DNA from: an uncultured bacterium
GTDB taxonomy: Bacteria; Verrucomicrobiota; Kiritimatiellia; RFP12; UBA1067
Direction: 5' to 3'
Length of the DNA: 58,538 nt
Assembly (NCBI GenBank): GCA_902799715.1
Contig: CADCBS010000001.1
Location: 1-58,538, forward strand
This document shows, one piece after another, positions 1 to 58,538 of the stretch. The position numbers and the translations under genes were made by a program. How positions within the stretch are numbered: the first letter of the stretch is position 1; each line of letters starts with the position of its first letter. Below the pieces are notes generated by a model that saw nothing but the letters and a program-made list of their open reading frames with translations, made no database searches and was not told the origin of the DNA.

Positions 1-525
1 GCCGCCGGCCGCCACGCCGCCGCCGATGCCGGCAAGCGCCGCCGGCAGGTCCGCGGCCGCGCCGCCCGAAGGATGCGCCACGAGCGCCGCGCCGCAGAAA
101 GCCCCCAGTACGCAGGCCAGGTTCCGCGCTCCGGCCTTTTCGCCGAGGAACATCCATGCGAAGACCACGGTGAAGAAGGGGGCGAGCTTGTTCAGCATCA
201 TCGCGTCGCCGAGGGGCAGGCGCGACAGCGCGTAGAAGTTGCCGAAAATCCCGAGCGTGCCGAGCACGGACCTCAAGACCCGGACGCGCCAGGCGCGCGG
301 CGCGATCCCGCCGGCCGCCCGGCGGGCGCCGCCGGTGCGGGCGAACGCCGCGGCGGCGAGAGAGAGCGCCACGACGTTGCGGAAGAAGCTCTTCTGCACC
401 GCGCCGAGCGGTTCGCCGAAAGAGTCGGCCAGGCGCACGCACAGCCCCATGGCGGCGAAGCCGGCGGCGGAGACGAGCATGCACGCCACGCCCTTGGCGC
501 GGCGCGAAAGGCGGAATGTTCCCAC
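1..525 (-). CDS. EamA/DMT-family transporter, N-terminal part only (gene runs off the left edge)
   Basis: The minus-strand frame is open to the window edge, so it is absent from the ORF track. My translation is (M)GTFRLSRRAKGVACMLVSAAGFAAMGLCVRL...GNFYALSRLPLGDAMMLNKLAPFFTVVFAWMFLGEK, a typical EamA repeat. GTG start at 525; in-frame ATG alternative at 480. Confidence 0.7.
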   Translation of the reverse strand, partial: MGTFRLSRRAKGVACMLVSAAGFAAMGLCVRLADSFGEPLGAVQKSFFRNVVALSLAAAAFARTGGARRAAGGIAPRAWRVRVLRSVLGTLGIFGNFYALSRLPLGDAMMLNKLAPFFTVVFAWMFLGEKAGARNLACVLGAFCGAALVAHPSGGAAADLPAALAGIGGGVAAGG

Positions 526-535
526 GGGGAAGCGA

Positions 536-562
536 AAGGCCCGGCCTGCGCGGCCGGGCCTT
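536..562. other. GC-rich 11-bp stem-loop between the VOC stop and the DMT start
   Basis: AAGGCCCGGCC tgcgc GGCCGGGCCTT is a perfect inverted repeat. No U-run follows on the minus strand, so terminator function is uncertain. Confidence 0.35.
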
Positions 563-566
563 CCCG

Positions 567-965
567 TCACTGGCGGAGCATCTTCCGCTCGCGCCTGCAC
601 AGCTGGATCGGAAGCCCCCACGGGTCGCGCAGCATGGCCAGGTCCAGGCCCGGCTTGTGCGTCACCGAAAGGATCTTCGCGCCGGCCTTTTCCAGGCGGG
701 CGGCGTCGCCGTCGACGTCGTCGGACACGAGCGCCAGATGCAGCTGCATCGGATCCATCGAAGCATAGTCCGGGATGGTGCGCCCCTCCTGCGGGTTGCA
801 GTAGAGCTCGAGAGTCATCTGTCCGGACGAATCGCGCACGAAGCGGCCGCGGTCGAAAGCCTCGGGCGGCGCGGCGAACGCGATTTCGAAGCCGAGATTC
901 TCGACCATCCAGTCGGCCTGGCGGTCGGGTTCCGGCACGTTGAACGCTACATGTTCGATTTTCAT
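567..965 (-). CDS. VOC/glyoxalase-bleomycin-resistance family protein
   Basis: 132-aa ORF beginning MKIEHVAFNVPEPDRQADWMVENLGF. The betaalphabetabetabeta VOC-fold pattern appears twice. Compact spacing to its neighbours. Confidence 0.85.
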   Translation of the reverse strand: MKIEHVAFNVPEPDRQADWMVENLGFEIAFAAPPEAFDRGRFVRDSSGQMTLELYCNPQEGRTIPDYASMDPMQLHLALVSDDVDGDAARLEKAGAKILSVTHKPGLDLAMLRDPWGLPIQLCRRERKMLRQ

Positions 966-1005
966 GGCACGGCTCCGTGCGCCTTGCGGCGGCGGGTGGA
1001 GATCG

Positions 1006-1767
1006 TCATTCGGCGGCGAGGGCGTCGGCCGTCGCGTCGTCGATGTCCATGTTGTTGTAGACGTCCTGGACGTCTTCGAGGTCCTCGAGCATGTCGATGA
1101 ACTTCTGCATGGCCTTGGCCGTGGCGACGTCGGTCACGGGGGTCGTCATGTTCGGCACGAGGCCGATGGAGGAGTTTTCCTCGTCCACGGCGATGCCGGC
1201 GCCCTTTATCGCTTCGAGCACGGACGTGAAGTCGCCCTGCTGGCACTTGACGGTGAAGCCGTCGTCTTCGGCCACGACGTCTTCGGCGCCGGCTTCGAGG
1301 GCGGTCTCCATGACCTTGTCTTCGGTGAGGCCGTCGGCGGCGGGTATTATAACCTGACCCATGCGGTCGAAGAGGCGCGACGCGGAACCCTGCTTGGCGA
1401 ATTCGAGGCCGTTCTTCTTGAAGACGTTACCGACTTCGGCGGCTGCGCGGTTCTTGTTGTCGGTGAGCACGCTCACGACGAACGCCACGCCGCCCTTGAT
1501 GCCCTCGTACTGGGCTTCGACCAGCGCGTCGGACTCCAGTTCGCCCGTGCCCTTCTTGATGGCGCGCTCGATGTTGTCGTTGGGCATCTGCGCGGCCTTC
1601 GCCTTGGCGATCAGGGTGCGCAGGGTGGGGTTGGTGTTGGGATCGCCGCCCCCGGCCTTCACGACGATGGTTATCTCCTTGCCGAGCTTGGAAAAGATCT
1701 TGCCCTTCCTCGCGTCGGCCGCGCCTTTGGCGCGCTTGATTGTTGCCCAGTGGCTGTGACCGCTCAT
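1006..1767 (-). CDS. yebC: YebC/PmpR-family DNA-binding transcriptional regulator
   Basis: MSGHSHWATIKRAKGAADARKGKIFSKLGKEITIVVKAGGGDPNTNPTLR is the hallmark YebC N-terminus. ATG checked at 1767. Confidence 0.95.
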   Translation of the reverse strand: MSGHSHWATIKRAKGAADARKGKIFSKLGKEITIVVKAGGGDPNTNPTLRTLIAKAKAAQMPNDNIERAIKKGTGELESDALVEAQYEGIKGGVAFVVSVLTDNKNRAAAEVGNVFKKNGLEFAKQGSASRLFDRMGQVIIPAADGLTEDKVMETALEAGAEDVVAEDDGFTVKCQQGDFTSVLEAIKGAGIAVDEENSSIGLVPNMTTPVTDVATAKAMQKFIDMLEDLEDVQDVYNNMDIDDATADALAAE

Positions 1768-1797
1768 TCTCGCTCCGTTCCTTGCGCTTTTTCGCGC

Positions 1798-2718
1798 TTA
1801 GTTCTCGTTTTCGCCGGCCGGGCCGTCGCCGGGCGACATGTTTTCGCCCAGCAGCCCGGAAGGCTTGTTGCTTTCAAAGTCCTGCACCCATCCGTTCTCG
1901 AATCCGAAATCCGCGGCGGCTTCCGCCACGGTCGCGTATTCCTCCTCAGCCACCGTCGCGTTCCACGGCGCAATCTCCTTCGCCCTGTAGGACGGCGTAT
2001 ACTGCGACATGACGCTCACGTGCACGGACGTGGAGACGTTCGTCGCGAGCCACGCAAGATTCTCCACGGCCTCCGCGGCGTGCCCCGGAAGCACCAGAAT
2101 CCTGCATATCGTCCCGCGACGCGCCAGCCCGGAACCGTCGGTCTCCAGCGGGCCCAGACGGTTCCAGAACCGTTTGAACGCCGCCCGCGAGGCCTCCACG
2201 TAGCCGGGCGCGCAGGACGCCTCGGCGGCCGTCGCGTCGCGCGAATATCTGAGGTCGCACAGCGCGATGTCGCAAAGGTCCTGGTACGCGTCGAGCGTCT
2301 CCGCAGACTCGAAACCTGAAGTATTATACACGAAAGGGAGGCGGATGTCAGCAGAAATCAGCGGGGCCGTCGCCTCTCTTATCTGCGGCAGCCACGGACC
2401 GGGCGTCACGAGGTTCCAGTTCGAGCATCCGTCGCGCAGCGCGAGGTCGCGGAAAATCCCGCGCAGCCGCTCCACCGTCACGTCCTCGCCTTCGCCTTTC
2501 CACGACCACGGAGAGTTCTGGCAGTATATGCACCGCATCGTGCATCGCGAGAAGAACACCGCGCCGCTTCCGCGCTCGCCGACGAGCGGCGGCTCTTCCC
2601 CGAAATGCGGCCCCCAGCGGAAAACGCGCGGCAGCGCGCCGGCCCCGCAGAAGCCTCTTTCCCCGGCCAGGCGGTTCACGCCGCAGGCTCTGGGGCACAG
2701 GCGGCAGTTCTCAAGCAT
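1798..2718 (-). CDS. Radical SAM protein, PFL-activase-like (PflX-type)
   Basis: N-terminal Cys cluster CRLCPRAC, then the CTMRCIYCQN radical-SAM motif (CxxxCxxC). ATG at 2718 overlaps the pssA stop by 8 nt. Confidence 0.85.
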   Translation of the reverse strand: MLENCRLCPRACGVNRLAGERGFCGAGALPRVFRWGPHFGEEPPLVGERGSGAVFFSRCTMRCIYCQNSPWSWKGEGEDVTVERLRGIFRDLALRDGCSNWNLVTPGPWLPQIREATAPLISADIRLPFVYNTSGFESAETLDAYQDLCDIALCDLRYSRDATAAEASCAPGYVEASRAAFKRFWNRLGPLETDGSGLARRGTICRILVLPGHAAEAVENLAWLATNVSTSVHVSVMSQYTPSYRAKEIAPWNATVAEEEYATVAEAAADFGFENGWVQDFESNKPSGLLGENMSPGDGPAGENEN

Positions 2719-3595
2719 CCGGTCCGCCGTCCCCGGCCCGCGCCGGCCGCGCCTGCACGTTCTGCCGCTCCCACCTGTCGCGCGCGCGCAGGAACGCCGC
2801 GCAGGAGAACGGGACGGAAAACACGTACAGCGCGCCTATCACGCCCAGCGTGAGCCACAGGTCTATGAACAGGCAGCCTATCAGCAACAGCCCGCACGCG
2901 AGAACGGGCCGCTGCGCGCGCTTGCTCACGTGCACCGACTTCAGCGAAATCGTCGGCAGGCGCGACGCCATCAGCGTTCCGGCGAAAAGCAGCATCGCCA
3001 TGCCGGCCGCCGGGCCCGAAAGCGCCGCGTACAACTCCGGCCAGCGCGTTTCCGCGCCGAGCGACGACAGCAGCAGGTACGGAGTGAGAAGCATCCAGCA
3101 GCCGCCAGGCGCCGGCACGCCGGTGAAGAAGTGCTTCCAGTACGGCAGCGGATCCTGCTCCAGCATGGTGTTGAAGCGCGCCAGGCGGAAGCAGTCGCAC
3201 ATCGCGTAGAAGAGCGCGCACCCCAGCACCATCCGCACGGTGCGCGGGTCGCATCCGACATGCTCCGGCCCGCCGGCGACCCAGAAGTACATGAACATGG
3301 CCGGCGCCACGCCGAAGTTCACGAAGTCCGCCAGCGAATCGAGTTCCGCGCCGAGCTTGGAGCTGGCGTCCAGGAGCCTCGCCACGCGGCCGTCCACGCC
3401 GTCGCACACGCACGCCACGAGAAGCGCGACGAGCGCTTCGCCGAACCGGCCTTCGCTGGAAAGCGAAATCGAAGTCATCCCGGCGCACGCCGCGAGCGCG
3501 GTGATCATGTTCGGGACCATCGCCTTCAGCGGCAATGCGTCCGCGCGGCGTTCGCGGCGGCGTCTTCTCGCGCCGCGCAGCCTGAACCTGCCCAT
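2711..3595 (-). CDS. pssA: CDP-diacylglycerol--serine O-phosphatidyltransferase
   Basis: CDP-alcohol phosphatidyltransferase motif DGVDGRVARLLDASSKLGAELDSLAD, multiple TM segments. Track ORF 2711..3934 has a spurious Arg/Gly-rich extension. I place the start at ATG 3595 (MGRFRLRG), 23 nt after the upstream gene's stop. Confidence 0.85.
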   Translation of the reverse strand: MGRFRLRGARRRRRERRADALPLKAMVPNMITALAACAGMTSISLSSEGRFGEALVALLVACVCDGVDGRVARLLDASSKLGAELDSLADFVNFGVAPAMFMYFWVAGGPEHVGCDPRTVRMVLGCALFYAMCDCFRLARFNTMLEQDPLPYWKHFFTGVPAPGGCWMLLTPYLLLSSLGAETRWPELYAALSGPAAGMAMLLFAGTLMASRLPTISLKSVHVSKRAQRPVLACGLLLIGCLFIDLWLTLGVIGALYVFSVPFSCAAFLRARDRWERQNVQARPARAGDGGPDA

Positions 3596-3618
3596 GTCCC
3601 GGTCCTCCCCGCGCCCGG

Positions 3619-4134
3619 TCAGGCGTCCTGGCGGCCGCCGTCGGACGAAAGCAGCTCGGCCATCCTCGCCGCCGCCGCCGCCATGCTGCGCGAAAGTTCC
3701 GTCAGCTCGAGCCGCACCGGCGCCACGGAGTTCGCCGCCTGGGTCAGCTCGGCCTCGCGCTGGACCGACGCCTCCAGTTCGGCCTCGAGCTCGACGATCC
3801 TGTTCTCCGCGTCGCGCAGGAGCCGGCGCGTCTTGAAGAGCTGTTTCACCACCTCGCCCGGCTCGACGTTCACGTCGTCGATGTGCATGTCTTCCGGGAT
3901 CGGCACGGAAACGGCCTGGCCGCACCGCGCGCACTGTATCTGCAGGCCCGCGCCGCGGTAGTCTATCACAAGGTTGTGCCCGCAGTACGGGCAGTCGAAC
4001 ACGATGTCCGTGTCGCTTATCTCGCTGCCGTCGTCGGCCTCGACAGGTTCGGAGGGCCGCACTCCGGGGGTTTCGATTTCCTCGGCGAACTGCGGTTCTT
4101 CCGGACCGGGAGCGTTCTCGTTCTCTTCGTTCAT
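3619..4134 (-). CDS. Hypothetical zinc-ribbon plus coiled-coil protein
   Basis: Acidic N-terminus, CPYCGHNL...CARCG zinc-ribbon pair, and a C-terminal heptad-like helix (RIVELEAELEASVQREAELTQ). SD AAGAGGAA lies upstream of ATG 4134. Confidence 0.7.
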   Translation of the reverse strand: MNEENENAPGPEEPQFAEEIETPGVRPSEPVEADDGSEISDTDIVFDCPYCGHNLVIDYRGAGLQIQCARCGQAVSVPIPEDMHIDDVNVEPGEVVKQLFKTRRLLRDAENRIVELEAELEASVQREAELTQAANSVAPVRLELTELSRSMAAAAARMAELLSSDGGRQDA

Positions 4135-4173
4135 GTCGTTCCTCTTGCCATGGCCCCGAAGTGGGTTTCCCGC

Positions 4174-4202
4174 AGTATACCCGATTCGCGCGGCAGGGGC
4201 AA
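4174..4202 (-). promoter_or_regulatory. Candidate sigma70 promoter of the zinc-ribbon gene
   Basis: Minus strand reads TTGCCC-17 nt-TATACT, about 40 nt upstream of ATG 4134. The same TATACT -10 recurs at other promoters in this window. Confidence 0.4.
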
Positions 4203-4409
4203 GCCCGCCGGCGAGCCGCCAGCGCCTATCCGCAAAACGCGCAGGCTTTCTTCTCCACGCCTTCTTCCGTGGATGGGGCAGCCTGCCCTCATACGCATAC
4301 TGTCGCGCCGCAGGAAAATCTCACGCGGCAGGCGCAATTGCAGCATGGTGCCGGTTTGCGTCGAAGCCGGCGGGGCATGGCCGCGCTTCGCCTTCCCCGA
4401 TCTTTGAAA

Positions 4410-4993
4410 TGAGATTGCGGTGCGTATGAAATCTGATTCGCCCCGCTCGTTGGCAAGGCGGCTTGTCCCAAAGCCACTGCAAACGGCTCGCGACCCCACA
4501 AACCTTGAAGTGAGATTACGGTGCGGATGAAATCCGATTCGCCCCGCTCGTTGGCAGGGCGGCTTGTCCCAAAGCCACTGCAAACGGCCCGCAACCCCCA
4601 CAAACCTTGAAGTGAGATTACGGTGCGTATGAAATCCGATTCGCCCCGCTCGTTGGCAGGCGGCTTGTCCCAAAGCCACTGCGAACGGCCCGCCAACCCC
4701 CAAACCTTGAAGTGAGATTACGGTGCGTATGAAATCAAGGTTGAAGGTTTTGACTTCGGACTTTGGACTTCAGACTTCAGAAATCGACCTCTGACTTTTG
4801 CCTTTCGTTTTACCCAGAAATAAATAAAAACAATCAAAGATAAACAAACTGCAAGCCATTACTGAAATGAGATTACGGTGCGGATGAAATCCTATTCGCC
4901 CCGCTCGTTGGCAGTGCGGCTTGTCCCAAAGCCACTGCAAACAGCCCGCCAACCCCACAAACCTTGAAGTGAGATTACGGTGCGTATGAAATC
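4410..4993 (+). repeat. Repeat array 1: six direct copies of the 24-nt core TGAGATTACGGTGCGTATGAAATC
   Basis: Copies start at 4410, 4511, 4613, 4713, 4868 and 4970 (periods 101, 102, 100, 155, 102). Four ~77-nt near-identical type-A modules and one 131-nt AT-rich module (4737-4867) lie between them. Confidence 0.9.
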
Positions 4994-5153
4994 AAGGTCA
5001 AGGCATAATGCGGGGGGGGGGCGGGGACCGGCGATTTCTACCGATAAATCTGCGGTCGACCGGCAATATGCGGCGGAAAATCAAAAACCGACGGCTACGG
5101 CCGGCGGCCAGAACTTGCGGTCGGGGAAAGGCCGGCAGCCGAAACCGCCGGCT

Positions 5154-5432
5154 TCACGCTTGAATCGCGTCCGGAACCCGGCGCCGCGAGAAGACGAAAT
5201 ACAGTGCGAGGTCGGTGCAGACCAGCGCAGTGTCGATGAAATACACCCAGACGACCCAGTCGTACGCGAAGACGAACTTGTGGACGATGCCGCAGGCATA
5301 GCCGGCGATCACGATAATCATGAACAGCGGGCTTTTGCCGGCCGTCTGGCGGGTCTTCAGGCTTTTCCAGATCGAAAACGGCCAGGAAAAGCCGAAGCAC
5401 GCCAGCATGGCGAACTCGAAGAAATGCTCCAT
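5154..5432 (-). CDS. Small 3-TM membrane protein, PQ-loop/SemiSWEET-like
   Basis: 92 aa with three hydrophobic segments. The WPFSIWKSLKTRQTAGKS loop resembles a PQ-loop signature. ATG checked at 5432. The function is a guess. Confidence 0.6.
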   Translation of the reverse strand: MEHFFEFAMLACFGFSWPFSIWKSLKTRQTAGKSPLFMIIVIAGYACGIVHKFVFAYDWVVWVYFIDTALVCTDLALYFVFSRRRVPDAIQA

Positions 5433-5474
5433 TCGTGCGGATGCCGCCTGCGGGCGCCGTTTGGCTGCGGGACG

Positions 5475-7130
5475 CTACTTCTTTTCCTCTTGCGCCTTTT
5501 CCTGCGCTTTGTCCTGCGGCTCTACCTTAGCCTTATCCTGCGCCTTTTCTTGCGCTGCAGCCTGCGGTTTGTCCTGCGGCTTTTCCTGCGCCACGACCTT
5601 AGCCTTTTCCTGCGCCTTTTCCCTGAGCTTGCTCTTGATCACGTTGTTGCGCAAGCCCCAGCCTGCGGCGCCGAGAGCCTTGTAGAGCGAAATCAGGTTC
5701 ATCGTTATCTGTCCGCGCGATATCACGAGCGCTTCTTCGAGGGACAGCTGCGAACGCTGGGCGTCGAGGACGTTGTTGAAGTCCGCCAGTCCGTTGGAGT
5801 AGAGGTCCTGCGCTATGGAGGTGGCCTCCTTTGCGGCCTTGACGGCCTCTTCGAGCGACTGGTTGCGGTGGTACTGGCGCGTATATGCGGCGTATGCGTT
5901 GCGGGTTTCCGCCACGGCGGTGCGCACCGCGAGCTCGTACCCGTACGCGGCTTCTTTCACCTTGTGCTCGGCGATCTTCACTTTCGCGCGGATGCTGCCG
6001 CCCTGGAAGATCGGCCAGCTCACGGACGGGCCGATGGACGCGAGAAGCGAGCTGCGTTTGAAGAAGTCGGAGAACGACGCCGATTCCAGCCCGAGCGTCC
6101 CGTTGATGAAAAGCCTGGGGTAGTACATGGACTTCGCGACGCCTACGGACGCGACGGCCGACTTGAGGTTCGCCTCCGCCTGTTTTACGTCCGGGCGGTT
6201 GCGAATCCAGTCGAACGGGATTTCCGCAAGTTTCTGCGGCTCCAGCTTCCATTCGCGGTCGGGGACCGGGAGGAGTGTGTCATGGAGCGTGCCGGGCATG
6301 GCGCCGGCCAGGATCTCGAGCCCGTTCACTATAGACTCCTCGTCCGCCAGAAGGGCGGGGATCTGCGCGCGCGTCTGTTCAAGGATGTATTTCGACTGGC
6401 TTACGGCCAGCTTGTCGCCGATGCCGGAGCTGAAGCGCTTGAGCAGCAGATCGTGGGTCTCCTGCTGGAGCTTGAGGTTCGCCCGCGCGACCTTGAGGCG
6501 CTGCTGCACGGTGCGCAGGTTCACGTACTGCGCGCCGATTTCGGCGGCGAGCGACACCCACGTGTTGTCCTCGCTCCACACGGCGGCCTGGACCTGCGCC
6601 TCGGCGGACTCGACGCCGCGGCGGACGCCGCCGAAGATGTCTATTTCCCACGTGGCGTCGAATCCGGCCTGGAAATGGTCGGTATGGAGGTGTCGCCCGG
6701 CGCCGGTGGGCGTGGTCCTGCCGTATTCGGCGATTCCCGCGCCGGCGCCGCCGGAAAGCTGCGGGAAGAGGCCGGAGGCCGCCCCCAGAAGCTGCCAGCG
6801 CGCCTGCGAGAGGCGGTGCTGCGCCATCAGAAGCGAAAGGTTGTTCGTCACCGCGCGGTCGACAAGTCCGGTCAGGACGGGATCGTCGAACGCCTTCCAC
6901 CAGTCGAGCAGGGACTCGCGCGTGATGGTCTTGCGGACGTCGGCGTCGCCTTCGGCGGGCTTGAGTTCGCCGGTTTCGGTGCGGTTTGTCGTCGGCATCC
7001 CGGCGTCGGGCGCGGGCGCGGCGGGATCGGCGGATTCGGGGCGCTCCCAGTCGGGCCCCACCGACAGGCAGCCGGCGGCGGCCGCGGCGAGCGCCGCGGC
7101 GAGAAGGTATGCTTTGTTCTTCGTTTGCAT
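5475..7130 (-). CDS. RND efflux outer-membrane lipoprotein (NodT/OMF family)
   Basis: Lipobox AAAAGC near the N-terminus. Two OEP-type repeats with typical LDWWKAFDDP and LYSNGLADFNNVLDAQR motifs. Unusual K/Q/E-rich C-terminal tail. Confidence 0.9.
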   Translation of the reverse strand: MQTKNKAYLLAAALAAAAAGCLSVGPDWERPESADPAAPAPDAGMPTTNRTETGELKPAEGDADVRKTITRESLLDWWKAFDDPVLTGLVDRAVTNNLSLLMAQHRLSQARWQLLGAASGLFPQLSGGAGAGIAEYGRTTPTGAGRHLHTDHFQAGFDATWEIDIFGGVRRGVESAEAQVQAAVWSEDNTWVSLAAEIGAQYVNLRTVQQRLKVARANLKLQQETHDLLLKRFSSGIGDKLAVSQSKYILEQTRAQIPALLADEESIVNGLEILAGAMPGTLHDTLLPVPDREWKLEPQKLAEIPFDWIRNRPDVKQAEANLKSAVASVGVAKSMYYPRLFINGTLGLESASFSDFFKRSSLLASIGPSVSWPIFQGGSIRAKVKIAEHKVKEAAYGYELAVRTAVAETRNAYAAYTRQYHRNQSLEEAVKAAKEATSIAQDLYSNGLADFNNVLDAQRSQLSLEEALVISRGQITMNLISLYKALGAAGWGLRNNVIKSKLREKAQEKAKVVAQEKPQDKPQAAAQEKAQDKAKVEPQDKAQEKAQEEKK

Positions 7131-7167
7131 CTGCGTTTCCTTTTGTAAGGTGAGTTTCCGGCGTGCG

Positions 7168-10100
7168 TCACCCGGCGCGCTCCTTGAGCCTGCGCCTGCG
7201 GGCCGATGCGGCCGCCGTGTACGCGAACATGCGCTTGATCTTTTCGCGGATCGTCTGGAAGAGCGCGTACAGGCCTGGCACCAGCACGACGCCGAACGCC
7301 ACGGAGAAGAGCATGCCCCAGAACTCCGTAACGCCTATCGCGTTGCGCGACGCGGCGCCCGCGCCCGTGGCGACCACCATGGGCCACGTGCCGAGAAGCG
7401 TGGTGAGCGCGGTCATCAGCACGGCGCGCAGGCGTTCGCCGCCCGCGGCGCCTGCGGCGTCCGCTATCGAATAGCCCTCGTTCTCGCGCTTGTCCTTGGC
7501 GAACTCCACGATGAGGATCGCGTTCTTCGACGCCAGGCCCACGAGCAGCACGAGGCCGAGCTGGGCGTACACGGAAAGCGACAGGCCGTACAGCTTCAGG
7601 CCCACGAGCGCGCCGTAGGTGGCCACGAAGATGGACAGCATCACCGGCAGCGGGATCGTCCACGACTCGTACTGCGCCACGAGGAACAGGTAGCCGAACA
7701 GGATGGCGAGGCCGATCAGCGGCGCGGCGGAGCCGGCGTTGCGCTGCTCCTGGAACGTTATGCCGGACCACTCGAAGCCGTAGCCGGCGGGCAGGTTGTC
7801 GCCGAGGATGCGGCGCACTTCGTCCATCACCATGCCGGAGGCCACGCCCGGCATGGGCATCACCTTCAGGCCGGCTGCCGGGAACTGCTGGTAGCGCGAC
7901 ATCGTGCGCGGGCCGGCTTCGCGCTCGATCGTGGCGAGCGAGCCGACCGGCACCATCGAGCCGGTCTCGGAGCGGACGTACAGGTTCAGTACGTCCTCGG
8001 GCGTGGCGCGTCCCGACCAGTCGGCCTGCACCGTCACACGGTTCACCTGCGTGCCCAGGTTCACGTCGTTCACGTAGCGCGAGCCGAGATAGTTCTGCAG
8101 CGTGGCGTACGCAGTGGCGATCGGCACGCGGAACATCTCCGCCTTGTCGCGGTCCACGTCCAGGCGCAGGTGGGGGGTGTTGGCCGTGTAGCCGGAGTAG
8201 GCCATCATGATCAGCGGCGAGGCGTTGAGCTTGGCCAGCATCTTGTTCTTCACCGTGTCCAGCTCTATCGGGTCCACCTTCTCCTTGGACTGTATGCGCA
8301 CGTCGATCGCGTTGTCGGCGCCGAGGCCGGGGATGGCCGGCGGCACGAACACCTTGAACGACGCTTCGGGGATGCCGTCGAGCATTTTCTGCACTTTGGG
8401 GATGAGCGCCTGGACGTGCTGGTCGGGGCGGGAGCGCTCCTTCCAGTCCTTGAGGTCGGCGATGAGCATGCCCTCGTTCTCGCCGCGGCCGCCGACCAGC
8501 GACATGCCGTTGATGGACAGCACGGAGTTGACCTCGTTCGTGAGCGAGAGGATCGCCTGCACGGCGCGGCGCGTGACGTCCTGCGACCTGGCGGACGTGG
8601 TGCCCTCGGGCAGTTCCACGGACGCGAACAGGCATCGCTGGTCTTCGTCGGGCAGGAAGGACGTCGGCGTGGACTTGAACGCCTGGACGGTCAGCAGCAC
8701 GGCAACGGCCAGCAGCAGCCCGGCGAGGACGATGCGGCGTGCGAGCCCGCGCGCCACGACCACGAACAGGCTCTTGAACTTGTTTATGCCGGTGTTGAAC
8801 CAGGCGAGCGGCCCGTGCCTGTACGGGCGCGCCTCGTGCAGCAGCAGAGAGCACAGCGCGGGGGCGAGCGTGAGCGCGCACAGGGTGGAGAAGCAGACCG
8901 CCGCCGAAAGCGTGACCGAGAACTGCTGGTATATGCGGCCGGTGATGCCCGTCATGAAGCCGACCGGCACGAATATGCCCAGAAGCACCAGCGTGGTGGC
9001 GATGACCGCGCCCGTCACGTCGCTCATGGCCTGGATGGTGGCCTCCTTCGCGTTCAGCCCGCGCGTCTCGATGAGGAACTGCACGCGCTCGACCACCACG
9101 ATGCAGTCGTCCACCACCACGCCGATCGCGAGCACGAGGCCGAACAGCGTGAGGATGTTGATCGAATACCCCAGCGCGGCCATCAGGATGAACGTGGAGC
9201 ACAGCGACACCGGGATCGTTATCAGCGGTATCAGCGTGGCGCGCCAGTCCTGCAGGAACAGGTAGCACACGAGCACCACCAGGCCGAACGTTATGAACAG
9301 CGTTATCTTGATTTCGTCGATGCAGTGGCGCACGTAGTCCGTGGCGTCGTACGGGATGGTGGCCACCATGTCGTCCGGGAACGACTTCTCGAGCTCGGCC
9401 ATCGCCTTGCGCACCGCGTCCATGGCCTTGATGGCGTTGGCGCCGGGCTTCTGCTGGAGCGCTATCGACACGGTGTTGCCGCCGTTGAGCTGGCCGGAGA
9501 ACATGTAGTTCTGCTCGCCGATCTCGATGCGCGCCACGTCCTTGAGCTTCACGAGGCCGCCGTTCGCGTCGCGCCGCACTATGATCTCCTCGAATTCGGC
9601 CGGCGTCATCAGGCGGCCCTTGGACACCAGCGAATACGTGAACGCGCCGTGCTTCTGCGTGGGCGACGCGCCCACCGCGCCGAGCGAGGCCTGGATGTTC
9701 TGCTTCGATATGGCGGAGATGACCTCTTCGGAGTTCATCGACTGCGCCGCCATGCGCTGCGGATCGAGCCACACGCGCACGGCGAGCTTCGGCCCGTACA
9801 CCTGCACGTCGCCCACGCCGTCCACGCGCAGCAGGACCGGCTGGATGTTGTTGTAGATGTAGTTGGATATCTCCAGGCGCGAGTGCGTGCCCTTCGGCGA
9901 GCGGATCGCGTAGAAGCCCAGGAAGTCCGTGGACTGCGCGCGCACGCGCCCGCCCAGCTGCTTCACCTCCTGCGGCAGCTTCGCCTCGGCCTGCGTCAGG
10001 CGGTTCTGCACCTTCACGAGGTCCATGTCGCGGTCGGAGCCGACCTCGAACGACACCGTGAGCGAGTACGTGCCGTCGTCGCCGGAGTCGCTCGTCATGT

Positions 10101-10371
10101 AGATCATGTCGTCCACGCCGTTGACTTCGTCCTCCACCGGCGTCGCGATCGTGTTCATCACTTCGCGGGCGTTCGCGCCCGGATACGTGTACGTCACGCG
10201 GATTTCCGGCGGCGTGAGCTGCGGGTACTGCGCTATCGGCAGCGACAGCATCGCCATCATGCCCGCGATGGACAGCACCACGGCTATGACCATCGCGAAG
10301 CGGGGACGCTCCACGAACGTGCGCGAGAACGTCTTTATCTTGTCTATAGATTCGCGGATCTTGAGTTTCAT
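7168..10371 (-). CDS. RND (HAE1/AcrB-type) efflux permease
   Basis: 1067 aa. N-terminus [39 protein letters not shown]. 12-TM architecture with two large loops. Confidence 0.95.
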
Positions 10372-10410
10372 TTCATCGGCCCGTGCGTGAGTATGGCGGT
10401 TGCCGCGGCG

Positions 10411-11661
10411 TCACTTGTCGGACGGGCGGACGTAGCCGGGATGCGTGTCTTCGTTGGGCGTGGCCTCCGCAAGGCGGACCTTCTTGCCGGGGCCGAGCTT
10501 GCCTACGCCGGAGGTGACGACCCGCTCGCCGGCCTTCACGCCCTCCAGCACCGGCACCCAGCCTTCGTGCATGTCGAGCGTCTTCACCGCGCGCGGCTCG
10601 ACCGTCATGTCGTCCTTCAGCACGTACACCTGCACGCCGCCGCCTATCGCGTCGATTATCGCCGACTGCGGCACGCACGTGTATTCCGGCGGCTTCGAGT
10701 AGTCGGTCAGCAGCGTCACGTAGCTGTTGGGCACGAGCAGGCGCTCCGGGTTGGGGAAGGACAGGCGCATCGAAATCGTCGCCGTCTCGGCGGACATCGC
10801 GTTGTCGTCGAAGTCCCATTTGCCCTGCCCCGCGTAGTCGGAGCCGTCGGGCAGCTTCAGGCGCAGGCGGAATCCGCCGTCGCCGCCGCCGCCGGAGCGG
10901 GCCTTGCGCCACGCGATGTACGAGCGGTCCGTCATCGGGAACGTCACGCGGATGGGGTCGATCTGCACGATGCGCGCGAGCGCGCCCTTCGCCGGCGAAA
11001 CGTAGTCGCCCACGTAGGCGTTCGACTTGCCGATCTGCCCCGAAATCGGCGCGTACACCTTGGCCTTCTTCAGGTCGTAGCGCGCCACAACCAGGTTGGC
11101 TTCGGCCTGCAGCACGGCGGCCTTCGCGGAGTCGGCCTTCGCTTCGGCGTTGTCGCGCTCGGAATCAGGTATCACGCCCGCCTCCGCCTTGCGAGTGCGT
11201 TCGAGATACCTGTCCGCGCGGCGCTGCTCGGCCTTCGCCGCCTCGAGGTCCGCTTCGCGCTGCCTCACCACGGCCTGGTAGCGCTCGTCGTCGAGCTCGT
11301 ACAGCAGCTCGCCGGCCTTCACGGTGGAGCCTTCGGAGAAGTGCAGCTTCTTTATGTAGCCGTCAACCTGCGGCAGGAGGTCCACCTCCTGCATGGCCTC
11401 GGCGTGGGCCACGAACCGCAGCGGCTTGTTGTACGGCCTGTTGGTGGCGCACGTCACCGCCACGGAAATGTCCTGCGCCGGCATCTGCGGCGGCGTCATC
11501 TTCTGCTGCGGCATCAGGCCGCGCCCTATCCATCCGGCCGCCACCCCGGCTCCGGCCGTAAGCAGGGTGCCTATCAGGGCCGCCGCCGCGGCCTTGCCGC
11601 CGCCTTTCTTCTCCTCGCGCGCCTGCGGCGCGCCCTGTGTCGTCTGTTCTTCTCCGCTCAT
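10411..11661 (-). CDS. RND efflux periplasmic adaptor (MFP)
   Basis: Lipoyl/hairpin/beta-barrel pattern (VKAGELLYELDDERYQ..., APISGQIG). Start set to ATG 11661 (MSGEEQ), which overlaps the TetR stop as ATGA. The track ORF starts upstream, inside tetR. Confidence 0.9.
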   Translation of the reverse strand: MSGEEQTTQGAPQAREEKKGGGKAAAAALIGTLLTAGAGVAAGWIGRGLMPQQKMTPPQMPAQDISVAVTCATNRPYNKPLRFVAHAEAMQEVDLLPQVDGYIKKLHFSEGSTVKAGELLYELDDERYQAVVRQREADLEAAKAEQRRADRYLERTRKAEAGVIPDSERDNAEAKADSAKAAVLQAEANLVVARYDLKKAKVYAPISGQIGKSNAYVGDYVSPAKGALARIVQIDPIRVTFPMTDRSYIAWRKARSGGGGDGGFRLRLKLPDGSDYAGQGKWDFDDNAMSAETATISMRLSFPNPERLLVPNSYVTLLTDYSKPPEYTCVPQSAIIDAIGGGVQVYVLKDDMTVEPRAVKTLDMHEGWVPVLEGVKAGERVVTSGVGKLGPGKKVRLAEATPNEDTHPGYVRPSDK

Positions 11662-12326
11662 TTCGCTTTTCCCTTCTTTCTTCCGGAAGCCGTATCCGCA
11701 GACGGCCCGGGAGCCTTCTCCCAGCCGCCGCGCCACATCGCGAAGGCGTCGATCACCGCCTCGCGCACTTCACCGTCCAGAAACCCTCCGATCGCCGCCC
11801 CCACGAGCGCCGACCACGAAAGCACCATGAACCCCGCGGTCTTGGCGATGTCCACCCCGTCGCGCAGCCGCCCCGCGGCCTTCTCCTTCTCCAGCGCGCC
11901 GTGCAGGAGCGCGACCGGCCCGCCCTCGCGCTGCGACTTCACCACGCGCGCGCGGATTTCCGCCATCGACGACCCGCTCCACCTTATCTGCGAATGCAAC
12001 AGCCTGTACATGCTCCGCGACCTGGGGTCGGACACGATCCGCACGGCCTGCTCGGCCATTGTCTCCGCCGCGCCCGCCATGTCGGGCGACTCCGGGCCTT
12101 TCACCATCGCGCGCTCGAAACGCGCGTGCACGATCTTGACCACCTCTATCAGCAGCGACTGCTTGTCCGGGAAGTGCCAGTACACCGCGCCTTTCGTCAT
12201 GTCCATCTTGCGCGCGATGTCCTCGAAGGTCGTCTTCTCGTACCCGCGTTCGGCGAAAAGCGACAGCGCGGAGGCGATTATCCGCCTTCGCGTCTTTTCC
12301 GCGTCCTGTTGCGTCCTTCTTGCCAT
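11658..12326 (-). CDS. TetR/AcrR-family repressor of the efflux operon
   Basis: HTH ASALSLFAERGYEKTTFEDIARKMDMTKGAVYWHFPDK. Start set to ATG 12326 (MARRTQQD); the track start at 12365 is a TTG. Confidence 0.9.
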   Translation of the reverse strand: MARRTQQDAEKTRRRIIASALSLFAERGYEKTTFEDIARKMDMTKGAVYWHFPDKQSLLIEVVKIVHARFERAMVKGPESPDMAGAAETMAEQAVRIVSDPRSRSMYRLLHSQIRWSGSSMAEIRARVVKSQREGGPVALLHGALEKEKAAGRLRDGVDIAKTAGFMVLSWSALVGAAIGGFLDGEVREAVIDAFAMWRGGWEKAPGPSADTASGRKKGKAK

Positions 12327-12379
12327 GCGTGTGTCCGGTCCTATTCCGCCGGCAGAGCCTGCCAAGCGGAAGCGCGCGA

Positions 12380-12409
12380 AGTATACATACCTTTCGGTAG
12401 GTATGTCAA
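12380..12409 (-). promoter_or_regulatory. tetR-efflux promoter with an embedded palindromic operator
   Basis: Minus strand reads TTGACA-18 nt-TATACT. The spacer contains the perfect inverted repeat ACATACCT-N6-AGGTATGT (12385-12406). Confidence 0.55.
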
Positions 12410-12640
12410 GCCCGAATCCGCGCCGCGCTGCGCAGGGGTCCGGCGCGGCAGGGCCGGTGCAAAAAAAACGGGCGGCACACCCGTGCCGTCCGCCGTACTG
12501 CGGTCAACGCCAGTATAAGCCGCAGCAAGTTGTTGCCTTCACTATAGCGAAAACCGTGCCAGCCCGCGGAAAGCGCCTTTTTCTGGCGTTTGCCTGCGGC
12601 AAATGCGACATTTTTGCAGGAAATCGCCAGAAATGTACGA

Positions 12641-12673
12641 CAAAAACGGAGCACGGCGCCGGTTCGGCATGCT
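12641..12673 (-). terminator. Candidate intrinsic terminator of the feo operon
   Basis: Directly after the stop at 12674 the minus strand reads AGCATGCCG-aaccgg-CGCCGTGCT, followed by CCGTTTTTG. Confidence 0.5.
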
Positions 12674-12826
12674 TCAGGCTTTTTTGGATTTGCGGCTTTT
12701 TTCGCATGTGCAATTGCGGCAGCACCCGCCGCATTCGCAGGGCGCACCCTTTTTCAGGTTGCGCCACACTGCAAATGCGGCGAGCCCCACAACCGCCGCA
12801 AGAACCGCGACAGAGCCGACGCTCAC
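12674..12826 (-). CDS. FeoB-associated Cys-rich small membrane protein
   Basis: 50 codons: one TM (SVGSVAVLAAVVGLAAFAVW), then NLKKGAPCECGGCCRNCTCEKSRKSKKA. GTG start overlaps the feoB stop as GTGA. It is the real tail of track ORF 12674..14491. Confidence 0.75.
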   Translation of the reverse strand: MSVGSVAVLAAVVGLAAFAVWRNLKKGAPCECGGCCRNCTCEKSRKSKKA

Positions 12827-15800
12827 AGCGCCGGCTCCTTCCCCGCCTTGGCGGCGGGGCGGAAGACCATCCACAGGCAGAAGGCGTCGAGCGCGAGCGC
12901 CGCCGCCGTCCACAGGCCGAATCCCCCGCCCGCGGCCAGCACGCCTATCCTGTACGCGGACAGCGCCAGCACGTAGCCCGTGAACAGCTGGAAGCCGACG
13001 GCGAACCAGCCCCACGCCTTCGACCCCATTTCGCGGAACGTGACGGCTATCGCCACCATGCACGGCGGGATGAACAGATTGAAGATCATGAACGACAGCG
13101 CCGCGAGTTTCGGGAAATCGCTGAACGACGCGAAGAGCCACTTGATCTGCGCGCCCGTGGCGCCGCCAGGCATGTTGGACGCCACCAGCCCCAGCGTGGC
13201 CGTCGCCTGCTCCTTTGCGATTTCGGCGGAAACCGACGCCGCCGCGCCCTGCCACGATCCGAACCCGAGCGGTTCGAGCATCCAGGCGAGCCATCCGCCC
13301 GCGACGGCCAGCATCGACCGGTCGATGCCCTCTTCGCCGACATGCGCGAACGAGAAGTCGTAGTTCATTATGAACCACAGGAACACGCACGCCGGGAAGA
13401 TTATCAGGCCGGCCTTCATGATGTAGCCTTTCACGCGGATCCACGTGTGCCGCCAGATGCCCGCCGCGGTGGGCATGTGGTACGCGGGAAGCTCCATCAC
13501 GAACGGGGCCGCCTCGCCGGCGAACGCCCTGGACTTCTTGAGCGCTACGCCGCCCATCACGATCACCGCTATGCCGATCACGTCCATCAGCGCGGCCACG
13601 TACCATTGTCCGCGGAAGAACAGCGCCGCGAACATCGCGATTATCACGGTCTTCGCGCCGCAGGGTATGAACGTGGCCAGCATGACCGTCATGCGGTGGT
13701 CGCGCTCGTTTTCGATCGTGCGCGCCGCCATCACCGCCGGCACGCCGCAGCCTTTGCCCACGATCATCGGGATGAACGACTTGCCGGACAGACCGAATTT
13801 GCGGAACAGGCGGTCCATTATGAACGCCACGCGCGCCATGTAGCCGCAGTCCTCGAGGAACGCCAGGAACAGGAACACCACGGATATCACGGGCACGAAA
13901 CCGAGCACCGTCGCGACGCCGCCCCATGCGCCGTCGAGGACCAGCGACTTCACTTTGTCGCCCGTGCCGACGGCGTCCAGCGCTTCGCCGATAAGCGTCT
14001 TCAGGCCGGGGATGAACACGCCGAAGCGCGAGGGGTCTACCTCCGGGACTTCCTTCGACGCCTTGTAGGCGGCGTAGTCGCATTCCCACGACATTTCGTG
14101 GCCGCAGCATCCGCAGTCGCCGGGCATCGGGCCTTCCTGCGCGGCGACGCCGGCGGCGACGGTTTCGTCGAATATCTCGAACCCGCTTTCTTCGAACAGC
14201 GACTTGGGGATGTAGGTCTTGCCTTCCTTCTTCGCCGCTTCGCGGGCTTCGCCGGACGCCTTGCGCCACTCCTTCTCCGCCTCCCTGTTGAACCCGCGCA
14301 GCTTGGTTTCGTACGCGCCGCCGCCGTTTTTCGCGTCGTATGCCTTGATGTAGGCGGCGCGCCACTTGGCGACCTTCTCGCAATGTTCGCAGGCTTCCTT
14401 GGGCTCTCCTTCCTCGCCGGTGCAGTCGCCGCACGAATGGCCGGGGTCGGCGGCTTTGGCCATGAGACACTCCACCGGCGCATGCTCGCAAGGCTCCGTC
14501 TCGACAAGGTGCGTTTCGGGGTCGATCGAGGCGACGCCCGTCACGGGTTCGCCCGTCTCTTCGTCGTCGTCGAGTTTGACTTCCGCCTTGACGCCGGCGG
14601 CCAGCGCCTCGTCGAGCACTGCGAACTCCGCGGCCTCGAACCTGTCGCCGTCCTTCCCGGGCTTGAATTCATTTTCGGCCTTTTCGTTCCAGGCCGCAAG
14701 GGCCGTTTCGTACGCTTTTGCTCCGGCTTCGGTCAGGTTGCCGTCCTTGTCCTTTTCGCCGTATTTTTCGTTGTAGGCCTCCTTGTAGGCGCTTTCCCAC
14801 GCCTCGATGTTCTTTTCGTGCGGGGCGTACGCCTCCTTGGCCTCGTCGTATCCCTTCCCGGCGTAGAATGCGCACGACGCGCAGTCGCAGTTCTTCGCGT
14901 CGCCTTTGCAGGCGCATCCCGGCTCGCCGCACTTGAACGTATGCGTTGTGAACGGCAGGTGCCACCCGTCCTCGCCGAGGAAGCTGTCGTTCGCCCAGTC
15001 GGTCAGGATCGTTCCGGGGCCGTTTTCGGCCACGGCCACCCACCACATGGCGCAGAGCGCCAGCACGAACAGGGGAAGCGCCAGTATGCGGTTCGTCACG
15101 AACTTGTCGATCTTGTCGGAGAGCGTGGTCTTGTTCTTGCGGGCCTGCGTGCGCGTCACCGCCTTCGACATCAGATTCTGGATGAACTCGTAGCGCTGGT
15201 TGGTGATGATGGATTCGGCGTCGTCGTCGAGTTCCTTTTCGCAGTCGCGGATGTGGGCTTCGATGTGCTTCATCTCGCCCACCCCTATTCCGAGGTCTTT
15301 TATCACCTCGCGGTCGCGCTCGAATATCTTTATCGCGAACCAGCGTATCGACCTGGCCGGAACCTTTCCCTGGATCGATTCTTCGATGTGCGCGATGGCG
15401 TGCTCCACGGAACCGGAGAACACGTGCGGCGACTCGCCCTTGCGGGCTTTCTTGGCCAGGCGCGCCGCCAGCTGCGCGGCCTCGGCCCCGCCTTCCTTCT
15501 TCAGCGCGCTGATGCCCGTCACCTCGCAGTTCAGCGCCTTGCCGATTTTCGCGAAATCTATCTTGTCGCCGTTCTTCTTCACCACGTCCATCATGTTCAC
15601 GGCCATCACCATCGGGATGCCCAGCTCCGCGAGCTGCGTGGACAGGTACAGGTTCCGCTCGATGTTCGTGCCGTCGACAATGTTCAGGATCGCGTCGGGG
15701 TTCTCTTCGACCAGGAACTTGCGGGACACCTTCTCTTCGAGCGAATACGGCGAAAGCGAGTATATGCCCGGCAGGTCCTGGATCGTCACGTCCTTGTCGC

Positions 15801-15939
15801 CGGCGAGCAGGCCGTCCTTCTTCTCCACGGTCACGCCGGGCCAGTTGCCGACATACTGGTTCGAGCCCGTAAGCGCGTTGAACAGAGTCGTCTTGCCGGA
15901 ATTGGGGTTGCCGGCCAGCGCTATCTTTATTTTTGCCAT
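12823..15939 (-). CDS. feoB: Ferrous iron transporter FeoB with a ~320-aa Cys-rich insertion after TM1
   Basis: G-domain GNPNSGKTTLFNALTG...DLPGIYSL...NMMD. Gate motifs LEDCGYMARVAFIMDRLFRKFGLSGKSFIPMIVGKGCGVPAVMAARTIE. 1038 aa versus the usual ~700-800. Confidence 0.95.
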   Translation of the reverse strand: MAKIKIALAGNPNSGKTTLFNALTGSNQYVGNWPGVTVEKKDGLLAGDKDVTIQDLPGIYSLSPYSLEEKVSRKFLVEENPDAILNIVDGTNIERNLYLSTQLAELGIPMVMAVNMMDVVKKNGDKIDFAKIGKALNCEVTGISALKKEGGAEAAQLAARLAKKARKGESPHVFSGSVEHAIAHIEESIQGKVPARSIRWFAIKIFERDREVIKDLGIGVGEMKHIEAHIRDCEKELDDDAESIITNQRYEFIQNLMSKAVTRTQARKNKTTLSDKIDKFVTNRILALPLFVLALCAMWWVAVAENGPGTILTDWANDSFLGEDGWHLPFTTHTFKCGEPGCACKGDAKNCDCASCAFYAGKGYDEAKEAYAPHEKNIEAWESAYKEAYNEKYGEKDKDGNLTEAGAKAYETALAAWNEKAENEFKPGKDGDRFEAAEFAVLDEALAAGVKAEVKLDDDEETGEPVTGVASIDPETHLVETEPCEHAPVECLMAKAADPGHSCGDCTGEEGEPKEACEHCEKVAKWRAAYIKAYDAKNGGGAYETKLRGFNREAEKEWRKASGEAREAAKKEGKTYIPKSLFEESGFEIFDETVAAGVAAQEGPMPGDCGCCGHEMSWECDYAAYKASKEVPEVDPSRFGVFIPGLKTLIGEALDAVGTGDKVKSLVLDGAWGGVATVLGFVPVISVVFLFLAFLEDCGYMARVAFIMDRLFRKFGLSGKSFIPMIVGKGCGVPAVMAARTIENERDHRMTVMLATFIPCGAKTVIIAMFAALFFRGQWYVAALMDVIGIAVIVMGGVALKKSRAFAGEAAPFVMELPAYHMPTAAGIWRHTWIRVKGYIMKAGLIIFPACVFLWFIMNYDFSFAHVGEEGIDRSMLAVAGGWLAWMLEPLGFGSWQGAAASVSAEIAKEQATATLGLVASNMPGGATGAQIKWLFASFSDFPKLAALSFMIFNLFIPPCMVAIAVTFREMGSKAWGWFAVGFQLFTGYVLALSAYRIGVLAAGGGFGLWTAAALALDAFCLWMVFRPAAKAGKEPAL

Positions 15940-15959
15940 TTCTCCGTCTCCCGGGCGCG

Positions 15960-16178
15960 TCAGACGATTTCCACCATTGCAGCCTCGCTCTTGCGGATCG
16001 ACAGCTCGTAGCCGCGCACCGTAAGCTCGATGGGATCTCCGAGCGGCGCGATTTTCCGCACCGCCACCTCCACGCCTTTCGTCAGGCCCATGTCCATGAT
16101 CCGGCGCTTCACCGCGCCTTCGCCGTTCAGGCGCGCGACCTTTGCGCGCGCGCCCGGTTTCAGTTGATCGAGTGTCAT
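15960..16178 (-). CDS. feoA: FeoA-family protein (copy 2)
   Basis: MTLDQLKPGARAKVARLNGEGAVKRRIMDMGLTKGVEVAVRKIAPLGDPIELTVRGYELSIRKSEAAMVEIV. ATG checked at 16178. The track ORF has a spurious extension. Confidence 0.9.
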   Translation of the reverse strand: MTLDQLKPGARAKVARLNGEGAVKRRIMDMGLTKGVEVAVRKIAPLGDPIELTVRGYELSIRKSEAAMVEIV

Positions 16179-16210
16179 TTTGTTTCTCCTTCCATAAATG
16201 CAGGCACGGT

Positions 16211-16432
16211 TCAAGGCAGCGGTTCCACCATCACGTGGCGCGTCACGTCGCCGTTCACGGCGATGCGGCTGTCGTGTATCCCGATTATCATGTTCCCGCC
16301 GGAAATCTGGACCACCGTGACAACTGCGCCCGGCACGAAGCCAAGCGCCCCAAGGTGCTTCTTCACTGTGTCGCTGCCAGTCAAGGCCATGACCCTGGCC
16401 TTGCAGCGCAACCCTATCATCGACAACGGCAT
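16211..16432 (-). CDS. feoA: FeoA-family protein (copy 1)
   Basis: MPLSMIGLRCKARVMALTGSDTVKKHLGALGFVPGAVVTVVQ...IGIHDSRIAVNGDVTRHVMV. ATG 16432 has a GGAG 7 nt upstream. The track start at 16438 is a TTG. Confidence 0.85.
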   Translation of the reverse strand: MPLSMIGLRCKARVMALTGSDTVKKHLGALGFVPGAVVTVVQISGGNMIIGIHDSRIAVNGDVTRHVMVEPLP

Positions 16433-16501
16433 ACGCAATCTCCACGCCCCCAGGCCGCGCGACGCCGCGCAGATTTACACCTCGGGGCTAAATCTTCGTC
16501 A

Positions 16502-16530
16502 AGTCTAACATTGTTTGTCTTGGTTGTCAA
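16502..16530 (-). promoter_or_regulatory. Candidate sigma70 promoter of the feo operon
   Basis: Minus strand reads TTGACA-17 nt-TAGACT, about 60-70 nt upstream of the feoA start. Confidence 0.5.
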
Positions 16531-16635
16531 GGCCGCCGCGCGTTTTTTTGGGAAATATGCCGTCGCCCGCCGTCCAGCGCGCTCCGCAAGGCCGCCCCCC
16601 CCATTTTTGCGCATCACGCCCCCTTCACCCGGAAA

Positions 16636-17193
16636 TGAGATTACGGTTCGTATGAAATCCTGTTCCCCTTGCGCAGTGGCGACCACCCCTTCAAAAACCT
16701 GAATGAGATTACGGTGCGTATGAAATCAAATTGCGAGTGTTTCGACTCTGGACATCCGACATTCGACATCCGGCATCATGGGGAGCGAATTCCGTTTGAT
16801 GGGGAGAGTTTGGGTTTCAACCATCGTCTAACAATGGAATCGCCCGCTTCTTCCCAAAATGAGATTACGGTGCGTATGAAATCCTGTTTCCCTTGCGCAG
16901 TGGCGTCCACCCCTTCAAAAACCTGAATGAGATTTCGGTTCGTATGAATTTGATTGGCCGTGGAGAAATCGGCCGTGCAGAAGTGCAGAACGTGTGGAAA
17001 ACCGGAAGGGCGCATGCCCTCATGCGCCGCAGCCCCTCCACCCAGAAATGAGATTACGGTTCGTATGAATTTGATTGGCCGTGGAGAAATCGGCCGTACA
17101 GAAGTGCAGAACGTGTGGAAAACCGGGAGGGCGCGTGTCCTCGTGCGCCGCAGCCCCTCCACCCAGAAATGAGATTACGGTTCGTATGAAAAT
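16636..17193 (+). repeat. Repeat array 2: six direct copies of the same 24-nt core (TGAGATTACGGTKCGTATGAAATC)
   Basis: Copies start at 16636, 16704, 16860, 16928, 17049 and 17170 (periods 68, 156, 68, 121, 121). Modules: B (44 nt, twice), one 132-nt module (16728-16859), D (97 nt, twice). Confidence 0.9.
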
Positions 17194-17306
17194 GACAAGC
17201 CGCCCTGCCGGTACGCCACGATACGGCAAGAAACAACCGGCGGCGGACGATAAGGGGCGCATCGCAGGAATTTGGTGCGCGCCGCCCTTGCCGTCGCGGC
17301 GGCCGC

Positions 17307-17334
17307 TTGTATTTGGCGCGGCGTTTGGTAAAAT
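17307..17334 (+). promoter_or_regulatory. Candidate promoter giving a leaderless or near-leaderless folate-ligase mRNA
   Basis: TTGTAT-16 nt-(TGG)TAAAAT, an extended -10. The -10 ends 7 nt before ATG 17342. Confidence 0.45.
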
Positions 17335-17341
17335 ACGCAAC

Positions 17342-18016
17342 ATGAAAACCGTTCTGGGGGCAACCGGATATCGCGTACGCGGAAATCGAATGGAAAACAG
17401 TTTGACAGGACTCGGAAAGTCCGGGCTGAGGCGCGAGATGAAGGCGCGGCGGAGGGGCCTTGCGGCCGCCGGGAAGGCCGCCGCCGATGCCGTCGTCTGC
17501 GGAAAGCTGACGGCGCGGAACGTCGCCGGCGGGACGGGCGGCGCGCCAGATTCCGGCGGAGCGCTCGCCGTGTATCTTGCCACGCCGGACGAAATCGACA
17601 TCGACCCCTACATCGAGCGCATGCTTCGGGCGGGCGTGGAAACGGTCGCACCGCGCTGGAACGGCGAGACGTACGAGCTCGCGAAATTGAAGGGCCTGGA
17701 CGGGAAGAATCTCCGGACCGGACCGATGGGGATCCGCGAGCCGGCCGACGCCGACATCGTGGAGCCGGAAGACGTCCATGCGTGGATCGTCCCCGGCCTT
17801 GCGTTTACGCGGAGCGGCAAGCGGCTCGGCTATGGCGGCGGATGGTACGACCGGTTCCTCGCCTCCGCGCCGGAAGGCACCGTGAAGATCGGCGTGGCCT
17901 ATTCGTTCCAGATTGTCGACGACCTTCCCGCGGAGCCGCACGACATCACGCTTGACGGCATAGTAGACGACTCGCCAGACCATGATTCGAAAGGAGACGC
18001 CAGATGGCAGACTTGA
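17342..18016 (+). CDS. 5-formyltetrahydrofolate cyclo-ligase
   Basis: Motifs LAVYLATPDEIDIDP and WIVPGLAFTRSGKRLGYGGGWYDRFL. The track ORF starts inside the repeat array. ATG 17342 preferred; 17390 is an alternative. Confidence 0.85.
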   Translation: MKTVLGATGYRVRGNRMENSLTGLGKSGLRREMKARRRGLAAAGKAAADAVVCGKLTARNVAGGTGGAPDSGGALAVYLATPDEIDIDPYIERMLRAGVETVAPRWNGETYELAKLKGLDGKNLRTGPMGIREPADADIVEPEDVHAWIVPGLAFTRSGKRLGYGGGWYDRFLASAPEGTVKIGVAYSFQIVDDLPAEPHDITLDGIVDDSPDHDSKGDARWQT

Positions 18017-18540
18017 CGGAAAAGACGCTCGCGACGGAGCGGAAGTACACGGGGAAGATCGTAAGCGTAGATCTGATAGACATCGAGCTGCCCGACGGGC
18101 GCAAGGCGAAGCGCGAGGTGATCCGCCACGGAAACGCGGTAGCGATACTCGCGCGCCGCCCCGACGGGAAGTTCGTGTTCGTGAAGCAGTACCGCAAGGC
18201 CGCGGAGGAGGCGCTGATCGAAGTGATCGCAGGCGGACTCGAGCCGGGCGAAGACCCCGTAGAAGGCGCGAAGCGCGAGACGGCGGAGGAGACGGGCTAC
18301 GAAGTGACCGGCATAAAGTACCTCACAACCGTCATCTGCACCCCCGGATACTGCGAAGAGCGCATCCACCTTTATTTCGCGGAACTTTCGGCGACGCCGC
18401 ATTCGCAGGACCAGGATCCCGACGAGAACGTATATCCCGTCGTCCTTTCCGAAGCCGAGGTCGAGGACGGCATCCGCAGCGGCGCGATTTTCGATTCGAA
18501 GACGCTGTCCGCCTGGCTTTGCTGGAAAATCGCGAAGTAG
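18004..18540 (+). CDS. NUDIX hydrolase, ADP-ribose pyrophosphatase-like
   Basis: Nudix box GGLEPGEDPVEGAKRETAEETGY and NudF-like N-terminus YTGKIVSVDLIDIELPDG. Overlaps the upstream gene by 13 nt. Confidence 0.9.
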   Translation: MADLTEKTLATERKYTGKIVSVDLIDIELPDGRKAKREVIRHGNAVAILARRPDGKFVFVKQYRKAAEEALIEVIAGGLEPGEDPVEGAKRETAEETGYEVTGIKYLTTVICTPGYCEERIHLYFAELSATPHSQDQDPDENVYPVVLSEAEVEDGIRSGAIFDSKTLSAWLCWKIAK

Positions 18541-18643
18541 CCGGAGCGGGCAGCGCCGGACGGGAATGCGGGCGTATGCCGCAGGCGGGCGCGAAACGGA
18601 CCGGCCGGCAAAACTGCAAAACATGGAAGGGAGCGTTTGAAAG

Positions 18644-19096
18644 ATGGATGCAAAGCGGATTAAAAAGTTCGCGCCATTGTGCGCATTGGCCATGGCCGCG
18701 GCATCGGGGTGCCTGTCGGCCGATGCGCCCGGCGGCCGGGCCGGCGAAGCGAAAGGAGAAGACGCCATGCAGGTTCGCATAGCGGAAATCGAGGTCTACC
18801 CCGAATGGTTAGAGGCGTATCTCGCCGCCGCAGGGTCGGTAGGGTCCGAATCGGTAGCGAAGGAGCCGGACGTGATCTGCATCTTCCCGATGCAGAAGAA
18901 GGATTCGCCCACGTCCATCCGCATCGTGGAGATCTACCGCAGCGAAGAGGCGTACAAGGCGCACCTCGCGACGCCGCACTTCCGCGCCTACAAGGAAGGG
19001 ACGCCGCACATGATCAAGTCGCTCGAGCTCGTGCCGATGCGGCCGCTCGACGAAAGCGGCATGAAGCGGATTTTCAGCAAGCAAGACCCGAACTGA
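18644..19096 (+). CDS. Lipoprotein with an antibiotic-biosynthesis-monooxygenase (ABM/Dabb) domain
   Basis: Lipobox AAASGC. ABM-like core VRIAEIEVYPEWLEAY...IVEIYRSEEAYKAHLATPHFRAYK. Confidence 0.8.
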   Translation: MDAKRIKKFAPLCALAMAAASGCLSADAPGGRAGEAKGEDAMQVRIAEIEVYPEWLEAYLAAAGSVGSESVAKEPDVICIFPMQKKDSPTSIRIVEIYRSEEAYKAHLATPHFRAYKEGTPHMIKSLELVPMRPLDESGMKRIFSKQDPN

Positions 19097-19134
19097 AAGC
19101 TGACGGTTCCGCGGGCGGCCGCGCCGCCGGAAGG

Positions 19135-20082
19135 TCAGGCGGCGCCGGCCTGCACGGCTGTCGCGGCGATGGTGTTTACGATATCGTCCACGGAGCAGCC
19201 GCGCGAAAGGTCGTTGCAGGGGCCGGCGAGCCCCTGAAGGACGGCGAAGCACGACGCGCCGCCCAGGCGCTGGGCGATCTTGTAGCCGATGTTGCCGGAC
19301 TGTAGATCCGGGAACACGAGCACGTTCGCGCGGCCTGCCACGGGGCTTCCCTTCGCCTTGAGCGCCGCGACATCGGGGACGAGCGCGGCGTCGAGCTGCA
19401 GCTCGCCGTCGATAAGAAGGTCCGGCGCGAGGGAATGCGCGATCGCGGTCGCCTTGCGCACCTTGTCGACGAGCGGGTGCTCCGCGCTGCCCTTCGACGA
19501 GAACGACAGCATGGCGACGCGCGGCTCGCCGAAGCCGCACAGCGCGCGGGCGGTGTCCGCCGTCGCCACAGCGATGTTCGCAAGCTCCTCCGCGTCCGGG
19601 CACGGGTTCACGACGCAATCCGCCAGGACGAGGAGTCCGTCCTCGCCGAATTCCGCGACCCGGCTTTCCAGCAGGAAGGCGGAAGAGACGAGTTTCATCC
19701 CCGGCGCGGTCTTGACGATCTGGAGCGCGGGGCGAAGCATGTCGCCGGTCGAGTGGACGGCACCGGACACGAGACCGTCCGCATCGCCTTCCTTGACCAT
19801 CATCATTCCGTAGTACATCGGGTCCGCCGCCAGCGCGGCGGCGGCCTCGCGGGTGAGGCCCTTCGCCTTGCGGAGCTCGTACAGCGCGTCCGCATACGCA
19901 TCGAGGCGGGATTTGTTCTCCGGCCGCGCGATGGCCCCGGGCGTGAGCAGGACAGGCTCCGCGACGCCTTCCGCCGCGACAATCCCCGCCGCCTCGACCG
20001 TGCGTGGCTCGTCGCCCTCGGGCAGGACGATGCGTTTCACGGAGGCGCGCGCCTTAGCCTTGATTTTCTCCATTATCTTCAT
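19135..20082 (-). CDS. pta: Phosphate acetyl/butyryl-transferase (short Pta/Ptb type)
   Basis: RIVLPEGDEPRTVEAA...DPMYYGMMMVKEGDADGLVSGAVHSTGDMLRPALQIVKT. Sits directly downstream of buk. Confidence 0.9.
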   Translation of the reverse strand: MKIMEKIKAKARASVKRIVLPEGDEPRTVEAAGIVAAEGVAEPVLLTPGAIARPENKSRLDAYADALYELRKAKGLTREAAAALAADPMYYGMMMVKEGDADGLVSGAVHSTGDMLRPALQIVKTAPGMKLVSSAFLLESRVAEFGEDGLLVLADCVVNPCPDAEELANIAVATADTARALCGFGEPRVAMLSFSSKGSAEHPLVDKVRKATAIAHSLAPDLLIDGELQLDAALVPDVAALKAKGSPVAGRANVLVFPDLQSGNIGYKIAQRLGGASCFAVLQGLAGPCNDLSRGCSVDDIVNTIAATAVQAGAA

Positions 20083-20098
20083 TCCGGTCTCCTTCCGG

Positions 20099-21214
20099 TC
20101 AAAGATCCATCCCCTCGAAACCCTGCCACACGTCGCGCCCGGAATAGACGAGCGCGGTGCGTTCCCCGCGCAGCACCTTGAGCGCGGAAAGCGCGAGCGC
20201 CTCCTGCTCCATCTCCCCCGGATACGCGGCGACGGGCGCGATGAACCCGCAGCGCGTCTTTACGCCTTCCACGATGTCGGCGAAGCGGACCAGTCCGCCG
20301 GTGAGGACGATACCGTCCACCTTCCCGCAGAGGACCGTCGCCATCTCGCCTATCAGCTTGCATATCTGGTAGATCATCGTGTTCCAGACGAGCGTGGCCT
20401 TCCTGTCGCCTTTGTCCACGAGCGCGTGGATCGTGTCGGCGTTGGAAGTGCCGAAGAAATCGACGAACCCGCCGGCGCGCGTGCAGCGCAGGCGCAGGTC
20501 GTCCGCGGAATGCGTCTCGAGGTAGTCGAGCACCGTCAAGACCGGCAGCGATCCGATGCGGGTGGGTGTGAACGCGCCGTCGCCGTCGGCGCCCATGTTG
20601 CTGTCGACCAGCCTGCCGCGCTCGTGGGCGCCCACGGTGATGCCGCCGTCTATGTGCGCTACGATGAAGTTGCAGTCCTCGTATCTGCGGCCGGTCTTGG
20701 CGGCGTGGTACTCGGCCACGGCCTTCTGGTTCAGGCAGTGCGTGTGCGAAAAGCGGTACACGCCCTTTACGCCGGTGAGGCGCGCGCAGTCGCAGAACTC
20801 GTCCACTATCGTGGAGTTGAGCGTGAAGGCGGACTTGCCGAACTCTTCGGCGAACTTCCACGCGAGCATCACCCCGAGCTTGGCGGGATGCTCCGAGCCG
20901 TCGACGCCCTTCACGGCGTCGTCGTAGAGGTTCCGGTCGACGCGTATGACGCCGCTGGGCTGGGAGTGCGTCCCGCCGCAGCGGCCGACGAACGCATCTA
21001 TCGAGTGCGGGTCCACCCCCTCCGCCTTCAGCATGTCGAGAATCACGCCGCGCCGGAAGGGCATCTGGTCGTTCACGTGCGAAAACTTCAGAAGCTCGGA
21101 CGCTTCGTGGAAAAGCTTCCGCTCGAAGACCGGCGTCTCGTCCTCGAAAAGGCTGACTTTCGTCGAAGTCGAGCCCGGGTTTATCACAAGCAGCCTGAAT
21201 CTGCCGTCTTTCAT
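20099..21214 (-). CDS. buk: Butyrate (short-chain acyl) kinase
   Basis: MKDGRFRLLVINPGSTSTKVSLFED...AHIDGGITVGAHERGRLVDSN. Start ATG 21214 has GAGGTGGAA upstream; 21229 is an alternative. The rest of track ORF 20099..23413 is spurious. Confidence 0.9.
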   Translation of the reverse strand: MKDGRFRLLVINPGSTSTKVSLFEDETPVFERKLFHEASELLKFSHVNDQMPFRRGVILDMLKAEGVDPHSIDAFVGRCGGTHSQPSGVIRVDRNLYDDAVKGVDGSEHPAKLGVMLAWKFAEEFGKSAFTLNSTIVDEFCDCARLTGVKGVYRFSHTHCLNQKAVAEYHAAKTGRRYEDCNFIVAHIDGGITVGAHERGRLVDSNMGADGDGAFTPTRIGSLPVLTVLDYLETHSADDLRLRCTRAGGFVDFFGTSNADTIHALVDKGDRKATLVWNTMIYQICKLIGEMATVLCGKVDGIVLTGGLVRFADIVEGVKTRCGFIAPVAAYPGEMEQEALALSALKVLRGERTALVYSGRDVWQGFEGMDL

Positions 21215-21369
21215 TTCCACCTCGTTCATGTGGAAGCCGGCGTTCCGGACGGTTCCGCCGTCCGGGCCGCAGCCTGCTTCCGCCGTTTGTTTTTGCCGAT
21301 GCGATTGCCTGCTATTATACCAAAAAACCGGGAGGCGGTGGCGATCGCCGGCACGTGGAGTGGCGGCAA

Positions 21370-22365
21370 TCAGCCCGGGGATTTTTCCGGCGATCCGGGT
21401 CCGAAGTCGTGCGGGCCGATCCGCAGCGGGGCGCGGGGGATCGCGGCGGGATCGAAATCGCGCAGAAGCGACTGCAGCGTGCGCGGGCGGGCGTCGGGCG
21501 AGAGGCCGGAGCGGAAAGCGAGAAAACCGATGACGGATCCGGGACTGGCGCCGGCGAGCCGGTATGCGGAGACGCGCGTGTCGCCGTGGCGCTTTGCGAG
21601 GCGCATGCCGTCCATGCCGGTGACGAGCGGAACGTGGAAAGTCGCGGGGAAGGCGAATCCGAGGGCGGCGGCCACCATCATCTGCGCCGGAGTGGCGGGC
21701 AGGAGGTCGTCGCCGCGGACTATTTCGGTTACGCCCTGGAGGTGGTCGTCCACGACGGATGCGAGCATATAGCCGGCGCCGCCGGGGTCGCGCGCGAGGG
21801 GGAAATCGCCGAGCCGCGCGGGGACGTCCATCGAATACGCGCCGGCGAAGCCGTCGGAGAAAGAGACCGTTCCGCGCGGGGCGAAGGCGGCGAGAGCGGG
21901 ATGGGACGAATAGAACCGCCACAGCGGGACGCGCGGGGCGCAGGACGCGGCGGCGGCCTCCCACGAGGGGAAGCGGCCGCGGCACGTGCCGGGGTAGTGC
22001 AGCTGTTCGCCGGCGTGGGGGGCGGACTGCGCGCGTTCGACGTCGGCGCGGGAACAGACGCAAGGGTATGCGAAGCCGGCGGCGGCGAGGCGCAAAAGGG
22101 CGGCGCCGTATATTCCGCGCCGGGAAGACTGGACGGTGCATCCGCCGTCCCAGTCGAAGCCGAGCCACCGGAGGTCGTCGAGCGCGGCCTGGGCGGCGCC
22201 CGGCTTGCAGTGCGGGTGGTCGAGATCCTCCATGCGCATCAGGATGCGGCCGCCGGCGGAGCGCGCGCGCAGCCATGCAATCATGAAAGTGCGTACGTTG
22301 CCCAGGTGGAGCGCGCCTGTCGGCGAAGGGGCGAGGCGGCCTACATACCGCTGCGGCAGCGGCAT
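21370..22365 (-). CDS. gluQ: tRNA glutamyl-Q(34) synthetase (GluQRS)
   Basis: YVGRLAPSPTGALHLGNVRTFMIAWLRARSAGGRILMRMEDLD (class I HIGH-type motif), truncated GluRS length. Confidence 0.9.
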   Translation of the reverse strand: MPLPQRYVGRLAPSPTGALHLGNVRTFMIAWLRARSAGGRILMRMEDLDHPHCKPGAAQAALDDLRWLGFDWDGGCTVQSSRRGIYGAALLRLAAAGFAYPCVCSRADVERAQSAPHAGEQLHYPGTCRGRFPSWEAAAASCAPRVPLWRFYSSHPALAAFAPRGTVSFSDGFAGAYSMDVPARLGDFPLARDPGGAGYMLASVVDDHLQGVTEIVRGDDLLPATPAQMMVAAALGFAFPATFHVPLVTGMDGMRLAKRHGDTRVSAYRLAGASPGSVIGFLAFRSGLSPDARPRTLQSLLRDFDPAAIPRAPLRIGPHDFGPGSPEKSPG

Positions 22366-24015
22366 CTACCGCTCCTGCCAGTAGAGGCGCCAGGCCTGGA
22401 CGAAATCCGACATGCCGTCGGCGTCGCCGAACGCGGCGCGCGTGGCGGCGGCGCTGCTGCGCGTGTCGCGCAGCGCGGCGAAGCATCCGGGGATGACATT
22501 GCGGAACGGGCGGCCGTTGAGGGCGGGCGCGCCGTCTTCGGAAACGAGGAACCAGCATATCGACCATGCGAGGGCGTACCGGATGGAGCATTCGCGGGGC
22601 GAGCCGGCGTAGAACTGCGGGTAGTCGGCGGAGACGAGCTGGGGAAAGAGTTCGGGCATTGCGGGGGCGAGAGCCCTGGCTATTGCGGCGTAGCGTTCGT
22701 TGAACACGAATTCGACGCCGGGCGCGAGGCGGGAGCTGGAGAAAAGCTCGGCGAGGCCCTCGTTGAACCAAGGCGGGGCGGAAGCGCCGGCCGCGGCGTA
22801 GAAAAGGAACTGGTGGAACGCCTCGTGGCGGACGATCGCGTCGAGGCCGTCGTCGGCCGTGGCGTCCTGGAGGTTCATGACAAGTTCGCGGCGGGAAGGC
22901 ATCCAGACGGCCGCGGAGCCTTCGTGGCCGGGACCGGAGGAATTGTCGAGGTATGCGTGGTAGTCGGCGTTTCCGGCGAACACGCGGACGAGGGCGAGCG
23001 AGTTGGTGACAGGGAGCGGGGGAGGGAGGGAGGAGAGTTCGTCGCGGGACGGTGCGGGGATGCGGCCCTGGAGGACGTCGGCGTAAGCGCGGCGGATCCG
23101 CGGAAGGCCGTTTGTGAGGGAAGAGACGAAAGCGCGGCCCACGGCATCGGGCAGGCAGTCGGCCACTGTGACCTCGGCGGTGTCGGAGACTGTCCATTGC
23201 GGATAGTCGGCGAAAGCCTCGTGGACGGCCTTGCGGCGCGCGCGTCCGTCGAGCGGGAGGGTGTCGTCGCCGGGCAATGGCGGGGGCGTGCGGCGGCCGC
23301 GGCCGGGGATGGATATGCGCGAGAGGAACTCGGCCCTGAAGCGCTTTTCGGCCGCGGGGTCGGGGCTGGAGTCCGGGGAATCGCCTGCGGGGACGAACGC
23401 GACCATGCGCCATTCCTGGCGGTCGGACCAGTCGGAGCGTTTAGGGAGGAACGCGTACACGAGCGCTCCCGGGGATTCGGCGGAGAAGTACTGGAGCAGG
23501 CGGGAGATGGCGGGGTTGGCCGGGCGGAGCTGCCGGGGGCCGCTTGAGATGGCGACCGGGCAGGCGGATATCACGGCTTCTGTGAGGGATCCGACGGAAT
23601 CCCGATCGCCGCCGAAGGCGGAGTCGTCGCGCGTGCGCCACGATTCCCAGTCCTCGTAGGAAATCCAGTTGCGGAATTCCGGAAGGCGCGTGCGGAAACG
23701 CGCGACCCAGAGGACGTTGGAAGAGCGGTCGGTCCATCTGCCCACGACGGTAGAGGCGGCCCAGAGGTCGACAGGGTCGTACCTGTCGACGACGGTTGGA
23801 TGGCCGCCGGCTCCGGCGGCGGGCAGGGAAGCCGCGACGAGGGGGGATGCGATAGGGTCGCCGCGGCCGCCGTGGAGGGAGGGCATGGAAAGTCCGGCGG
23901 AAGGGAACCAGCGCGGGGCGTCGAAAGAGAAGTCCGCGCGGACAGGCGCGGCGCGGAGGGCCAGCGCGGCCGCGAGCGCCGCGGCGATGGACCGTATGGC
24001 GGCGGGCGGGTTCAT
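22366..24015 (-). CDS. Secreted hypothetical protein with a DUF1570-like HExxHQ metallopeptidase-type motif
   Basis: Signal peptide [28 protein letters not shown]-terminal [13 protein letters not shown]...[10 protein letters not shown]. Start ATG 24015 overlaps the cysE stop (ATGA). The stop abuts the gluQ start. Confidence 0.75.
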
Positions 24016-24917
24016 TTGCGGCCTTGGCCGTTTTTCTTCGAGACGACGACCGGGTCGGGCGCCTGGCAGTAGACGCGCGAGCCCGGGGGCACGGACGACG
24101 TGAGCCAGACGTTGCCGCCGATCACGGAGCCGGAGCCGATGAAAGTGTCGCCGCCGAGGATGGTGGCGCCGGCGTAGATCACGACGTCGTCGCCGACGCC
24201 GGGGTGGCGGTGGACGCCCTTCACGAGGACGCCGGTGACGGGATCCTTGGCGAAGGAGAGCGCGCCGAGGGTGACGCCCTGGTAGAGCTTCACGTTCCTG
24301 CCGATGACGCAAGTCTCGCCGATGACGACGCCGGTGCCGTGGTCTATGAAGAAGCGCGGGCCGATCTTGGCGCCCGGATGGATGTCGATGCCCGTCTTGG
24401 AGTGTGCGATTTCCGACATCATGCGCGGGATCAGCGGAACGTCGAGCATGTAGAGGGCGTGGGCGATCCGGTGCACGGTTATGGCGTACATGCCGGGGTA
24501 GGCGAGCACGACTTCGGCGACGGACTTGGCGGCGGGGTCGCCCTCGTAGGCGGCGACGGCGTCCTGCTGCAGGATTTCGCGAAGGTCCGGAAGGCCGAGC
24601 ACGAATTCGCGGGCGATTCCGGCGGCCCTGCGGCGGCGCGCCGGCGGGTCGTCGGGCCCCTTGCCGCCGCACTGCGGGGCGAGGGCGCCGAAGGCGAGGC
24701 GTTCGAGCGACGCGGCGATGGCGGCGATGGCGCGTTCGAGGCCCTCCTTGCCGGATGCGTGGGAAGCGGCGGCGCCGCTGCATCCGGGGAAAAGCACGGC
24801 CATTACGCGGCCGAGGAGCGCGCCCACGCCGACGGTGCGCGGCAGGCCCTTGCACGGGCAGTTCCGGGCGGCGCGCCCGGCTTCGAGCCGTGCGGCGGCT
24901 TCGGCGGCGAAATTCAT
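24012..24917 (-). CDS. cysE: Serine O-acetyltransferase
   Basis: [17 protein letters not shown]...[30 protein letters not shown] hexapeptide region. ATG 24917 overlaps the metXW stop (ATGA). Confidence 0.9.
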
Positions 24918-26662
24918 TGCGTGTTTCCTCCGGGATTGCGGCCGACGCGGACGATCAGGCGCGACGCGCCGAGGTTCTTGAACCCGGCGAGGATGAGCAG
25001 CTTGCCGACCAGATGGCGCGATTCGGCCTTGACGTCCTTTATGACGAAACCCTCGCGCCGGCAGAGTTCGCGGAAGTCGCGGAGGGTGAACAGGTGGATG
25101 TTGGGCGTGTTGTACCACGCGAAAGGCAGCTGCTTGCCGACCGGCATGCGGCCGCGGAAAAGCAGCTGCATGCGGACGGTGTAGCAGGCGAAATTGGGGA
25201 ACGACACGATAGCCTCGCCGGCGACGCGCAGAAGGTTGGCGAGGAGCATGCGCGGGCGCTTGATGGTCTGGAGCGTCTCGGAAAGGACGCCCACGTCGAA
25301 CGCGCCGTCGGGGAACGCGGTAAGGCCGTCGTCGGCATCCTCCCATATCACGTCGCAGCCGGACTTCAGTGCGCCGGCGATCTGGCCGGCGTCGGATTCG
25401 ACGCCGCATCCGCGCACGTTCTTCTCCTTGCGGAGCATCGACAGCAGGGCGCCGTATCCGCAGCCGACGTCGAGCACGCTGGCGCCCTTGGGGATCATGC
25501 GCGCCACGGCGGCGTGGTTGCGGCGCTGCCATGCGGCGAACACGCGCTCGCCGGGCTCGAGGAACGAGCCCACGGTCTTGGAGAGATCCTTCAGATGGGT
25601 CAGGAAGCCGTCGTGGCCGGCGGGGATGTCGAGATGCGCGTAGGACACGGACTTGCCGCCGCGGAGCAGGGACGACACGAGTTCGCGGGACTGGTCGGCC
25701 GAGAACAGCCAGTCGCCCGAGAGCGAGACGACGAGGACGCGGGACTTGACGCGGGCGCAGGCCTTGTCGAGGGAGCCCCAGCGCTCGGCGGCGTCGTACG
25801 TGTCCATGGCGTATGTGATGCCGAGGTAGGAATTGGCGTCGAAGCGGCCCACGAACTTCTCGGCCTGGTGCTGCAGGTAGGATTCCACGGCGAACATGGT
25901 GCCGAAGACGTCGCTGCGGCCTTTTTCGAATTCGGGGCCGAGGGCGAGCCAGGACTCCTGTTTCGAGCGGCCGAACTTGCTGTCGAGCAGAGCCTGGGAA
26001 AGGTAGGTGATGTGGGCCATGCGGCGTGCGTTGGCGAGGCCGCTCGCGGGGCCGGGCGTGCCGTAGTAGTTGCCGCCCATGAAGCCCGGGTCGTTGACGA
26101 TGGCGTTGCGCCCCACGATGTCGAACGCGAGGGCCTGGGTGTTCAGCGACGCGGCGCTGGCGATGATTATCGTGCGCTCCATGTCGTCGGGGTGGGCGAC
26201 CATCCATTCGATGGCCTGTATGCCGCCGAACGAGCCGCCAACGACGGCGGCGAGCCGTTTCACGCCTATCTGGGCGAGGAACGCGCGGAAGACGTTCACG
26301 GTGTCGCCTATGGTGAAGCGCGGGAACGAGGCGGCGTAGGGCTTGCCGGTGGCGGGGTTTTCGGAAGCGGGGCCGGTGGTGCCGCGGCAGCCGCCGAGGA
26401 CGTTCGCGCAGATCACGCGCCACTTGCGGGTGTCTATCGCGCGGCCGGGGCCGACCATGCCTTCCCACCAGCCGTCGGGCTCCTTGCCGCCGGGGCGCAC
26501 GCCTGCGACGTGGGCGTCGCCGGTGAGGGCGTGGCAGATGAAGATTACGTTGTCGTTCAGCGGCGAGACGCGCCCGCACGCCTCCCACGCAACGTCGATG
26601 CGCGCGAGGCGTCCGCCCGGTTCAAGGGCGAAACCCTCCGGAGGGAGGTCGAGCCGCGTCAC
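24914..26662 (-). CDS. metX: Homoserine O-acetyltransferase fused to a MetW-like domain
   Basis: N-terminal MetX ([17 protein letters not shown]...[12 protein letters not shown]). C-terminal MetW-like methyltransferase fold ([12 protein letters not shown]...[13 protein letters not shown]). GTG start at 26662. Confidence 0.9.
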
Positions 26663-26740
26663 GTGCGGCTCGACGATCCCGACGCCGGATTCTGCGGCCG
26701 TCCTGTCCGCGGCACACCTCGCGCGATGCGGCGTCCCCGG

Positions 26741-29380
<2,640 letters not shown>

Positions 29381-29433
29381 ATTCTACTCCATTGTTCCGC
29401 CGCGGCACGATTCCGGTGCAGGACGGTCTGACA

Positions 29434-29462
29434 AGTATACGAAAAACGCGCCGGGACTGCAA
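29434..29462 (-). promoter_or_regulatory. Candidate secDF promoter
   Basis: Minus strand reads TTGCAG-17 nt-TATACT, about 50 nt upstream of ATG 29380. Confidence 0.45.
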
Positions 29463-29476
29463 ACAGAGAAATGCCG

Positions 29477-29506
29477 TTCGCATTCGGGGCGGCGATTTGG
29501 TAGACT
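29477..29506 (+). promoter_or_regulatory. Candidate promoter of the glycan cluster
   Basis: TTCGCA-18 nt (ending TGG)-TAGACT, an extended -10. It lies about 22 nt upstream of ATG 29529. Confidence 0.45.
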
Positions 29507-29528
29507 CCACCGCAAGCGGAAACGGCAA

Positions 29529-30584
29529 ATGAAAAAACTCGCATATTCGACTTTGCACGGATACGGAGGCGACCGGATATTCGCCGGCCCCGCCGCGCCG
29601 GGATTCGGCGGGGCGCATCTGGCCGACGGTCTCCTGCGCGACGCTTTCGCCGCGCGCGGCGTGGAATGCCACACGCCCGACATGCTTCCGCCCGGAGAGT
29701 TCGACGGTTTCTTCTTCCGCGACATGCCGCGCCGGGACGACCCGTTCTTCCGGTACGCGATCGACGCGGGGAAGCCCATGTTCCTGCACGTATGGGAGAA
29801 CCCCTTCATACACAGGCCGAACGCGGACCATGCCCGGTTCCGCGACTTCGCGCGCGTTTTCAGCCTGTTCGACGACGACGTGCGGCTGCGCGGGTGCGTG
29901 AAACTCAACTACGCGCTGCCGCTGGCTCCGCCGCCGGCGGACGGCGGGATTCCTTTCGGCCGGCGGAAGCTGGCGTGCATGGTGTCGAGCCTTGTCAAGA
30001 AGAACCGTCCGGGCTGCTGCTCCTTCATGAGGCTCGGGACGATCCGGTTCTACGAGCGCTTCCATCCGGAGGATTTCGACCTGTGGGGCGCCAACTGGGG
30101 CAAAGGCTCGCCTGCGCTGCTGCACCGCCCGGCCGCGTTCGCCGCGCTGCAGGCGCTGGGGATCGGGCGGCTGCTGCCCCGCGAGCGGCATCCGTGCTGG
30201 CGCGGGGAGTGCGCCGACAAGGCCGCGGCGGCGGGCGCGTGCCGTTTCGCATACTGCTACGAAAACTCGGTGAAACTGCCGGGATACGTCACCGAAAAGC
30301 TTTTCGACGCCATCTCGGCCGGGGCGGTTCCGGTGTACATGGCGCATCCGTCCGATGCGGCCGCGCTTCCGCAGGGGTGCTTCGTGGACCGCGCGGCGTT
30401 CCGCGACGACGCGGAGCTCCACCGGTTCCTGGCGTCGATGCCCCGGGAGCGGTGGGAAGAATACCGCGAAGAGGGACGGCGGTTCATGGCTTCCGACGCC
30501 GCGCGGCGGTTCTCCTTCAAGGCGTACGTGGACACGCTGGTGTCGGGCATCGCGCCGGTTCTGGCGGGGGCGGGCGCGGCATGA
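29529..30584 (+). CDS. GT10-like glycosyltransferase (fucosyltransferase-type C-terminal motif)
   Basis: CRFAYCYENSVKLPGYVTEKLFDAISAGAVPVY matches the GT10 ENS..GYVTEK signature. Start at ATG 29529 (MKKLAYS); the track ORF starts earlier. Confidence 0.75.
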   Translation: MKKLAYSTLHGYGGDRIFAGPAAPGFGGAHLADGLLRDAFAARGVECHTPDMLPPGEFDGFFFRDMPRRDDPFFRYAIDAGKPMFLHVWENPFIHRPNADHARFRDFARVFSLFDDDVRLRGCVKLNYALPLAPPPADGGIPFGRRKLACMVSSLVKKNRPGCCSFMRLGTIRFYERFHPEDFDLWGANWGKGSPALLHRPAAFAALQALGIGRLLPRERHPCWRGECADKAAAAGACRFAYCYENSVKLPGYVTEKLFDAISAGAVPVYMAHPSDAAALPQGCFVDRAAFRDDAELHRFLASMPRERWEEYREEGRRFMASDAARRFSFKAYVDTLVSGIAPVLAGAGAA

Positions 30585-31141
30585 AGCTGATAGCGAGAAT
30601 CCTGACCGCGTTCATACCGTTTGCGCGCGCGCGCAAGCGCGCGCGGCTTCTTCTTGTTTCGTGGCTCTATTCGCGCCCGGTGCGCTCCAAGGCTAAGAGC
30701 GTAGGACCGGGCTTCCGCGCAAGCGCGCCGACGGTCGTGACGCGCTCCACTTCGATCGGAAGGTTCGTGACGAGCAACGGGCTGGCGATCCACGGCGAAG
30801 GCACGGTATCGATAGGCGACTACGTGCAGTTCGGCCCGGAAACGCTGATCCTGTCGCAGAACCACAACTACGAAGGCCGCCTGCTGCCTTACGACTGGAC
30901 ATATTCGGCGCGCGGCGTCGAGATCGGCGACTGCGTGTGGGTAGGCGCGCGCGCCACGATCCTGCCGGGGGCGAAAATCGGCGAAGGGGCGATAATCCAG
31001 GCCGGCGCGGTTGTGCACGGCGAAATCCCGCCGTGCGCGATCGCCGGGGGCAACCCCGCCAAGGTGTTCGCGTGGCGCGACAAGGCGCACTATGCGGAAT
31101 TGAAGGAGAAAGGCATGTTCCTGAGGGAGGTCGGGATTTGA
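30581..31141 (+). CDS. Hexapeptide-repeat (LbH) acetyltransferase
   Basis: IGDCVWVGARATILPGAKIGEGAIIQAGAVVHGEIPPCAIAGGNPAKV. ATG overlaps the upstream stop (ATGA). Confidence 0.85.
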   Translation: MKLIARILTAFIPFARARKRARLLLVSWLYSRPVRSKAKSVGPGFRASAPTVVTRSTSIGRFVTSNGLAIHGEGTVSIGDYVQFGPETLILSQNHNYEGRLLPYDWTYSARGVEIGDCVWVGARATILPGAKIGEGAIIQAGAVVHGEIPPCAIAGGNPAKVFAWRDKAHYAELKEKGMFLREVGI

Positions 31142-32058
31142 AGGTTTCTTTCGTGATACCCGTCTGGAACGCCGCGCCGTACCTGCCGCGGCTCGTCGCC
31201 TCGCTCAAGGCGCAGGGCCATGGAGACTGGGAGGCTCTCTGCACGGACGACGGCTCCACAGACGGCTCGCACGAGCTGCTGCGCGCGGCGGCGGCGGAAG
31301 ATCCGCGCATCCGCGTGTTCCAGGTTCCGCACTGCGGCTCGTCGGGCGCCCGCAACAAGGGTCTCGACAACGCGACGGGCGATCTCGTGGCGTTCGCGGA
31401 CGCCGACGACTTCCTGCACCCTGGGATGCTCGAAACCGCCGTGCCGCGTTTCTCCGATCCGGAAACGGACGCGGTGACGTTCGATTTCGCGGCGGTGGAG
31501 CCCGGGACGGACTTCGCGTTCGGTCGCCTGCCGGACGAGATTCCGTCCCGCGCCGTGCCGGACATGATGCGGTGGGCGCTGTCGCCGTGGCAGCCGTACG
31601 CGCACGATCTGTGGCGGACCGTCTACCGGCGCGAGGCGATCGGCGCCGCGCGGTTCCTGCCGGGGATAGTCCACCAGGACCTTCTCTTTTCGTACGAAGT
31701 GTGGGGACGTTGCCGCAAGGCGGTGAAGCTGGACTGCGTGCTGTACGCATACGTGCAGTCGCCCGGCTCCGTGATCCGGTCGGAATACTCCGCCGGCAAG
31801 GTGGACGCAAGCTTCACGATCGTGCACGAGCTGTGCGCGGCGTACGCCGGCGACCCCGCGAGGCTGCGGCTGCTGCGCAGGAAACTGTTTCCGCGAATCA
31901 TAAAGAACGTCTGGAAGCAGACGTCGCGCGCGGGCGATCCGGCGCTTCGCGCGCTCGCGCGCCGGCGCGTCAAGGAGGCGTGGAAGGCAGGGGAGATAGG
32001 CTTCGGCGGATTCTCTCCCGCCAAGAAACTGAAACTGCTGCTGGACTTGCTGTCATGA
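31138..32058 (+). CDS. Family 2 glycosyltransferase
   Basis: VSFVIPVWNAAPYLPRLVASL...CTDDGSTDGS...FADADDF. TTG start at 31138 is preceded by GAGGGAGG and overlaps the upstream TGA. Confidence 0.85.
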   Translation: MKVSFVIPVWNAAPYLPRLVASLKAQGHGDWEALCTDDGSTDGSHELLRAAAAEDPRIRVFQVPHCGSSGARNKGLDNATGDLVAFADADDFLHPGMLETAVPRFSDPETDAVTFDFAAVEPGTDFAFGRLPDEIPSRAVPDMMRWALSPWQPYAHDLWRTVYRREAIGAARFLPGIVHQDLLFSYEVWGRCRKAVKLDCVLYAYVQSPGSVIRSEYSAGKVDASFTIVHELCAAYAGDPARLRLLRRKLFPRIIKNVWKQTSRAGDPALRALARRRVKEAWKAGEIGFGGFSPAKKLKLLLDLLS

Positions 32059-33023
32059 AACTTTTCTCCATAAGGCGCACGACGCGGAAAACCGTCGTCA
32101 AAATCGGGTTCCTGAAGTTCTCAATGCGCAACCGGAAGTTCAGCCCGGAACGTCTGCGCGCCACGCCAGAAAGCGAATACCCCGCGCTGCTCGAGGAATG
32201 GTACCGGCTTTCGACGGGCGAACGGCTCGACTTGCGCGCCCCCCGGACGTTCAGGCAGAAGATACAGTGGCTGAAGCTGTACGGCGACATGGAGACTATG
32301 CGGCGCCTTGCCGACAAGGTGCGCGTGCGGGACTACGTGGCCGCAAAGATAGGCGAGCGGCGTCTCATCGACGTCCTGGGCGTCTACAAGAAGGCGGAGG
32401 AGATAGACTGGGCCGCCCTGCCGCGGCGCTTCGTCCTGAAGCCGAACCATGCGAGCGGCTGGGTGAAGGTCGTGGAAGACAAGACCGCCCTCGACATCCC
32501 GGCCGTCTGCCGGGAGGCCGACGGCTGGCTTGCGGAAGACTATTCGGTCGTCGACGGATTCCAGATGCAGTACCGCGGAATTCCGCCGCGCCTTGTCGTG
32601 GAGCGCCATCTCGGCGAGTTGACGCGCGACCTGCGCGACTACAAGGTGTGGTGCTTCGGCGGGAAGCCGCTCTACGTGCAGGTGGTGGCCGGCAGGCGGG
32701 ACGCGGGCGGCTGCACCACGGCGTTCTATTCGGCGGACTGGAAGAGACAGCCGTTCTGGCGCGGATATCCGCCGTGCAGCGAAGAAGTGCCAAAGCCCGC
32801 ATGCATAGAGGAGATGCTGTCGGCGGCCGCGGCCCTGTCCGAAGGCATGCCGTTCGTGCGCGCGGACTTCTACGTGCTCGACGACGGCTCGTTCAAGTTC
32901 GGGGAGCTGACGTTCACGCCCGGATCGGGGGAAGGCGAATGGCACGGCGAGGACGGCGTGGACGGGCGGCTGGGCGCGCTGGTCGCGCTGCCTGGTGCGG
33001 AAGGGGCCGCAGATGGATGTTGA
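32055..33023 (+). CDS. TupA-like ATP-grasp protein
   Basis: FRQKIQWLKLYGD...DKVRVRDYV...FVLKPNHASGW...DYKVWCFGGKP...FVRADFY pattern. ATG overlaps the upstream stop (ATGA). Confidence 0.75.
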   Translation: MKLFSIRRTTRKTVVKIGFLKFSMRNRKFSPERLRATPESEYPALLEEWYRLSTGERLDLRAPRTFRQKIQWLKLYGDMETMRRLADKVRVRDYVAAKIGERRLIDVLGVYKKAEEIDWAALPRRFVLKPNHASGWVKVVEDKTALDIPAVCREADGWLAEDYSVVDGFQMQYRGIPPRLVVERHLGELTRDLRDYKVWCFGGKPLYVQVVAGRRDAGGCTTAFYSADWKRQPFWRGYPPCSEEVPKPACIEEMLSAAAALSEGMPFVRADFYVLDDGSFKFGELTFTPGSGEGEWHGEDGVDGRLGALVALPGAEGAADGC

Positions 33024-33777
33024 AAGGCTCCTGCCGTGGAGGAACACGTGGTGGTGGCCGCGATGGAGGTCGCCGTCCTTCCTGATGCTGCACAGCGTCG
33101 GCGAGGAGGTTGTGGACCCATGCTGCCCGAACAATACGGTACGGCCGGGGGAGCTGCGGGCGCTTGTGGAAGCGATGCGCGCCGACGGCTATTCGTTCGC
33201 GACTTTCCGCGATGCGTGCGCGCGCGGCGGCGCGCGCACGGCGTGCCTCACTTTCGACGACGGATGGGCGGACAACTACACGGTCCTTTTCCCCATATTG
33301 AAAGAGCTGCGGGTCTCGGCGACGCTTTTCGTCACGAACCGCGGCGATCCGTCCTTCCCGCGCGAAAAGTGGTCGGACGAAGATCCGGTTCCGCCAGGGG
33401 CGTCGTACCTGACGGCGGAGATGCTGCGCGAGATGGACGCGAGCGGGCTTGTGGAGATCGGCGGGCACACTGCCGGGCATTCCACGCTCGTGAAAATCCC
33501 GGTAGACGGAGCGAAGCGTGAAATCGAGACGAACAAATCGTGGATCGAGGGGCTGCTCGGGCATGGAATCGAAAGTTTCGCCTATCCGCGCGGCGGAGAG
33601 AACGACGGAATCGTCGCTCTTGTCAAGGCTGCTGGCTACAAGTATGCCGCTTCGATGAAAAAGAAGATGAGGCCGCCGGCGGAGGATTTCTTCCGCGTCC
33701 GCCGCCAGATAATCCCGCGCGGCATGGAGACCTGGAAGAGCCTGCTTCTGGCCACGCGCGGGAAATGGAAGATCTGA
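33013..33777 (+). CDS. Polysaccharide deacetylase (NodB-type)
   Basis: CLTFDDGWADNY...ATLFV...GGHTAGHSTL...FAYPRGG. ATG 33013 preferred over the GTG at 32995. Overlaps the upstream gene by 11 nt. Confidence 0.85.
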   Translation: MDVERLLPWRNTWWWPRWRSPSFLMLHSVGEEVVDPCCPNNTVRPGELRALVEAMRADGYSFATFRDACARGGARTACLTFDDGWADNYTVLFPILKELRVSATLFVTNRGDPSFPREKWSDEDPVPPGASYLTAEMLREMDASGLVEIGGHTAGHSTLVKIPVDGAKREIETNKSWIEGLLGHGIESFAYPRGGENDGIVALVKAAGYKYAASMKKKMRPPAEDFFRVRRQIIPRGMETWKSLLLATRGKWKI

Positions 33778-33790
33778 CGCGCCGGCGCGG

Positions 33791-35278
33791 TCAGAACACT
33801 GCCGACGACTCGCGCATGGCGCGGTCGGCGTCGAGCAAGAATGCGGCGAAGCAGACGGACCAGCAGAAGCCGCCCATGCCCGACATCGAGAAGAACGTGG
33901 CTTCGCCCATGTTCGAGACCACGAACGTCAGGAAGCATGTCAGGAAGCAGAAGTACCGGTATTTCCTGCAGGACGCGATCATCGACAGTATGAACGTCAG
34001 GAACAATGCTCCGCCGATGATTCCGCCCTCTTCGAGTATCATGGACGGCAGGAACCCCTTCTCGATAGGTGCGGACAGGACGCTCTTTATGCCGTTCATC
34101 TTGCGGTCCTTCATCGTCCACATCACCTGGAACCCGTTGCCGATGAGCGGCGACTGCCTGAAGAAGAACATCGACCTGTCGATCAGGCCCTGGCGGGAGC
34201 TGAACGCCTCCTCCATGTCCAGCTCGCCGGTGTCGCTTCTGCCTTTCATTATGAATCCGATGGCCCTTTCGCGGACGCTGGGCACTACCGCCACCGCGAG
34301 CGTCCCCAGGATGCCGATGGCCAGGACGACGGATGCGAGCCACTGCTTCTTCTTGCTTGACACTTTCCTTGTTCCGTTCGCGAAATGCGCGCATACGAGA
34401 ATCGAAAACCCATACGCGGCCATGGCCGTGCGGCTGCCGGTCATGTAGATCAGCCCGGCGGCGCACACCATCAACAGCATGTAAAGGCGCGAGACCTTGC
34501 GCACGTTGAACACGTAGTCGGCGAAGAGAAAAGCGTTCAGGATCGCGCACATCGGCCCCAGCATCTGCGAGTGCCCGGTAAGCCCGTTGTAGAGCGACTG
34601 CTCCATTTCGAGCACCATGTCGATCAGTTCGCTTTCGGTCAGATCTTCGGTAAGCCAGTCTGCCGCGTTTGCGATCTGCATCGAGCGGCTGATCGAGGGG
34701 ATTGGATATACGAGTATCGAACCGATCATCATCACGCAGCAAACCGTGAGCATTATCGTCCGGATCTTGCTTGCGTCGACGCTTCCCGTCGCGCCTAGCG
34801 TGCAGGCGTTCGCGCCGGCCATGATGAACATAACCATCAGCAGGATCTTCAGTTCGCTGATGACCGGAGCCCAGCCGAACGTCGATGCCACGGTCTGGAA
34901 CGCGAGGTACATCATCAGGATCGATACGGGTTTCATCGCCGGGGGCCAGCGCCGCCCCGCCGCCTTCATGGTCAGGATGACCGAAAACACAAGGAATATC
35001 GCTTTCGTCGCGATGGCGTACGCGGCCGAGTGGGCGAACACCGCGCCGCTCATGATCGTCGTGGTCGTGCAGAGCATGAGCGTGGAGAATATCGCCGCCA
35101 CCTTGCGCCGCGGCGAACTCGCCACCGACGCCGCGATCGGTATGAACGCAAGCATGGCGATGCCGCTCGTGAGCTTCAAGAGCGCCACGAAGCACATCGC
35201 CTTGAACACCGACATCCTCAGCTCTTTCTCGCTGTACGCCTGAGGCTGCGGGGCAAATGCCGTGTTTCCGTATTCCAT
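33791..35278 (-). CDS. O-antigen ligase/polymerase (Wzy-like) membrane protein
   Basis: About 11 TM segments. MTGSRTAMAAYGF motif in a large loop region. Convergent with the glycan cluster. Confidence 0.75.
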   Translation of the reverse strand: MEYGNTAFAPQPQAYSEKELRMSVFKAMCFVALLKLTSGIAMLAFIPIAASVASSPRRKVAAIFSTLMLCTTTTIMSGAVFAHSAAYAIATKAIFLVFSVILTMKAAGRRWPPAMKPVSILMMYLAFQTVASTFGWAPVISELKILLMVMFIMAGANACTLGATGSVDASKIRTIMLTVCCVMMIGSILVYPIPSISRSMQIANAADWLTEDLTESELIDMVLEMEQSLYNGLTGHSQMLGPMCAILNAFLFADYVFNVRKVSRLYMLLMVCAAGLIYMTGSRTAMAAYGFSILVCAHFANGTRKVSSKKKQWLASVVLAIGILGTLAVAVVPSVRERAIGFIMKGRSDTGELDMEEAFSSRQGLIDRSMFFFRQSPLIGNGFQVMWTMKDRKMNGIKSVLSAPIEKGFLPSMILEEGGIIGGALFLTFILSMIASCRKYRYFCFLTCFLTFVVSNMGEATFFSMSGMGGFCWSVCFAAFLLDADRAMRESSAVF

Positions 35279-35360
35279 ATTCCGTGCGAACGGGCGAAAT
35301 TATACCAATCATCGGGCGGAAGTGCAAACAATGAGACCATTGCGCGGAAGGGGCGGGGCA

Positions 35361-35436
35361 TGGTCGGACTGGCGGGGATCGGACCCGCGACCCCAACATT
35401 AAAAGTGTCGTGCTCTACCAACTGAGCTACAGTCCG
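35361..35436 (-). tRNA. tRNA-Lys (anticodon UUU), CCA encoded
   Basis: Reverse complement: CGGACTG TA GCTC AGTTGGTA GAGC A CGACA CTTTTAA TGTTG GGGTC GCGGG TCCGATC CCCGC CAGTCCG A CCA. It folds as a full cloverleaf. Confidence 0.9.
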
Positions 35437-35533
35437 GTGCTGAAACGCGCGGTATCATATAAAAAAAACGCGCCGAATGCAAGCGCGAAATCCTGCGTAT
35501 TATGCTATACTCCCGCCTTTCCAATCCAGCAAC

Positions 35534-38023
35534 ATGCGAGAAAACCCGATGGACAACAAGAAAACGGCGAAAAACCGCGACCGCCGCGTCGAGATGAATG
35601 TCGAAGGCCTGAAGGCCGACTACGCCTGGCATCTGCGCTACACATGCGCAAAAGGCGACCGCACCGCGACGCCCCGCGACCGCTATTCCGCTTTCGCGTA
35701 CGCGATACGCGACCGCCTGATAGAGCGGTGGATCGAAACGCAGGAGACGTACCACCGGCAGAACACGCGCCGGCTGTACTACCTTTCGCTCGAGTTCCTC
35801 ATGGGCAGGCTGCTGGGGAACAACGTCATAAACCTCAAGATCGAAGACCAGTGCGCCGAGGCCCTGAAGGACTACGGGCTCGACTGGAATTCGCTGCGCG
35901 ACTTCGAAGTCGACGCCGGCCTCGGAAACGGCGGCCTGGGCCGCCTCGCCGCGTGCTTCCTCGATTCTCTCTCCACGCTCGACATGGCCGGCATGGGCTA
36001 CGGCCTGCGCTACGACTACGGCATCTTCCGCCAGCGCATCGTGGGCGGGCAGCAGATCGAGGAGCCCGACCAGTGGCTCAAGGACGGCTATCCGTGGGAG
36101 CTTTCGCGCCCGGAATACACGCAGATCGTCAACTTCGGCGGGCACGTTGAATGCCGCACGGACGACAACGGCAGGCAGAGCTGGCGCTGGATCGCCGACG
36201 AACAGGTGCAGGGCGTGCCGTTCGACCTGCCGGTGATCGGCTGGAACAACGCCGTGAACACGCTGCGCCTGTGGAGCGCCCGCGCCACCGACGAATTCAA
36301 CCTGGGCGACTTCAACGTGGGCTCCTACGTTGCCGCCGTCGAGAAAAAGGTCCTGGCCGAGAACCTCACCAAGGTCCTCTACCCCAACGACAACACCCTG
36401 GCCGGCAAGGAGCTGCGCCTGCGCCAGCAGTATTTCTTCGTCACCTGCTCGCTGCGCGACATCCTGCGCCGCTTCCGCATGTGCAACAGCGACTGGAAGA
36501 CCCTTCCCGACAAGGTGTTCGTGCACCTTAACGAGACGCACCCCGCGCTGGCGATTCCCGAACTCATGCGCATCCTGATCGACCACGAGGGCCTGGACTG
36601 GGACGAGGCCTGGGACATCACGCGCCGCACGATGGGATACACCAACCACACCATCCTGCCGGAGGCCCTCGAAAAATGGCCCGTCCCGCTGATGGAGCGC
36701 CTGCTTCCGCGCCACCTGCAGATAATATACGAAATCAACGGCCGCTTCCTGCGCAACGTCGCTTCGCTGTACCCCTCCGACACGGCGAGGCTGCGCCGCA
36801 TGTCGCTCATCGACGAAGACGGCGAGCGCTACGTGCGCATGGCGCATCTCGCGATCGTCGGCTCGTCATCCGTGAACGGCGTGGCGGAACTCCACAGCGA
36901 AATACTCAAGAAGCAGCTGTTCAAGGATTTCTTCGAAATCATGCCCGAACGCTTCCACAACGTCACGAACGGCATCACGCCGCGGCGCTGGCTCCTGAAG
37001 GCCAACCCCGCGCTGGCGCGCCTCGTGACGCGCGAGCTCGGCGACGGATGGGTCACCGACCTGTCCCGCCTGCGCAGGCTCGAGGACCGCGCCGGCGACC
37101 CCGCGTTCCTGGACGAGCTGGCCGCCATCAAGCTCGAAAACAAGCGCGCCCTGTCCAACTACGTCGGACGCACGCTGGGCGTGCGGCTCGACCCCGAATC
37201 GCTTTTCGACGTCCAGGTGAAGCGCCTGCACGAGTACAAGCGCCAGCTGCTGCTCGCGCTCTACATCATAATCTTCTACAACCGCCTCGTGACCGATCCG
37301 TCCTACGACCCCGTGCCGCGCACTTTCGTGTTCGCCGCCAAGGCCGCGCCCGGATACCACATGGCCAAGCTGATCATCCGCCTGATCCACGGGATAATCG
37401 ACGTCACGTCCTCCAACCCGCGCACGCGCGGGAAGCTGACCGTGGCGTTCCTGCCCGACTACCGCGTTTCGCTTGCCGAGCGCATAATCCCCGCCGCCGA
37501 AGTCAGCGAGCAGATCTCGCTCGCGGGAACCGAGGCGTCCGGCACCGGAAACATGAAGTTCATGATGAACGGCGCCCTCACGCTCGGCACCTACGACGGC
37601 GCGAACGTCGAAATCAACCAGGAAGTCGGCGACGCCAACATGTTCCTGTTCGGAATGCGCGCGGAGGACGTGGCCGCCGCCCGCCCGTCGTACAACTCCC
37701 GCCGCACGTGCGAGCAGGACCCCGAAGCGGCCATCGCGATAGACATGATCCGCCGGAACGTGTTTTCGCTGATGGACCCCGGCGCTTTCGAGCCTATCGT
37801 GCGCAGCCTGATAGACTACAACGACCACTACATGCTGCTGGCGGACCTGCGCTCCTACTGCGAAGCGCAGGACCGCGTGGACCGCACGTACCGCGACAGG
37901 AACCGCTGGAACGCGATGTCGCTCGCGAACATCGCCCGCTCCGGACGCTTCTCGTCCGACCGCGCCATCATGGACTACGCGGAAAACATCTGGCACATAA
38001 AGCCTGTCGACTTCAACGCCTGA
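35534..38023 (+). CDS. glgP: Glycogen/maltodextrin phosphorylase
   Basis: YYLSLEFLMGRLLGNN, GNGGLGRLAACFLDS, and the PLP site EASGTGNMKFMMNGALTLGTYDGANVE. Start ATG 35534; 35549 is an alternative. Confidence 0.95.
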   Translation: MRENPMDNKKTAKNRDRRVEMNVEGLKADYAWHLRYTCAKGDRTATPRDRYSAFAYAIRDRLIERWIETQETYHRQNTRRLYYLSLEFLMGRLLGNNVINLKIEDQCAEALKDYGLDWNSLRDFEVDAGLGNGGLGRLAACFLDSLSTLDMAGMGYGLRYDYGIFRQRIVGGQQIEEPDQWLKDGYPWELSRPEYTQIVNFGGHVECRTDDNGRQSWRWIADEQVQGVPFDLPVIGWNNAVNTLRLWSARATDEFNLGDFNVGSYVAAVEKKVLAENLTKVLYPNDNTLAGKELRLRQQYFFVTCSLRDILRRFRMCNSDWKTLPDKVFVHLNETHPALAIPELMRILIDHEGLDWDEAWDITRRTMGYTNHTILPEALEKWPVPLMERLLPRHLQIIYEINGRFLRNVASLYPSDTARLRRMSLIDEDGERYVRMAHLAIVGSSSVNGVAELHSEILKKQLFKDFFEIMPERFHNVTNGITPRRWLLKANPALARLVTRELGDGWVTDLSRLRRLEDRAGDPAFLDELAAIKLENKRALSNYVGRTLGVRLDPESLFDVQVKRLHEYKRQLLLALYIIIFYNRLVTDPSYDPVPRTFVFAAKAAPGYHMAKLIIRLIHGIIDVTSSNPRTRGKLTVAFLPDYRVSLAERIIPAAEVSEQISLAGTEASGTGNMKFMMNGALTLGTYDGANVEINQEVGDANMFLFGMRAEDVAAARPSYNSRRTCEQDPEAAIAIDMIRRNVFSLMDPGAFEPIVRSLIDYNDHYMLLADLRSYCEAQDRVDRTYRDRNRWNAMSLANIARSGRFSSDRAIMDYAENIWHIKPVDFNA

Positions 38024-38042
38024 CCGCGGCCGCGCGCCGCCT

Positions 38043-38318
38043 ATGCCTGCCATGGCGAATCCCGCAGCCGGCCTGATGATACTCTGCATCCGCGCCTACC
38101 AGGCCACGCTCAGCCATGTCATGGGCGGCGCGTGCAGGTTCGAGCCTTCGTGCTCGAACTACGCCATAGAGGCGATCCGCGTCCACGGAGCGCTGAAGGG
38201 TTTCATCCTGGGGTGTTGGCGGATTCTGCGCTGCAACCCCTGGGGCGCGCACGGGTTCGACCCCGTTCCGCCAAAGGGCAGATGGCGGAATCCGCCGGAT
38301 GTAGACGGGCTGGCGTAG
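38043..38318 (+). CDS. yidD: Membrane protein insertion efficiency factor YidD
   Basis: YQATLSHVMGGACRFEPSCSNYAIEAIRVHGALKGFILGCWRILRCNPWGAHGFDPVP. Confidence 0.9.
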   Translation: MPAMANPAAGLMILCIRAYQATLSHVMGGACRFEPSCSNYAIEAIRVHGALKGFILGCWRILRCNPWGAHGFDPVPPKGRWRNPPDVDGLA

Positions 38319-38324
38319 GCAGGA

Positions 38325-38370
38325 AGAAAAAGAAAAAGCGGAGGCGCGACATGCGTCCCCGCTTTCTTGC
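38325..38370. terminator. Bidirectional intrinsic terminator between convergent genes
   Basis: The A-run GAAAAAGAAAAAGCGG-AGG...CC-CCGCTTT is followed by TCTT. The AAAGCGG/CCGCTTT stem is flanked by an A-run and a T-run. Confidence 0.5.
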
Positions 38371-38388
38371 CAGGCGGCCGCGGCCGCT

Positions 38389-38868
38389 TCAGCGGCGGTG
38401 CCGGCCGCGGAACCCGCCGCGGTAGCCGCCGCGGAACGCGGGCGGAGGCGGGCGGTGATAGTGGCGCGGCCCGTAGTATATCGGACGCGGAGCCACCACC
38501 GTGGTGCCGTAGCCGTAGGGATAATAGCCTGTCGAATACGTTTCGACCACCGGCGCGGTCACGACCGGAGTCGTGACGACCGGCGTCGTGACCACAGGCG
38601 TGGACACGACGGGCGTGGACACCACCGGAGTGGATACCACCGGCGTGGACACGACGGGAGTCGTCACTACGGGCGCGGGATTCACTACCACGGTGTCCGG
38701 GCCGTTCACCGCGCGGTCTATCAGGCCCAGCGTGGCTCCGACGGTGTGCAGTATCCCGCCGGCCAGGAAGAGTCCGTCCCTGTGATGGCCGTGGTGGCGG
38801 TGTCCGGCGAACATTGGCAGAGCCATGGCGGCCGTGCAGAACAGAACGATCACTTTCTTTTTGTTCAT
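38389..38868 (-). CDS. Secreted low-complexity protein: His-rich N-terminus, (T/S)TPVV x9, Tyr/Gly/Arg-rich C-terminus
   Basis: Signal peptide MNKKKVIVLFCTAAMALPMFA, then GHRHHGHHRDG, nine pentapeptide repeats, and YYPYGYG...FRGGYRGGFRGRHRR. SD AAGGAGAAGAA lies upstream. Confidence 0.7.
   Translation of the reverse strand: MNKKKVIVLFCTAAMALPMFAGHRHHGHHRDGLFLAGGILHTVGATLGLIDRAVNGPDTVVVNPAPVVTTPVVSTPVVSTPVVSTPVVSTPVVTTPVVTTPVVTAPVVETYSTGYYPYGYGTTVVAPRPIYYGPRHYHRPPPPAFRGGYRGGFRGRHRR
38545..38676 (-). repeat. 15-bp tandem coding repeat (about 9 units) encoding (T/S)TPVV
   Basis: The plus strand shows acgaccggMgtcgtg / accaccggMgtggaY-type units in series. Confidence 0.8.
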
Positions 38869-38934
38869 GGTTCTTCTCCTTTTTTCCGTGCGGCTTCCTT
38901 GCCGCCATAACGTGTTAGGCGGACGGCGCAGGAT

Positions 38935-38963
38935 ATTCTGACAAAAAATCTGCGCGTTGTCCA
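38935..38963 (-). promoter_or_regulatory. Candidate promoter of the repeat-protein gene
   Basis: Minus strand reads TGGACA-17 nt-CAGAAT (preceded by TGT), about 65 nt upstream of ATG 38868. Confidence 0.4.
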
Positions 38964-39045
38964 GCCGGGCGTTCCTCCCCCGGGGGGGAGGGGGGGGCAG
39001 AATCCCCGCCGAAATGCGTTCATTTTCCCGCCGATAAAATTAGCC

Positions 39046-39074
39046 TTGACTAACGGGGGGGGGCATGGGATAAT
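39046..39074 (+). promoter_or_regulatory. Candidate sigma70 promoter with a G9 homopolymer inside the 17-nt spacer
   Basis: TTGACT - AAC GGGGGGGGG CATGG - GATAAT, about 150 nt upstream of ATG 39225. Confidence 0.5.
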
Positions 39075-39224
39075 ACGTACTGCCTTGGGGTGGTGTTGCG
39101 TTGCATGGGCTGGTGCCGCACCGCCCCTGGGTGGCGGGTCTCGCGGTTCCGCTCCGGCGGGGCGGGAACGCGATCCGGGCCGGCCGTTCGCAAAAAGGGG
39201 ATAGACAGCAAAAAGGGGATAGAC

Positions 39225-42092
39225 ATGAGAAACTCGAAAAAGGCATACATGATCCTGGGACTGGCGGCCGGGTTCTGCGCACATGCGGACTGGACGCTGG
39301 ACGGATCGCTCTCTCTGGACGCCGACACGGACTGGCGCGGGCGTGGCGTCATGACAGTGCCGGCGGGAGCGACGCTGAACCTGAACGGATACGTCCTTTG
39401 GGTGGATGCAATCGCCGGGGGCGGGACGATAGCCGCCTCATCGGAGACGCAGTACCAGCTCGCCGACCTTACGGCGCCGGACGCGAGCCGCGTTTCAAGC
39501 TCTCCGCTCATAAATGCCAATTACAAGGCCATCAGCGCATTCGACAATTCGATCGAACATCCTTCGTTCGTTTTCGCGCAAGGCGATTTCAAGAACGGGA
39601 ATGCGTGGAACATCGATTACGACTTCGGCGCGGCGACACGGGTGAACTGCTACCGCATGATAGGCATGACGAAAAAAGGCTCCGAATACGGCTACCCGCT
39701 CACGCGCTGCCCGCAGGACTGGAAAATACAAGGTTCCGACGACGGCGAAACGTGGACGACGGTGGACGAACGATCCGGGCAGACGTTCGCGGTGGGCGAA
39801 TACAAAAGCTATCTTTTCAGCAAGCCGGCCCCGGCCTACAAACGCTATCGCATGGCGATATCGTCGGTAGGCGACAACAACGACGGGCGGCTGCAGTTCT
39901 ACGAACTGGAATACGGCGCGTTCGAGAACGGCCTGTACATCGACGAAACGAGCCAGGCGCATTCCGATTTTTCGGGGCTCTCGGTATCGTCCGGCGTCAC
40001 CCTGTTCTACGGCGGGAACACATCTCTCGTGCGCGACATGGACTTCACGGCGCTGCCGAACGCCCCGATCCTGCACGGCGCGATAGACCTTTGCGGACAC
40101 GACCTTTCGGTCGCGGACTTCCCGTCGCCCTACTGCTGCCTGGCCGCCGAAGTGAAGAACACGGGCGCGTTCGACCTGACGACGCCGCAAGGTGCGGTTT
40201 CGTCGACGAATACGTTCATAACCGGTCCGGCCGCGGCGTTCGGCGACTACGCCGAATGGTCCTCGGCCCATCGTCTCTGCGCGGATTTTTCGAAAGGCAT
40301 TCCGGTTTCGGTCGTATACGATTTCACGGACGCCACGGTGATAGACGCATACAGGCTGAAGCTCGGAAGCTATGCGGATTCTGCGCCGTCCCGTGCGCCG
40401 AGGGCGTGGCATTTCGAAGGCTCGAACGACAACAGCGTCTGGACGCTGCTCGACAGGAGGCCGGACGAAACAGGCTGGACGACTTCGGAAGAGCGCCAGT
40501 ACGGATTCGTGAACGACGCGGCATACAGATACTACCGCATTACATTCACCGCGACCGCTAGCGCCCCGATTCTGGAATTCTTCCGGCTGGAATACGGGTG
40601 CCTGTCATCCTCGGGCAGCGTCCGCGTCGTCGTTCCGCAGGGCAGGACGGCGAAGAACGGGACCGTAGCGCTCTCGGGGCTTCTGCGCCTGGTGAAGGAC
40701 GGGCCGGGGACGTTCGTTCCGGCGAAGACGGGCCAGTCGAACGAGGGCGGCGTGGAAATCAAGGCCGGCGTCCTGAAGTGCGGGGCGGACTACAGCACGG
40801 CGCTCGCGAAACTCGGGAGCGCCGTGATCGTGCGCGAAAACGGGACCTTCGACTTCGACGGGAGGTACAACTACATCGACCTCGATTTCATCCTCGACGG
40901 CGGAACCATCGCGAACACGGGCGCCGACATGTCCGGCCACGCGCAGCTGGCGCGCCTGAAGTTGACGAAAGATTCCGTCCTGGCCCCGTCATCGAGCCTG
41001 TTCTTCGGGCTGGACGCGGCGAACGCCGCCTACATAGACCTGGGAGGGAACAAGCTGGACGTCAAGATAGCCCCCGGGAAAGCCCTCTACATGAGAAGCA
41101 CGGAAATCACGGACGGAACACTCGAATTCTCGCAGGTCGGGTGGTTCTTCCCGGGCGGCAACAGCGGGGTCGTAGCCACGAACGGCGTGGAGATACTGTT
41201 CAACTCCGCGATCGACTCGCGGTGGACGGCGGGCTTGAAGACGTACGAAGGAAGCTTCGCGGCCGGAAACATAGCGCTCCTGTACGACAACGCAAGCAAG
41301 GTGAACAACTACGGCACGACGCCGATAGCGGTCTACGGGGCGTTCAAGCCCAAGTACGCCACGTTCCGCGGGTGCGAACTGCAGGACGGCGCGACGCTCG
41401 ACCTTTCCGAATACACGGGAACGTTCCCGGCGGAGTCGACATTCCAGAACGGCGCGACAGGAATCGCGTATGCCGCCGGGGCGGCGGTGAAAGTGAAGAC
41501 GGGCGACAAGAACATGTCGGCGCTGGCGAAGAGCTCGGATCCGTATCTTGTCAAATGGGCCGCGGGCGTGGAACCCGACGCGACGTTCGAGTTCGCGGAA
41601 GGCGAGCGCGCCGCCGCGAACGGCTACACGCTCGCGCCCGACGGAGAAGGCCTGCGCGTAGTCCCGAAGCCGGGATTCCTGATCAGGATCTCGGGCGGCA
41701 GGGACGTCAAGGTGTCCGGCGAATGGATGGCGGCGAACTGCGAAGCCTTCGGCACGGTGGCGACGGACGAGCTTGCCGGATGGTTCGGCGCGGCGGGGGC
41801 GAACGGCCTTCCGCGCTGGCAGAGCTGGATACTGGGGCTGGATCCGGCGAAGGCGGATTCGGTGATTCTGTGCACCGCCGGCGAAAGCGCGCCGGAAGAC
41901 GGCGGCGAGTTCACGGTAGGCACGAATCTGGAGATTCCCGAATATGCGGAGACGACAGTCACGGCGAAACTGGTGCGCGACGGCGGTTTCGTATGCCAGA
42001 CGAAAGAGTTTACGTCGGGCAAGGTGTCCCTGACGGGGACGCTGGGCGGGAAGAGCGTCGCGTCGTTCTCCGTATGCGTGACGCTGCCGTAG
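39225..42092 (+). CDS. Large secreted/surface protein: two discoidin (F5/8 type C)-like domains plus autotransporter-associated beta-strand repeats
   Basis: Signal peptide MRNSKKAYMILGLAAGFCAHA. Two ...YRMAISS...LQFYELEYG / ...YYRITFT...LEFFRLEYG modules. LVKDGPGTFVPAKTGQSNEGGVEIKAGVLK repeat type. Start ATG 39225; the track ORF starts upstream. Confidence 0.85.
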   Translation: MRNSKKAYMILGLAAGFCAHADWTLDGSLSLDADTDWRGRGVMTVPAGATLNLNGYVLWVDAIAGGGTIAASSETQYQLADLTAPDASRVSSSPLINANYKAISAFDNSIEHPSFVFAQGDFKNGNAWNIDYDFGAATRVNCYRMIGMTKKGSEYGYPLTRCPQDWKIQGSDDGETWTTVDERSGQTFAVGEYKSYLFSKPAPAYKRYRMAISSVGDNNDGRLQFYELEYGAFENGLYIDETSQAHSDFSGLSVSSGVTLFYGGNTSLVRDMDFTALPNAPILHGAIDLCGHDLSVADFPSPYCCLAAEVKNTGAFDLTTPQGAVSSTNTFITGPAAAFGDYAEWSSAHRLCADFSKGIPVSVVYDFTDATVIDAYRLKLGSYADSAPSRAPRAWHFEGSNDNSVWTLLDRRPDETGWTTSEERQYGFVNDAAYRYYRITFTATASAPILEFFRLEYGCLSSSGSVRVVVPQGRTAKNGTVALSGLLRLVKDGPGTFVPAKTGQSNEGGVEIKAGVLKCGADYSTALAKLGSAVIVRENGTFDFDGRYNYIDLDFILDGGTIANTGADMSGHAQLARLKLTKDSVLAPSSSLFFGLDAANAAYIDLGGNKLDVKIAPGKALYMRSTEITDGTLEFSQVGWFFPGGNSGVVATNGVEILFNSAIDSRWTAGLKTYEGSFAAGNIALLYDNASKVNNYGTTPIAVYGAFKPKYATFRGCELQDGATLDLSEYTGTFPAESTFQNGATGIAYAAGAAVKVKTGDKNMSALAKSSDPYLVKWAAGVEPDATFEFAEGERAAANGYTLAPDGEGLRVVPKPGFLIRISGGRDVKVSGEWMAANCEAFGTVATDELAGWFGAAGANGLPRWQSWILGLDPAKADSVILCTAGESAPEDGGEFTVGTNLEIPEYAETTVTAKLVRDGGFVCQTKEFTSGKVSLTGTLGGKSVASFSVCVTLP

Positions 42093-42110
42093 GGCGGCGG
42101 GGCGGACGCG

Positions 42111-42158
42111 AGGGGTGGGGCGGACGCGACGGGGCGCGTCCCTCCCCAATCTTTGTTT
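42111..42158 (+). terminator. Candidate intrinsic terminator
   Basis: GGACGCG-acgggg-CGCGTCC stem, followed by CTCCCCAATCTTTGTTTGG. Confidence 0.45.
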
Positions 42159-42269
42159 GGCGGATTGATTGCTTGCATTGAAGCGCGTCGTTTGGTAGAA
42201 TCGTCACCGCACGGCGAAGAAAAATCCATGCCGCGCGCGTAAAAAACATAAATCGACGGGAAAAAACAA

Positions 42270-43313
42270 ATGAACAAACTCGCACTGGCACTTGCAGCGG
42301 CTTTCGCCGCCTCCGCCGCCATGGCGGACACCGTGTCGCTGAAGGACGGCGACCGGCTGACCGGAAAAATCAAGACCATCGCCTCGGACGGAACGGTGAC
42401 GTTTGCGTCGAAATACGCGGGCGAAGTCAAGATCAAGCAGGCGGACATTGTCAAGCTCGAGACCGACAGCGACATAGAACTGCAGTTCAAGTCGAACGAG
42501 CGCGACAACGAGAAAGGCCGCGTTTCCGTGTCCAAGCCCGGCGAATACACGTTCATACCCGCAGGCGGCAAGGCCCGCAAGCTCGATCTTTCCGAAGTCA
42601 ACGCCGTGAACCCCGACGCCAGCGAATGGCACGGCAGCCTGAACGTGTCGCTCACGGCCAACCGCGGCAACACGTACGGCAGCTCCGCATCGGTCAACGG
42701 CGACGTGAAGCGCCGCTTCAAATACGACCGCGTGTCCGCCGACGGCACGTACTACACCGCGCGCTCCGGCAAGAGCAAGGAAAGCAGCAAGAAAACCGAC
42801 GACCGCGTGGTCGTAAACGGCCAGCACGACCACTTCTGGCTGACGAAGCTCTATTCCTACGAGAACCTGAAGTTCGAGCACGACCGCATGCAGAACCTGG
42901 AATGGCGCTTCCGCCTCGGCCTCGGCCTCGGCTACCAGTGGCTCGAGAACCGCAAGTTCGAGAACTTCGGCACGGTGTCGTTCAGCCAGGAATTCGGCCT
43001 CGCCCTCACCAAGGAACGCTACCGCCTGACTGCGCACCCGGAGAACACCTACTGCTCCGTGCGCTACGCCCACCACTTGACATGGGCGCCGGTGTGGGTG
43101 TCGAACCTTTCGTTCTTCCACAACATGGAATATCTGGTCGACACCGACAACTTCACCGACTACCAGATCAACACGGACGTCGGCGCGAAACTCGCCCTCT
43201 CCAAGGCGTGGCAGCTGATGGGCAAGATCGAGTGGCTCTACAACTCCAATCCCGCGGATGGCCTCTCAAAGGGCGACACCCGCTACTTCCTGGGCCTGGG
43301 CTACACGTTCTGA
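42270..43313 (+). CDS. DUF481-type outer-membrane beta-barrel protein
   Basis: Signal peptide. N-terminal DTVSLKDGDRLTGKI repeat. Alternating beta-strand pattern ending YFLGLGYTF (C-terminal Phe). Confidence 0.85.
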   Translation: MNKLALALAAAFAASAAMADTVSLKDGDRLTGKIKTIASDGTVTFASKYAGEVKIKQADIVKLETDSDIELQFKSNERDNEKGRVSVSKPGEYTFIPAGGKARKLDLSEVNAVNPDASEWHGSLNVSLTANRGNTYGSSASVNGDVKRRFKYDRVSADGTYYTARSGKSKESSKKTDDRVVVNGQHDHFWLTKLYSYENLKFEHDRMQNLEWRFRLGLGLGYQWLENRKFENFGTVSFSQEFGLALTKERYRLTAHPENTYCSVRYAHHLTWAPVWVSNLSFFHNMEYLVDTDNFTDYQINTDVGAKLALSKAWQLMGKIEWLYNSNPADGLSKGDTRYFLGLGYTF

Positions 43314-43338
43314 GCCCGCACCCGGACAGGGCAAAAAC

Positions 43339-44808
43339 GTGCGCATAGCAATCACGTACCCCCCGCTTCCTTCGGAGAGGGGGGTTCCTTTATTGTCGCA
43401 AAACCGGCAGTTCCAGTGGTTTTCGCGCCCTACGTACATCTTTCCGGTCGTCCCCGCGTACGCGGCCACCATGCTGAAAAACGCCGGCCACGAAGTCTTG
43501 TGGCTGGACGGCATCGCGTCCGAAATGACGCCCGGGGAATTCGACGCGGCGCTCGACGCCTTCAAGCCCGACGTCGTGGCGCTTGAAACGAAGACGCCGG
43601 TGGTAAAGCGCCACTGGGCCTGGATTTCCGCGTTCAAGAAGCGTTCGCCGGACGTGCGCACCGTCCTTGTAGGCGACCATGCCACAGCGCTGCCGGCGGA
43701 ATCCATGCAGGCGTGCCCCGTGGATTTCATCCTGACGGGGGGAGACTGGGACTTTCTGCTCGCAAGCTCCGTGGAGACGGGATTCGACCCCGCCCGCATG
43801 GAGCGCGGCGTGTGGTACCGCCGCCCAGACGGCACGGTGGCGGATACCGGGCGGTTCGCCCTGGACCACGACCTGCGCACGCTGCCGCGCATCGACCGCG
43901 AACTCTGCAACTGGCGGCTCTATTCCGTGAAGAACGGAAACTTCCGCAGGACGCCCGGCGCGTACGTGATGTCCGGGCGCGACTGCTGGCACGGCAAATG
44001 CACTTTCTGCAGCTGGACCACGCTCTACCCGCAGTACCGCACGCGGGATCCGGTGGACGTGGTGGACGAAATCGAGGAACTGGCCGACCGCTACGGCGTG
44101 CGCGAAGTGATGGACGACACCGGCTCGTTCCCGGTCGGCGGGTGGCTGGAGACGTTCTGCGGCGAAATGATCCGGCGCGGATTGGACAAGCGCGTGCGCA
44201 TAGACTGCAACATGCGTTTCGGGCGGCTTGGCGAACGCGAATACAGGCTGATGCGCAAGGCCGGGTTCCGGCTCGTGCTGTTCGGCGTGGAATCCGCGAA
44301 CCAGGAGACGCTCGACCGGCTGGCGAAGGCCCTGAAGGTGGAAGACGTGTACGCAGGCGCGCGCGCGGCGTCCGCGGCGGGGCTTGACGTGCATGTGACG
44401 ATAATGTTCGGCTATCCGTGGGAAGGCGAGCGCGAAATCGAAAACACCGTGGCGCTGGCGCGCAAGCTGCTCGCGAAGGGATGGGCCTCGACGCTGCAGT
44501 GCACGATGACGATTCCGTATCCGGGCACGCCGCTGTTCCGCGAACTCGAAGCGTCAGGCGGGCTGACGACGCTCGACTGGGACGAATACGACATGCGCAG
44601 GCAGATAATGAAGACGCCGTTCGCGGACGAAGCGCGCATCAAGCGCGCCGTGCGGGACGTCTACAAGGGCTTTCTGCAGCCGGCCGCGCTGTTCCGCCGC
44701 CTTTTCTCCACGCGCACGCTGTTCGACTTCGGATTCTACTGGCGCGGCATACGCTCGCTTGCGGGCCATCTGGCCGATTTCGGCTCCGGCCGGCGCAACA
44801 GGTCCTGA
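43339..44808 (+). CDS. B12-binding-domain radical SAM protein
   Basis: N-terminal Rossmann-like B12 domain (DVVALETKTP...VLVGDHATALP), then the SGRDCWHGKCTFCSW cluster motif. GTG start at 43339, after the DUF481 stop. Confidence 0.85.
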   Translation: MRIAITYPPLPSERGVPLLSQNRQFQWFSRPTYIFPVVPAYAATMLKNAGHEVLWLDGIASEMTPGEFDAALDAFKPDVVALETKTPVVKRHWAWISAFKKRSPDVRTVLVGDHATALPAESMQACPVDFILTGGDWDFLLASSVETGFDPARMERGVWYRRPDGTVADTGRFALDHDLRTLPRIDRELCNWRLYSVKNGNFRRTPGAYVMSGRDCWHGKCTFCSWTTLYPQYRTRDPVDVVDEIEELADRYGVREVMDDTGSFPVGGWLETFCGEMIRRGLDKRVRIDCNMRFGRLGEREYRLMRKAGFRLVLFGVESANQETLDRLAKALKVEDVYAGARAASAAGLDVHVTIMFGYPWEGEREIENTVALARKLLAKGWASTLQCTMTIPYPGTPLFRELEASGGLTTLDWDEYDMRRQIMKTPFADEARIKRAVRDVYKGFLQPAALFRRLFSTRTLFDFGFYWRGIRSLAGHLADFGSGRRNRS

Positions 44809-44819
44809 CAGGCTCTGGC

Positions 44820-46073
44820 ATGGGAACGGATCGCAGACGGCCGGAGATACTCGCGCCGGCCGGGAACATGACGTGCCTGCAGGCGGCGATCGACGCGGGT
44901 GCGGACGCGGCGTATCTCGGCCTCGGGAAATTCAACATGCGCGCGCGCTCGTCCGTGAATTTCTCCCCGGAGGAGCTCCCGGAAGCCGCCGCGCGCGCGC
45001 ACGCCGCAGGCGTGAAACTGTATCTCACGCTCAATTCGATAATCTTCGAGAGCGAGCTGGACGCGATGCGCGGGACGATCGCCGCCGCCGCGCCGCACGT
45101 GGATGCGTTCATCGTTTCGGATCTCGCAGCCATGGACGCGTGCCGCGCCGCCGGCGCGGCGTTCCACGTCTCCACGCAGATGTCGTGCTCTAACTCCGTA
45201 GCGGCGCGCGCGCTGAAGGCGATGGGCGCTTCGCGCGTGGTCCTGGCGCGCGAATGCACGCTCGCCGAGGCCGCCGCGATAGCCCGCGATTCCGGAATCG
45301 AAATCGAGACTTTCGTGCACGGCGCGCAATGCGTTGCGGAGTCGGGACGGTGCTTCATGTCGCACGAGGCGTACGGCAAATCGGCCAACCGCGGGGAATG
45401 CCGCCAGCCGTGCAGGCGGCAGTTCCTCGTGCGCGCCGTGGACAGGTGGGGAAGGCCGGGCGCGGCCGACGCGTCGCGCGACGCCCCGCCGGAGTTCATA
45501 GTCGGGCCGCACACCGTCCTTTCGGCAAAGGACCTCTGCTCGCTCCCCTTCGTCGACAGGCTGGTCAACGCCGGAATCGCCTCGTTCAAGATCGAGGGAC
45601 GCGCGCGGAACCCGGAATACGTGCGCGAAACGGTGTCGGCCTACCGCGAGGCGGCGGACGCCGCCGTGGCGGGGACTTTCACCAGGGAGCTGGCGGACAG
45701 GCTGGTGGAGCGCGTGTCGCGCGTCTTCCACAGGGAGTTCTCGACCGGGCTCTTCTTCGGCAGGCCTGGGACGGACCAGTTCACGGACAAGGAAGACAGC
45801 GTGGCCTGCACGGTGAAGCGGCATTGCGGAATCGTGACCGACTACTTCGCCAAGGCCGGCATGGCGCAGGTGCAGGTGCAGGACGCGCCGATAGCCTGCG
45901 GCGACCTGATCCAGATACACGGAAGCTCCACCGGTGTGGTGGAGCTTAGGGTGCCCGGGATGCGGCGCGACGGCGAAACGCCGGCCGTCGCGGAAAAAGG
46001 CACGTGGGTGACGTTCGCGTGCCCGCGCGTCAGGCGCGGAGACAAGGTCTTCCGCATCGACGCGCGGGGCTGA
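44820..46073 (+). CDS. Peptidase U32-family protein
   Basis: PEILAPAGN...AIDAGADAAYLGL..FNMRA...LARECTL.EA...ETFVHGAQCVAESGRCFMS...C.QPCR pattern. Confidence 0.9.
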   Translation: MGTDRRRPEILAPAGNMTCLQAAIDAGADAAYLGLGKFNMRARSSVNFSPEELPEAAARAHAAGVKLYLTLNSIIFESELDAMRGTIAAAAPHVDAFIVSDLAAMDACRAAGAAFHVSTQMSCSNSVAARALKAMGASRVVLARECTLAEAAAIARDSGIEIETFVHGAQCVAESGRCFMSHEAYGKSANRGECRQPCRRQFLVRAVDRWGRPGAADASRDAPPEFIVGPHTVLSAKDLCSLPFVDRLVNAGIASFKIEGRARNPEYVRETVSAYREAADAAVAGTFTRELADRLVERVSRVFHREFSTGLFFGRPGTDQFTDKEDSVACTVKRHCGIVTDYFAKAGMAQVQVQDAPIACGDLIQIHGSSTGVVELRVPGMRRDGETPAVAEKGTWVTFACPRVRRGDKVFRIDARG

Positions 46074-46079
46074 AGGGCC

Positions 46080-47159
46080 TCAGCCGATCTTCGCGATCTT
46101 CCCGCTCTGGATCGACTCGTAGCAGCCGAGCATCGCCTGGATGGTCTCGCGGTGCCATTTGAGGTTGATGAGCGGGGTCTTGCGTTCGCGTATGCAGGCC
46201 ACGAACTCGTCGATAAGCCCGATCCACTCGTCGAAGTACGTGTACTGCACGGTGTAGCGGTCGTTCGGCGCGCCGTTGTGGTAGACGTTCGGGCCGAAGC
46301 AGTCGCAGCTGATCATGCCCTTGTCGCCCGTGATCGTGACGTTCACCTCCATGCGCTTGGGGAAGCGCTCCCAGCCGGGGCCGGGAACCTTCAGCTTCTC
46401 CTCGAGGCGGCTCCACGAGGGGTCGAAGAGGAACGCCGTGCCGTCCTTCATCTTGCCGACGGCCATGAGCATGTCCTCGACCTTCAGCCCGTCGCGCAGG
46501 TTCGGCGCGACCTCGGCGTAGATGTAGTCGAAGTCCGAACCGGTCAGGTGCCGCACGAGGTCGAAGATGTGCGGATGGTCGCAGAGCGCGCCGCCGCGGA
46601 AGCGCGGATCGCCCTTCTTGAGCGGCACCACGCTGCCGAAACTCGCCTTGGGATCGCCCTGCCACGGGAAAGCCCACACCGGCGACAGTGTGATGTTGGT
46701 CATCTGCACGGCCTTGATCCTGCCCACGGCGCCTTCCTTCACGAGCTTTTCGAGACGGCGCACCACGGAGTTGTAGTGCATCTCGAGTTCGATCTGGCAT
46801 ACGATCCCCGCCTTCTCGCACATCTCGACCATCTCGTCGTATTCCTTCATGTCGAAGGTGGGTATCTTCATCGACAGGATGTGGATGCCCCTTTCGGCGC
46901 ACCATTTCATCTGCCCGAAGTGGCGGTCGTTCGCGGAAGCGATCACCACGGCCTCGATGTCGGGGTGCTTGCGGTACATCTCGTCCGGGTCGAGGTAGCA
47001 CGGCACGCCGGTCTTGTAGAGTTCGTAGACCTTTTTAGACTCCTCGTCCTGCGCGCACGACGCCACCCAGTCGAGCTTTTCGTTGTCGAGAAGCGTCTGG
47101 TAGTATTTGCGGGTGTGGCCGTGGGTCATGCCCATCATTGCGATCTTCACCGGTTTCAT
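46080..47159 (-). CDS. Gfo/Idh/MocA-family oxidoreductase
   Basis: MKPVKIAMMGMTHGHT...PDIEAVVIASANDRHF...GIHILSMKIP. ATG 47159 shares one nt with the upstream stop. The rest of track ORF 46080..47945 is spurious. Confidence 0.9.
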   Translation of the reverse strand: MKPVKIAMMGMTHGHTRKYYQTLLDNEKLDWVASCAQDEESKKVYELYKTGVPCYLDPDEMYRKHPDIEAVVIASANDRHFGQMKWCAERGIHILSMKIPTFDMKEYDEMVEMCEKAGIVCQIELEMHYNSVVRRLEKLVKEGAVGRIKAVQMTNITLSPVWAFPWQGDPKASFGSVVPLKKGDPRFRGGALCDHPHIFDLVRHLTGSDFDYIYAEVAPNLRDGLKVEDMLMAVGKMKDGTAFLFDPSWSRLEEKLKVPGPGWERFPKRMEVNVTITGDKGMISCDCFGPNVYHNGAPNDRYTVQYTYFDEWIGLIDEFVACIRERKTPLINLKWHRETIQAMLGCYESIQSGKIAKIG

Positions 47160-47911
47160 CAGCGCACCTCCGATGTCTTGATGGCTTCGTTCGTGTCCAA
47201 TCCGCATTTGACGGCGATGGTCCTGGCGGCTTTCGCCCTGTCGGCGGCGAACGCGAGCGCGGCGGCCTTCTCCGCCTTTGCCCACGCGGCCTTCCACACC
47301 TTCGCCGAAGCGCGGCCCTGCAGGAGCGCGAACGCGGCGCGGACGTTCCACACCTCTTCGTACGTCATTCCGAAGAGCTCGGTGTCGACGTCGGTGAACT
47401 CTTCCACGCCGTCGGCGTTCGACACGCGGATCGAGGCGTGCGGCGTGTGCGTGTCGACCGTCTGGTCGCAGGCTACGCCGCGCTTCGCGATTATCTCGTG
47501 GCGGTCGTAGGCGGCCGCGCCTTTCGGCAGTCCGGCGCCGGCCTCGACGGAGACGTTCACGTCGTTTGCGAGTTTCGCCAGGACGTTTATCGCGTTTCCG
47601 TTCGCGACGGCCATGACGCGCACCACGTCGGACGCGCCGAGGTACGCCGCGAGGTCGAGTTCCTTGGCGAGCATGGCTTCGAGGTCGGCCCCCTTGGGCG
47701 CGAACGACGCGAAGCGGAGCGTCGAAACGCCCTCGAGCGTTCCGTTCTCCGTCATTTTTTTCAGTTCCACGATCTTGCGCTCCATGCGCCCCGGCAGGAG
47801 CGGCGTGGATCCGACGAAGCAGTGTCCGTCTCTGACCGTGATTTCGCCCGCCTTCGCGCCGTATTTGCCGCGCAGGAAGTCGAGCCCCTTGTTCATTTTC
47901 TTCAGGTTCAT
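47159..47911 (-). CDS. Hypothetical protein (possible Gfo/Idh/MocA C-terminal-domain-like partner)
   Basis: 250 aa. GGAGG SD sits 5 nt upstream of ATG 47911. No motif I can name with confidence. Confidence 0.65.
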   Translation of the reverse strand: MNLKKMNKGLDFLRGKYGAKAGEITVRDGHCFVGSTPLLPGRMERKIVELKKMTENGTLEGVSTLRFASFAPKGADLEAMLAKELDLAAYLGASDVVRVMAVANGNAINVLAKLANDVNVSVEAGAGLPKGAAAYDRHEIIAKRGVACDQTVDTHTPHASIRVSNADGVEEFTDVDTELFGMTYEEVWNVRAAFALLQGRASAKVWKAAWAKAEKAAALAFAADRAKAARTIAVKCGLDTNEAIKTSEVR

Positions 47912-47952
47912 CTGTTCCTCCGTTTTGCGCCGCCTGCGTTTGCATGCGGCTC

Positions 47953-49497
47953 TCAATTATCGATCCACCAGTCCGGCGGAATCTGGTAGTCCATGTACCC
48001 CGTGTCGCGGTAGTCCGTCACCTTCATGTCATGGCCGACAAGGCGCAGCGAACGCTGGAATGAGACGCCGTGCGACACGGGCGAACCCCATGCGGCGTGT
48101 GCGGCGCTCATGTACATCTTCTCCCATTCATGGCCGCGCAGGTGGTGCCAGGTGGTTTCGACGATGCCGAACCCGCCGATCCCGGCGATGTAGTCGGCCA
48201 TGGGCTTCATGGTGTTGAAGTTGAGCCACGGGCATCCAGCCACGGAGAATCCCTTGTCGTGGAAATACTTCATCGTGGGCCAGTCCTTGCGCGACTCTTT
48301 CATGTTGCCGTAGGAATACTGCCAATCGCAGATAACGATGTCCCTGGAAAGCCCGTCGAGGATGGACTGGGCGTCCTTGCCGCCGAACTTGACGAATCCG
48401 GCCCAGCGGCGGTCGGACTTGTCCAGCAGCATGTCATGCCACATCATCGGACGCGCACCGCGCGATTTCACGAACTCCGCGAGGCCGTTGAAATGCCTGA
48501 CCGCCAGTTCGGCGTGCGGCGTCTTCACGCACTCGGGGCACGTCTGGGCGCCGAACGCCTCGTCGCACCCGATGTGGAAGTACGGCGGGTTGCCGAAGTC
48601 CTCGTGTATCTCGGCGATCAGCTCGCGCAGCACGCGCTGCGTCTCCGGATTGGATATGCACCAGCTCCATCCATCCAGATACGAGGCGCTGGAGGCAGGC
48701 GCGAGGGGCGCCGGCTCGAAAAGCGGCTCGTACTCTGGATGCATGTCGAGCACGCTGTGCTTTATCGTGCAGCCGCGCGAGGAGGAAGCGTGCCCGTAGC
48801 AGTTGATCTGCGGAACGAGCGTTATGCCGAGATCCTTGCCGATCGCGACGAGACGCTTCACCTCGCTCTTGGTGAGATATGCGTCAGGCCAGCACCACCA
48901 CGGATGCTTTTCGCTTTTGTACATCCCCCACGGCTCGATGATCGCGTAGTTGAACTTCAGCAGCGCCGCCAGGCGGATGGCCCGCTCGATCTGCTGTATC
49001 CTCGTTTCGGGGAAGCAGCACAGGTGGACGGCGCGGAACGCGAGGTGCGGACGGTCCTTGATCGAAAGCTTCGGCAGGATCCGGCCTTCGGTCTTGAAGG
49101 TGCCGCGCTTCGCGACCGCGAGCTGGCGGAGCGTGTACGCCGCCCAGCGCGTCCCGGCGAGCGTGTTGGCCGCGATCTTGACTCCGGTCTCGTCGGCGGT
49201 GGCGGCGTACGCTTCGTCGCCAGCCGCGGGCTTCAGCCCGGTGGCGCCGGCTTTGACCTTGGGGGAGTTCGCGCCGAACCAGGCGGCGAAATGTTCGCCG
49301 ACCCATTTCGCCGCGGCGGGGTCGGGGCATTCCACCGTCACGGAAGTCGCGGCTTCGAACGGAACGTAGACCTTGGCGTCCCAGGTGTAGGTCTGGTACG
49401 GATTCGATGGGTCGGCGGATTTCGCGACCGAGGTGGCCGGCGCGGCGGCCGCCGTCATGGAGGCAAGGCACAAGGCCAGGACGAGTTGACGTTTCAT
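47953..49497 (-). CDS. GH20-like beta-N-acetylhexosaminidase (secreted)
   Basis: Signal peptide. IKDRPHLAFRAVHLCC...NYAIIEPWG...VPQINCYGHAS...FHIGCDEA resembles a GH20 catalytic barrel. Confidence 0.8.
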   Translation of the reverse strand: MKRQLVLALCLASMTAAAAPATSVAKSADPSNPYQTYTWDAKVYVPFEAATSVTVECPDPAAAKWVGEHFAAWFGANSPKVKAGATGLKPAAGDEAYAATADETGVKIAANTLAGTRWAAYTLRQLAVAKRGTFKTEGRILPKLSIKDRPHLAFRAVHLCCFPETRIQQIERAIRLAALLKFNYAIIEPWGMYKSEKHPWWCWPDAYLTKSEVKRLVAIGKDLGITLVPQINCYGHASSSRGCTIKHSVLDMHPEYEPLFEPAPLAPASSASYLDGWSWCISNPETQRVLRELIAEIHEDFGNPPYFHIGCDEAFGAQTCPECVKTPHAELAVRHFNGLAEFVKSRGARPMMWHDMLLDKSDRRWAGFVKFGGKDAQSILDGLSRDIVICDWQYSYGNMKESRKDWPTMKYFHDKGFSVAGCPWLNFNTMKPMADYIAGIGGFGIVETTWHHLRGHEWEKMYMSAAHAAWGSPVSHGVSFQRSLRLVGHDMKVTDYRDTGYMDYQIPPDWWIDN

Positions 49498-49570
49498 GTC
49501 GGTTGTTCGCTGTTGGTTGTCGGTTGTTTGCGGTTGCCGTTTCGGGGAACCCGGTTTTGCGGATTTTCCC

Positions 49571-50323
49571 CTACAGACACTTGACGAGGGGTTTGTACTT
49601 CGCGAGATAGGCGGCGTTCTTTTCGTCGCCGCCGGGCGCGTTGGCGGAATTCCACACAGGCGGCACGATGCCGCGCTCGACGCACTGGCGGCAGGTTTCT
49701 ATTTCGAGAAGGTGCGCGATGGTGAAGTCCACGACGTTCGAGACGGGCCCGATGGGCGTGGTCATGCCGGGCACGTTGACCACCGCATCGCCCACGGGGT
49801 TGTAGTCGTCTATGCACACGTCGGCGTAGTCGAACAGGTTCTTTCCGTTCGGGTGGCGGATGAAGTGGTCTTTCGGCATCTCGTTCTGCCAGTACGAGGA
49901 TGCGACGGCGATGATCTTCGCGCCGCGCTTCCTGCACTCCTCCGCCGCGTCGATCGTGGCGGGGTTTATGCCGATGTTGTGGAAGAAGAGGACGACGTCG
50001 CCTTCCTTTATGCCGTAGTACTTGATTATCGAAGCGCCGAAGTTCACCGTGCGCTCCAGCTCCAGGTATTTCAGCGCCTGGTTGAAAACCGATAGCGCCG
50101 TCTCCATGAGCGGATTGATGTTCGCGAGCCCGCCCGCGCGGAAGAACATCTCGCCCATGGCGAGCGTCGTGTGCCCGCCGCCGGCGTAGACGTTTATGAG
50201 CTTGTCTTGCGCGATGGCGTCCGCCATCAGCGAAGCGGCGGCCTTGATGTTGGCCTCCTGCTTTTCCGCGACCTCCCTTATGTTGGCGATCGCCTTGTCT
50301 ATGTATCCGTAGTCGTTCAGCAT
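49571..50323 (-). CDS. SIS-domain protein (UPF0309-like), paralogue 1
   Basis: LINVYAGGGHTTLAMGEMFFRAGGLANINP...GDVVLFFHNIGINPATIDAAEECRKRGAKIIAV. ATG checked at 50323. Overlaps the PfkB stop by 7 nt. Confidence 0.8.
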   Translation of the reverse strand: MLNDYGYIDKAIANIREVAEKQEANIKAAASLMADAIAQDKLINVYAGGGHTTLAMGEMFFRAGGLANINPLMETALSVFNQALKYLELERTVNFGASIIKYYGIKEGDVVLFFHNIGINPATIDAAEECRKRGAKIIAVASSYWQNEMPKDHFIRHPNGKNLFDYADVCIDDYNPVGDAVVNVPGMTTPIGPVSNVVDFTIAHLLEIETCRQCVERGIVPPVWNSANAPGGDEKNAAYLAKYKPLVKCL

Positions 50324-51186
50324 CGACTGTTCTCCTTCTTGTCTGGAAACCGGTATGGGATCGAGGGCAGCACGCAACGCGTCTCCACGGACTGCGCGGC
50401 CGCCGCGTTGGCGGCGGCGCACGCTTCGCGGAGCGGCGCGCCCTCCGCGAGACGCACGGCAAGGACGCCGTTGAAAACGTCGCCCGCGCCGGTGGAATCG
50501 ACCGCCCGCGCGGGCGGCGCCGGAACGGTTTCGCCCGTCGAGCGGATGCGGCACCCTTTGGCGCCGAGCGTGACGACGACCTCGCCAGGCACGTCGCCGA
50601 GGGCCGCCTCTTCAAACTCGTTGGGCGTCCAAAGAAACACGCGCCTCTTCAGCGCCTCCGGCACCGGACGCGACGGCGCAGGATTGAAAATGACCTTCAC
50701 TCCGTTCGCTTCGGCGATCTCGGATGCGCGGAGATTCACTTCCTCCGGAACCTCGTTGTTCAGGAGAAGGACGTCTGCTGCGGCGATTTTGTCCTTGAAA
50801 CCGCAGTCGACGTCCGCTTCGTCCAGTTCCGCGCCGCGCGCCACCGTCACGCGCGTCTCGCCCGAACCATCCGTCAGAATCGCCGCGCACGCTGTCGGCA
50901 GGACAGACGGATCGGAATAGTAGACAACGGGCGCAATGCCCTCTTTCTCGCAGAAGGCACTCACGGCACATGAATCGGCCTCGTTGCCGACCTTGCCCAG
51001 AAAAGAGACCTTCGCGCCCTGCCGCGCCGCCGCGACGGCCTGGTTGAACCCCTTGCCGCCCCACTCCTCGTAAAACTCAGTCGCGTGGACCGTCTCCCCG
51101 CCCGCGTGGAAATGCGGCACGCTGAAGAACATCGACCGCCCGATGAGACCGATGACCGCAATTCTGCATGGCTTTTCTCTTTTCAT
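50317..51186 (-). CDS. PfkB-family sugar kinase (ribokinase-like)
   Basis: GGKGFNQAVAAARQGA near the N-terminus. C-terminal DSTGAGDVFNGVLA anion-hole/ATP motif. Confidence 0.85.
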   Translation of the reverse strand: MKREKPCRIAVIGLIGRSMFFSVPHFHAGGETVHATEFYEEWGGKGFNQAVAAARQGAKVSFLGKVGNEADSCAVSAFCEKEGIAPVVYYSDPSVLPTACAAILTDGSGETRVTVARGAELDEADVDCGFKDKIAAADVLLLNNEVPEEVNLRASEIAEANGVKVIFNPAPSRPVPEALKRRVFLWTPNEFEEAALGDVPGEVVVTLGAKGCRIRSTGETVPAPPARAVDSTGAGDVFNGVLAVRLAEGAPLREACAAANAAAAQSVETRCVLPSIPYRFPDKKENSRC

Positions 51187-51219
51187 TCCTCTGTGTCTCT
51201 GTGCCTCTGTGATAAAACC

Positions 51220-51921
51220 TTAAAGTCGTTTCACCCTTCCGAAGTAGCGTTTCTCCAAGGCGATGTTCCGCGCCGTGCCGCCTTCCACGTTGCCGCTTGC
51301 GTAGATTGGCGGCGTCACGCCCCGCGCGAGCGCCTTCTTCGCGCCGTCTATGAGGATGGAGTTCAGGATGAACAGCGAAGCGTAGGTGGAAAGACCGCCC
51401 ATTTTCGCTTCGCCGACTTCTATCACGGCGTCGCCGTGGGGCACCTTGCAGTCCACCGGGATGTCGGCTTCGGCCAGGAGCACGCCGCCGTGCGCGGTGT
51501 ATGCCGAAGACGATATGGCGAGCGTTTTCACGCCCGCCGCCTTGGCGGCGCGCAGCATCTCCACGGGCGCGGCGTTCTTGCCGCTGGCGGAAATGACGGC
51601 GAAGAGGTCGCCCGCCTTCACCTCGTGGCGGCGGAACACCTCCTTTGCGATTCCCGGCATTTTCTCCATGCGGCTGGACTTCGCCGCGCCGCCGTGCAGC
51701 ATGAGATCCTCGTCCAGGACCGGCGACACGCAGGCCAGCCCGCCGGCGCGGTAAAACGTGTCGAGCGCCGCGAGGTGCGAATGGCCGCATCCGAACACGT
51801 GCACGAGGGCGTCGCGGCAGATGACGTCCGCCACGGCGTCGGAGGCGCGGTCCATCGCAGGGGCCTCCTCCGCCTCTATCCGGCGGAGGAGCGCCGTTAT
51901 CCTGTCGAGATACTCGGTCAT
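51220..51921 (-). CDS. SIS-domain protein (UPF0309-like), paralogue 2
   Basis: LVHVFGCGHSHLAALDTFYRAGGLACVSP...GDLFAVISASGKNAAPVEMLRAAKAAGVKTLAI. Collinear with the 49571-50323 protein. Confidence 0.8.
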   Translation of the reverse strand: MTEYLDRITALLRRIEAEEAPAMDRASDAVADVICRDALVHVFGCGHSHLAALDTFYRAGGLACVSPVLDEDLMLHGGAAKSSRMEKMPGIAKEVFRRHEVKAGDLFAVISASGKNAAPVEMLRAAKAAGVKTLAISSSAYTAHGGVLLAEADIPVDCKVPHGDAVIEVGEAKMGGLSTYASLFILNSILIDGAKKALARGVTPPIYASGNVEGGTARNIALEKRYFGRVKRL

Positions 51922-51933
51922 GTCATGCGGCGC

Positions 51934-52962
51934 TCAGCGGCCGAGCACCCTCTTGTAGTTGGCGCCGATCGAGTCCCAGAGCTTGAGCGCGTCGGGCGCG
52001 CCCACTACGGTTCCGTATCCGCCGCGGTACGTCCACGCCGCGAGGCGGTCGACCCCCTCCGCGACCGCGAGATCCACCCAGCGGTCGATCTGCTTCCAGT
52101 CCTTGGGCTGCTTGTAGTAGCCCATGAGCCAGCGTTCGGACTGCTTGCCGTACTTCTTCGCGATGGCGACGGTGCGCCGGACGATGTCGAGGTAGAAGTC
52201 CTCGGGGAGCGCCCAGTTCACGATGGTCGTGGAGAAGACGTCGAAGTACGGGCAGGCGCCGACCATGTCCCAGTTGTCGTAGCCGCGGAATTCGGATACG
52301 TAGTAGCCGTTCTGCGTGGCGTGGACGCAGCACGTGATCTCGAGCTTCGGGTCGATCTCCTTCAGCGCCTTGGAAGTTTCGGAGAGGACGACGAGCGCCT
52401 CGCGCCAGCGGAACTGCTTTACGTCGTTCGTCATGTAGCGCGGCATGGCGTAGCCGTAGTAGTCCTCGAAACGCTTGCGGCAGACCGGGCACCAGCACGT
52501 CCAGTCGTCCGCCACGCCGCCGGTGATGGAGGCGATCCCCTTCGGGAAGGCGTAGTGCGGCTCGTCCCAGAAGAAGCCGTCGGGCTTCGCCTCGCGCGCG
52601 AGCGTGACGCAGAAGTTCTTGAAGTAGTCGCGGTAGCTGTTCGTGTTGAAGCAGGCGTAGGGCAGCTTCTCGCCGGTGAGGGCGGAGACTTGGCGGTTCT
52701 CGACGTTGTCCTGGAGGAACTTCGACACCTGTTCGCCGCCGAAGTACTTGCCGTTGCCCCACGGGTCTATGAGGACGCGCAGCCGCAGTTCGTGCGCCTT
52801 GGCGACTATGACGGGGATATTCGGCCGCCAGAAGTCGAAGTCGAACTCGGTGACCGCGAGGATCACCTGTGTGACGCCGTGCGCCTTCATTTCCTTGAAG
52901 TCGGCCTCCGCGTGCTCGACGTAGTTGAGGCCGTAGTAGCTTATGGATGTCTGTGTTATCAT
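51934..52962 (-). CDS. Hypothetical TIM-barrel, glycoside-hydrolase-like cytoplasmic protein
   Basis: 342 aa with no signal peptide and an alternating beta/alpha pattern (GVTQVILAV, LRVLIDPWG, DGFFWDEPH). ATG overlaps the upstream stop (ATGA). Confidence 0.65.
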   Translation of the reverse strand: MITQTSISYYGLNYVEHAEADFKEMKAHGVTQVILAVTEFDFDFWRPNIPVIVAKAHELRLRVLIDPWGNGKYFGGEQVSKFLQDNVENRQVSALTGEKLPYACFNTNSYRDYFKNFCVTLAREAKPDGFFWDEPHYAFPKGIASITGGVADDWTCWCPVCRKRFEDYYGYAMPRYMTNDVKQFRWREALVVLSETSKALKEIDPKLEITCCVHATQNGYYVSEFRGYDNWDMVGACPYFDVFSTTIVNWALPEDFYLDIVRRTVAIAKKYGKQSERWLMGYYKQPKDWKQIDRWVDLAVAEGVDRLAAWTYRGGYGTVVGAPDALKLWDSIGANYKRVLGR

Positions 52963-55352
52963 GGTTTTTTCCCGTTTATCGTTGTTTCCGGATGCAGACT
53001 TCCGGCTGTTTTCCCGCCGGGCATGGGCGTTTCCGCGAAACGCAGCCGGTCGAGATAAAGCGCCTGTACGGGCCGCACGCCTTTGGAGCCTGCGAAGCCG
53101 TCGCCCACATAGAGGTATGCGTCGTCCGAGAGCGCGGACGGGTCGAATTCGCCGATGTCGTACCAGGCGTAGCCGCCGGAGAGCTTTTCGGCTGTGTATT
53201 TGCGGGGGCAGAAGTGCTTCTTGGTCCGGGGGTCGTAGATTCCCGCTTCCACCGCGAGACCGCCGCCGCCGGGCGCGGGATCGGCGCGAAGGCGCATCTG
53301 CACGGAATAGCGCCTGCCGGGCGCGAACGAGACGCGCGACATGTGGAAGTTGACGGACCAGCGCGGACGCGAGTTGGCGATCTTCGCCGCCCGCCCGTCC
53401 TCCGCGAGCGGATCGTCGACGCGCGCGTTGCCTTTGCCTATGCGGCGCAGGTGCAGGGCCGAATCTTCCACGATGCCGTCCGTGCGCGCCCTGGCGGCGC
53501 CGTCCGCAATCTTCCGCCAGGCTGCGGGAATCTCGTTTTGGCGGCTGGCGATGCAGCTCAGGCGCATGTGCTTCACCTCGTCGAAGAACGCGAGCGCGCG
53601 GCGGGCGACGGCGCGCGGATCCGGCGCCGTCCCGGTGAAATCGAGGGCCGGGCAGCCGTTCTTGCGGAAATATTCAAGCCGCACGCAGTCCACGCCGAAG
53701 CGGGCCGTGCGCACGTTGAACTCGAGGATCCTGTCGCCCTTCACGGCGGCGGCAGCCTTTTCAAGGAGAGCGTCCGCCCGGTTCCAGAACTCCGCCGGGA
53801 TGTCGGGGCCCGGTATCTCCTGGTGGCAGTTCAGCCAGCGTTTCGCATCGGCCGAAGTGCTGGCGATCTGCAGGCGGTGCAACTCTTCGAAGTATTCGCG
53901 CACGAAAGGCGCGCCCGCCCCGTAGAATCCGGCGAAGAAGTCGTCGAGCAGCGGCTTCATCGGCAGGTCGGGGTTCCACATCCACTTTGCGAGCAGCCAC
54001 GCCTTCAGCTCGGCGAACCCGGCGTTGCAGCCCTGGCGGTCGCCCTGCTCGAAGAGGGCGTAGACGCCGTTGTCGCGGAAGAACTGCACGTTGCCCTGCA
54101 ATGCGTACGCGTTCGGGAACGGATACGGGTAGAAGATGAAGTCGGTCGTGTAGTCCCACACGTACAGTCGGGAAGCCTGCGCGCGCCAGGCCTTGATCTC
54201 TTTCGCGAACTTCACGTTCTCGCGGTACGGGGAAACCGGCAGCGGGCGCGAGAAGTCGCATTCCACGGTGCAGAGGCACGGCATGACGTTGTGCCGCAGC
54301 TTCGTCTTCTCCGGCGGCTTGCGCGTGTACTGGTAGGCGAGCATCTCGACGATCTTGCCGGGGAATTCCTTCTCCACGGCCTCGGCGACGGCGTTCACGA
54401 ACCGCACCATCGTGCCGGCGTGCGATTTCTCCTCGGCGTCCACGGCCGCGCACGAGGGGCACTCGCAATAGTTGAACCAGTCGTTCTGGCTCACTCCGTA
54501 GTAGTCGGCAGACGGATCCTTGCGGATGCGCTCGAGGACGTTCGAAGTCACGATGCGGAGGACGTCGGGGTTCGTGAGGCACAGCTGGGTCTTGTCCTTG
54601 CGCCGTTTCCCCTTCACCATGCTGAAGTACTCGGGATGCGCGTCGAAGTACTCCCCGGGCGGCAGCAGAGACTGGAACGTGTGGCAGCTTGGGAGGTCTC
54701 TGCCGAAGCGTCCGGCGTGGCCGCCGTGCTTCGCGTCCAGGCGCATCGATGGACCGTTCGCGCGGTTGCGGGCGGCGAAGTCGCCGTTGAACATATCCCA
54801 CCAGAACGGTTCGCGGTGCGGGAACGCCGGCTTCTGCGAGTCGTCGAGGCCGTCCGGCACCGAAAAGACGTCGCGCCTGGGGACGACCGTGTGCCACGAT
54901 GCGTACCAGCGGCACCCGCCGAAGCGCTCCAGGAGTTCGTACACGCCGTACAGGACGCCGCGCTTCCCTCCGGCCACGAAAACGCCGTCCGGTCCGGCTT
55001 TGAGCCTGAAGCCGTCGTCTCCGAGACCGGGAGGGCACGGGACGCGGGGCGCGGACGGGGACGAATTGATGAACACGGCCCGCCGCGGGATGTCCGCGGC
55101 GGCGCCCGCATCGACTATCGGCAGGCGTACGCCCGTCATGCGCTCCGTGAAGTCGCGCAGCTCTTCCGCCGCATACGCCTCCGACGGCGACGCGTCCGCC
55201 GCGCGCACGATCGCGCAGCCGGGCGCGCGCCCGCGCACGGCTATGTCGAACGCCGGCGCAGGCGCCGCAAGCAACCCCGCGACGATCGACGCCGCAAGCG
55301 CCGGAAGCGCGGCAGGACGGAATACGGCACTTGATTTCTGAAGGTATCTCAT
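52959..55352 (-). CDS. DUF4838-like secreted glycan-active protein
   Basis: Signal peptide MRYLQKSSAVFRPAALPALAASIVAG. ...GVLYGVYELLERFGGCRWY...CHTFQSLLPP...QLCLTNPDV...NDWFNYCECPSC pattern. Start ATG 55352; the upstream part of track ORF 52959..56237 is spurious. Confidence 0.8.
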   Translation of the reverse strand: MRYLQKSSAVFRPAALPALAASIVAGLLAAPAPAFDIAVRGRAPGCAIVRAADASPSEAYAAEELRDFTERMTGVRLPIVDAGAAADIPRRAVFINSSPSAPRVPCPPGLGDDGFRLKAGPDGVFVAGGKRGVLYGVYELLERFGGCRWYASWHTVVPRRDVFSVPDGLDDSQKPAFPHREPFWWDMFNGDFAARNRANGPSMRLDAKHGGHAGRFGRDLPSCHTFQSLLPPGEYFDAHPEYFSMVKGKRRKDKTQLCLTNPDVLRIVTSNVLERIRKDPSADYYGVSQNDWFNYCECPSCAAVDAEEKSHAGTMVRFVNAVAEAVEKEFPGKIVEMLAYQYTRKPPEKTKLRHNVMPCLCTVECDFSRPLPVSPYRENVKFAKEIKAWRAQASRLYVWDYTTDFIFYPYPFPNAYALQGNVQFFRDNGVYALFEQGDRQGCNAGFAELKAWLLAKWMWNPDLPMKPLLDDFFAGFYGAGAPFVREYFEELHRLQIASTSADAKRWLNCHQEIPGPDIPAEFWNRADALLEKAAAAVKGDRILEFNVRTARFGVDCVRLEYFRKNGCPALDFTGTAPDPRAVARRALAFFDEVKHMRLSCIASRQNEIPAAWRKIADGAARARTDGIVEDSALHLRRIGKGNARVDDPLAEDGRAAKIANSRPRWSVNFHMSRVSFAPGRRYSVQMRLRADPAPGGGGLAVEAGIYDPRTKKHFCPRKYTAEKLSGGYAWYDIGEFDPSALSDDAYLYVGDGFAGSKGVRPVQALYLDRLRFAETPMPGGKTAGSLHPETTINGKKP

Positions 55353-55360
55353 TCTTCCGT

Positions 55361-56728
55361 TCACTCCTGGCTCCTGCCCTTTCTGTCGAACAGATGCTCG
55401 AGCTCTTCGAGCGTCTTGCCTTTCGTCTCCGGGATGAAGAGCGAAACGATGAAGTACAGTACGCCGTTCGCGGCGAAGAAGAAGAACATGGACGACCACC
55501 CCCACGCCTCGACCCACGGACGGAACCACGACGCGAGGCCCCATGCGACAAACTGGTTCATGAAAAGCGCTATCGCCATCCCGTTCGCGCGTATGCGCCG
55601 CGGCATCAGTTCGGAAAGGACGAGCCACACGCAAAGCCCCGGCCCGAGCGCGTAGAAAACCTGCATGAAGAAGAATGCGAAAAGCGTGACGAGCCCGGTG
55701 GCGTTGTCCGCTTCGACACCGAACCGCTCGATCGCGAGGAACACCGAGCCGATCGTCGCCAGGCCCGCGGCCATGCCGAACGTGCCTATGCGCAGAAGCC
55801 ACGTGCGCCCTTTGCGGTCCACCAGCGCGGCGGCGGCTATCGTGACGAGCATGTTCGTGAGCTTCACGGCGAGCTGGCCCCAGTTCGCGTATATTCCCTC
55901 GAACCCGGAACTGTGCAGGATCGTCACAAGGTAGCTTGTGAACGAACTCATGCCGGTCGTCTTGTTGAACGTCAGTACTAGGCACGCCAGAAGGAACGGA
56001 ACCACGTAGCGGCGGCTGAAGAGCGAACCGCCTTCGGAGATTCCGGGACCTTGCGTTTTCCCGGAAGGCCCGGCGGACCTCTTTTCGATCCACACGGGGC
56101 TTTCCGGCAGCCTGAGGCTTCCGAGAAACAGCGCCGCGACGGGAAGCATCGTCCACCAGAAATTCGCGCCCCACGCCGCGACGCGGCCCTCGGCGTCGGC
56201 GGTGTCCGACGCGCCGTAGCGCATTGCGACGAGGCACCCGGCGCCAGCGGCGACGACAAGCCCCAGCCCCAGGCAGAACTGGAATACGCCCGTGCCGCGC
56301 CCGCGCACGTCCGCGGGGAGCGTCTCCGTGAGGTACATCGGCATGACGACCGCCATGTATCCCGCGCTCATCCCCTGGAGCACCCTTCCCGCGTAGAGCG
56401 TCCAGAAAGAACCTATCGAAAGGCTGACCACCGGAACCGCGACGAGGAACATCGCGGCGGAGACGACGATCATCCGCTTCCGCCCGAACCGGTCGGCAAG
56501 GACTCCGGCGGTTAGAGAGGCGACGATGCCGCCCAGAAGCACCGCTCCCACGATATGGCTTATCTGGCCTTCCGAGTAGACGCCCATCGCCTTCATGTAA
56601 GGCTCGGCGGCCGCGATCACGCCGAAGTCCACACCGTACAGGAGTCCGCCGAGCCCTGCTATCGCCATCAGGCGGCGGACGATCGTTCCGCTATCGGCTT
56701 TTCTGGCGTTCATTCCGTTTTCTTCCAT
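55361..56728 (-). CDS. MFS sugar porter
   Basis: LGGLLYGVDFGVIAAA...GVLADRFGRKR...PESPVWI...ELMPRRIRANG...PETKGKTLEELE. Classical sugar-porter signatures. Confidence 0.9.
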   Translation of the reverse strand: MEENGMNARKADSGTIVRRLMAIAGLGGLLYGVDFGVIAAAEPYMKAMGVYSEGQISHIVGAVLLGGIVASLTAGVLADRFGRKRMIVVSAAMFLVAVPVVSLSIGSFWTLYAGRVLQGMSAGYMAVVMPMYLTETLPADVRGRGTGVFQFCLGLGLVVAAGAGCLVAMRYGASDTADAEGRVAAWGANFWWTMLPVAALFLGSLRLPESPVWIEKRSAGPSGKTQGPGISEGGSLFSRRYVVPFLLACLVLTFNKTTGMSSFTSYLVTILHSSGFEGIYANWGQLAVKLTNMLVTIAAAALVDRKGRTWLLRIGTFGMAAGLATIGSVFLAIERFGVEADNATGLVTLFAFFFMQVFYALGPGLCVWLVLSELMPRRIRANGMAIALFMNQFVAWGLASWFRPWVEAWGWSSMFFFFAANGVLYFIVSLFIPETKGKTLEELEHLFDRKGRSQE

Positions 56729-56743
56729 TTTGCGGCGGAGCGC

Positions 56744-58375
56744 CTACCGGGCGATAAGGGCGGACAGCGGAACGCCGCCGCGCCCGGCCTCGTATATGCG
56801 GCGGACCTCGCCATGGCCGAGTTCGCGGGTCCACAGCGCGGCTTCGTCGATCGCGCCGGCGAAGTTGGACTTGTACGCGCCTGTGCCGTCCTGGCCCAGG
56901 CAGAAAGGCAGTCCCGTGGACAGCGCGGGCTTCGCGGCGTTTTCGGACATGCAATAGAGGTATCCGTCGCGGCCGCCCTGGTAGAACCGCACCGCGCCGT
57001 CGGCGCCGCGCGTCACGGCGTAGAAGACCCATTCGCCGTATGCGACGTCGTAAGTGCCGAGGTCGAAGCGCCCGCCCTCCGTTCCCGCGTTGAAGCACAC
57101 GCCGGGGACCTTTGCCGTATAGGCCTTCTTGGCGGCGATGAGCGCCACGCCAGGGTTGCGCCCGCTGTTCCAGTCCTTGTTCGACAAGACGACCGGGTCG
57201 CCCTTCTGCGGCGCGTCCATGCGCACCCAGGCCGCGAACGCGAAATCGCCGCCGTTTTCGAACGAGAGTTTTTCAGATCCGGCGAGGCGCACCCCTGACG
57301 GCCCCTTCGCCTTCGGGCCGCCGATCCGCAGGCTGCCGCCGATGAACCCTGCTGGGACGCCGCTGGCTGCGGCGCCGAACGGCCGGGGCGACACGTCGCC
57401 GGAAACGGCGTTGGCGGACTTCTTGCCGTCGAAAGGCAGATACGCCGCCAGGCCGTCGGACAGGCTGCGCGCGGGCGGGCTCGCCGTTTCGGCGCCGGCG
57501 GGCCTTCCGTCCAGATCCATGCCGGAAACGTCGATTCCGAAATGCGCCAGGGCCGTCGGGGCGGCGTCGTAGTTGTGCGGCGTGCCGGGGATCCGGCCCT
57601 GCCGCACGCGGCGGCCGGCTACGAGAAGCGGCACGGTGGTGGCCTGGCCGCCGGGCATTCCGTGGCTGCGCCCGTAGCCGCCGTGGTCGGCGGTTACCAC
57701 TATCAGCCAGTCCTCGGCGGCGAAGGTCGGGCGGGACGCTATTGCGGCCAGCACGCGGCCGACGGCGGCGTCTGCCTGCCAGAGGGCGTTGAGGTAGCCG
57801 GTGGAGTACGGGTAGAAGCCGCTGCCGTGGCCGCCATGGTCCGGCAGGTCTATGAAGTACAGCGTGCCGTCCGGCGCGTCGGGCGCGGAAAGGCGTTTCA
57901 CGGCCGTGTCGGCGGCTGCGGCGTCGGAACCGTGCACGAATTCGACGCGCGGGTCCGGGGAGAGTTCGCAGTCGGGCTTCCACGAGAAAAGGAAGAGCGC
58001 CTTGGCGCCGGGGCGGGTCGAAACCAGGCGCACGAGCCAGCTGGGCCACTTGCGGTAGTCGCAGCGCCTGAACTGGCCGTTGCTCTCCACATGCGTCTTG
58101 GCGGCGGTGACGCCCGTGGCGATTGAAGTGTGGTTGGGCGCGCTCGACGCCACGGCGTCCGGTATGGTGTTCGCGGAAAGAGACCATGCGCACTTGTAGC
58201 CGGGCTGCCATTTTCCGTCGCGCAGGGCCTGCAGGTTCTCCATGCGCGCGTTTTCGATCGCGTCGGCCCTGCAGCCGTCGAGCATAATCACCAAAGCCTT
58301 TGGCGAAGTCGCGGCGCCGGCCGCGCCAGCGGCGAGGGCGGCGGACGCCAGAAGCGGAATGTAGCGGCTGTGCAT
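56744..58375 (-). CDS. Secreted alkaline-phosphatase-superfamily (NPP/type I phosphodiesterase-like) enzyme with a C-terminal LamG/concanavalin-like domain
   Basis: Signal peptide. VIMLDGCRAD...SSAPNHTSIATG...DLPDHGGHGSG...VVTADHGG metal-site pattern. The C-terminal half has LamG-like motifs (FAFAAWV...WVFYAVT...IDEAALW). Confidence 0.8.
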   Translation of the reverse strand: MHSRYIPLLASAALAAGAAGAATSPKALVIMLDGCRADAIENARMENLQALRDGKWQPGYKCAWSLSANTIPDAVASSAPNHTSIATGVTAAKTHVESNGQFRRCDYRKWPSWLVRLVSTRPGAKALFLFSWKPDCELSPDPRVEFVHGSDAAAADTAVKRLSAPDAPDGTLYFIDLPDHGGHGSGFYPYSTGYLNALWQADAAVGRVLAAIASRPTFAAEDWLIVVTADHGGYGRSHGMPGGQATTVPLLVAGRRVRQGRIPGTPHNYDAAPTALAHFGIDVSGMDLDGRPAGAETASPPARSLSDGLAAYLPFDGKKSANAVSGDVSPRPFGAAASGVPAGFIGGSLRIGGPKAKGPSGVRLAGSEKLSFENGGDFAFAAWVRMDAPQKGDPVVLSNKDWNSGRNPGVALIAAKKAYTAKVPGVCFNAGTEGGRFDLGTYDVAYGEWVFYAVTRGADGAVRFYQGGRDGYLYCMSENAAKPALSTGLPFCLGQDGTGAYKSNFAGAIDEAALWTRELGHGEVRRIYEAGRGGVPLSALIAR

Positions 58376-58408
58376 GGACTATACCTTCCTTTGCCTGTTT
58401 CGATTTTA

Positions 58409-58507
58409 ATTCTACCAAACAGTCCGCTCCGCCGCAAACCGCACCCTTATCCCGGGAAATCCGGGATAAATTATCCCTGATGTCTGTCAGAGCCCTATAA
58501 AATAGGG
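58409..58507 (-). promoter_or_regulatory. Promoter/operator region of the glycan-utilisation operon
   Basis: Minus-strand extended -10 TGGTAGAAT (58409-58417). SD AAGGAAGG before ATG 58375. Upstream palindromes TTATCCCGG-N5-CCGGGATAA (58447-58469), a third TTATCCC half-site (58471-58477), and CCCTAT-aaa-ATAGGG. Confidence 0.4.
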
Positions 58508-58538
58508 ATGAAACAAATTTCTGCGACAGTAAAAAAGG

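Follow-up and report, generated by a model that had tools for sequence, protein, structure and literature searches.

Ordered arrays of a dispersed 24-nt repeat in an uncultured Kiritimatiellia bacterium and a candidate cognate gene family

Two repeat arrays in chromosomal housekeeping DNA

The DNA analyzed here, hereafter the window, is a 58,538-nt stretch of contig CADCBS010000001.1 from an uncultured member of the Kiritimatiellia. A Pfam scan of its 30 main open reading frames (ORFs) identifies it as ordinary chromosomal DNA with housekeeping and glycan-metabolism genes, including an RND efflux operon, feoA-feoA-feoB, and genes for phospholipid synthesis, SecDF, glycosyltransferases, and glycoside hydrolases, together with one tRNA. 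As had been stated in the original prediction, which was made from the letters of the window alone, cas, transposase, recombinase, and reverse transcriptase domains are absent from these 30 ORFs; rep, par, and integrase genes are likewise missing among them. The window also contains no copy of gene Y, which is described below.

Two arrays of a 24-nt core (TGAGATTACGGTGCGTATGAAATC) are located in this DNA, both upstream of σ70-like promoters of minus-strand genes (Table 1). Array 1 was correctly described in the original prediction as six plus-strand cores with starts from 4410 to 4970 and zero or one mismatch per copy (1, 1, 0, 0, 1, and 0), in the layout R-A-R-A-R-A-R-U-R-A-R, where R denotes the core and the other letters denote modules between cores. 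Shuffled sequence yields no core matches, so the array copies are beyond chance expectation. Over the A1 to A3 stretch, [core+A] units of 100 to 102 nt each follow one another head-to-tail, and TRF reports a 101-nt period with 3.3 copies and 93% matches over 4404-4736. The claims of four near-identical modules of 76 to 78 nt and an unrelated, AT-rich fifth module of 131 nt also hold: the A copies are 93.6% to 94.8% identical to A2 as the reference, and U has no relation to A and a GC content of 36%, compared with 65% for the window. Copies 4 and 6 were both said to be bracketed by an 8-bp inverted repeat, which is the case for copy 4, while that at copy 6 comprises 7 bp only. The description of the modules as structured is not upheld, since the modules of both arrays fold no better than shuffled sequences (z-scores of -1.8 to +1.3) and module A forms a local hairpin only. 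A degenerate, split, and inverted core to the left of array 1, for which shuffles give an expectation of zero, had been overlooked.

Array 2 (16636-17193) comprises six more plus-strand cores in the layout R-B-R-U'-R-B-R'-C-R'-C-R'. It had not been remarked that its architecture is the same as that of array 1 or that U' is homologous to U (54% identity, with 1 of 500 shuffles reaching the alignment score). Both U and U' contain 7-nt periodic GAC motifs, and module B resembles A weakly, mainly at the 3' end (14 of 500 shuffles reach the score). The cores have at most one mismatch per 24 nt in array 1 and zero to four in array 2, compared with module identities of 54% to 76%; they have thus remained near-identical while U and U' drifted apart.

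The zinc-ribbon gene to the left of array 1 had been assigned its own promoter at about 4174-4202, with the conclusion that the array is not simply its leader. A promoter-like site is indeed found there and is kept in a relative with an 83% identical ortholog that lacks the array, and array 1 is not the leader of the neighboring gene. In a scan for σ70-like sites, none of the cores scored as a promoter, and the arrays contain no terminator. A search of Rfam over the array returned nothing better than E = 9.7, and at the gathering threshold only one tRNA is recognized in the window. Neither array has a match in phage records, array 1 has none among plasmids, and the viral contigs contain no match to the core or to a 19-nt pattern from module A.

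Table 1 Coordinates of array elements and neighboring features in the window
Feature	Position	Strand	Description
σ70-like promoter of zinc-ribbon gene	4174-4202	-	TTGCCC-17-TATACT; context, not repeat
Degenerate, split, inverted core	4289-4323	-	TGAGATT-19 nt-TGCGTATGA; pattern search; left of array 1
Core R1	4410-4433	+	1 mismatch to TGAGATTACGGTGCGTATGAAATC
Module A1	4434-4510	+	77 nt
Core R2	4511-4534	+	1 mismatch
Module A2	4535-4612	+	78 nt
Core R3	4613-4636	+	0 mismatches
Module A3	4637-4712	+	76 nt
Core R4	4713-4736	+	0 mismatches; bracketed by 8-bp inverted repeat AACCTTGA/TCAAGGTT
Module U	4737-4867	+	131 nt, 36% GC; heptads GACTTCG-GACTTTG-GACTTCA-GACTTCA
Core R5	4868-4891	+	1 mismatch
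Module A4	4892-4969	+	78 nt
Core R6	4970-4993	+	0 mismatches; 7-bp flanking inverted repeat
σ70-like promoter of feoA-feoA-feoB	16502-16530	-	TTGACA-17-TAGACT; context; array 2 upstream of promoter
Core R7	16636-16659	+	Array 2
Module B1	16660-16703	+	44 nt
Core R8	16704-16727	+	Array 2
Module U'	16728-16859	+	132 nt; heptads GACTCTG-GACATCC-GACATTC-GACATCC
Core R9	16860-16883	+	Array 2
Module B2	16884-16927	+	Array 2
Core variant R10	16928-16951	+	4 mismatches
Module C1	16952-17048	+	Array 2
Core R11	17049-17072	+	Array 2
Module C2	17073-17169	+	Array 2
Core R12	17170-17193	+	Array 2
Inverted module A fragment	17194-17209	-	16 nt, TGGCAGGGCGGCTTGT; directly after last array 2 core

In further assemblies of this species, array 1 occupies the same position and has point differences, and U is preceded by two A units instead of the three seen in the window. 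Array 2 of another strain (L231) has the layout R-B-R-U'-R-A'-R-B-R'-C-R', which differs from that of the window by an extra [A'+core] unit between U' and B and by a single C unit; its A' is 71% to 76% identical to the A copies of array 1. Comparison of strains for gain or loss of units thus reveals a variable A unit in array 1, and a gained A' and a lost C in array 2. No cores were found upstream of the zinc-ribbon ortholog in relatives in which this ortholog is 83%, 58%, 57%, and 52% identical. Given this absence and the differences in unit number between strains, both arrays are lineage-specific and change by whole [module+core] units.

Distribution of the core among gut and rumen Kiritimatiellia

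When one genome per species was scanned for exact pattern matches, 78 stretches were found to carry the core. Of these, 33 belong to a single metagenome-assembled genome (MAG) of the Kiritimatiellia, JAZQGX, which has at least 35 exact core copies, often located a few hundred nucleotides from contig ends. The remainder include Kiritimatiellae of the rumen and gut as well as MAGs labeled as Verrucomicrobia or Lentisphaerae. By our estimate, this pattern would have about nine chance matches in a database of this size, enough to account for most of the matches outside this group. A scan of metagenomes recovered at least 120 core stretches, mostly from rumen samples as judged by record names, and a viral collection yielded neither the core nor gene Y. 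The genome of the window itself has at least the 12 copies seen within the window.

Most of these copies are solitary. The core is present once in 139 of 183 loci, and close inverted pairs were seen in just three of them; all 12 copies in the window are direct. Contigs often break at the core, and its orientation relative to neighboring genes is mixed, with a weak bias only (by crude gene calling). The original prediction had implied a self-contained system of repeats and spacers and had named as evidence against it a core scattered in both orientations, as in an ordinary REP or MITE family. The latter is largely what is seen in relatives, with the copies in JAZQGX and the mixed orientation, and the spacers are not captured foreign DNA. 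The modules of the arrays are instead fragments of composite non-coding repeats that are common to other genomes. In the literature collection searched, no paper contains the core sequence, and none on the repeats of these organisms surfaced.

In 99 non-redundant contexts, conservation extends beyond the core to AAAA before it and ATC-TCAT after it, and the core measures about 29 nt when the GAAA lead-in is included. The consensus AAA-ATGAGATT-ACGGTGCGTATGA-AATCTCAT can be folded into a hairpin with a stem of 8 bp and a loop of 13 nt (fold z-scores, -3.0 and -4.4). No variation is seen in the 5' arm or the loop, where the positions were fixed by the search pattern, and the 3' arm decays, such that about one third of the copies, including those in the window, keep 4 bp of the stem. 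Decay of this arm shows no excess of G-U pairs over mismatches, and its palindromic character may simply reflect descent from gene Y sequence.

Some copies have distinctive surroundings. The core lies in frame within an integrase-like gene (the L044 family; frame read from the sequence), and also in a carB-like gene and in the linker of gene Y. At one locus (L034) a terminator-like hairpin can be read about 190 nt downstream of the core, and at one conserved locus a σ54-type promoter precedes the core by about 28 nt, which places the core in a 5' leader.

Several other interpretations of the core were considered and rejected. Reading it as a σ70 promoter (TTGAAG-N17-TGAAAT) is not tenable, because the -35-like hexamer precedes A units only, other genomes do not conserve the -10-like part, and scans found no such promoter. 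A leader peptide encoded by the mini-ORF ATG-AGA-TTA-CGG-TGC-GTA-TGA (MRLRCV) was dismissed, as variation is confined to non-synonymous positions and gene Y uses a different frame. The core does not mark the 3' end of an ωRNA/TnpB-like element, for which no gene is found upstream, and σ54 promoters are not its general partner (3 of 95 contexts only). Tandem repeats, considered as a sign of an instability hotspot downstream of cores, are enriched alike on both sides, and the control windows are mostly coding.

Single cores are intact at orthologous intergenic sites in spite of flanks that are only 70% to 85% identical. This retention hints at a host function. However, since these loci were selected by an exact match to the core, decayed orthologous cores would be invisible.

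Gene Y and its bracketing cores

The largest family of core contexts contains a conserved ORF of 350 to 460 aa, here termed gene Y, which is bracketed by inverted cores of 18 to 24 nt, with inverted similarity reaching up to about 40 nt. The upstream core is inverted about 44 nt before the start codon and abuts the -35 box of a promoter (TTGCCT-N17-TATCAT) that lies between this core and the start. The other core is in frame in the C-terminal region, where aAT-GAG-ATT-ACG-GTG-CGT-ATG-AAA-TC is translated as NEITVRMKS. Since the reading frame continues for about 40 to 60 nt beyond it, this internal core is not a clean element terminus. Many members have a second core copy 185 to 350 nt upstream, which is read in another frame as (R)DYGAYEI and directly after which the sole hypervariable stretch of gene Y is located. 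The motif NEITxRxK is present in 101 of 120 close homologs and (E/K)ITVR(T/M)K is kept in distant ones. Because the peptide (E/K)ITVR(T/M)K…WW(R/K)RL is conserved even among distant members, we infer that the core began as coding sequence of gene Y and was copied elsewhere from there.

Gene Y is a large orphan family, with at least 806 close homologs and at least 588 cluster representatives at 50% identity, and all named homologs are hypothetical proteins of Kiritimatiellae. Its members match no domain in Pfam or NCBIfam (searched with close and distant members), PHROGs, PADLOC, or PDB. The predicted structures are all-helical and of low confidence (pLDDT of 60 for the alignment-based model and 47 for the domain-only model), and neither Foldseek nor a PDB profile search returned anything for them.

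A distant homolog (P0251, locus L234) provides a check of the bracketing that is independent of the core, because it was retrieved by the protein profile alone. In this homolog, GAGATTACGGTGCGGACG forms a perfect inverted repeat of 18 nt: one copy lies at the 3' coding end, and the other immediately precedes the -35 box of a TTTGTC-N17-TATAAT promoter. The upstream and internal cores of each gene Y locus show no significant co-variation, as the observed value was reached in 422 of 5000 permutations. The neighbors of gene Y differ between genomes. One gene Y (P0067) has the same neighbors and a single place in 6 of 6 places shown from six samples.

Multi-copy gene Y units were seen in MAG JAZQGX only, where at least five left ends and nine right ends have differing flanks. 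At the right ends, on nine contigs, the C-terminus of gene Y is followed by about 330 nt, the core, and unique DNA; at the left ends, on at least five contigs, the inverted core, the promoter, and the N-terminus are preceded by outer flanks that differ. The boundaries of the element are ragged, extending 0 to 45 nt beyond the core. No target-site duplication was found, and left and right ends are unpaired because the contigs are broken.

The core is also found at the right-hand end of several non-coding families, namely modules A, B, C, and U and a composite, microsatellite-rich element of 280 nt in JAZQGX that ends exactly at the core. The units of the window and the 280-nt element have the core at one end only. 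Parts of these families are combined at one locus (L060), which is a mosaic of a module C-like piece next to a core, a motif from the left flank of array 2, and part of the JAZQGX element. The heptad block of U also adjoins cores in JAZQGX, inverted relative to its arrangement in the window.

Competing explanations and significance

On the basis of sequence comparison, the core seems to be the part of a dispersed repeat family that stays invariant and serves for recognition, and this family is specific to gut and rumen Kiritimatiellia. The explanation that we favor, with a probability of about 50%, is a repeat family cognate to gene Y that resembles REP/RAYT or IS/MITE systems, with a mechanism that would be as follows. 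The core was probably the 3' coding end of gene Y at the outset, and an inverted copy of this end immediately upstream of the gene's own promoter leaves the gene bracketed like an IS or RAYT gene. The Y protein is predicted to bind the core and may promote, or may once have promoted, the copying of core-ended units, preferentially beside existing cores. Copies of the core would have spread with various non-coding passengers, and arrays 1 and 2 would be head-to-tail clusters of non-autonomous [module+core] units. Slippage or unequal recombination between the direct 24-nt cores could then add or remove whole units.

REP sequences are short extragenic repeats associated with a single-copy RAYT transposase gene (PMC2817692, PMC3116915, PMC5581495). 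RAYTs are HUH/Y1 (IS200/IS605-type) transposases with genes flanked by inverted repeats, and REPs are imperfect palindromes that form inverted doublets in REPINs and alternate in orientation in BIMEs (same references). The core is similarly a short conserved extragenic repeat with a few to dozens of copies per genome, its family persists across the whole lineage, and its consensus can form a hairpin, which is incomplete in many copies. Gene Y is flanked by inverted cores and was stable at a single place in the one case checked (P0067). However, gene Y has no HUH/Y1 or other known domain, the core equals the gene's own 3' coding sequence, and the cores of the window are direct and head-to-tail with long modules, unlike REPIN doublets or BIMEs. 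Insertion sequences with MITE-type derivatives are resembled in that inverted repeats bracket gene Y, of which the left abuts the promoter and the right overlaps the ORF at its 3' end, in that one genome (JAZQGX) has multiple copies of the gene Y unit with differing flanks, and in that non-coding derivatives share the end sequence and assemblies break at the copies. They differ in that gene Y has no recognizable transposase fold and an ORF that continues beyond the internal repeat, boundaries are ragged without target-site duplication, and the derivatives have the core at one end only and are stacked in direct orientation. The gene Y system would work like REP/RAYT or an IS with MITE-type derivatives, and is a member of neither. 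As had been noted from the outset, the arrays are not CRISPR and there is no clean fit to REP/BIME, MITE, or iteron families.

Rickettsia palindromic elements (RPEs) of 100 to 150 bp occur in intergenic DNA and in frame inside protein-coding genes, as does the core. We know of no cognate gene for RPEs and of no RPE arrays of this kind.

The observations that count for a REP/RAYT- or IS/MITE-like family are the dispersed and mostly single-copy core, its link to gene Y through NEITVRMKS and the inverted upstream core, the multi-copy gene Y units in JAZQGX, the core-ended non-coding families, the recent and dynamic arrays, and the conservation of the cores far beyond that of the modules. Counting against it are the lack of a recognizable transposase, recombinase, or DNA-binding domain in gene Y, the stability of P0067 at one place across samples, the ragged ends without target-site duplication in JAZQGX, and the continuation of the ORF past the internal core. 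The same is true of the units in the window, which are direct rather than MITEs with inverted ends or REPIN doublets, the absence of gene Y from the window, and the cores that are kept at orthologous sites with flanks at 70% to 85% identity.

This last observation also favors a serious rival, in which the arrays are clusters of binding sites with a host role. A DNA-binding protein (Y or another) would use the core as its operator or as an architectural site, and the arrays would be clusters of such sites upstream of promoters, kept for regulation or chromosome organization instead of mobility, with auxiliary operators, UAS clusters, sopC/parC-type centromeres, and iterons as models. In iteron and centromere arrays such as F sopC and R1 parC, direct protein-binding repeats are regularly spaced and an inverted copy is located at the cognate promoter, to which the cores may be likened. 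In divergent homologs the inverted core has a fixed position against the -35 box of the gene Y promoter, where autoregulatory sites are classically found, the window arrays are upstream of minus-strand σ70-like promoters with the relative orientation seen at gene Y, and conservation of the modules is far below that of the cores. However, binding sites leave unexplained why an operator should be identical with the gene's own 3' coding sequence and why gene Y units are multi-copy with differing flanks in JAZQGX. The position of the core relative to other genes is not fixed and its orientation is mixed, close relatives retain the same promoter but lack array 1, and the conservation at orthologous sites is biased by retrieval with the exact core. 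Unlike iteron and centromere arrays, those of the window are in chromosomal housekeeping DNA with the cognate gene not adjacent, and they have heterogeneous spacers of 44 to 132 nt and no Rep or Par protein. Overall we regard a host role of this kind as possible yet unlikely.

Less probable still is a system at the RNA level, in which the arrays would be transcribed, with the core acting either as a hairpin for protein binding or processing or, through the identical sequence in gene Y mRNA, as a decoy or antisense partner of that mRNA, and the modules as small RNAs. The 8-bp stem and 13-nt loop of the consensus, with its fold z-scores, the presence of the core inside gene Y mRNA, its position about 28 nt downstream of a σ54-type promoter in one conserved locus, and the terminator-like hairpin at L034 are in keeping with such a function. 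However, the window copies keep 4 bp of the stem only, the 3' arm decays freely with G-U pairs not in excess over mismatches, the modules fold no better than shuffles, and no Rfam family matches. The heptad block of U is also inverted relative to the adjacent core between genomes, and the arrays have no promoter-like site per unit and no terminator, which sets them apart from a tandem promoter or small-RNA cluster.

Site-specific recombination fits the gain and loss of whole units exactly at core boundaries, the location of the core within coding sequences in two frames, as with shufflon sites, and the integrase-like gene family that has the core in frame. The core would then be the crossover site of a tyrosine or serine recombinase, in the manner of an integron, pdif, or shufflon, and the modules would be cassettes that are cut out and inserted between cores. 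Further, GGTGCGTATGA agrees at 9 of 11 positions with what we take to be the XerC arm of E. coli dif. However, this is one dif arm only; a second, XerD-like arm is absent and no second arm is conserved. No recombinase is encoded by the 30 main ORFs of the window or consistently found beside cores, slippage between direct repeats explains the gain and loss of units equally well, and circles of 68 to 156 nt are too small for conventional recombinase synapsis. Compared with integrons, the window has no integrase and its cassettes are non-coding and 44 to 132 nt long, and we consider recombination cassettes improbable, the more so than an RNA-level system.

A CRISPR-like or guide-RNA array that stores captured sequences is effectively refuted, failing every test except that of repeat length. 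With 24 nt and six direct copies per array, the repeats fall within the range of CRISPR repeats (about 23 to 55 nt, regular, direct), and the layout alternates repeats with non-repeats. However, in place of unique spacers of similar length there are four A and one U in array 1, of which 4 of the 5 "spacers" are thus the same sequence, and two B, one U', and two C in array 2, with lengths of 44 to 132 nt. The main ORFs scanned in the 58 kb window include no cas gene, there is no phage, plasmid, or viral match, and elsewhere the repeat is mostly solitary and also found inside a protein-coding gene.

A bolder form of the favored explanation, a repeat family cognate to gene Y, would make the Y protein a new class of transposase or recombinase without the signatures of DDE, HUH, tyrosine-, or serine-recombinases. 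It would recognize the core at its own 3' end and would have spawned persistent one-ended, non-autonomous repeats that insert beside cores and so build direct arrays, a partnership of the REPIN-RAYT type reinvented in the PVC superphylum. We offer this as a doubtful, speculative proposal.

Should the link of the core to gene Y fail, the arrays are unusually ordered repeat clusters of little consequence. If it holds, a defined 24-nt site would be paired with an orphan family that numbers at least 588 clusters at 50% identity, and a new DNA-recognition or DNA-mobilization activity may emerge in an uncultured and abundant gut and rumen lineage. The breaks in assemblies of these genomes at the repeat would be explained, and arrays with variable units would be usable as strain markers. 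Finally, the core and gene Y would be a second, independent case, beside REPIN-RAYT, of a repeat population that persists together with a host-resident gene.

A second array and a possible trace of rearrangement

A second array of the 24-nt core (array 2) is present in the window (see table), with six further copies of the core found in array 1 and inter-core modules designated B, U', and C. An X-U-X arrangement, in which X and U stand for modules, is common to both arrays. The unit content of array 2 in another strain (locus L231) differs from that in the window. Directly behind the last core of array 2 is an inverted 16-nt piece of module A, the recurrent module of array 1, and this juxtaposition hints at a past rearrangement between the two arrays.

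Features of arrays 1 and 2, other repeats in the window, and related features at loci (L-numbers) from other genomes or metagenomes
Feature	Location	Strand	Context
Array 2	window 16636-17193	plus	
Inverted piece of module A, TGGCAGGGCGGCTTGT	window 17194-17209		3' of last core of array 2
Weaker σ54-like matches	window 4936 and 4680	minus	within two A modules
Heptad microsatellite, GACTTCN or GACATCC	window 4753-4780		in U
Heptad microsatellite, GACTTCN or GACATCC	window 16745-16772		in U'
Heptads	L001 7771-7797; L052 1069-1095; L071 1316-1336		adjoining cores
Different heptad repeat, CCTATTG and similar	L218 about 3600-3950		upstream of orthologous gene
Close inverted core pairs	L029 420-505; L037 4711-4796; L019 794-877		
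Tandem repeat TGCGCCTTTTCC, 12-nt (or 36-nt) unit, about 11 copies	window 5491-5622		3' end of minus-strand outer-membrane efflux protein gene
Tandem repeat ACCACCGGCGTGGAC, period 15/30/45 nt	window 38545-38675		within small minus-strand ORF
Perfect 18-nt duplication GCAAAAAGGGGATAGACA	window 39190-39225		just upstream of 1000-aa F5/8-type-C protein gene

Promoters and repeats around the cores

In one conserved family of loci (the L092/L126 cluster) and in L052, the core is preceded at a short distance (about 28 nt in the cluster) by near-perfect σ54-type promoters (TGGCACGGGAATTGCT), amounting to 3 of 95 core contexts versus 0.4 expected. Heptad microsatellites occur in modules of both arrays. 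The same heptads adjoin cores in a MAG of much lower GC content, where their orientation to the adjacent core is opposite to that in the window. The different heptad repeat at L218 is from the relative whose Zn-ribbon protein, encoded beside array 1 in the window, is 58% identical. Close inverted core pairs, spaced 43 to 46 nt apart, are rare and resemble REPIN doublets.

Elsewhere in the window, the outer-membrane efflux protein probably has a repetitive C-terminal tail, specified by the TGCGCCTTTTCC repeat. A plus-strand open reading frame of 3294 aa (6127-16011), opposite the minus-strand efflux and feoB genes, was rejected as a gene because its codon-position GC does not fit that of a real gene; it is a GC-rich shadow of these genes.

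The core within protein-coding genes

Proteins of gene Y, an orphan family of Kiritimatiellia with the core in its C-terminal coding region, contain low-complexity tandem-repeat stretches of variable length (for example, four copies of AAGRN in L131 and IAPRSGT repeats in L105), the main one beginning directly behind the first internal core copy. Exact cores are also in frame in an integrase-like ORF (L044, L100, L127, L128, and L175, from a Lentisphaerae-labelled MAG) and in a carB-like ORF resembling carbamoyl-phosphate synthase (L031 and L057, from a Kiritimatiellae MAG), where they encode (N/D)EITVRMK. Their presence in these two ORFs could reflect chance, in-frame insertion, or gene conversion.

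Follow-up and report, generated by a model that had tools for sequence, protein, structure and literature searches.

The two arrays and their 28-nt core

The window, meaning the whole 58,538-nt stretch of DNA analysed here, carries 12 copies of a 28-nt core (consensus GAAATGAGATTACGGTGCGTATGAAATC), all on the + strand and confined to two arrays in which the cores alternate with intervening modules. The order in array 1 is core-A-core-A-core-A-core-U1-core-A-core and in array 2 core-B-core-U2-core-B-core-C-core-C-core, with U1 and U2 being the longest intervening modules of the two.

4405-4993, + strand: array 1, six 28-nt cores with four A modules of ~73 nt and U1 between them
4411, 4512, 4614, 4714, 4869, and 4971, + strand: GAGATT starts of the array 1 cores
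16632-17192, + strand: array 2, six cores (16637, 16705, 16861, 16929, 17050, and 17171) with modules B, U2, B, C, and C

Bovine-gut metagenome runs contain the window, and the NUDIX protein it encodes shares a cluster at ≥90% identity with a protein from a Kiritimatiellae MAG. The same core is present in many MAGs labelled as Kiritimatiellia or Verrucomicrobia, with over 30 copies in MAG JAZQGX01, frequently some hundreds of bases from a contig end, and it was found in at least 120 metagenome contigs; it is a dispersed REP-like element across Kiritimatiellia MAGs. At many loci the core contains an 8-bp dyad (ATGAGATT-13 nt-AATCTCAT), of which only GATT/AATC (4 bp) is retained in the window, and no compensatory changes were seen in the dyad. 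There is no fixed relation between the core and its neighbouring genes, as the gene downstream was co-oriented in 51 cases and convergent in 31 (n=82).

Several other identities for the core were considered and rejected. As a promoter of the sigma-70, sigma-54, ECF, or sigma-32 type, it has misfitting spacings, 31/82 convergent downstream genes, and an empty scan. As a mini-ORF (MRLRCV*, recalling the RLR macrolide-arrest leaders), it has its variable positions at second codon positions, and as coding sequence in a multicopy family near contig ends, its frames are full of stops. The likeness of GGTGCGTATGA to the XerC arm of dif, with no second arm or further match, and that of GGTTCGTAT to the tRNA T-loop, again with no further match, were put down to chance. 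A CRISPR array was dismissed on the grounds that the intervening pieces are repeated families of 18-131 nt and that solo cores are common.

Many core-bearing loci also encode an orphan protein, here called X (~320-450 aa), which is absent from the window. Gene X was present in 44 of 120 core-bearing metagenome loci among the matches listed and is flanked by inverted cores, one of which encodes the C-terminus of the protein (...YENEITVRMKS), while at 22 loci a third core lies in the variable linker of X and is read through in another frame (...KRDYGAYEI...). At 90% identity, the family divides into at least 1319 clusters, most of them from short contigs. No relatives were found in Pfam, NCBIfam, PHROG, or, by profile search, the PDB, and no DNA-binding domain was recognisable in the protein, for which the model is poor (predicted all-helical, low confidence, pLDDT 55, pTM 0.30). 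This surrounding core/gene-X system lies outside the coordinates of U1 and U2 and is the more novel object.

Anatomy and transcriptional context of U1 and U2

As the preliminary description had it, both U modules begin directly after a 28-nt core and are of almost the same length, with U1 occupying 4737-4867 (131 nt, GC 0.36) and U2 occupying 16728-16859 (132 nt, GC 0.49). Their parts and the adjoining cores are as follows.

4709-4736, + strand: core directly before U1, GAAGTGAGATTACGGTGCGTATGAAATC
4737-4751, + strand: U1 core-proximal segment, AAGGTTGAAGGTTTT, similar to the array 3' flank (4994 AAGGTCAAGGC)
4752-4779, + strand: U1 heptad tract, GACTTCG GACTTTG GACTTCA GACTTCA, multicopy in metagenomes and the same in strain L237
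4780-4799, + strand: U1 degenerate continuation, GAAATC GACCTCT GACTTTT, phase shifted by one base
4800-4863, + strand: U1 A-rich island, the lowest GC of the window, with 10-nt insertion polymorphisms between strains and no promoter-like match
4864-4891, + strand: core directly after U1
16700-16727, + strand: core directly before U2
16728-16743, + strand: U2 core-proximal segment, AAATTGCGAGTGTTTC, 14/16 kept in strain L229, first bases multicopy in metagenomes
16744-16778, + strand: U2 heptad tract, GACTCTG GACATCC GACATTC GACATCC GGCATCA
16779-16814, + strand: U2 G-rich middle, two ATGGGGAG repeats, the most strain-variable part, including a 6-nt indel
16815-16859, + strand: U2 conserved 3' segment, whose end ATCGCCCGCTTCTTCCCAAAA recurs left of another core in L229
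16856-16883, + strand: core directly after U2

The heptad tracts, each with four in-phase GAC units, begin 16-17 nt past the core in both modules. GAC starts at 4752, 4759, 4766, 4773, 4786, and 4793 in U1 and at 16744, 16751, 16758, and 16765 in U2, and TRF detects a period-7 tandem repeat in each, at 4752-4778 (GACTTCG, 3.9 copies, 85% matches) and 16751-16777 (GACATCC, 3.9 copies), respectively. Four identical in-phase trinucleotides at period 7 were reached in 23 of 20,000 shuffles of U1 and in 3 of 20,000 shuffles of U2; the GAC periodicity of the U modules is far beyond chance and is recurrent. The 3' half of U1 had been described as far more AT-rich than anything else in the window, and the lowest-GC windows of 40, 60, and 100 nt in the whole 58.5 kb do all lie inside U1, at 20% (4808-4847), 25% (4816-4875), and 32% (4776-4875), compared to a mean of 65% and an sd of 7.4% for 60-nt windows. 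The GAC positions, the TRF arrays, the shuffle counts, and the lowest-GC windows therefore confirm the earlier observation. Of the further claim that GAC keeps its phase with free intervening bases, the phase stands but the freedom of the spacers does not, since within a tract the units are 85% alike and positions 4-5 in U1 are always TT.

The description of U1 and U2 as homologous modules of ~131 nt needs to be narrowed, as their likeness is restricted to the first ~50 nt (the core-proximal 16 nt and the heptads) and their 3' halves are unrelated. The starts are indeed similar, with 16 of the first 26 nt identical in a by-eye count that allows one gap. Local alignment of the two modules scores 23, against 14.4 +/- 2.2 in shuffles, with the significant part consisting of the heptad block and a short lead-in, and the score observed for the first 55 nt was reached by 0 of 2,000 shuffles. 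The near-equal length of U1 and U2 looks coincidental because U2 is 134 nt long in L229 and U1 is 141 nt long in L237, the latter owing to a 10-nt insertion in the A-rich part (counted by hand). U1 starts like an array end because its core-proximal segment resembles the 3' flank of array 1, the opening AAGGTTGAAGG recalling the sequence that follows the last array 1 core (4994 AAGGTCAAGGC), and the last ~24 nt of U2 equal the left extension of another core in L229, with a weaker likeness upstream of the first core of array 2. Read in this way, both U modules run from the flank of an array end through a heptad tract and unrelated sequence to the flank of an array start.

The A-rich island of U1 had been put forward as a promoter, and it might be imagined as a promoter or leader for the downstream cores, in the manner of a CRISPR leader, separating two transcription units. 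No 40-100 nt of the window are more AT-rich than this island, which lies directly upstream of the first core of what would be a second sub-array, in a module that begins like an array 3' flank; by eye, a TTGCCT (4797-4802) can be made out, followed 17 nt downstream by a weak TAAATA. However, the scan returned no sigma-70-like match in U1 on either strand, and no promoter- or terminator-like sites in U1 or U2; U2 has no comparable island, the island varies by 10-nt insertions between strains, and the arrays, with repeated spacers of 18-131 nt and common solo cores, are not CRISPR. A promoter in the A-rich island is not supported by these results, and we consider such a role improbable.

The promoter- and terminator-like sites that were found all lie outside the arrays. 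On the minus strand, there are promoter-like sites at 4202-4174 and 16530-16502 (with TG; feoA) and a terminator-like site at 5105-5087. Flanked by the sites at 5105-5087 and 4202-4174, array 1 therefore separates the end of one minus-strand unit from the promoter of the next. Array 2 is on the non-transcribed side of the feoA promoter-like site, upstream of it; its end is ~110 nt short of a -10 (TAAAAT) near 17330, which was picked out by eye and not called by the scan. Neither array seems to be part of the neighbouring transcripts, and the two metatranscriptome runs that match the window do so at feoA only.

This context bears on the suggestion that the GAC phase is an RNA-binding register comparable to the triplet repeats bound by TRAP-like proteins, in which case the heptads would serve as a single-strand register for a TRAP-, HutP-, or cold-shock-like protein in post-transcriptional control or sequestration. 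There is some appeal to such a model, given that the three XAG triplets read by HutP are 4 nt apart and share the 3+4 geometry (PMC2425495), that CspB can bind heptamer repeats according to work cited in PMC4679880, and that the + strand of U1 is predicted to be unstructured (folding z +1.34), as a protein-binding tract would be. Against it stand the position of array 1 between the terminator-like and promoter-like sites of the minus strand, that of array 2 on the non-transcribed side of the feoA promoter-like site, and the failure of either array to appear in an RNA run. Folding of U1, U2, A, and C compared to shuffles gave no signal (z -0.46 to +1.34), and Rfam at gathering and permissive thresholds yielded a single tRNA in the window and no match in array 1. 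No terminator-like site was found in or after U1 or U2, nor a co-oriented gene after array 1, and the tracts have neither leader or terminator/antiterminator context nor a regulated gene downstream. Nor is the orientation of the tract constant, as it can face either way with respect to cores and genes and differs between genomes. The scan and folding results thus speak against a TRAP- or HutP-like register, and we regard a role of the heptads in RNA as very improbable.

Strain variation and heptad tracts across the lineage

For comparison between strains, we used contigs encoding the same flanking proteins as the arrays of the window. Preceding U1 in array 1 are three A units in the window, two in L218, and one in L237, and the C units of array 2 number one or two between strains. 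In L226, the B module of array 2 is replaced by another module, and a contig from the strain of run X5 passes directly from 16594 to 17154, leaving a single core of array 2. Array 2 of L229 contains a U2 that has diverged, a relative of the A module of array 1, and an IS110-family element (PF01548 + PF02371) that splits a core, with the left junction at ATGAGATTTC|TATGAGAGG and the right junction at CCTCTCATTTTAC|TTACGGTGCGTATGAA; a second IS110-like end adjoins a core in L070, making two IS110 cases in all. Homing of IS110-family elements into REP elements has been described (PMC11208160), and the arrays behave as mosaic repeats of the REP/BIME or NIME type. Recombination between direct cores would allow them to expand, contract, and exchange modules.

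Within this changing setting, the heptad register, which might have been lost in orthologous loci, persists in other strains (U2 in L229 and U1 in L237). The U1 tetrad is unchanged in L237, a ~95% strain, while the GAC at 4786 is lost in related strains, which have AAC there. In L229, the U2 tract has five units in the same register, 25/35 identical, and the adjacent G-rich segment is scrambled. Between strains, the U2 heptads are less conserved than the U2 3' segment, which over 45 columns has one difference from L229 and two from L227. No 7-nt indels, that is, steps in unit number, were seen in the U1 or U2 tracts among the few strains compared. By position, 1 of 27 GAC bases changed as compared to 12 of 36 spacer bases (p=0.004); this lower rate is weak evidence and does not establish selection, because replacement of whole units gives the same pattern.

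Related tracts are also found elsewhere. In run X1, which best represents the window, the heptad part of U1 has ~16-20x single-copy depth and the A-rich part ~4x, whereas only the first ~15-30 nt of U2 are strongly multicopy in metagenomes, and GAC tetrads occur in other Kiritimatiellia loci. We counted 13 distinct GAC tracts (at least four in-phase units) in 1.26 Mb, compared to 0.19 expected, all of them in Kiritimatiellia-type loci. They fall into a GACWTCN sub-family (U1, U2, L002, L048, L052, and L055) and others with GACATGN (L126), GACRRAG (L164 and L191), and GACNAAR (L166). Of the 13, 12 have precisely four perfect units and then a decaying fifth, in most cases with an initial G or GA. 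On the strand of the core, the tract reads GAC in the window and GTC in JAZQGX01, and inverted pairs of tracts occur in L164 and L191. A 25/27-nt match to the U1 tract lies beside the same core in a MAG of ~53% GC, a much lower value, with unrelated flanks. A metagenome scan for a core followed by N{3,30} and three in-phase GAC gave 0 matches.

GAC is one of many heptamer motifs in these loci. Among the short tandem repeats in 705 kb of core-bearing loci, those of period 7 are the most frequent, with 32 arrays at 7, 19 at 8, 12 at 6, and 1-5 at 10-12, and the period-7 units are diverse (TCTTACC/AGGTAAG, TTAGTGC, CTGACCC, AATGTAA, and GACATGA). Four or more identical trinucleotides in phase occur in 113 runs at period 7 and in 8, 52, 48, 68, 18, and 15 runs at periods 5, 6, 8, 9, 10, and 11, respectively; GAC/GTC makes up 11 of the 113, level with CGC, TAA, AGG, and GTA. 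Successive heptamer blocks with different motifs occur within one intergenic region in L166, L055, and L126. Both U tracts are intergenic, and 12 of 22 non-coding period-7 arrays lie within 300 nt of a core, compared to 27.8% expected (p=0.007), with no upstream or downstream polarity of period-7 arrays relative to the cores.

A conceivable function for such tracts would be at the level of double-stranded DNA, with the heptad tetrads being binding arrays for a small repeat-reading protein of the ribbon-helix-helix omega/ParB kind, or for protein X, and acting as operator, centromere-like, or element-recognition sites. We retain a heptad-binding protein as the main rival because omega/ParB of pSM19035 gives a precedent at the DNA level, reading WATCACW heptads in either orientation where at least four are contiguous (PMC9499535). 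Several of the observations above would be consistent with this, including the almost invariable four contiguous units with a partial fifth, the occurrence of both direct runs and inverted pairs, the apparent location of the tracts outside the flanking transcripts, the register kept between strains, the near-identical tract by the same core in a distant MAG, and gene X in 44/120 core-bearing loci among the matches listed. The constancy of four units, the kept register, and the absence of 7-nt indels are more in keeping with a binding array under constraint than with a microsatellite that slips freely, as are the 25/27 match in the distant MAG and, weakly, the low rate of GAC change. However, the window has no candidate binding protein and X no recognisable DNA-binding domain, the tracts do not overlap predicted promoters here, and many other heptamer motifs occur in the same settings. 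The spacers also differ between the GACWTCN, GACATGN, and GACRRAG families, so only 3-4 bp would be read. On balance, we judge a DNA-binding role possible but unlikely. Its more specific form, in which (R)GAC-N3 tetrads would be a conserved four-site binding array belonging to a REP-like mobile system of the Kiritimatiellia, made up of the 28-nt core, a gene X flanked and even interrupted in frame by cores, and IS110 homing, with the binder possibly being orphan protein X, we find rather doubtful.

Origin of the heptads and comparison with known systems

The assignment of the U heptads that is best supported is to the class of heptameric tandem repeats already known to be over-represented in bacterial intergenic DNA. 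With middling confidence, we favor the view that U1 and U2 are heptanucleotide simple-sequence tracts held in strain-variable junction modules of REP-like mosaic arrays. The U modules are the longest intervening pieces of two mosaic intergenic arrays built on the dispersed REP-like 28-nt core in a rumen Kiritimatiellae chromosome, each a composite of a core-proximal segment, a GACWTCN tract of four to five units, and an unrelated, fast-changing sequence that is A-rich and probably prone to slippage in U1 and G-rich in U2, to which U2 adds a conserved stretch that extends the next core to the left. Replication slippage is the most likely origin of the heptads, which would then have spread and persisted by riding on modules that are copied with the cores. 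Among long simple-sequence repeats, those with heptameric units are the most abundant in many bacteria, and slippage of the polymerase has been put forward as the reason (PMC4679880, PMC4692102). We infer that the U heptads have no sequence-specific function.

The wider context outweighs the U modules themselves. The core and gene X form an undescribed and very abundant repeat system that shapes intergenic regions and strain structural variation in a major rumen lineage and breaks metagenome assemblies. In several respects, this system resembles the REP/BIME clusters of enterobacteria and the NIME of Neisseria. NIME arrays of Neisseria consist of dRS3 and RS units, and REP elements are associated with RAYT, an HUH Y1 transposase flanked by inverted repeats. 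Like these, the core is a short extragenic element that is dispersed and clustered with families of intervening modules, and there is likewise a gene flanked by inverted copies and, as in the reported link between IS110 and REP (PMC11208160), an IS110-family insertion. It differs from REP and NIME in that all cores within an array point in the same direction, the dyad is 4 bp in the window (8 bp elsewhere), and gene X encodes an orphan, predicted all-helical protein and not a recognised RAYT/HUH transposase.

Two protein-bound repeats invite comparison with the heptads. The omega protein of pSM19035, an RHH ParB, binds contiguous 7-bp repeats, direct or inverted, with a minimum of four (PMC9499535), and the tracts described here similarly have at least four contiguous 7-bp units in direct and inverted arrangements. 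The omega sites, however, are WATCACW repeats that overlap the par and copy-control promoters on a plasmid and have a known cognate protein, whereas the tracts here are chromosomal and multicopy, without promoter overlap or an identified protein. HutP and TRAP sites share with the U tracts a conserved triplet and a fixed spacer, the 3 nt + 4 nt of HutP giving a period of 7 (PMC2425495), but those (N)AG triplets belong to a terminator-bearing 5' leader that precedes a single operon, while here the triplet is GAC, the orientation varies, and there is no leader or terminator.

The closest likeness is to the intergenic heptanucleotide repeats, of which the Calothrix repeats, TAACTGA of Beggiatoaceae, Cyanobacteria, and Bacteroidetes, and GGGAATC of Xanthomonas are known examples (PMC4679880, PMC4692102). 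As here, these are short head-to-tail units of 7 nt at many loci per genome, with several motifs per region and some inverted pairs (PMC4679880, PMC4692102). The tracts reported here are distinguished by the GACWTCN motif, by being short and nearly always of four units beside a 28-nt core, by the lack of 7-nt polymorphism between strains, and by not being placed preferentially just upstream of start codons. If the slippage-derived, core-borne origin favored above is correct, the Kiritimatiellia would join Cyanobacteria, Beggiatoaceae, and Xanthomonas as bacteria with abundant intergenic heptamers, and the fixed four-unit length of their tracts is a useful clue to the cause and role of heptamer repeats.

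The 28-nt core and the surroundings of its arrays

The 28-nt core GAAATGAGATTACGGTGCGTATGAAATC is conserved as a dispersed repeat in Kiritimatiellia MAGs and rumen metagenomes (loci L001-L216), and in the window it is confined to two arrays on the same strand, which bound a block of genes on the minus strand (11.6 kb; OEP/RND efflux, feoAB):

4405-4993, array 1
16632-17192, array 2

Homopolymers adjoin both arrays, with a G10 run 3' of array 1 (5012-5021), the length of which differs among strains, and a C8 run before array 2 (16596-16603). Before array 1, positions 4222-4224, a little 5' of the promoter-like site of a 171-aa gene, mark a strain-level breakpoint. Here, the contigs L235-L237 carry a 2.3-kb insertion, joined with a 3-nt overlap; two genes without annotation, one of 161 aa and one of 429 aa, are found in the insertion. 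In L220-L223 a different gene, for a large secreted-type protein, is joined at the same point. A second repeat family, ATGCTGCAATTGCGC..GCGTGAGATTTTCC, lies on the minus strand at 4314-4346; its end is similar to the start of the core, and it occurs as tandem copies with a unit of ~70 nt in L224 and in the metagenome run X1.

Gene X and its inverted cores

Gene X is an orphan encoding a product of ~320-450 aa without a known domain, represented by at least 1319 clusters and found, among others, at the following loci:

L080, 141-1193
L081, 330-1316
L150
L101

Inverted cores lie on both sides of the gene, and core sequence encodes the C-terminus of its product. A third core is often present within the variable linker, where it is read through in a different frame. 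Gene X looks like a mobile or selfish unit, one that is so far undescribed.

Gene starts and repeats near genes

Two promoter-like sites, both recognized by eye, have a -10 box only 6-7 nt 5' of the ATG:

Window 17301-17344, TAAAAT-ACGCAAC-ATG
L080/L081, upstream of gene X, TTGCCT-17-TATCAT-GCCGCA-ATG

This spacing suggests that some mRNAs in the lineage of the window may be leaderless. Other gene starts are adjoined by repeats. At 49497-49540, a period-7 repeat (TGTCGGT x4.4; ACCGACA on the gene strand) directly precedes the start codon of a gene that lies on the minus strand and whose product has a signal-peptide-like N-terminus; the leader that the repeat makes is A/C-rich, without a Shine-Dalgarno-like sequence. 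A perfect tandem duplication of 18 nt (GCAAAAAGGGGATAGACA x2; 39190-39225) runs directly up to the ATG (39226) of a signal-peptide-like ORF. A 12/36-nt repeat (5491-5622) lies at the 3' end of a gene annotated as outer-membrane efflux (OEP) in related contigs. Heptamer tracts, which are period-7 tandem repeats, frequently occur as inverted pairs (L164 8818-8879, L191 811-873, L027 6651-6723, and L094 3198-3298), from which long imperfect hairpins or cruciforms could arise.

IS110 elements at cores

In one strain, an IS110-family element (DEDD_Tnp_IS110 and Transposase_20; L229 350-1925, orthologous to window ~16929) is inserted inside an array 2 core, and at L070 4611-4710 a core is directly adjoined by an IS110-like end. 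This insertion and this junction suggest that cores may serve as homing targets for IS110 elements, as is the case for REP elements.

Follow-up and report, generated by a model that had tools for sequence, protein, structure and literature searches.

In Neisseria, NIME arrays are built from a 20-bp core with terminal inverted repeats that flanks repeat families of 50-150 bp. These arrays keep a syntenic position while the number of their units varies between strains, they are associated with variable loci, their core is the integration site of an IS110-like (Piv-like) recombinase element, and they have been reported as unique to Neisseria (PMC1797815). The assembly of mosaic arrays of the NIME/BIME type has been debated for decades.

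Two arrays of comparable organisation are present in the 58.5-kb stretch of DNA from an uncultured member of the Kiritimatiellae (PVC group) that was analysed here as a whole, referred to as the window. As in NIMEs, a short core separates modules that belong to repeat families (A in four copies, and B, D and U in two each), and the arrays are clustered and intergenic. The likeness extends to their syntenic position with a strain-variable number and length of units (six or five cores in array 2; six, four or at least three in array 1), to the use of the core as a landing site by an IS110-superfamily element and to the variable gene content beside the arrays. With regard to the terminal inverted repeats of NIMEs, a 7-nt repeat, ATGAGAT...ATCTCAT, is found in other species but has decayed in the window copies. 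Among the differences, the Neisseria core, dRS3 ATTCCCNNNNNNNNGGGAAT (ATTCCC-N8-GGGAAT, ~20 bp), is unrelated to the 24-29-nt core described here, the hosts are Neisseria and Kiritimatiellae, respectively, and the array cores in the window are all direct. Additionally, the Kiritimatiellae core brackets a protein gene, here called MAP, and sits within its coding sequence, an arrangement for which we know of no NIME counterpart. Since sequence and host are unrelated, the NIME system (dRS3 core plus RS modules), which is the closest analogue by comparison of features, is best regarded as a functional analogue and not as a family to which these arrays belong.

The best overall explanation, to which we give a probability of roughly 0.6, is that these are intergenic mosaic repeat arrays whose core is a putative site for a trans-acting factor, the likeliest candidate being MAP.

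Architecture of the arrays and their surroundings

Array 2 contains six copies of the 24-nt core TGAGATTACGGTKCGTATGAA, all on the plus strand, with start-to-start distances of 68, 156, 68, 121 and 121 nt. Removal of the core leaves spacers of 44 (B), 132 (U), 44 (B), 97 (D) and 97 (D) nt, so that the array reads R-B-R-U-R-B-R-D-R-D-R (Table 1). Four copies (1, 4, 5 and 6) have T at core position 13; at the 3' end, copies 4 and 5 carry GAATTT and copy 6 carries GAAAAT, and every core is preceded by a C-rich tract and GAAR. Tandem Repeats Finder recovers D plus R with a period of 121 nt and array 1 with one of 101 nt. All of these traits of array 2, namely the six copies in one orientation, the layout with modules of three lengths, the G13T change in four copies with drifting 3' ends and the tract ahead of each core, had been noticed in a sequence-only reading of the stretch and are borne out by the sequence, the core scan, the spacings and the identities between modules. 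The gene context given there for array 2, the divergent promoter gap between feo and a folate ligase, likewise agrees with the Pfam-supported gene calls.

Array 1 has the layout R-A-R-A-R-A-R-U-R-A-R, with core starts at 4410, 4511, 4613, 4713, 4868 and 4970, four A modules of 77-79 nt and one U module of 132 nt. The U modules of the two arrays are loosely related to each other, and both contain short sub-repeats of the GACATYC/GACTTC type. A scan of the entire window with up to 3 mismatches returned 12 cores, corresponding to arrays 1 and 2, and zero elsewhere; with 0 matches in 100 dinucleotide shuffles against 12 in the real sequence, the chance expectation is zero.

Table 1. Cores, modules and neighbouring features of the two arrays in the window
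Feature	Position	Strand	Basis or remark
Degenerate split core-like sequence, TCATACGCA ... AATCTCA, 19 nt replacing CCGT	4291..4331	- (inverted)	80 nt left of array 1
Array 1, six cores, same family	4410..4993	+	core scan
feoB	12823-15939	-	Pfam
Second feoA	15960-16208	-	Pfam
feoA	16211-16438	-	Pfam
feo promoter match TTGACA-17-TAGACT	16502..16530	-	promoter scan; nearest core 105 nt away
Core R1, T at position 13	16636..16659	+	sequence, core scan
Module B1, 44 nt	16660..16703	+	96% identical to B2
Core R2	16704..16727	+	core scan
Module U, 132 nt, single copy in array 2	16728..16859	+	sequence
Core R3	16860..16883	+	core scan
Module B2, 44 nt	16884..16927	+	96% identical to B1
Core R4, variant GATTTCGG	16928..16951	+	core scan
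Module D1, 97 nt	16952..17048	+	95% identical to D2
Core R5	17049..17072	+	core scan
Module D2, 97 nt	17073..17169	+	95% identical to D1
Core R6, 3' end GAAAAT	17170..17193	+	core scan
Likely folate-ligase promoter TTGTAT-16-TAAAAT with TG extension	17307..17334	+	by eye, below scan threshold
5-formyl-THF cyclo-ligase	start 17342, 17390 or 17438, end 18016	+	Pfam; NUDIX gene also right of array 2

The G+C content of the window is 57-71% in 1-kb windows and ~65% overall. Long open reading frames are therefore unreliable, and genes were chosen by third-position G+C and Pfam matches; a plus-strand frame of 3294 aa between the arrays (6127-16011) was rejected as spurious, being antisense to GC3-rich genes on the minus strand. 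The arrays are in direct orientation, and the segment between them encodes a 92-aa protein, TolC, AcrB, MFP, TetR, FeoB and the two FeoA proteins. Array 1 is flanked by the terminator of the RND-efflux operon (5105-5087, minus strand) and the promoter of a gene for a 171-aa Zn-ribbon-like protein (4202-4174, minus strand). Promoter and terminator scans found neither within array 2, and judged from their positions relative to the scanned promoters and terminator, the arrays lie in space that is neither promoter nor terminator. The core itself was rejected as a sigma-70, sigma-54 or ECF-type promoter or a Fur box (no fit of spacing or consensus, by eye) and as a dif site or XerC arm (GGTGCGCATAA vs GGTGCGTATGA; no fit, by eye). 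Iterons differ in being 17-22-bp direct repeats with helical spacing beside a rep gene, whereas the cores here start 68-156 nt apart in the absence of any rep gene; MITEs differ in having terminal inverted repeats and a target-site duplication, whereas the window cores are direct only.

The position of array 2 in a divergent promoter gap could point to a cis-regulatory array of operators or enhancers, in which the cores would bind a transcription factor for the feo and folate-ligase promoters, and the bipartite core, with conserved arms and a variable centre, resembles a protein-binding site. Against this, 105 nt lie between the feo -35 box and its nearest core, and 113 nt between the last core and the -35 box of the putative folate-ligase promoter; the further evidence on operators comes from strains and species, as set out below.

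The regular repeat-spacer pattern in one orientation would also suit an array transcribed as non-coding RNA, either as tandem small-RNA genes or in a CRISPR-like manner, with the cores as processing sites. Two A-to-G differences between D1 and D2 preserve a hairpin through G-U pairs on the plus strand only, and a 330-nt module in another genome, the MAG JAZQGX01, has a promoter-like site, hairpins and a T-run and ends in a core. However, the spacers recur and come in four sizes (44, 77-79, 97 and 132 nt), unlike those of CRISPR arrays, which are unique, uniform in length and accompanied by a leader, and the flanking genes are those for feo, folate ligase, RND efflux and the small Zn-ribbon protein, with no cas genes beside either array. 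At the gathering score, Rfam finds one tRNA only across the window, and there is no Rfam match at E <=1 in the array or in the JAZQGX01 module; cores and modules fold no better than shuffles (z -1.55 to +1.07), and the scans detect no promoter or terminator that would serve such a transcript within the array. A structured RNA or hairpin was rejected on the folding and Rfam results, and the RNA-array reading as a whole is highly improbable.

Strain variation and an IS1111-type insertion

Array 2 was compared with contigs from other metagenome samples that encode an identical NUDIX protein. Six cores are found in the window and in L100 and L101, and five in three further strains: L097 and L099 have lost one 121-nt tandem unit (D1 plus R5), and L098 carries a 72-nt deletion with CGG microhomology that runs from inside core 4 into D1. 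The haplotype of L102, ...U-R-U-R-A'-R-B-R::IS-D-R, has an extra module of the array 1 type A and an extra U module; all the other strain differences in array 2 are explicable by generic repeat instability and call for no dedicated enzyme. At array 1, the six cores of the window compare with four in L213, arranged as R-A-R-U-R-A-R, and with at least three in L198. No contig that extends to either site lacks the array; its position is stable and its content variable. As the sequence-only reading held, the arrays share core and orientation, but their equal number of copies is coincidental, because other strains have five cores in array 2 and four in array 1. A separate insertion hotspot is located at ~4221 of the window, 190 nt from array 1 and between it and the 171-aa gene; it is empty in the window and occupied by 2.3 kb of inserted DNA in L213 and by 5.7 kb in L214. 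Contigs L200-L203 were considered as strains without array 1 and rejected as such, as insertions of 2.3-5.7 kb at ~4221 are seen instead (L213, L214).

Three sister species encode a folate ligase 74-76% identical to that of the window. Upstream of it, defence or toxin-antitoxin genes take the place of feo, and no core was found within 3.5 kb of the folate-ligase gene in any of the three. Both observations on related genomes bear on the operator reading: the number of cores and the modules vary while the flanking genes are identical, one strain has a 1.5-kb IS within the array, and in the sister species the folate-ligase gene has no core near it. Operators for feo and folate ligase are thus very unlikely, and the suggestion that the array acts as a regulatory device of this promoter gap fails, in that it overlaps neither promoter, is strain-variable and is missing from the sister species.

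In L102, L103 and L104, a 1.55-kb element splits one core of array 2, the equivalent of R4, in what represents one event seen in three samples. The element encodes a DEDD_Tnp_IS110/Transposase_20 protein and lies at TGAGATT^ACGG (also given as TGAGATT^ACGGTGCG and TGAGATT^ACGGTGCGTATGAA), with no duplication. Elements of the IS1111 type are recognised by sub-terminal inverted repeats, terminal extensions of 7 nt and 3 nt and a non-coding region downstream of tnp (PMC11187229); parsed by these rules, the element has the ends AAGTAAA-ATGAGAGGCT...AGCCTCTCAT-AGA. Its non-coding region holds AATGAGAT, CCGTAAGT and ATCTCA, in agreement with the target and junction sequences; since 8-mers can match by chance, this correspondence is suggestive only. 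L070, from another species, contains a degraded relative of the element, which adjoins AAAATGGGTAAATT, a sequence resembling the left half of a core, and lies beside an inverted pair of cores. Known targets of IS1111/IS110 elements include REPs, attC sites and transposon ends (PMC11187229, PMC12288879).

Integrons resemble the arrays in their site-cassette-site layout in one orientation, in whole units that vary between strains and in the insertion of IS1111-attC elements into the site. They differ in that the window cassettes are non-coding modules of 44-132 nt whose unit changes are mostly slippage- or deletion-like, and in that the core has neither the R''/L''/L'/R' structure of attC nor GTTRRRY nor significant folding; no IntI or other integrase adjoins either array.

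A core dispersed through Kiritimatiellae genomes

A scan of one genome per species with the query GAGATTNCGGTNCGNATGAA matched at least 96 stretches, and the extended consensus of the core family is (G)AAAATGAGATTACGGTKCGKATGAAATC, 24-29 nt in length. The family occurs in at least 14 genomes, labelled as Kiritimatiellia/Kiritimatiellae, as rumen "uncultured bacterium" RUG bins or as Verrucomicrobia. For 17 specified bases in 596 Gb, our own calculation gives ~70 matches expected by chance, and singleton matches in unrelated phyla were rejected as chance coding matches, which read E-I-x-V-R-M-K. Among the 96 matches listed, 23 come from the MAG JAZQGX01, many of them 100-450 nt from a contig end; the cores crowd contig ends because dispersed repeats break short-read assemblies. 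Across species, the core is near-constant, its flanks are different each time and the neighbouring genes are unrelated. The IMG/VR viral contigs gave 0 matches, on which ground a phage origin was rejected, and the literature on Kiritimatiellae repeats and intergenic elements yielded no description of the element.

This distribution bears on both halves of the sequence-only reading. That the arrays belong to a dedicated sequence family and are not chance tandem duplications is confirmed by a core that is near-invariant across many species amid unrelated flanks. At the same time the core proves to be a generic abundant interspersed repeat, as seen from the 23 of 96 listed matches in a single MAG, often at contig ends, and this was the outcome that had been named as counting against a dedicated function. 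The proposal thus holds in part, for the dedicated repeat family but not for a function specific to feo. The presence of the same core among unrelated genes in many species, sometimes inside coding regions, also argues against operators, as does the orientation of solo cores relative to neighbouring genes, for which no bias was seen (7 vs 6, with crude gene calls). Array 2, a local pile-up of a repeat scattered through rumen and gut Kiritimatiellae genomes, is therefore best read as selfish or recombinational DNA and not as a feo switch.

A few copies lie in frame within genes. In three species the core is found inside TrpF (..DFIRTVISF.. or ..RDYGAYE..), and it also occurs in the signal peptide of a DUF3034 protein (KFIRTVISF). 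The Rickettsia palindromic elements (RPE), reportedly 100-150 bp long and able to insert in frame into genes (Ogata et al. 2000), are similar in this respect, since core copies in TrpF, in the DUF3034-protein signal peptide and in a linker of MAP add the peptide FIRTVISF or RDYGAYE; the core element differs in its length of 24-30 nt and in not being strongly palindromic.

In some species, the full element forms an imperfect palindrome, with ATGAGAT/ATCTCAT (7 nt) around TACG/CGTA and folding z of -3.2 and -3.5, whereas the outer inverted repeat has decayed in the window copies, which fold no better than shuffles (z ~0). Inverted core pairs 67-113 nt apart occur in other species (L055, L070 and L017); the flanks of these pairs are inverted, not direct, and the short pairs retain a remnant of the MAP promoter. 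The window modules were sought in other species without finding similarity, except for 27 nt of U1, and the proposal that they are decayed pieces of MAP was rejected for lack of similarity.

A REP/BIME system mobilised by a RAYT (Y1 HUH transposase) would share with the core an abundant, short and extragenic repeat organised in mosaics, the imperfect palindrome of some species, and the status of REPs as known IS110/IS1111 targets (PMC11187229, PMC12288879). In the window, however, the copies show no significant palindrome and all 12 of the 12 cores are on the plus strand, direct and not alternating as in BIMEs. REPs are species-specific, whereas this core is conserved across many species. Furthermore, the contigs covered here revealed no HUH transposase: among their genes, only MAP is regularly bracketed by cores, and it has neither a Y1_Tnp Pfam match nor a structural match to any solved protein. 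We give this explanation hardly any credence.

MAP as a candidate factor acting on the core

MAP is an open reading frame of 320-450 aa accompanied by two cores, first recognised in five contigs, in a unit of ~1.2 kb. One core is inverted and lies upstream, and the other is forward and lies within the C-terminal codons, where it reads ..W-R-A-K-Y-E-N-E-I-T-x-R-M-K-S-R-W-W... Among 62 MAP loci, assembled from the initial contigs, exact-protein look-ups and a metagenome scan, the upstream inverted core is present in 55 and the C-terminal forward core in 61, and homologs with as little as 46-59% identity to the query keep the arrangement. A gap of 3-4 nt separates the upstream core from the -35 element of the MAP promoter, TTGCCT-17-TATCAT, a juxtaposition that counts in favour of operators. 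In longer homologs, a further forward core lies 260-390 nt from the end of the gene; read in another frame as (K)RDYGAYEI, it marks the start of a hypervariable in-frame insertion. In 52 distinct MAP genes, third-codon conservation is 0.89 inside the core vs 0.77 and 0.72 in the neighbouring codons, and conservation within the core is lowest at the central GTG, the same site as G13T in the window. Because third-codon positions are extra-conserved, the constraint on the core acts on DNA or RNA, with two arms and a free centre.

An exhaustive HMMER search places the MAP family at 559 clusters at 50% identity, with the conserved residues RRPxYY...NPCPT...RFGS..DLECYVDNSL..GRxGGxKxWL..MRYKAxAxKLRQ. 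Searches with single sequences and profiles against Pfam (3 proteins, then 112 family members), NCBIfam, PADLOC, PHROGs and PDB sequences returned no match. The AlphaFold2 model, built from 112 sequences, is almost all-alpha (pLDDT 89.3, pTM 0.79), and Foldseek found no match to it in the PDB or BFVD (best E 0.53 and 0.54, respectively, TM <=0.2). The idea that MAP belongs to a known class of transposase, recombinase, defence or phage protein was rejected on these negative sequence, profile and Foldseek searches, and for want of a sequence or fold match it cannot be recognised as a recombinase of the DDE, HUH, tyrosine or serine type. A distant homolog, with 41% identity (L116), has no core and is followed by a different tandem repeat of 23-25 nt.

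Several observations suggest that the MAP unit moves. At least three or four contigs of JAZQGX01 end inside MAP with different outer flanks, the 330-nt non-coding module of this MAG that ends in a core is present in at least seven copies, and MAP homologs number more than 1300, mostly on contigs of 1-5 kb. The unit also occurs in opposite orientations beside the same neighbour (L114 vs L118 and L108 vs L149), and the homology between L114 and L118 starts precisely where the upstream core has its outer boundary and stops 9 nt past the stop codon. Inversion of the unit through its own two cores was rejected, since the downstream core is ~63 nt inside the gene and the read-out from the upstream side meets an immediate stop; it is further disfavoured in that the opposite orientations in both contig pairs share one flank only. 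Against mobility stand the identical MAP context in eight contigs of one species and one MAP subgroup whose upstream neighbour is conserved and whose gene is, for this reason, stably placed.

Alternatively, the core might be bound on the chromosome by a domesticated host factor; MAP, for instance, could organise the nucleoid or act as a partition-type protein, with the arrays as nucleation sites. The extreme conservation of the core across species in which MAP has diverged to 46% identity is consistent with such a role, as are the neighbours kept by the MAP gene of the one subgroup and the site inside the gene of MAP itself; in Bacillus subtilis, parS lies inside parB/spo0J. This is nevertheless unlikely, given that MAP is multi-copy in one MAG and occupies rearranged positions in others, that the number of cores is very different between species and array size is unconstrained, and that cores lie in frame inside genes.

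In the mosaic-array explanation preferred here, the 24-29-nt core alternating with spacer modules of 44-132 nt, themselves small repeat families, would be recognised by a factor that acts in trans by DNA binding or recombination. On the sequence data, MAP is the strongest candidate for this role; MAP or another conserved factor would recognise the core and seed new core-plus-module units. Solo cores and core-plus-module units may represent non-autonomous derivatives of the MAP unit, which would pile up head to tail because newcomers land beside, or recombine with, existing cores. Later changes to the arrays could then be due to ordinary slippage, unequal crossing-over and microhomology deletion, and feo or folate ligase would be affected incidentally if at all, for instance through extra spacing or a hotspot for recombination. 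Several observations weigh against this explanation: the 12 window cores all face the same direction, unlike the inverted pairs around MAP, the window modules (27 nt of U1 excepted) have no counterpart in other species, generic repeat instability accounts for most strain differences in array 2, one MAP subgroup is stably placed, and MAP, which has no recognisable catalytic fold, has no homolog in 78 kb of this species, i.e. the window and a further 19 kb of the same contig.

More tentatively, and at odds that we would put as rather low, MAP may be a new sequence-specific DNA recombinase or transposition protein of unprecedented all-alpha fold that acts at the 24-nt core and moves both its own 1.2-kb unit and, in trans, short cassettes. 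If so, it would explain the integron-like and NIME-like arrays together with the in-frame insertions of cores into genes, and this would be the first mosaic-array system of such a type with an identified and experimentally tractable protein.

In practice, metagenome assemblies of rumen Kiritimatiellae break at these arrays, which it would be wrong to annotate as feo regulatory elements. From a broader perspective, they constitute an independent and sequence-unrelated system in a distant phylum with the architecture, strain dynamics and IS110-superfamily landing site of NIMEs. Unlike NIMEs, this system comes with a candidate protein partner, MAP, which comprises at least 559 clusters with no known relatives and has a confidently predicted but unmatched fold; owing to this candidate, the identity of the factor that recognises the core and builds the arrays becomes directly testable, and the system would gain in significance should MAP turn out to be the protein that acts on the core.

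Cores within genes and as an insertion target

Besides intergenic positions, the 24-nt core occurs as in-frame copies within protein-coding genes on other contigs (L054 ~4225, L066 2965 and 3279, L082 2071 and L014 3859), namely that for TrpF (PRAI) in three species, with up to three places in the TrpF gene of L066, and that for a DUF3034 protein, in the part encoding its signal peptide. The pattern is reminiscent of Rickettsia palindromic elements, whose insertions are in frame. A core is also interrupted by an IS1111-type element, listed with the other features in the table below. In L102, a contig of the same species, the element has sub-terminal repeats (ATGAGAGGCT/AGCCTCTCAT) and, downstream of tnp, a non-coding region containing 6-8-nt matches to the target; a remnant lies at L070 3921-4610.

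Coordinates of features in the window and on other contigs
Feature	Location	Remarks
IS1111-type insertion sequence	L102 363-1914; also L103 and L104	insertion point exactly inside a core
~330-nt non-coding module, MAG JAZQGX01	L083 120-470; also L006, L016, L026, L028, L040, L072	at least 7 copies
Variable-cassette hotspot	window ~4221	190 nt from array 1, immediately upstream of the 171-aa gene's -35
Degenerate inverted core-like sequence	window 4291-4331	80 nt left of array 1; halves TCATACGCA and AATCTCA, 19 nt between
13-kb segment flanked by arrays 1 and 2	window 4220-17300	arrays in direct orientation
Tandem repeat, 12/36 nt	window 5491-5622	short period; unrelated to core
Tandem repeat, 15/30/45 nt	window 38545-38675	short period; unrelated to core

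Modules associated with MAP and with array 2

The JAZQGX01 module carries a promoter-like TTGCAC-17-TATCAA, two perfect hairpins and a T-run, with a core at its end, and had no match in Rfam. In two copies it is directly preceded by the stop codon of MAP, a protein of unmatched fold whose gene is bracketed by cores in other species. A distant MAP homolog (41% identity) in L116 is without a core; after it, at 1420-1568, a different repeat of 23-25 nt (GGACGGGCATGCGACCACGGCGC) is arrayed in tandem up to the contig end. Within array 2, modules D1 and D2 (window 16951-17169) show two A-to-G differences, located on both arms of a GGCGCATG/CATGCGCC hairpin, whose pairing is kept despite them via G-U pairs, on the + strand only; two changes are too few to support an RNA structure.

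Surroundings of the arrays and synteny

The hotspot near array 1 has no insert in the window itself. In L213 (5230-7550) it holds 2.3 kb encoding a 161-aa protein and a 429-aa leucine-rich-repeat protein, and in L214 (310-5986) 5.7 kb encoding an FGE-sulfatase, ParE/Phd and a 636-aa Fn3 protein, the initial ~90 nt being common to both inserts. Separately, ~67 nt around the inverted core-like sequence are duplicated in tandem in L204.

The inter-array segment encodes a 92-aa protein, TolC, AcrB, a membrane-fusion protein, TetR, FeoB and two FeoA. Judged by position, the 12/36-nt repeat falls in the 3' portion of the TolC-family gene (5475-7130, -). An open reading frame of 3294 aa (6127-16011, +), which overlaps the efflux and feo genes in antisense, was rejected as a gene, being a high-G+C artefact. 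Upstream of the folate-ligase gene, sister species instead carry defence or toxin-antitoxin genes (AEP-TOTE helicase/PIN, Wadjet JetC/JetD, HipA), and array 2 thus marks a species-level synteny breakpoint.
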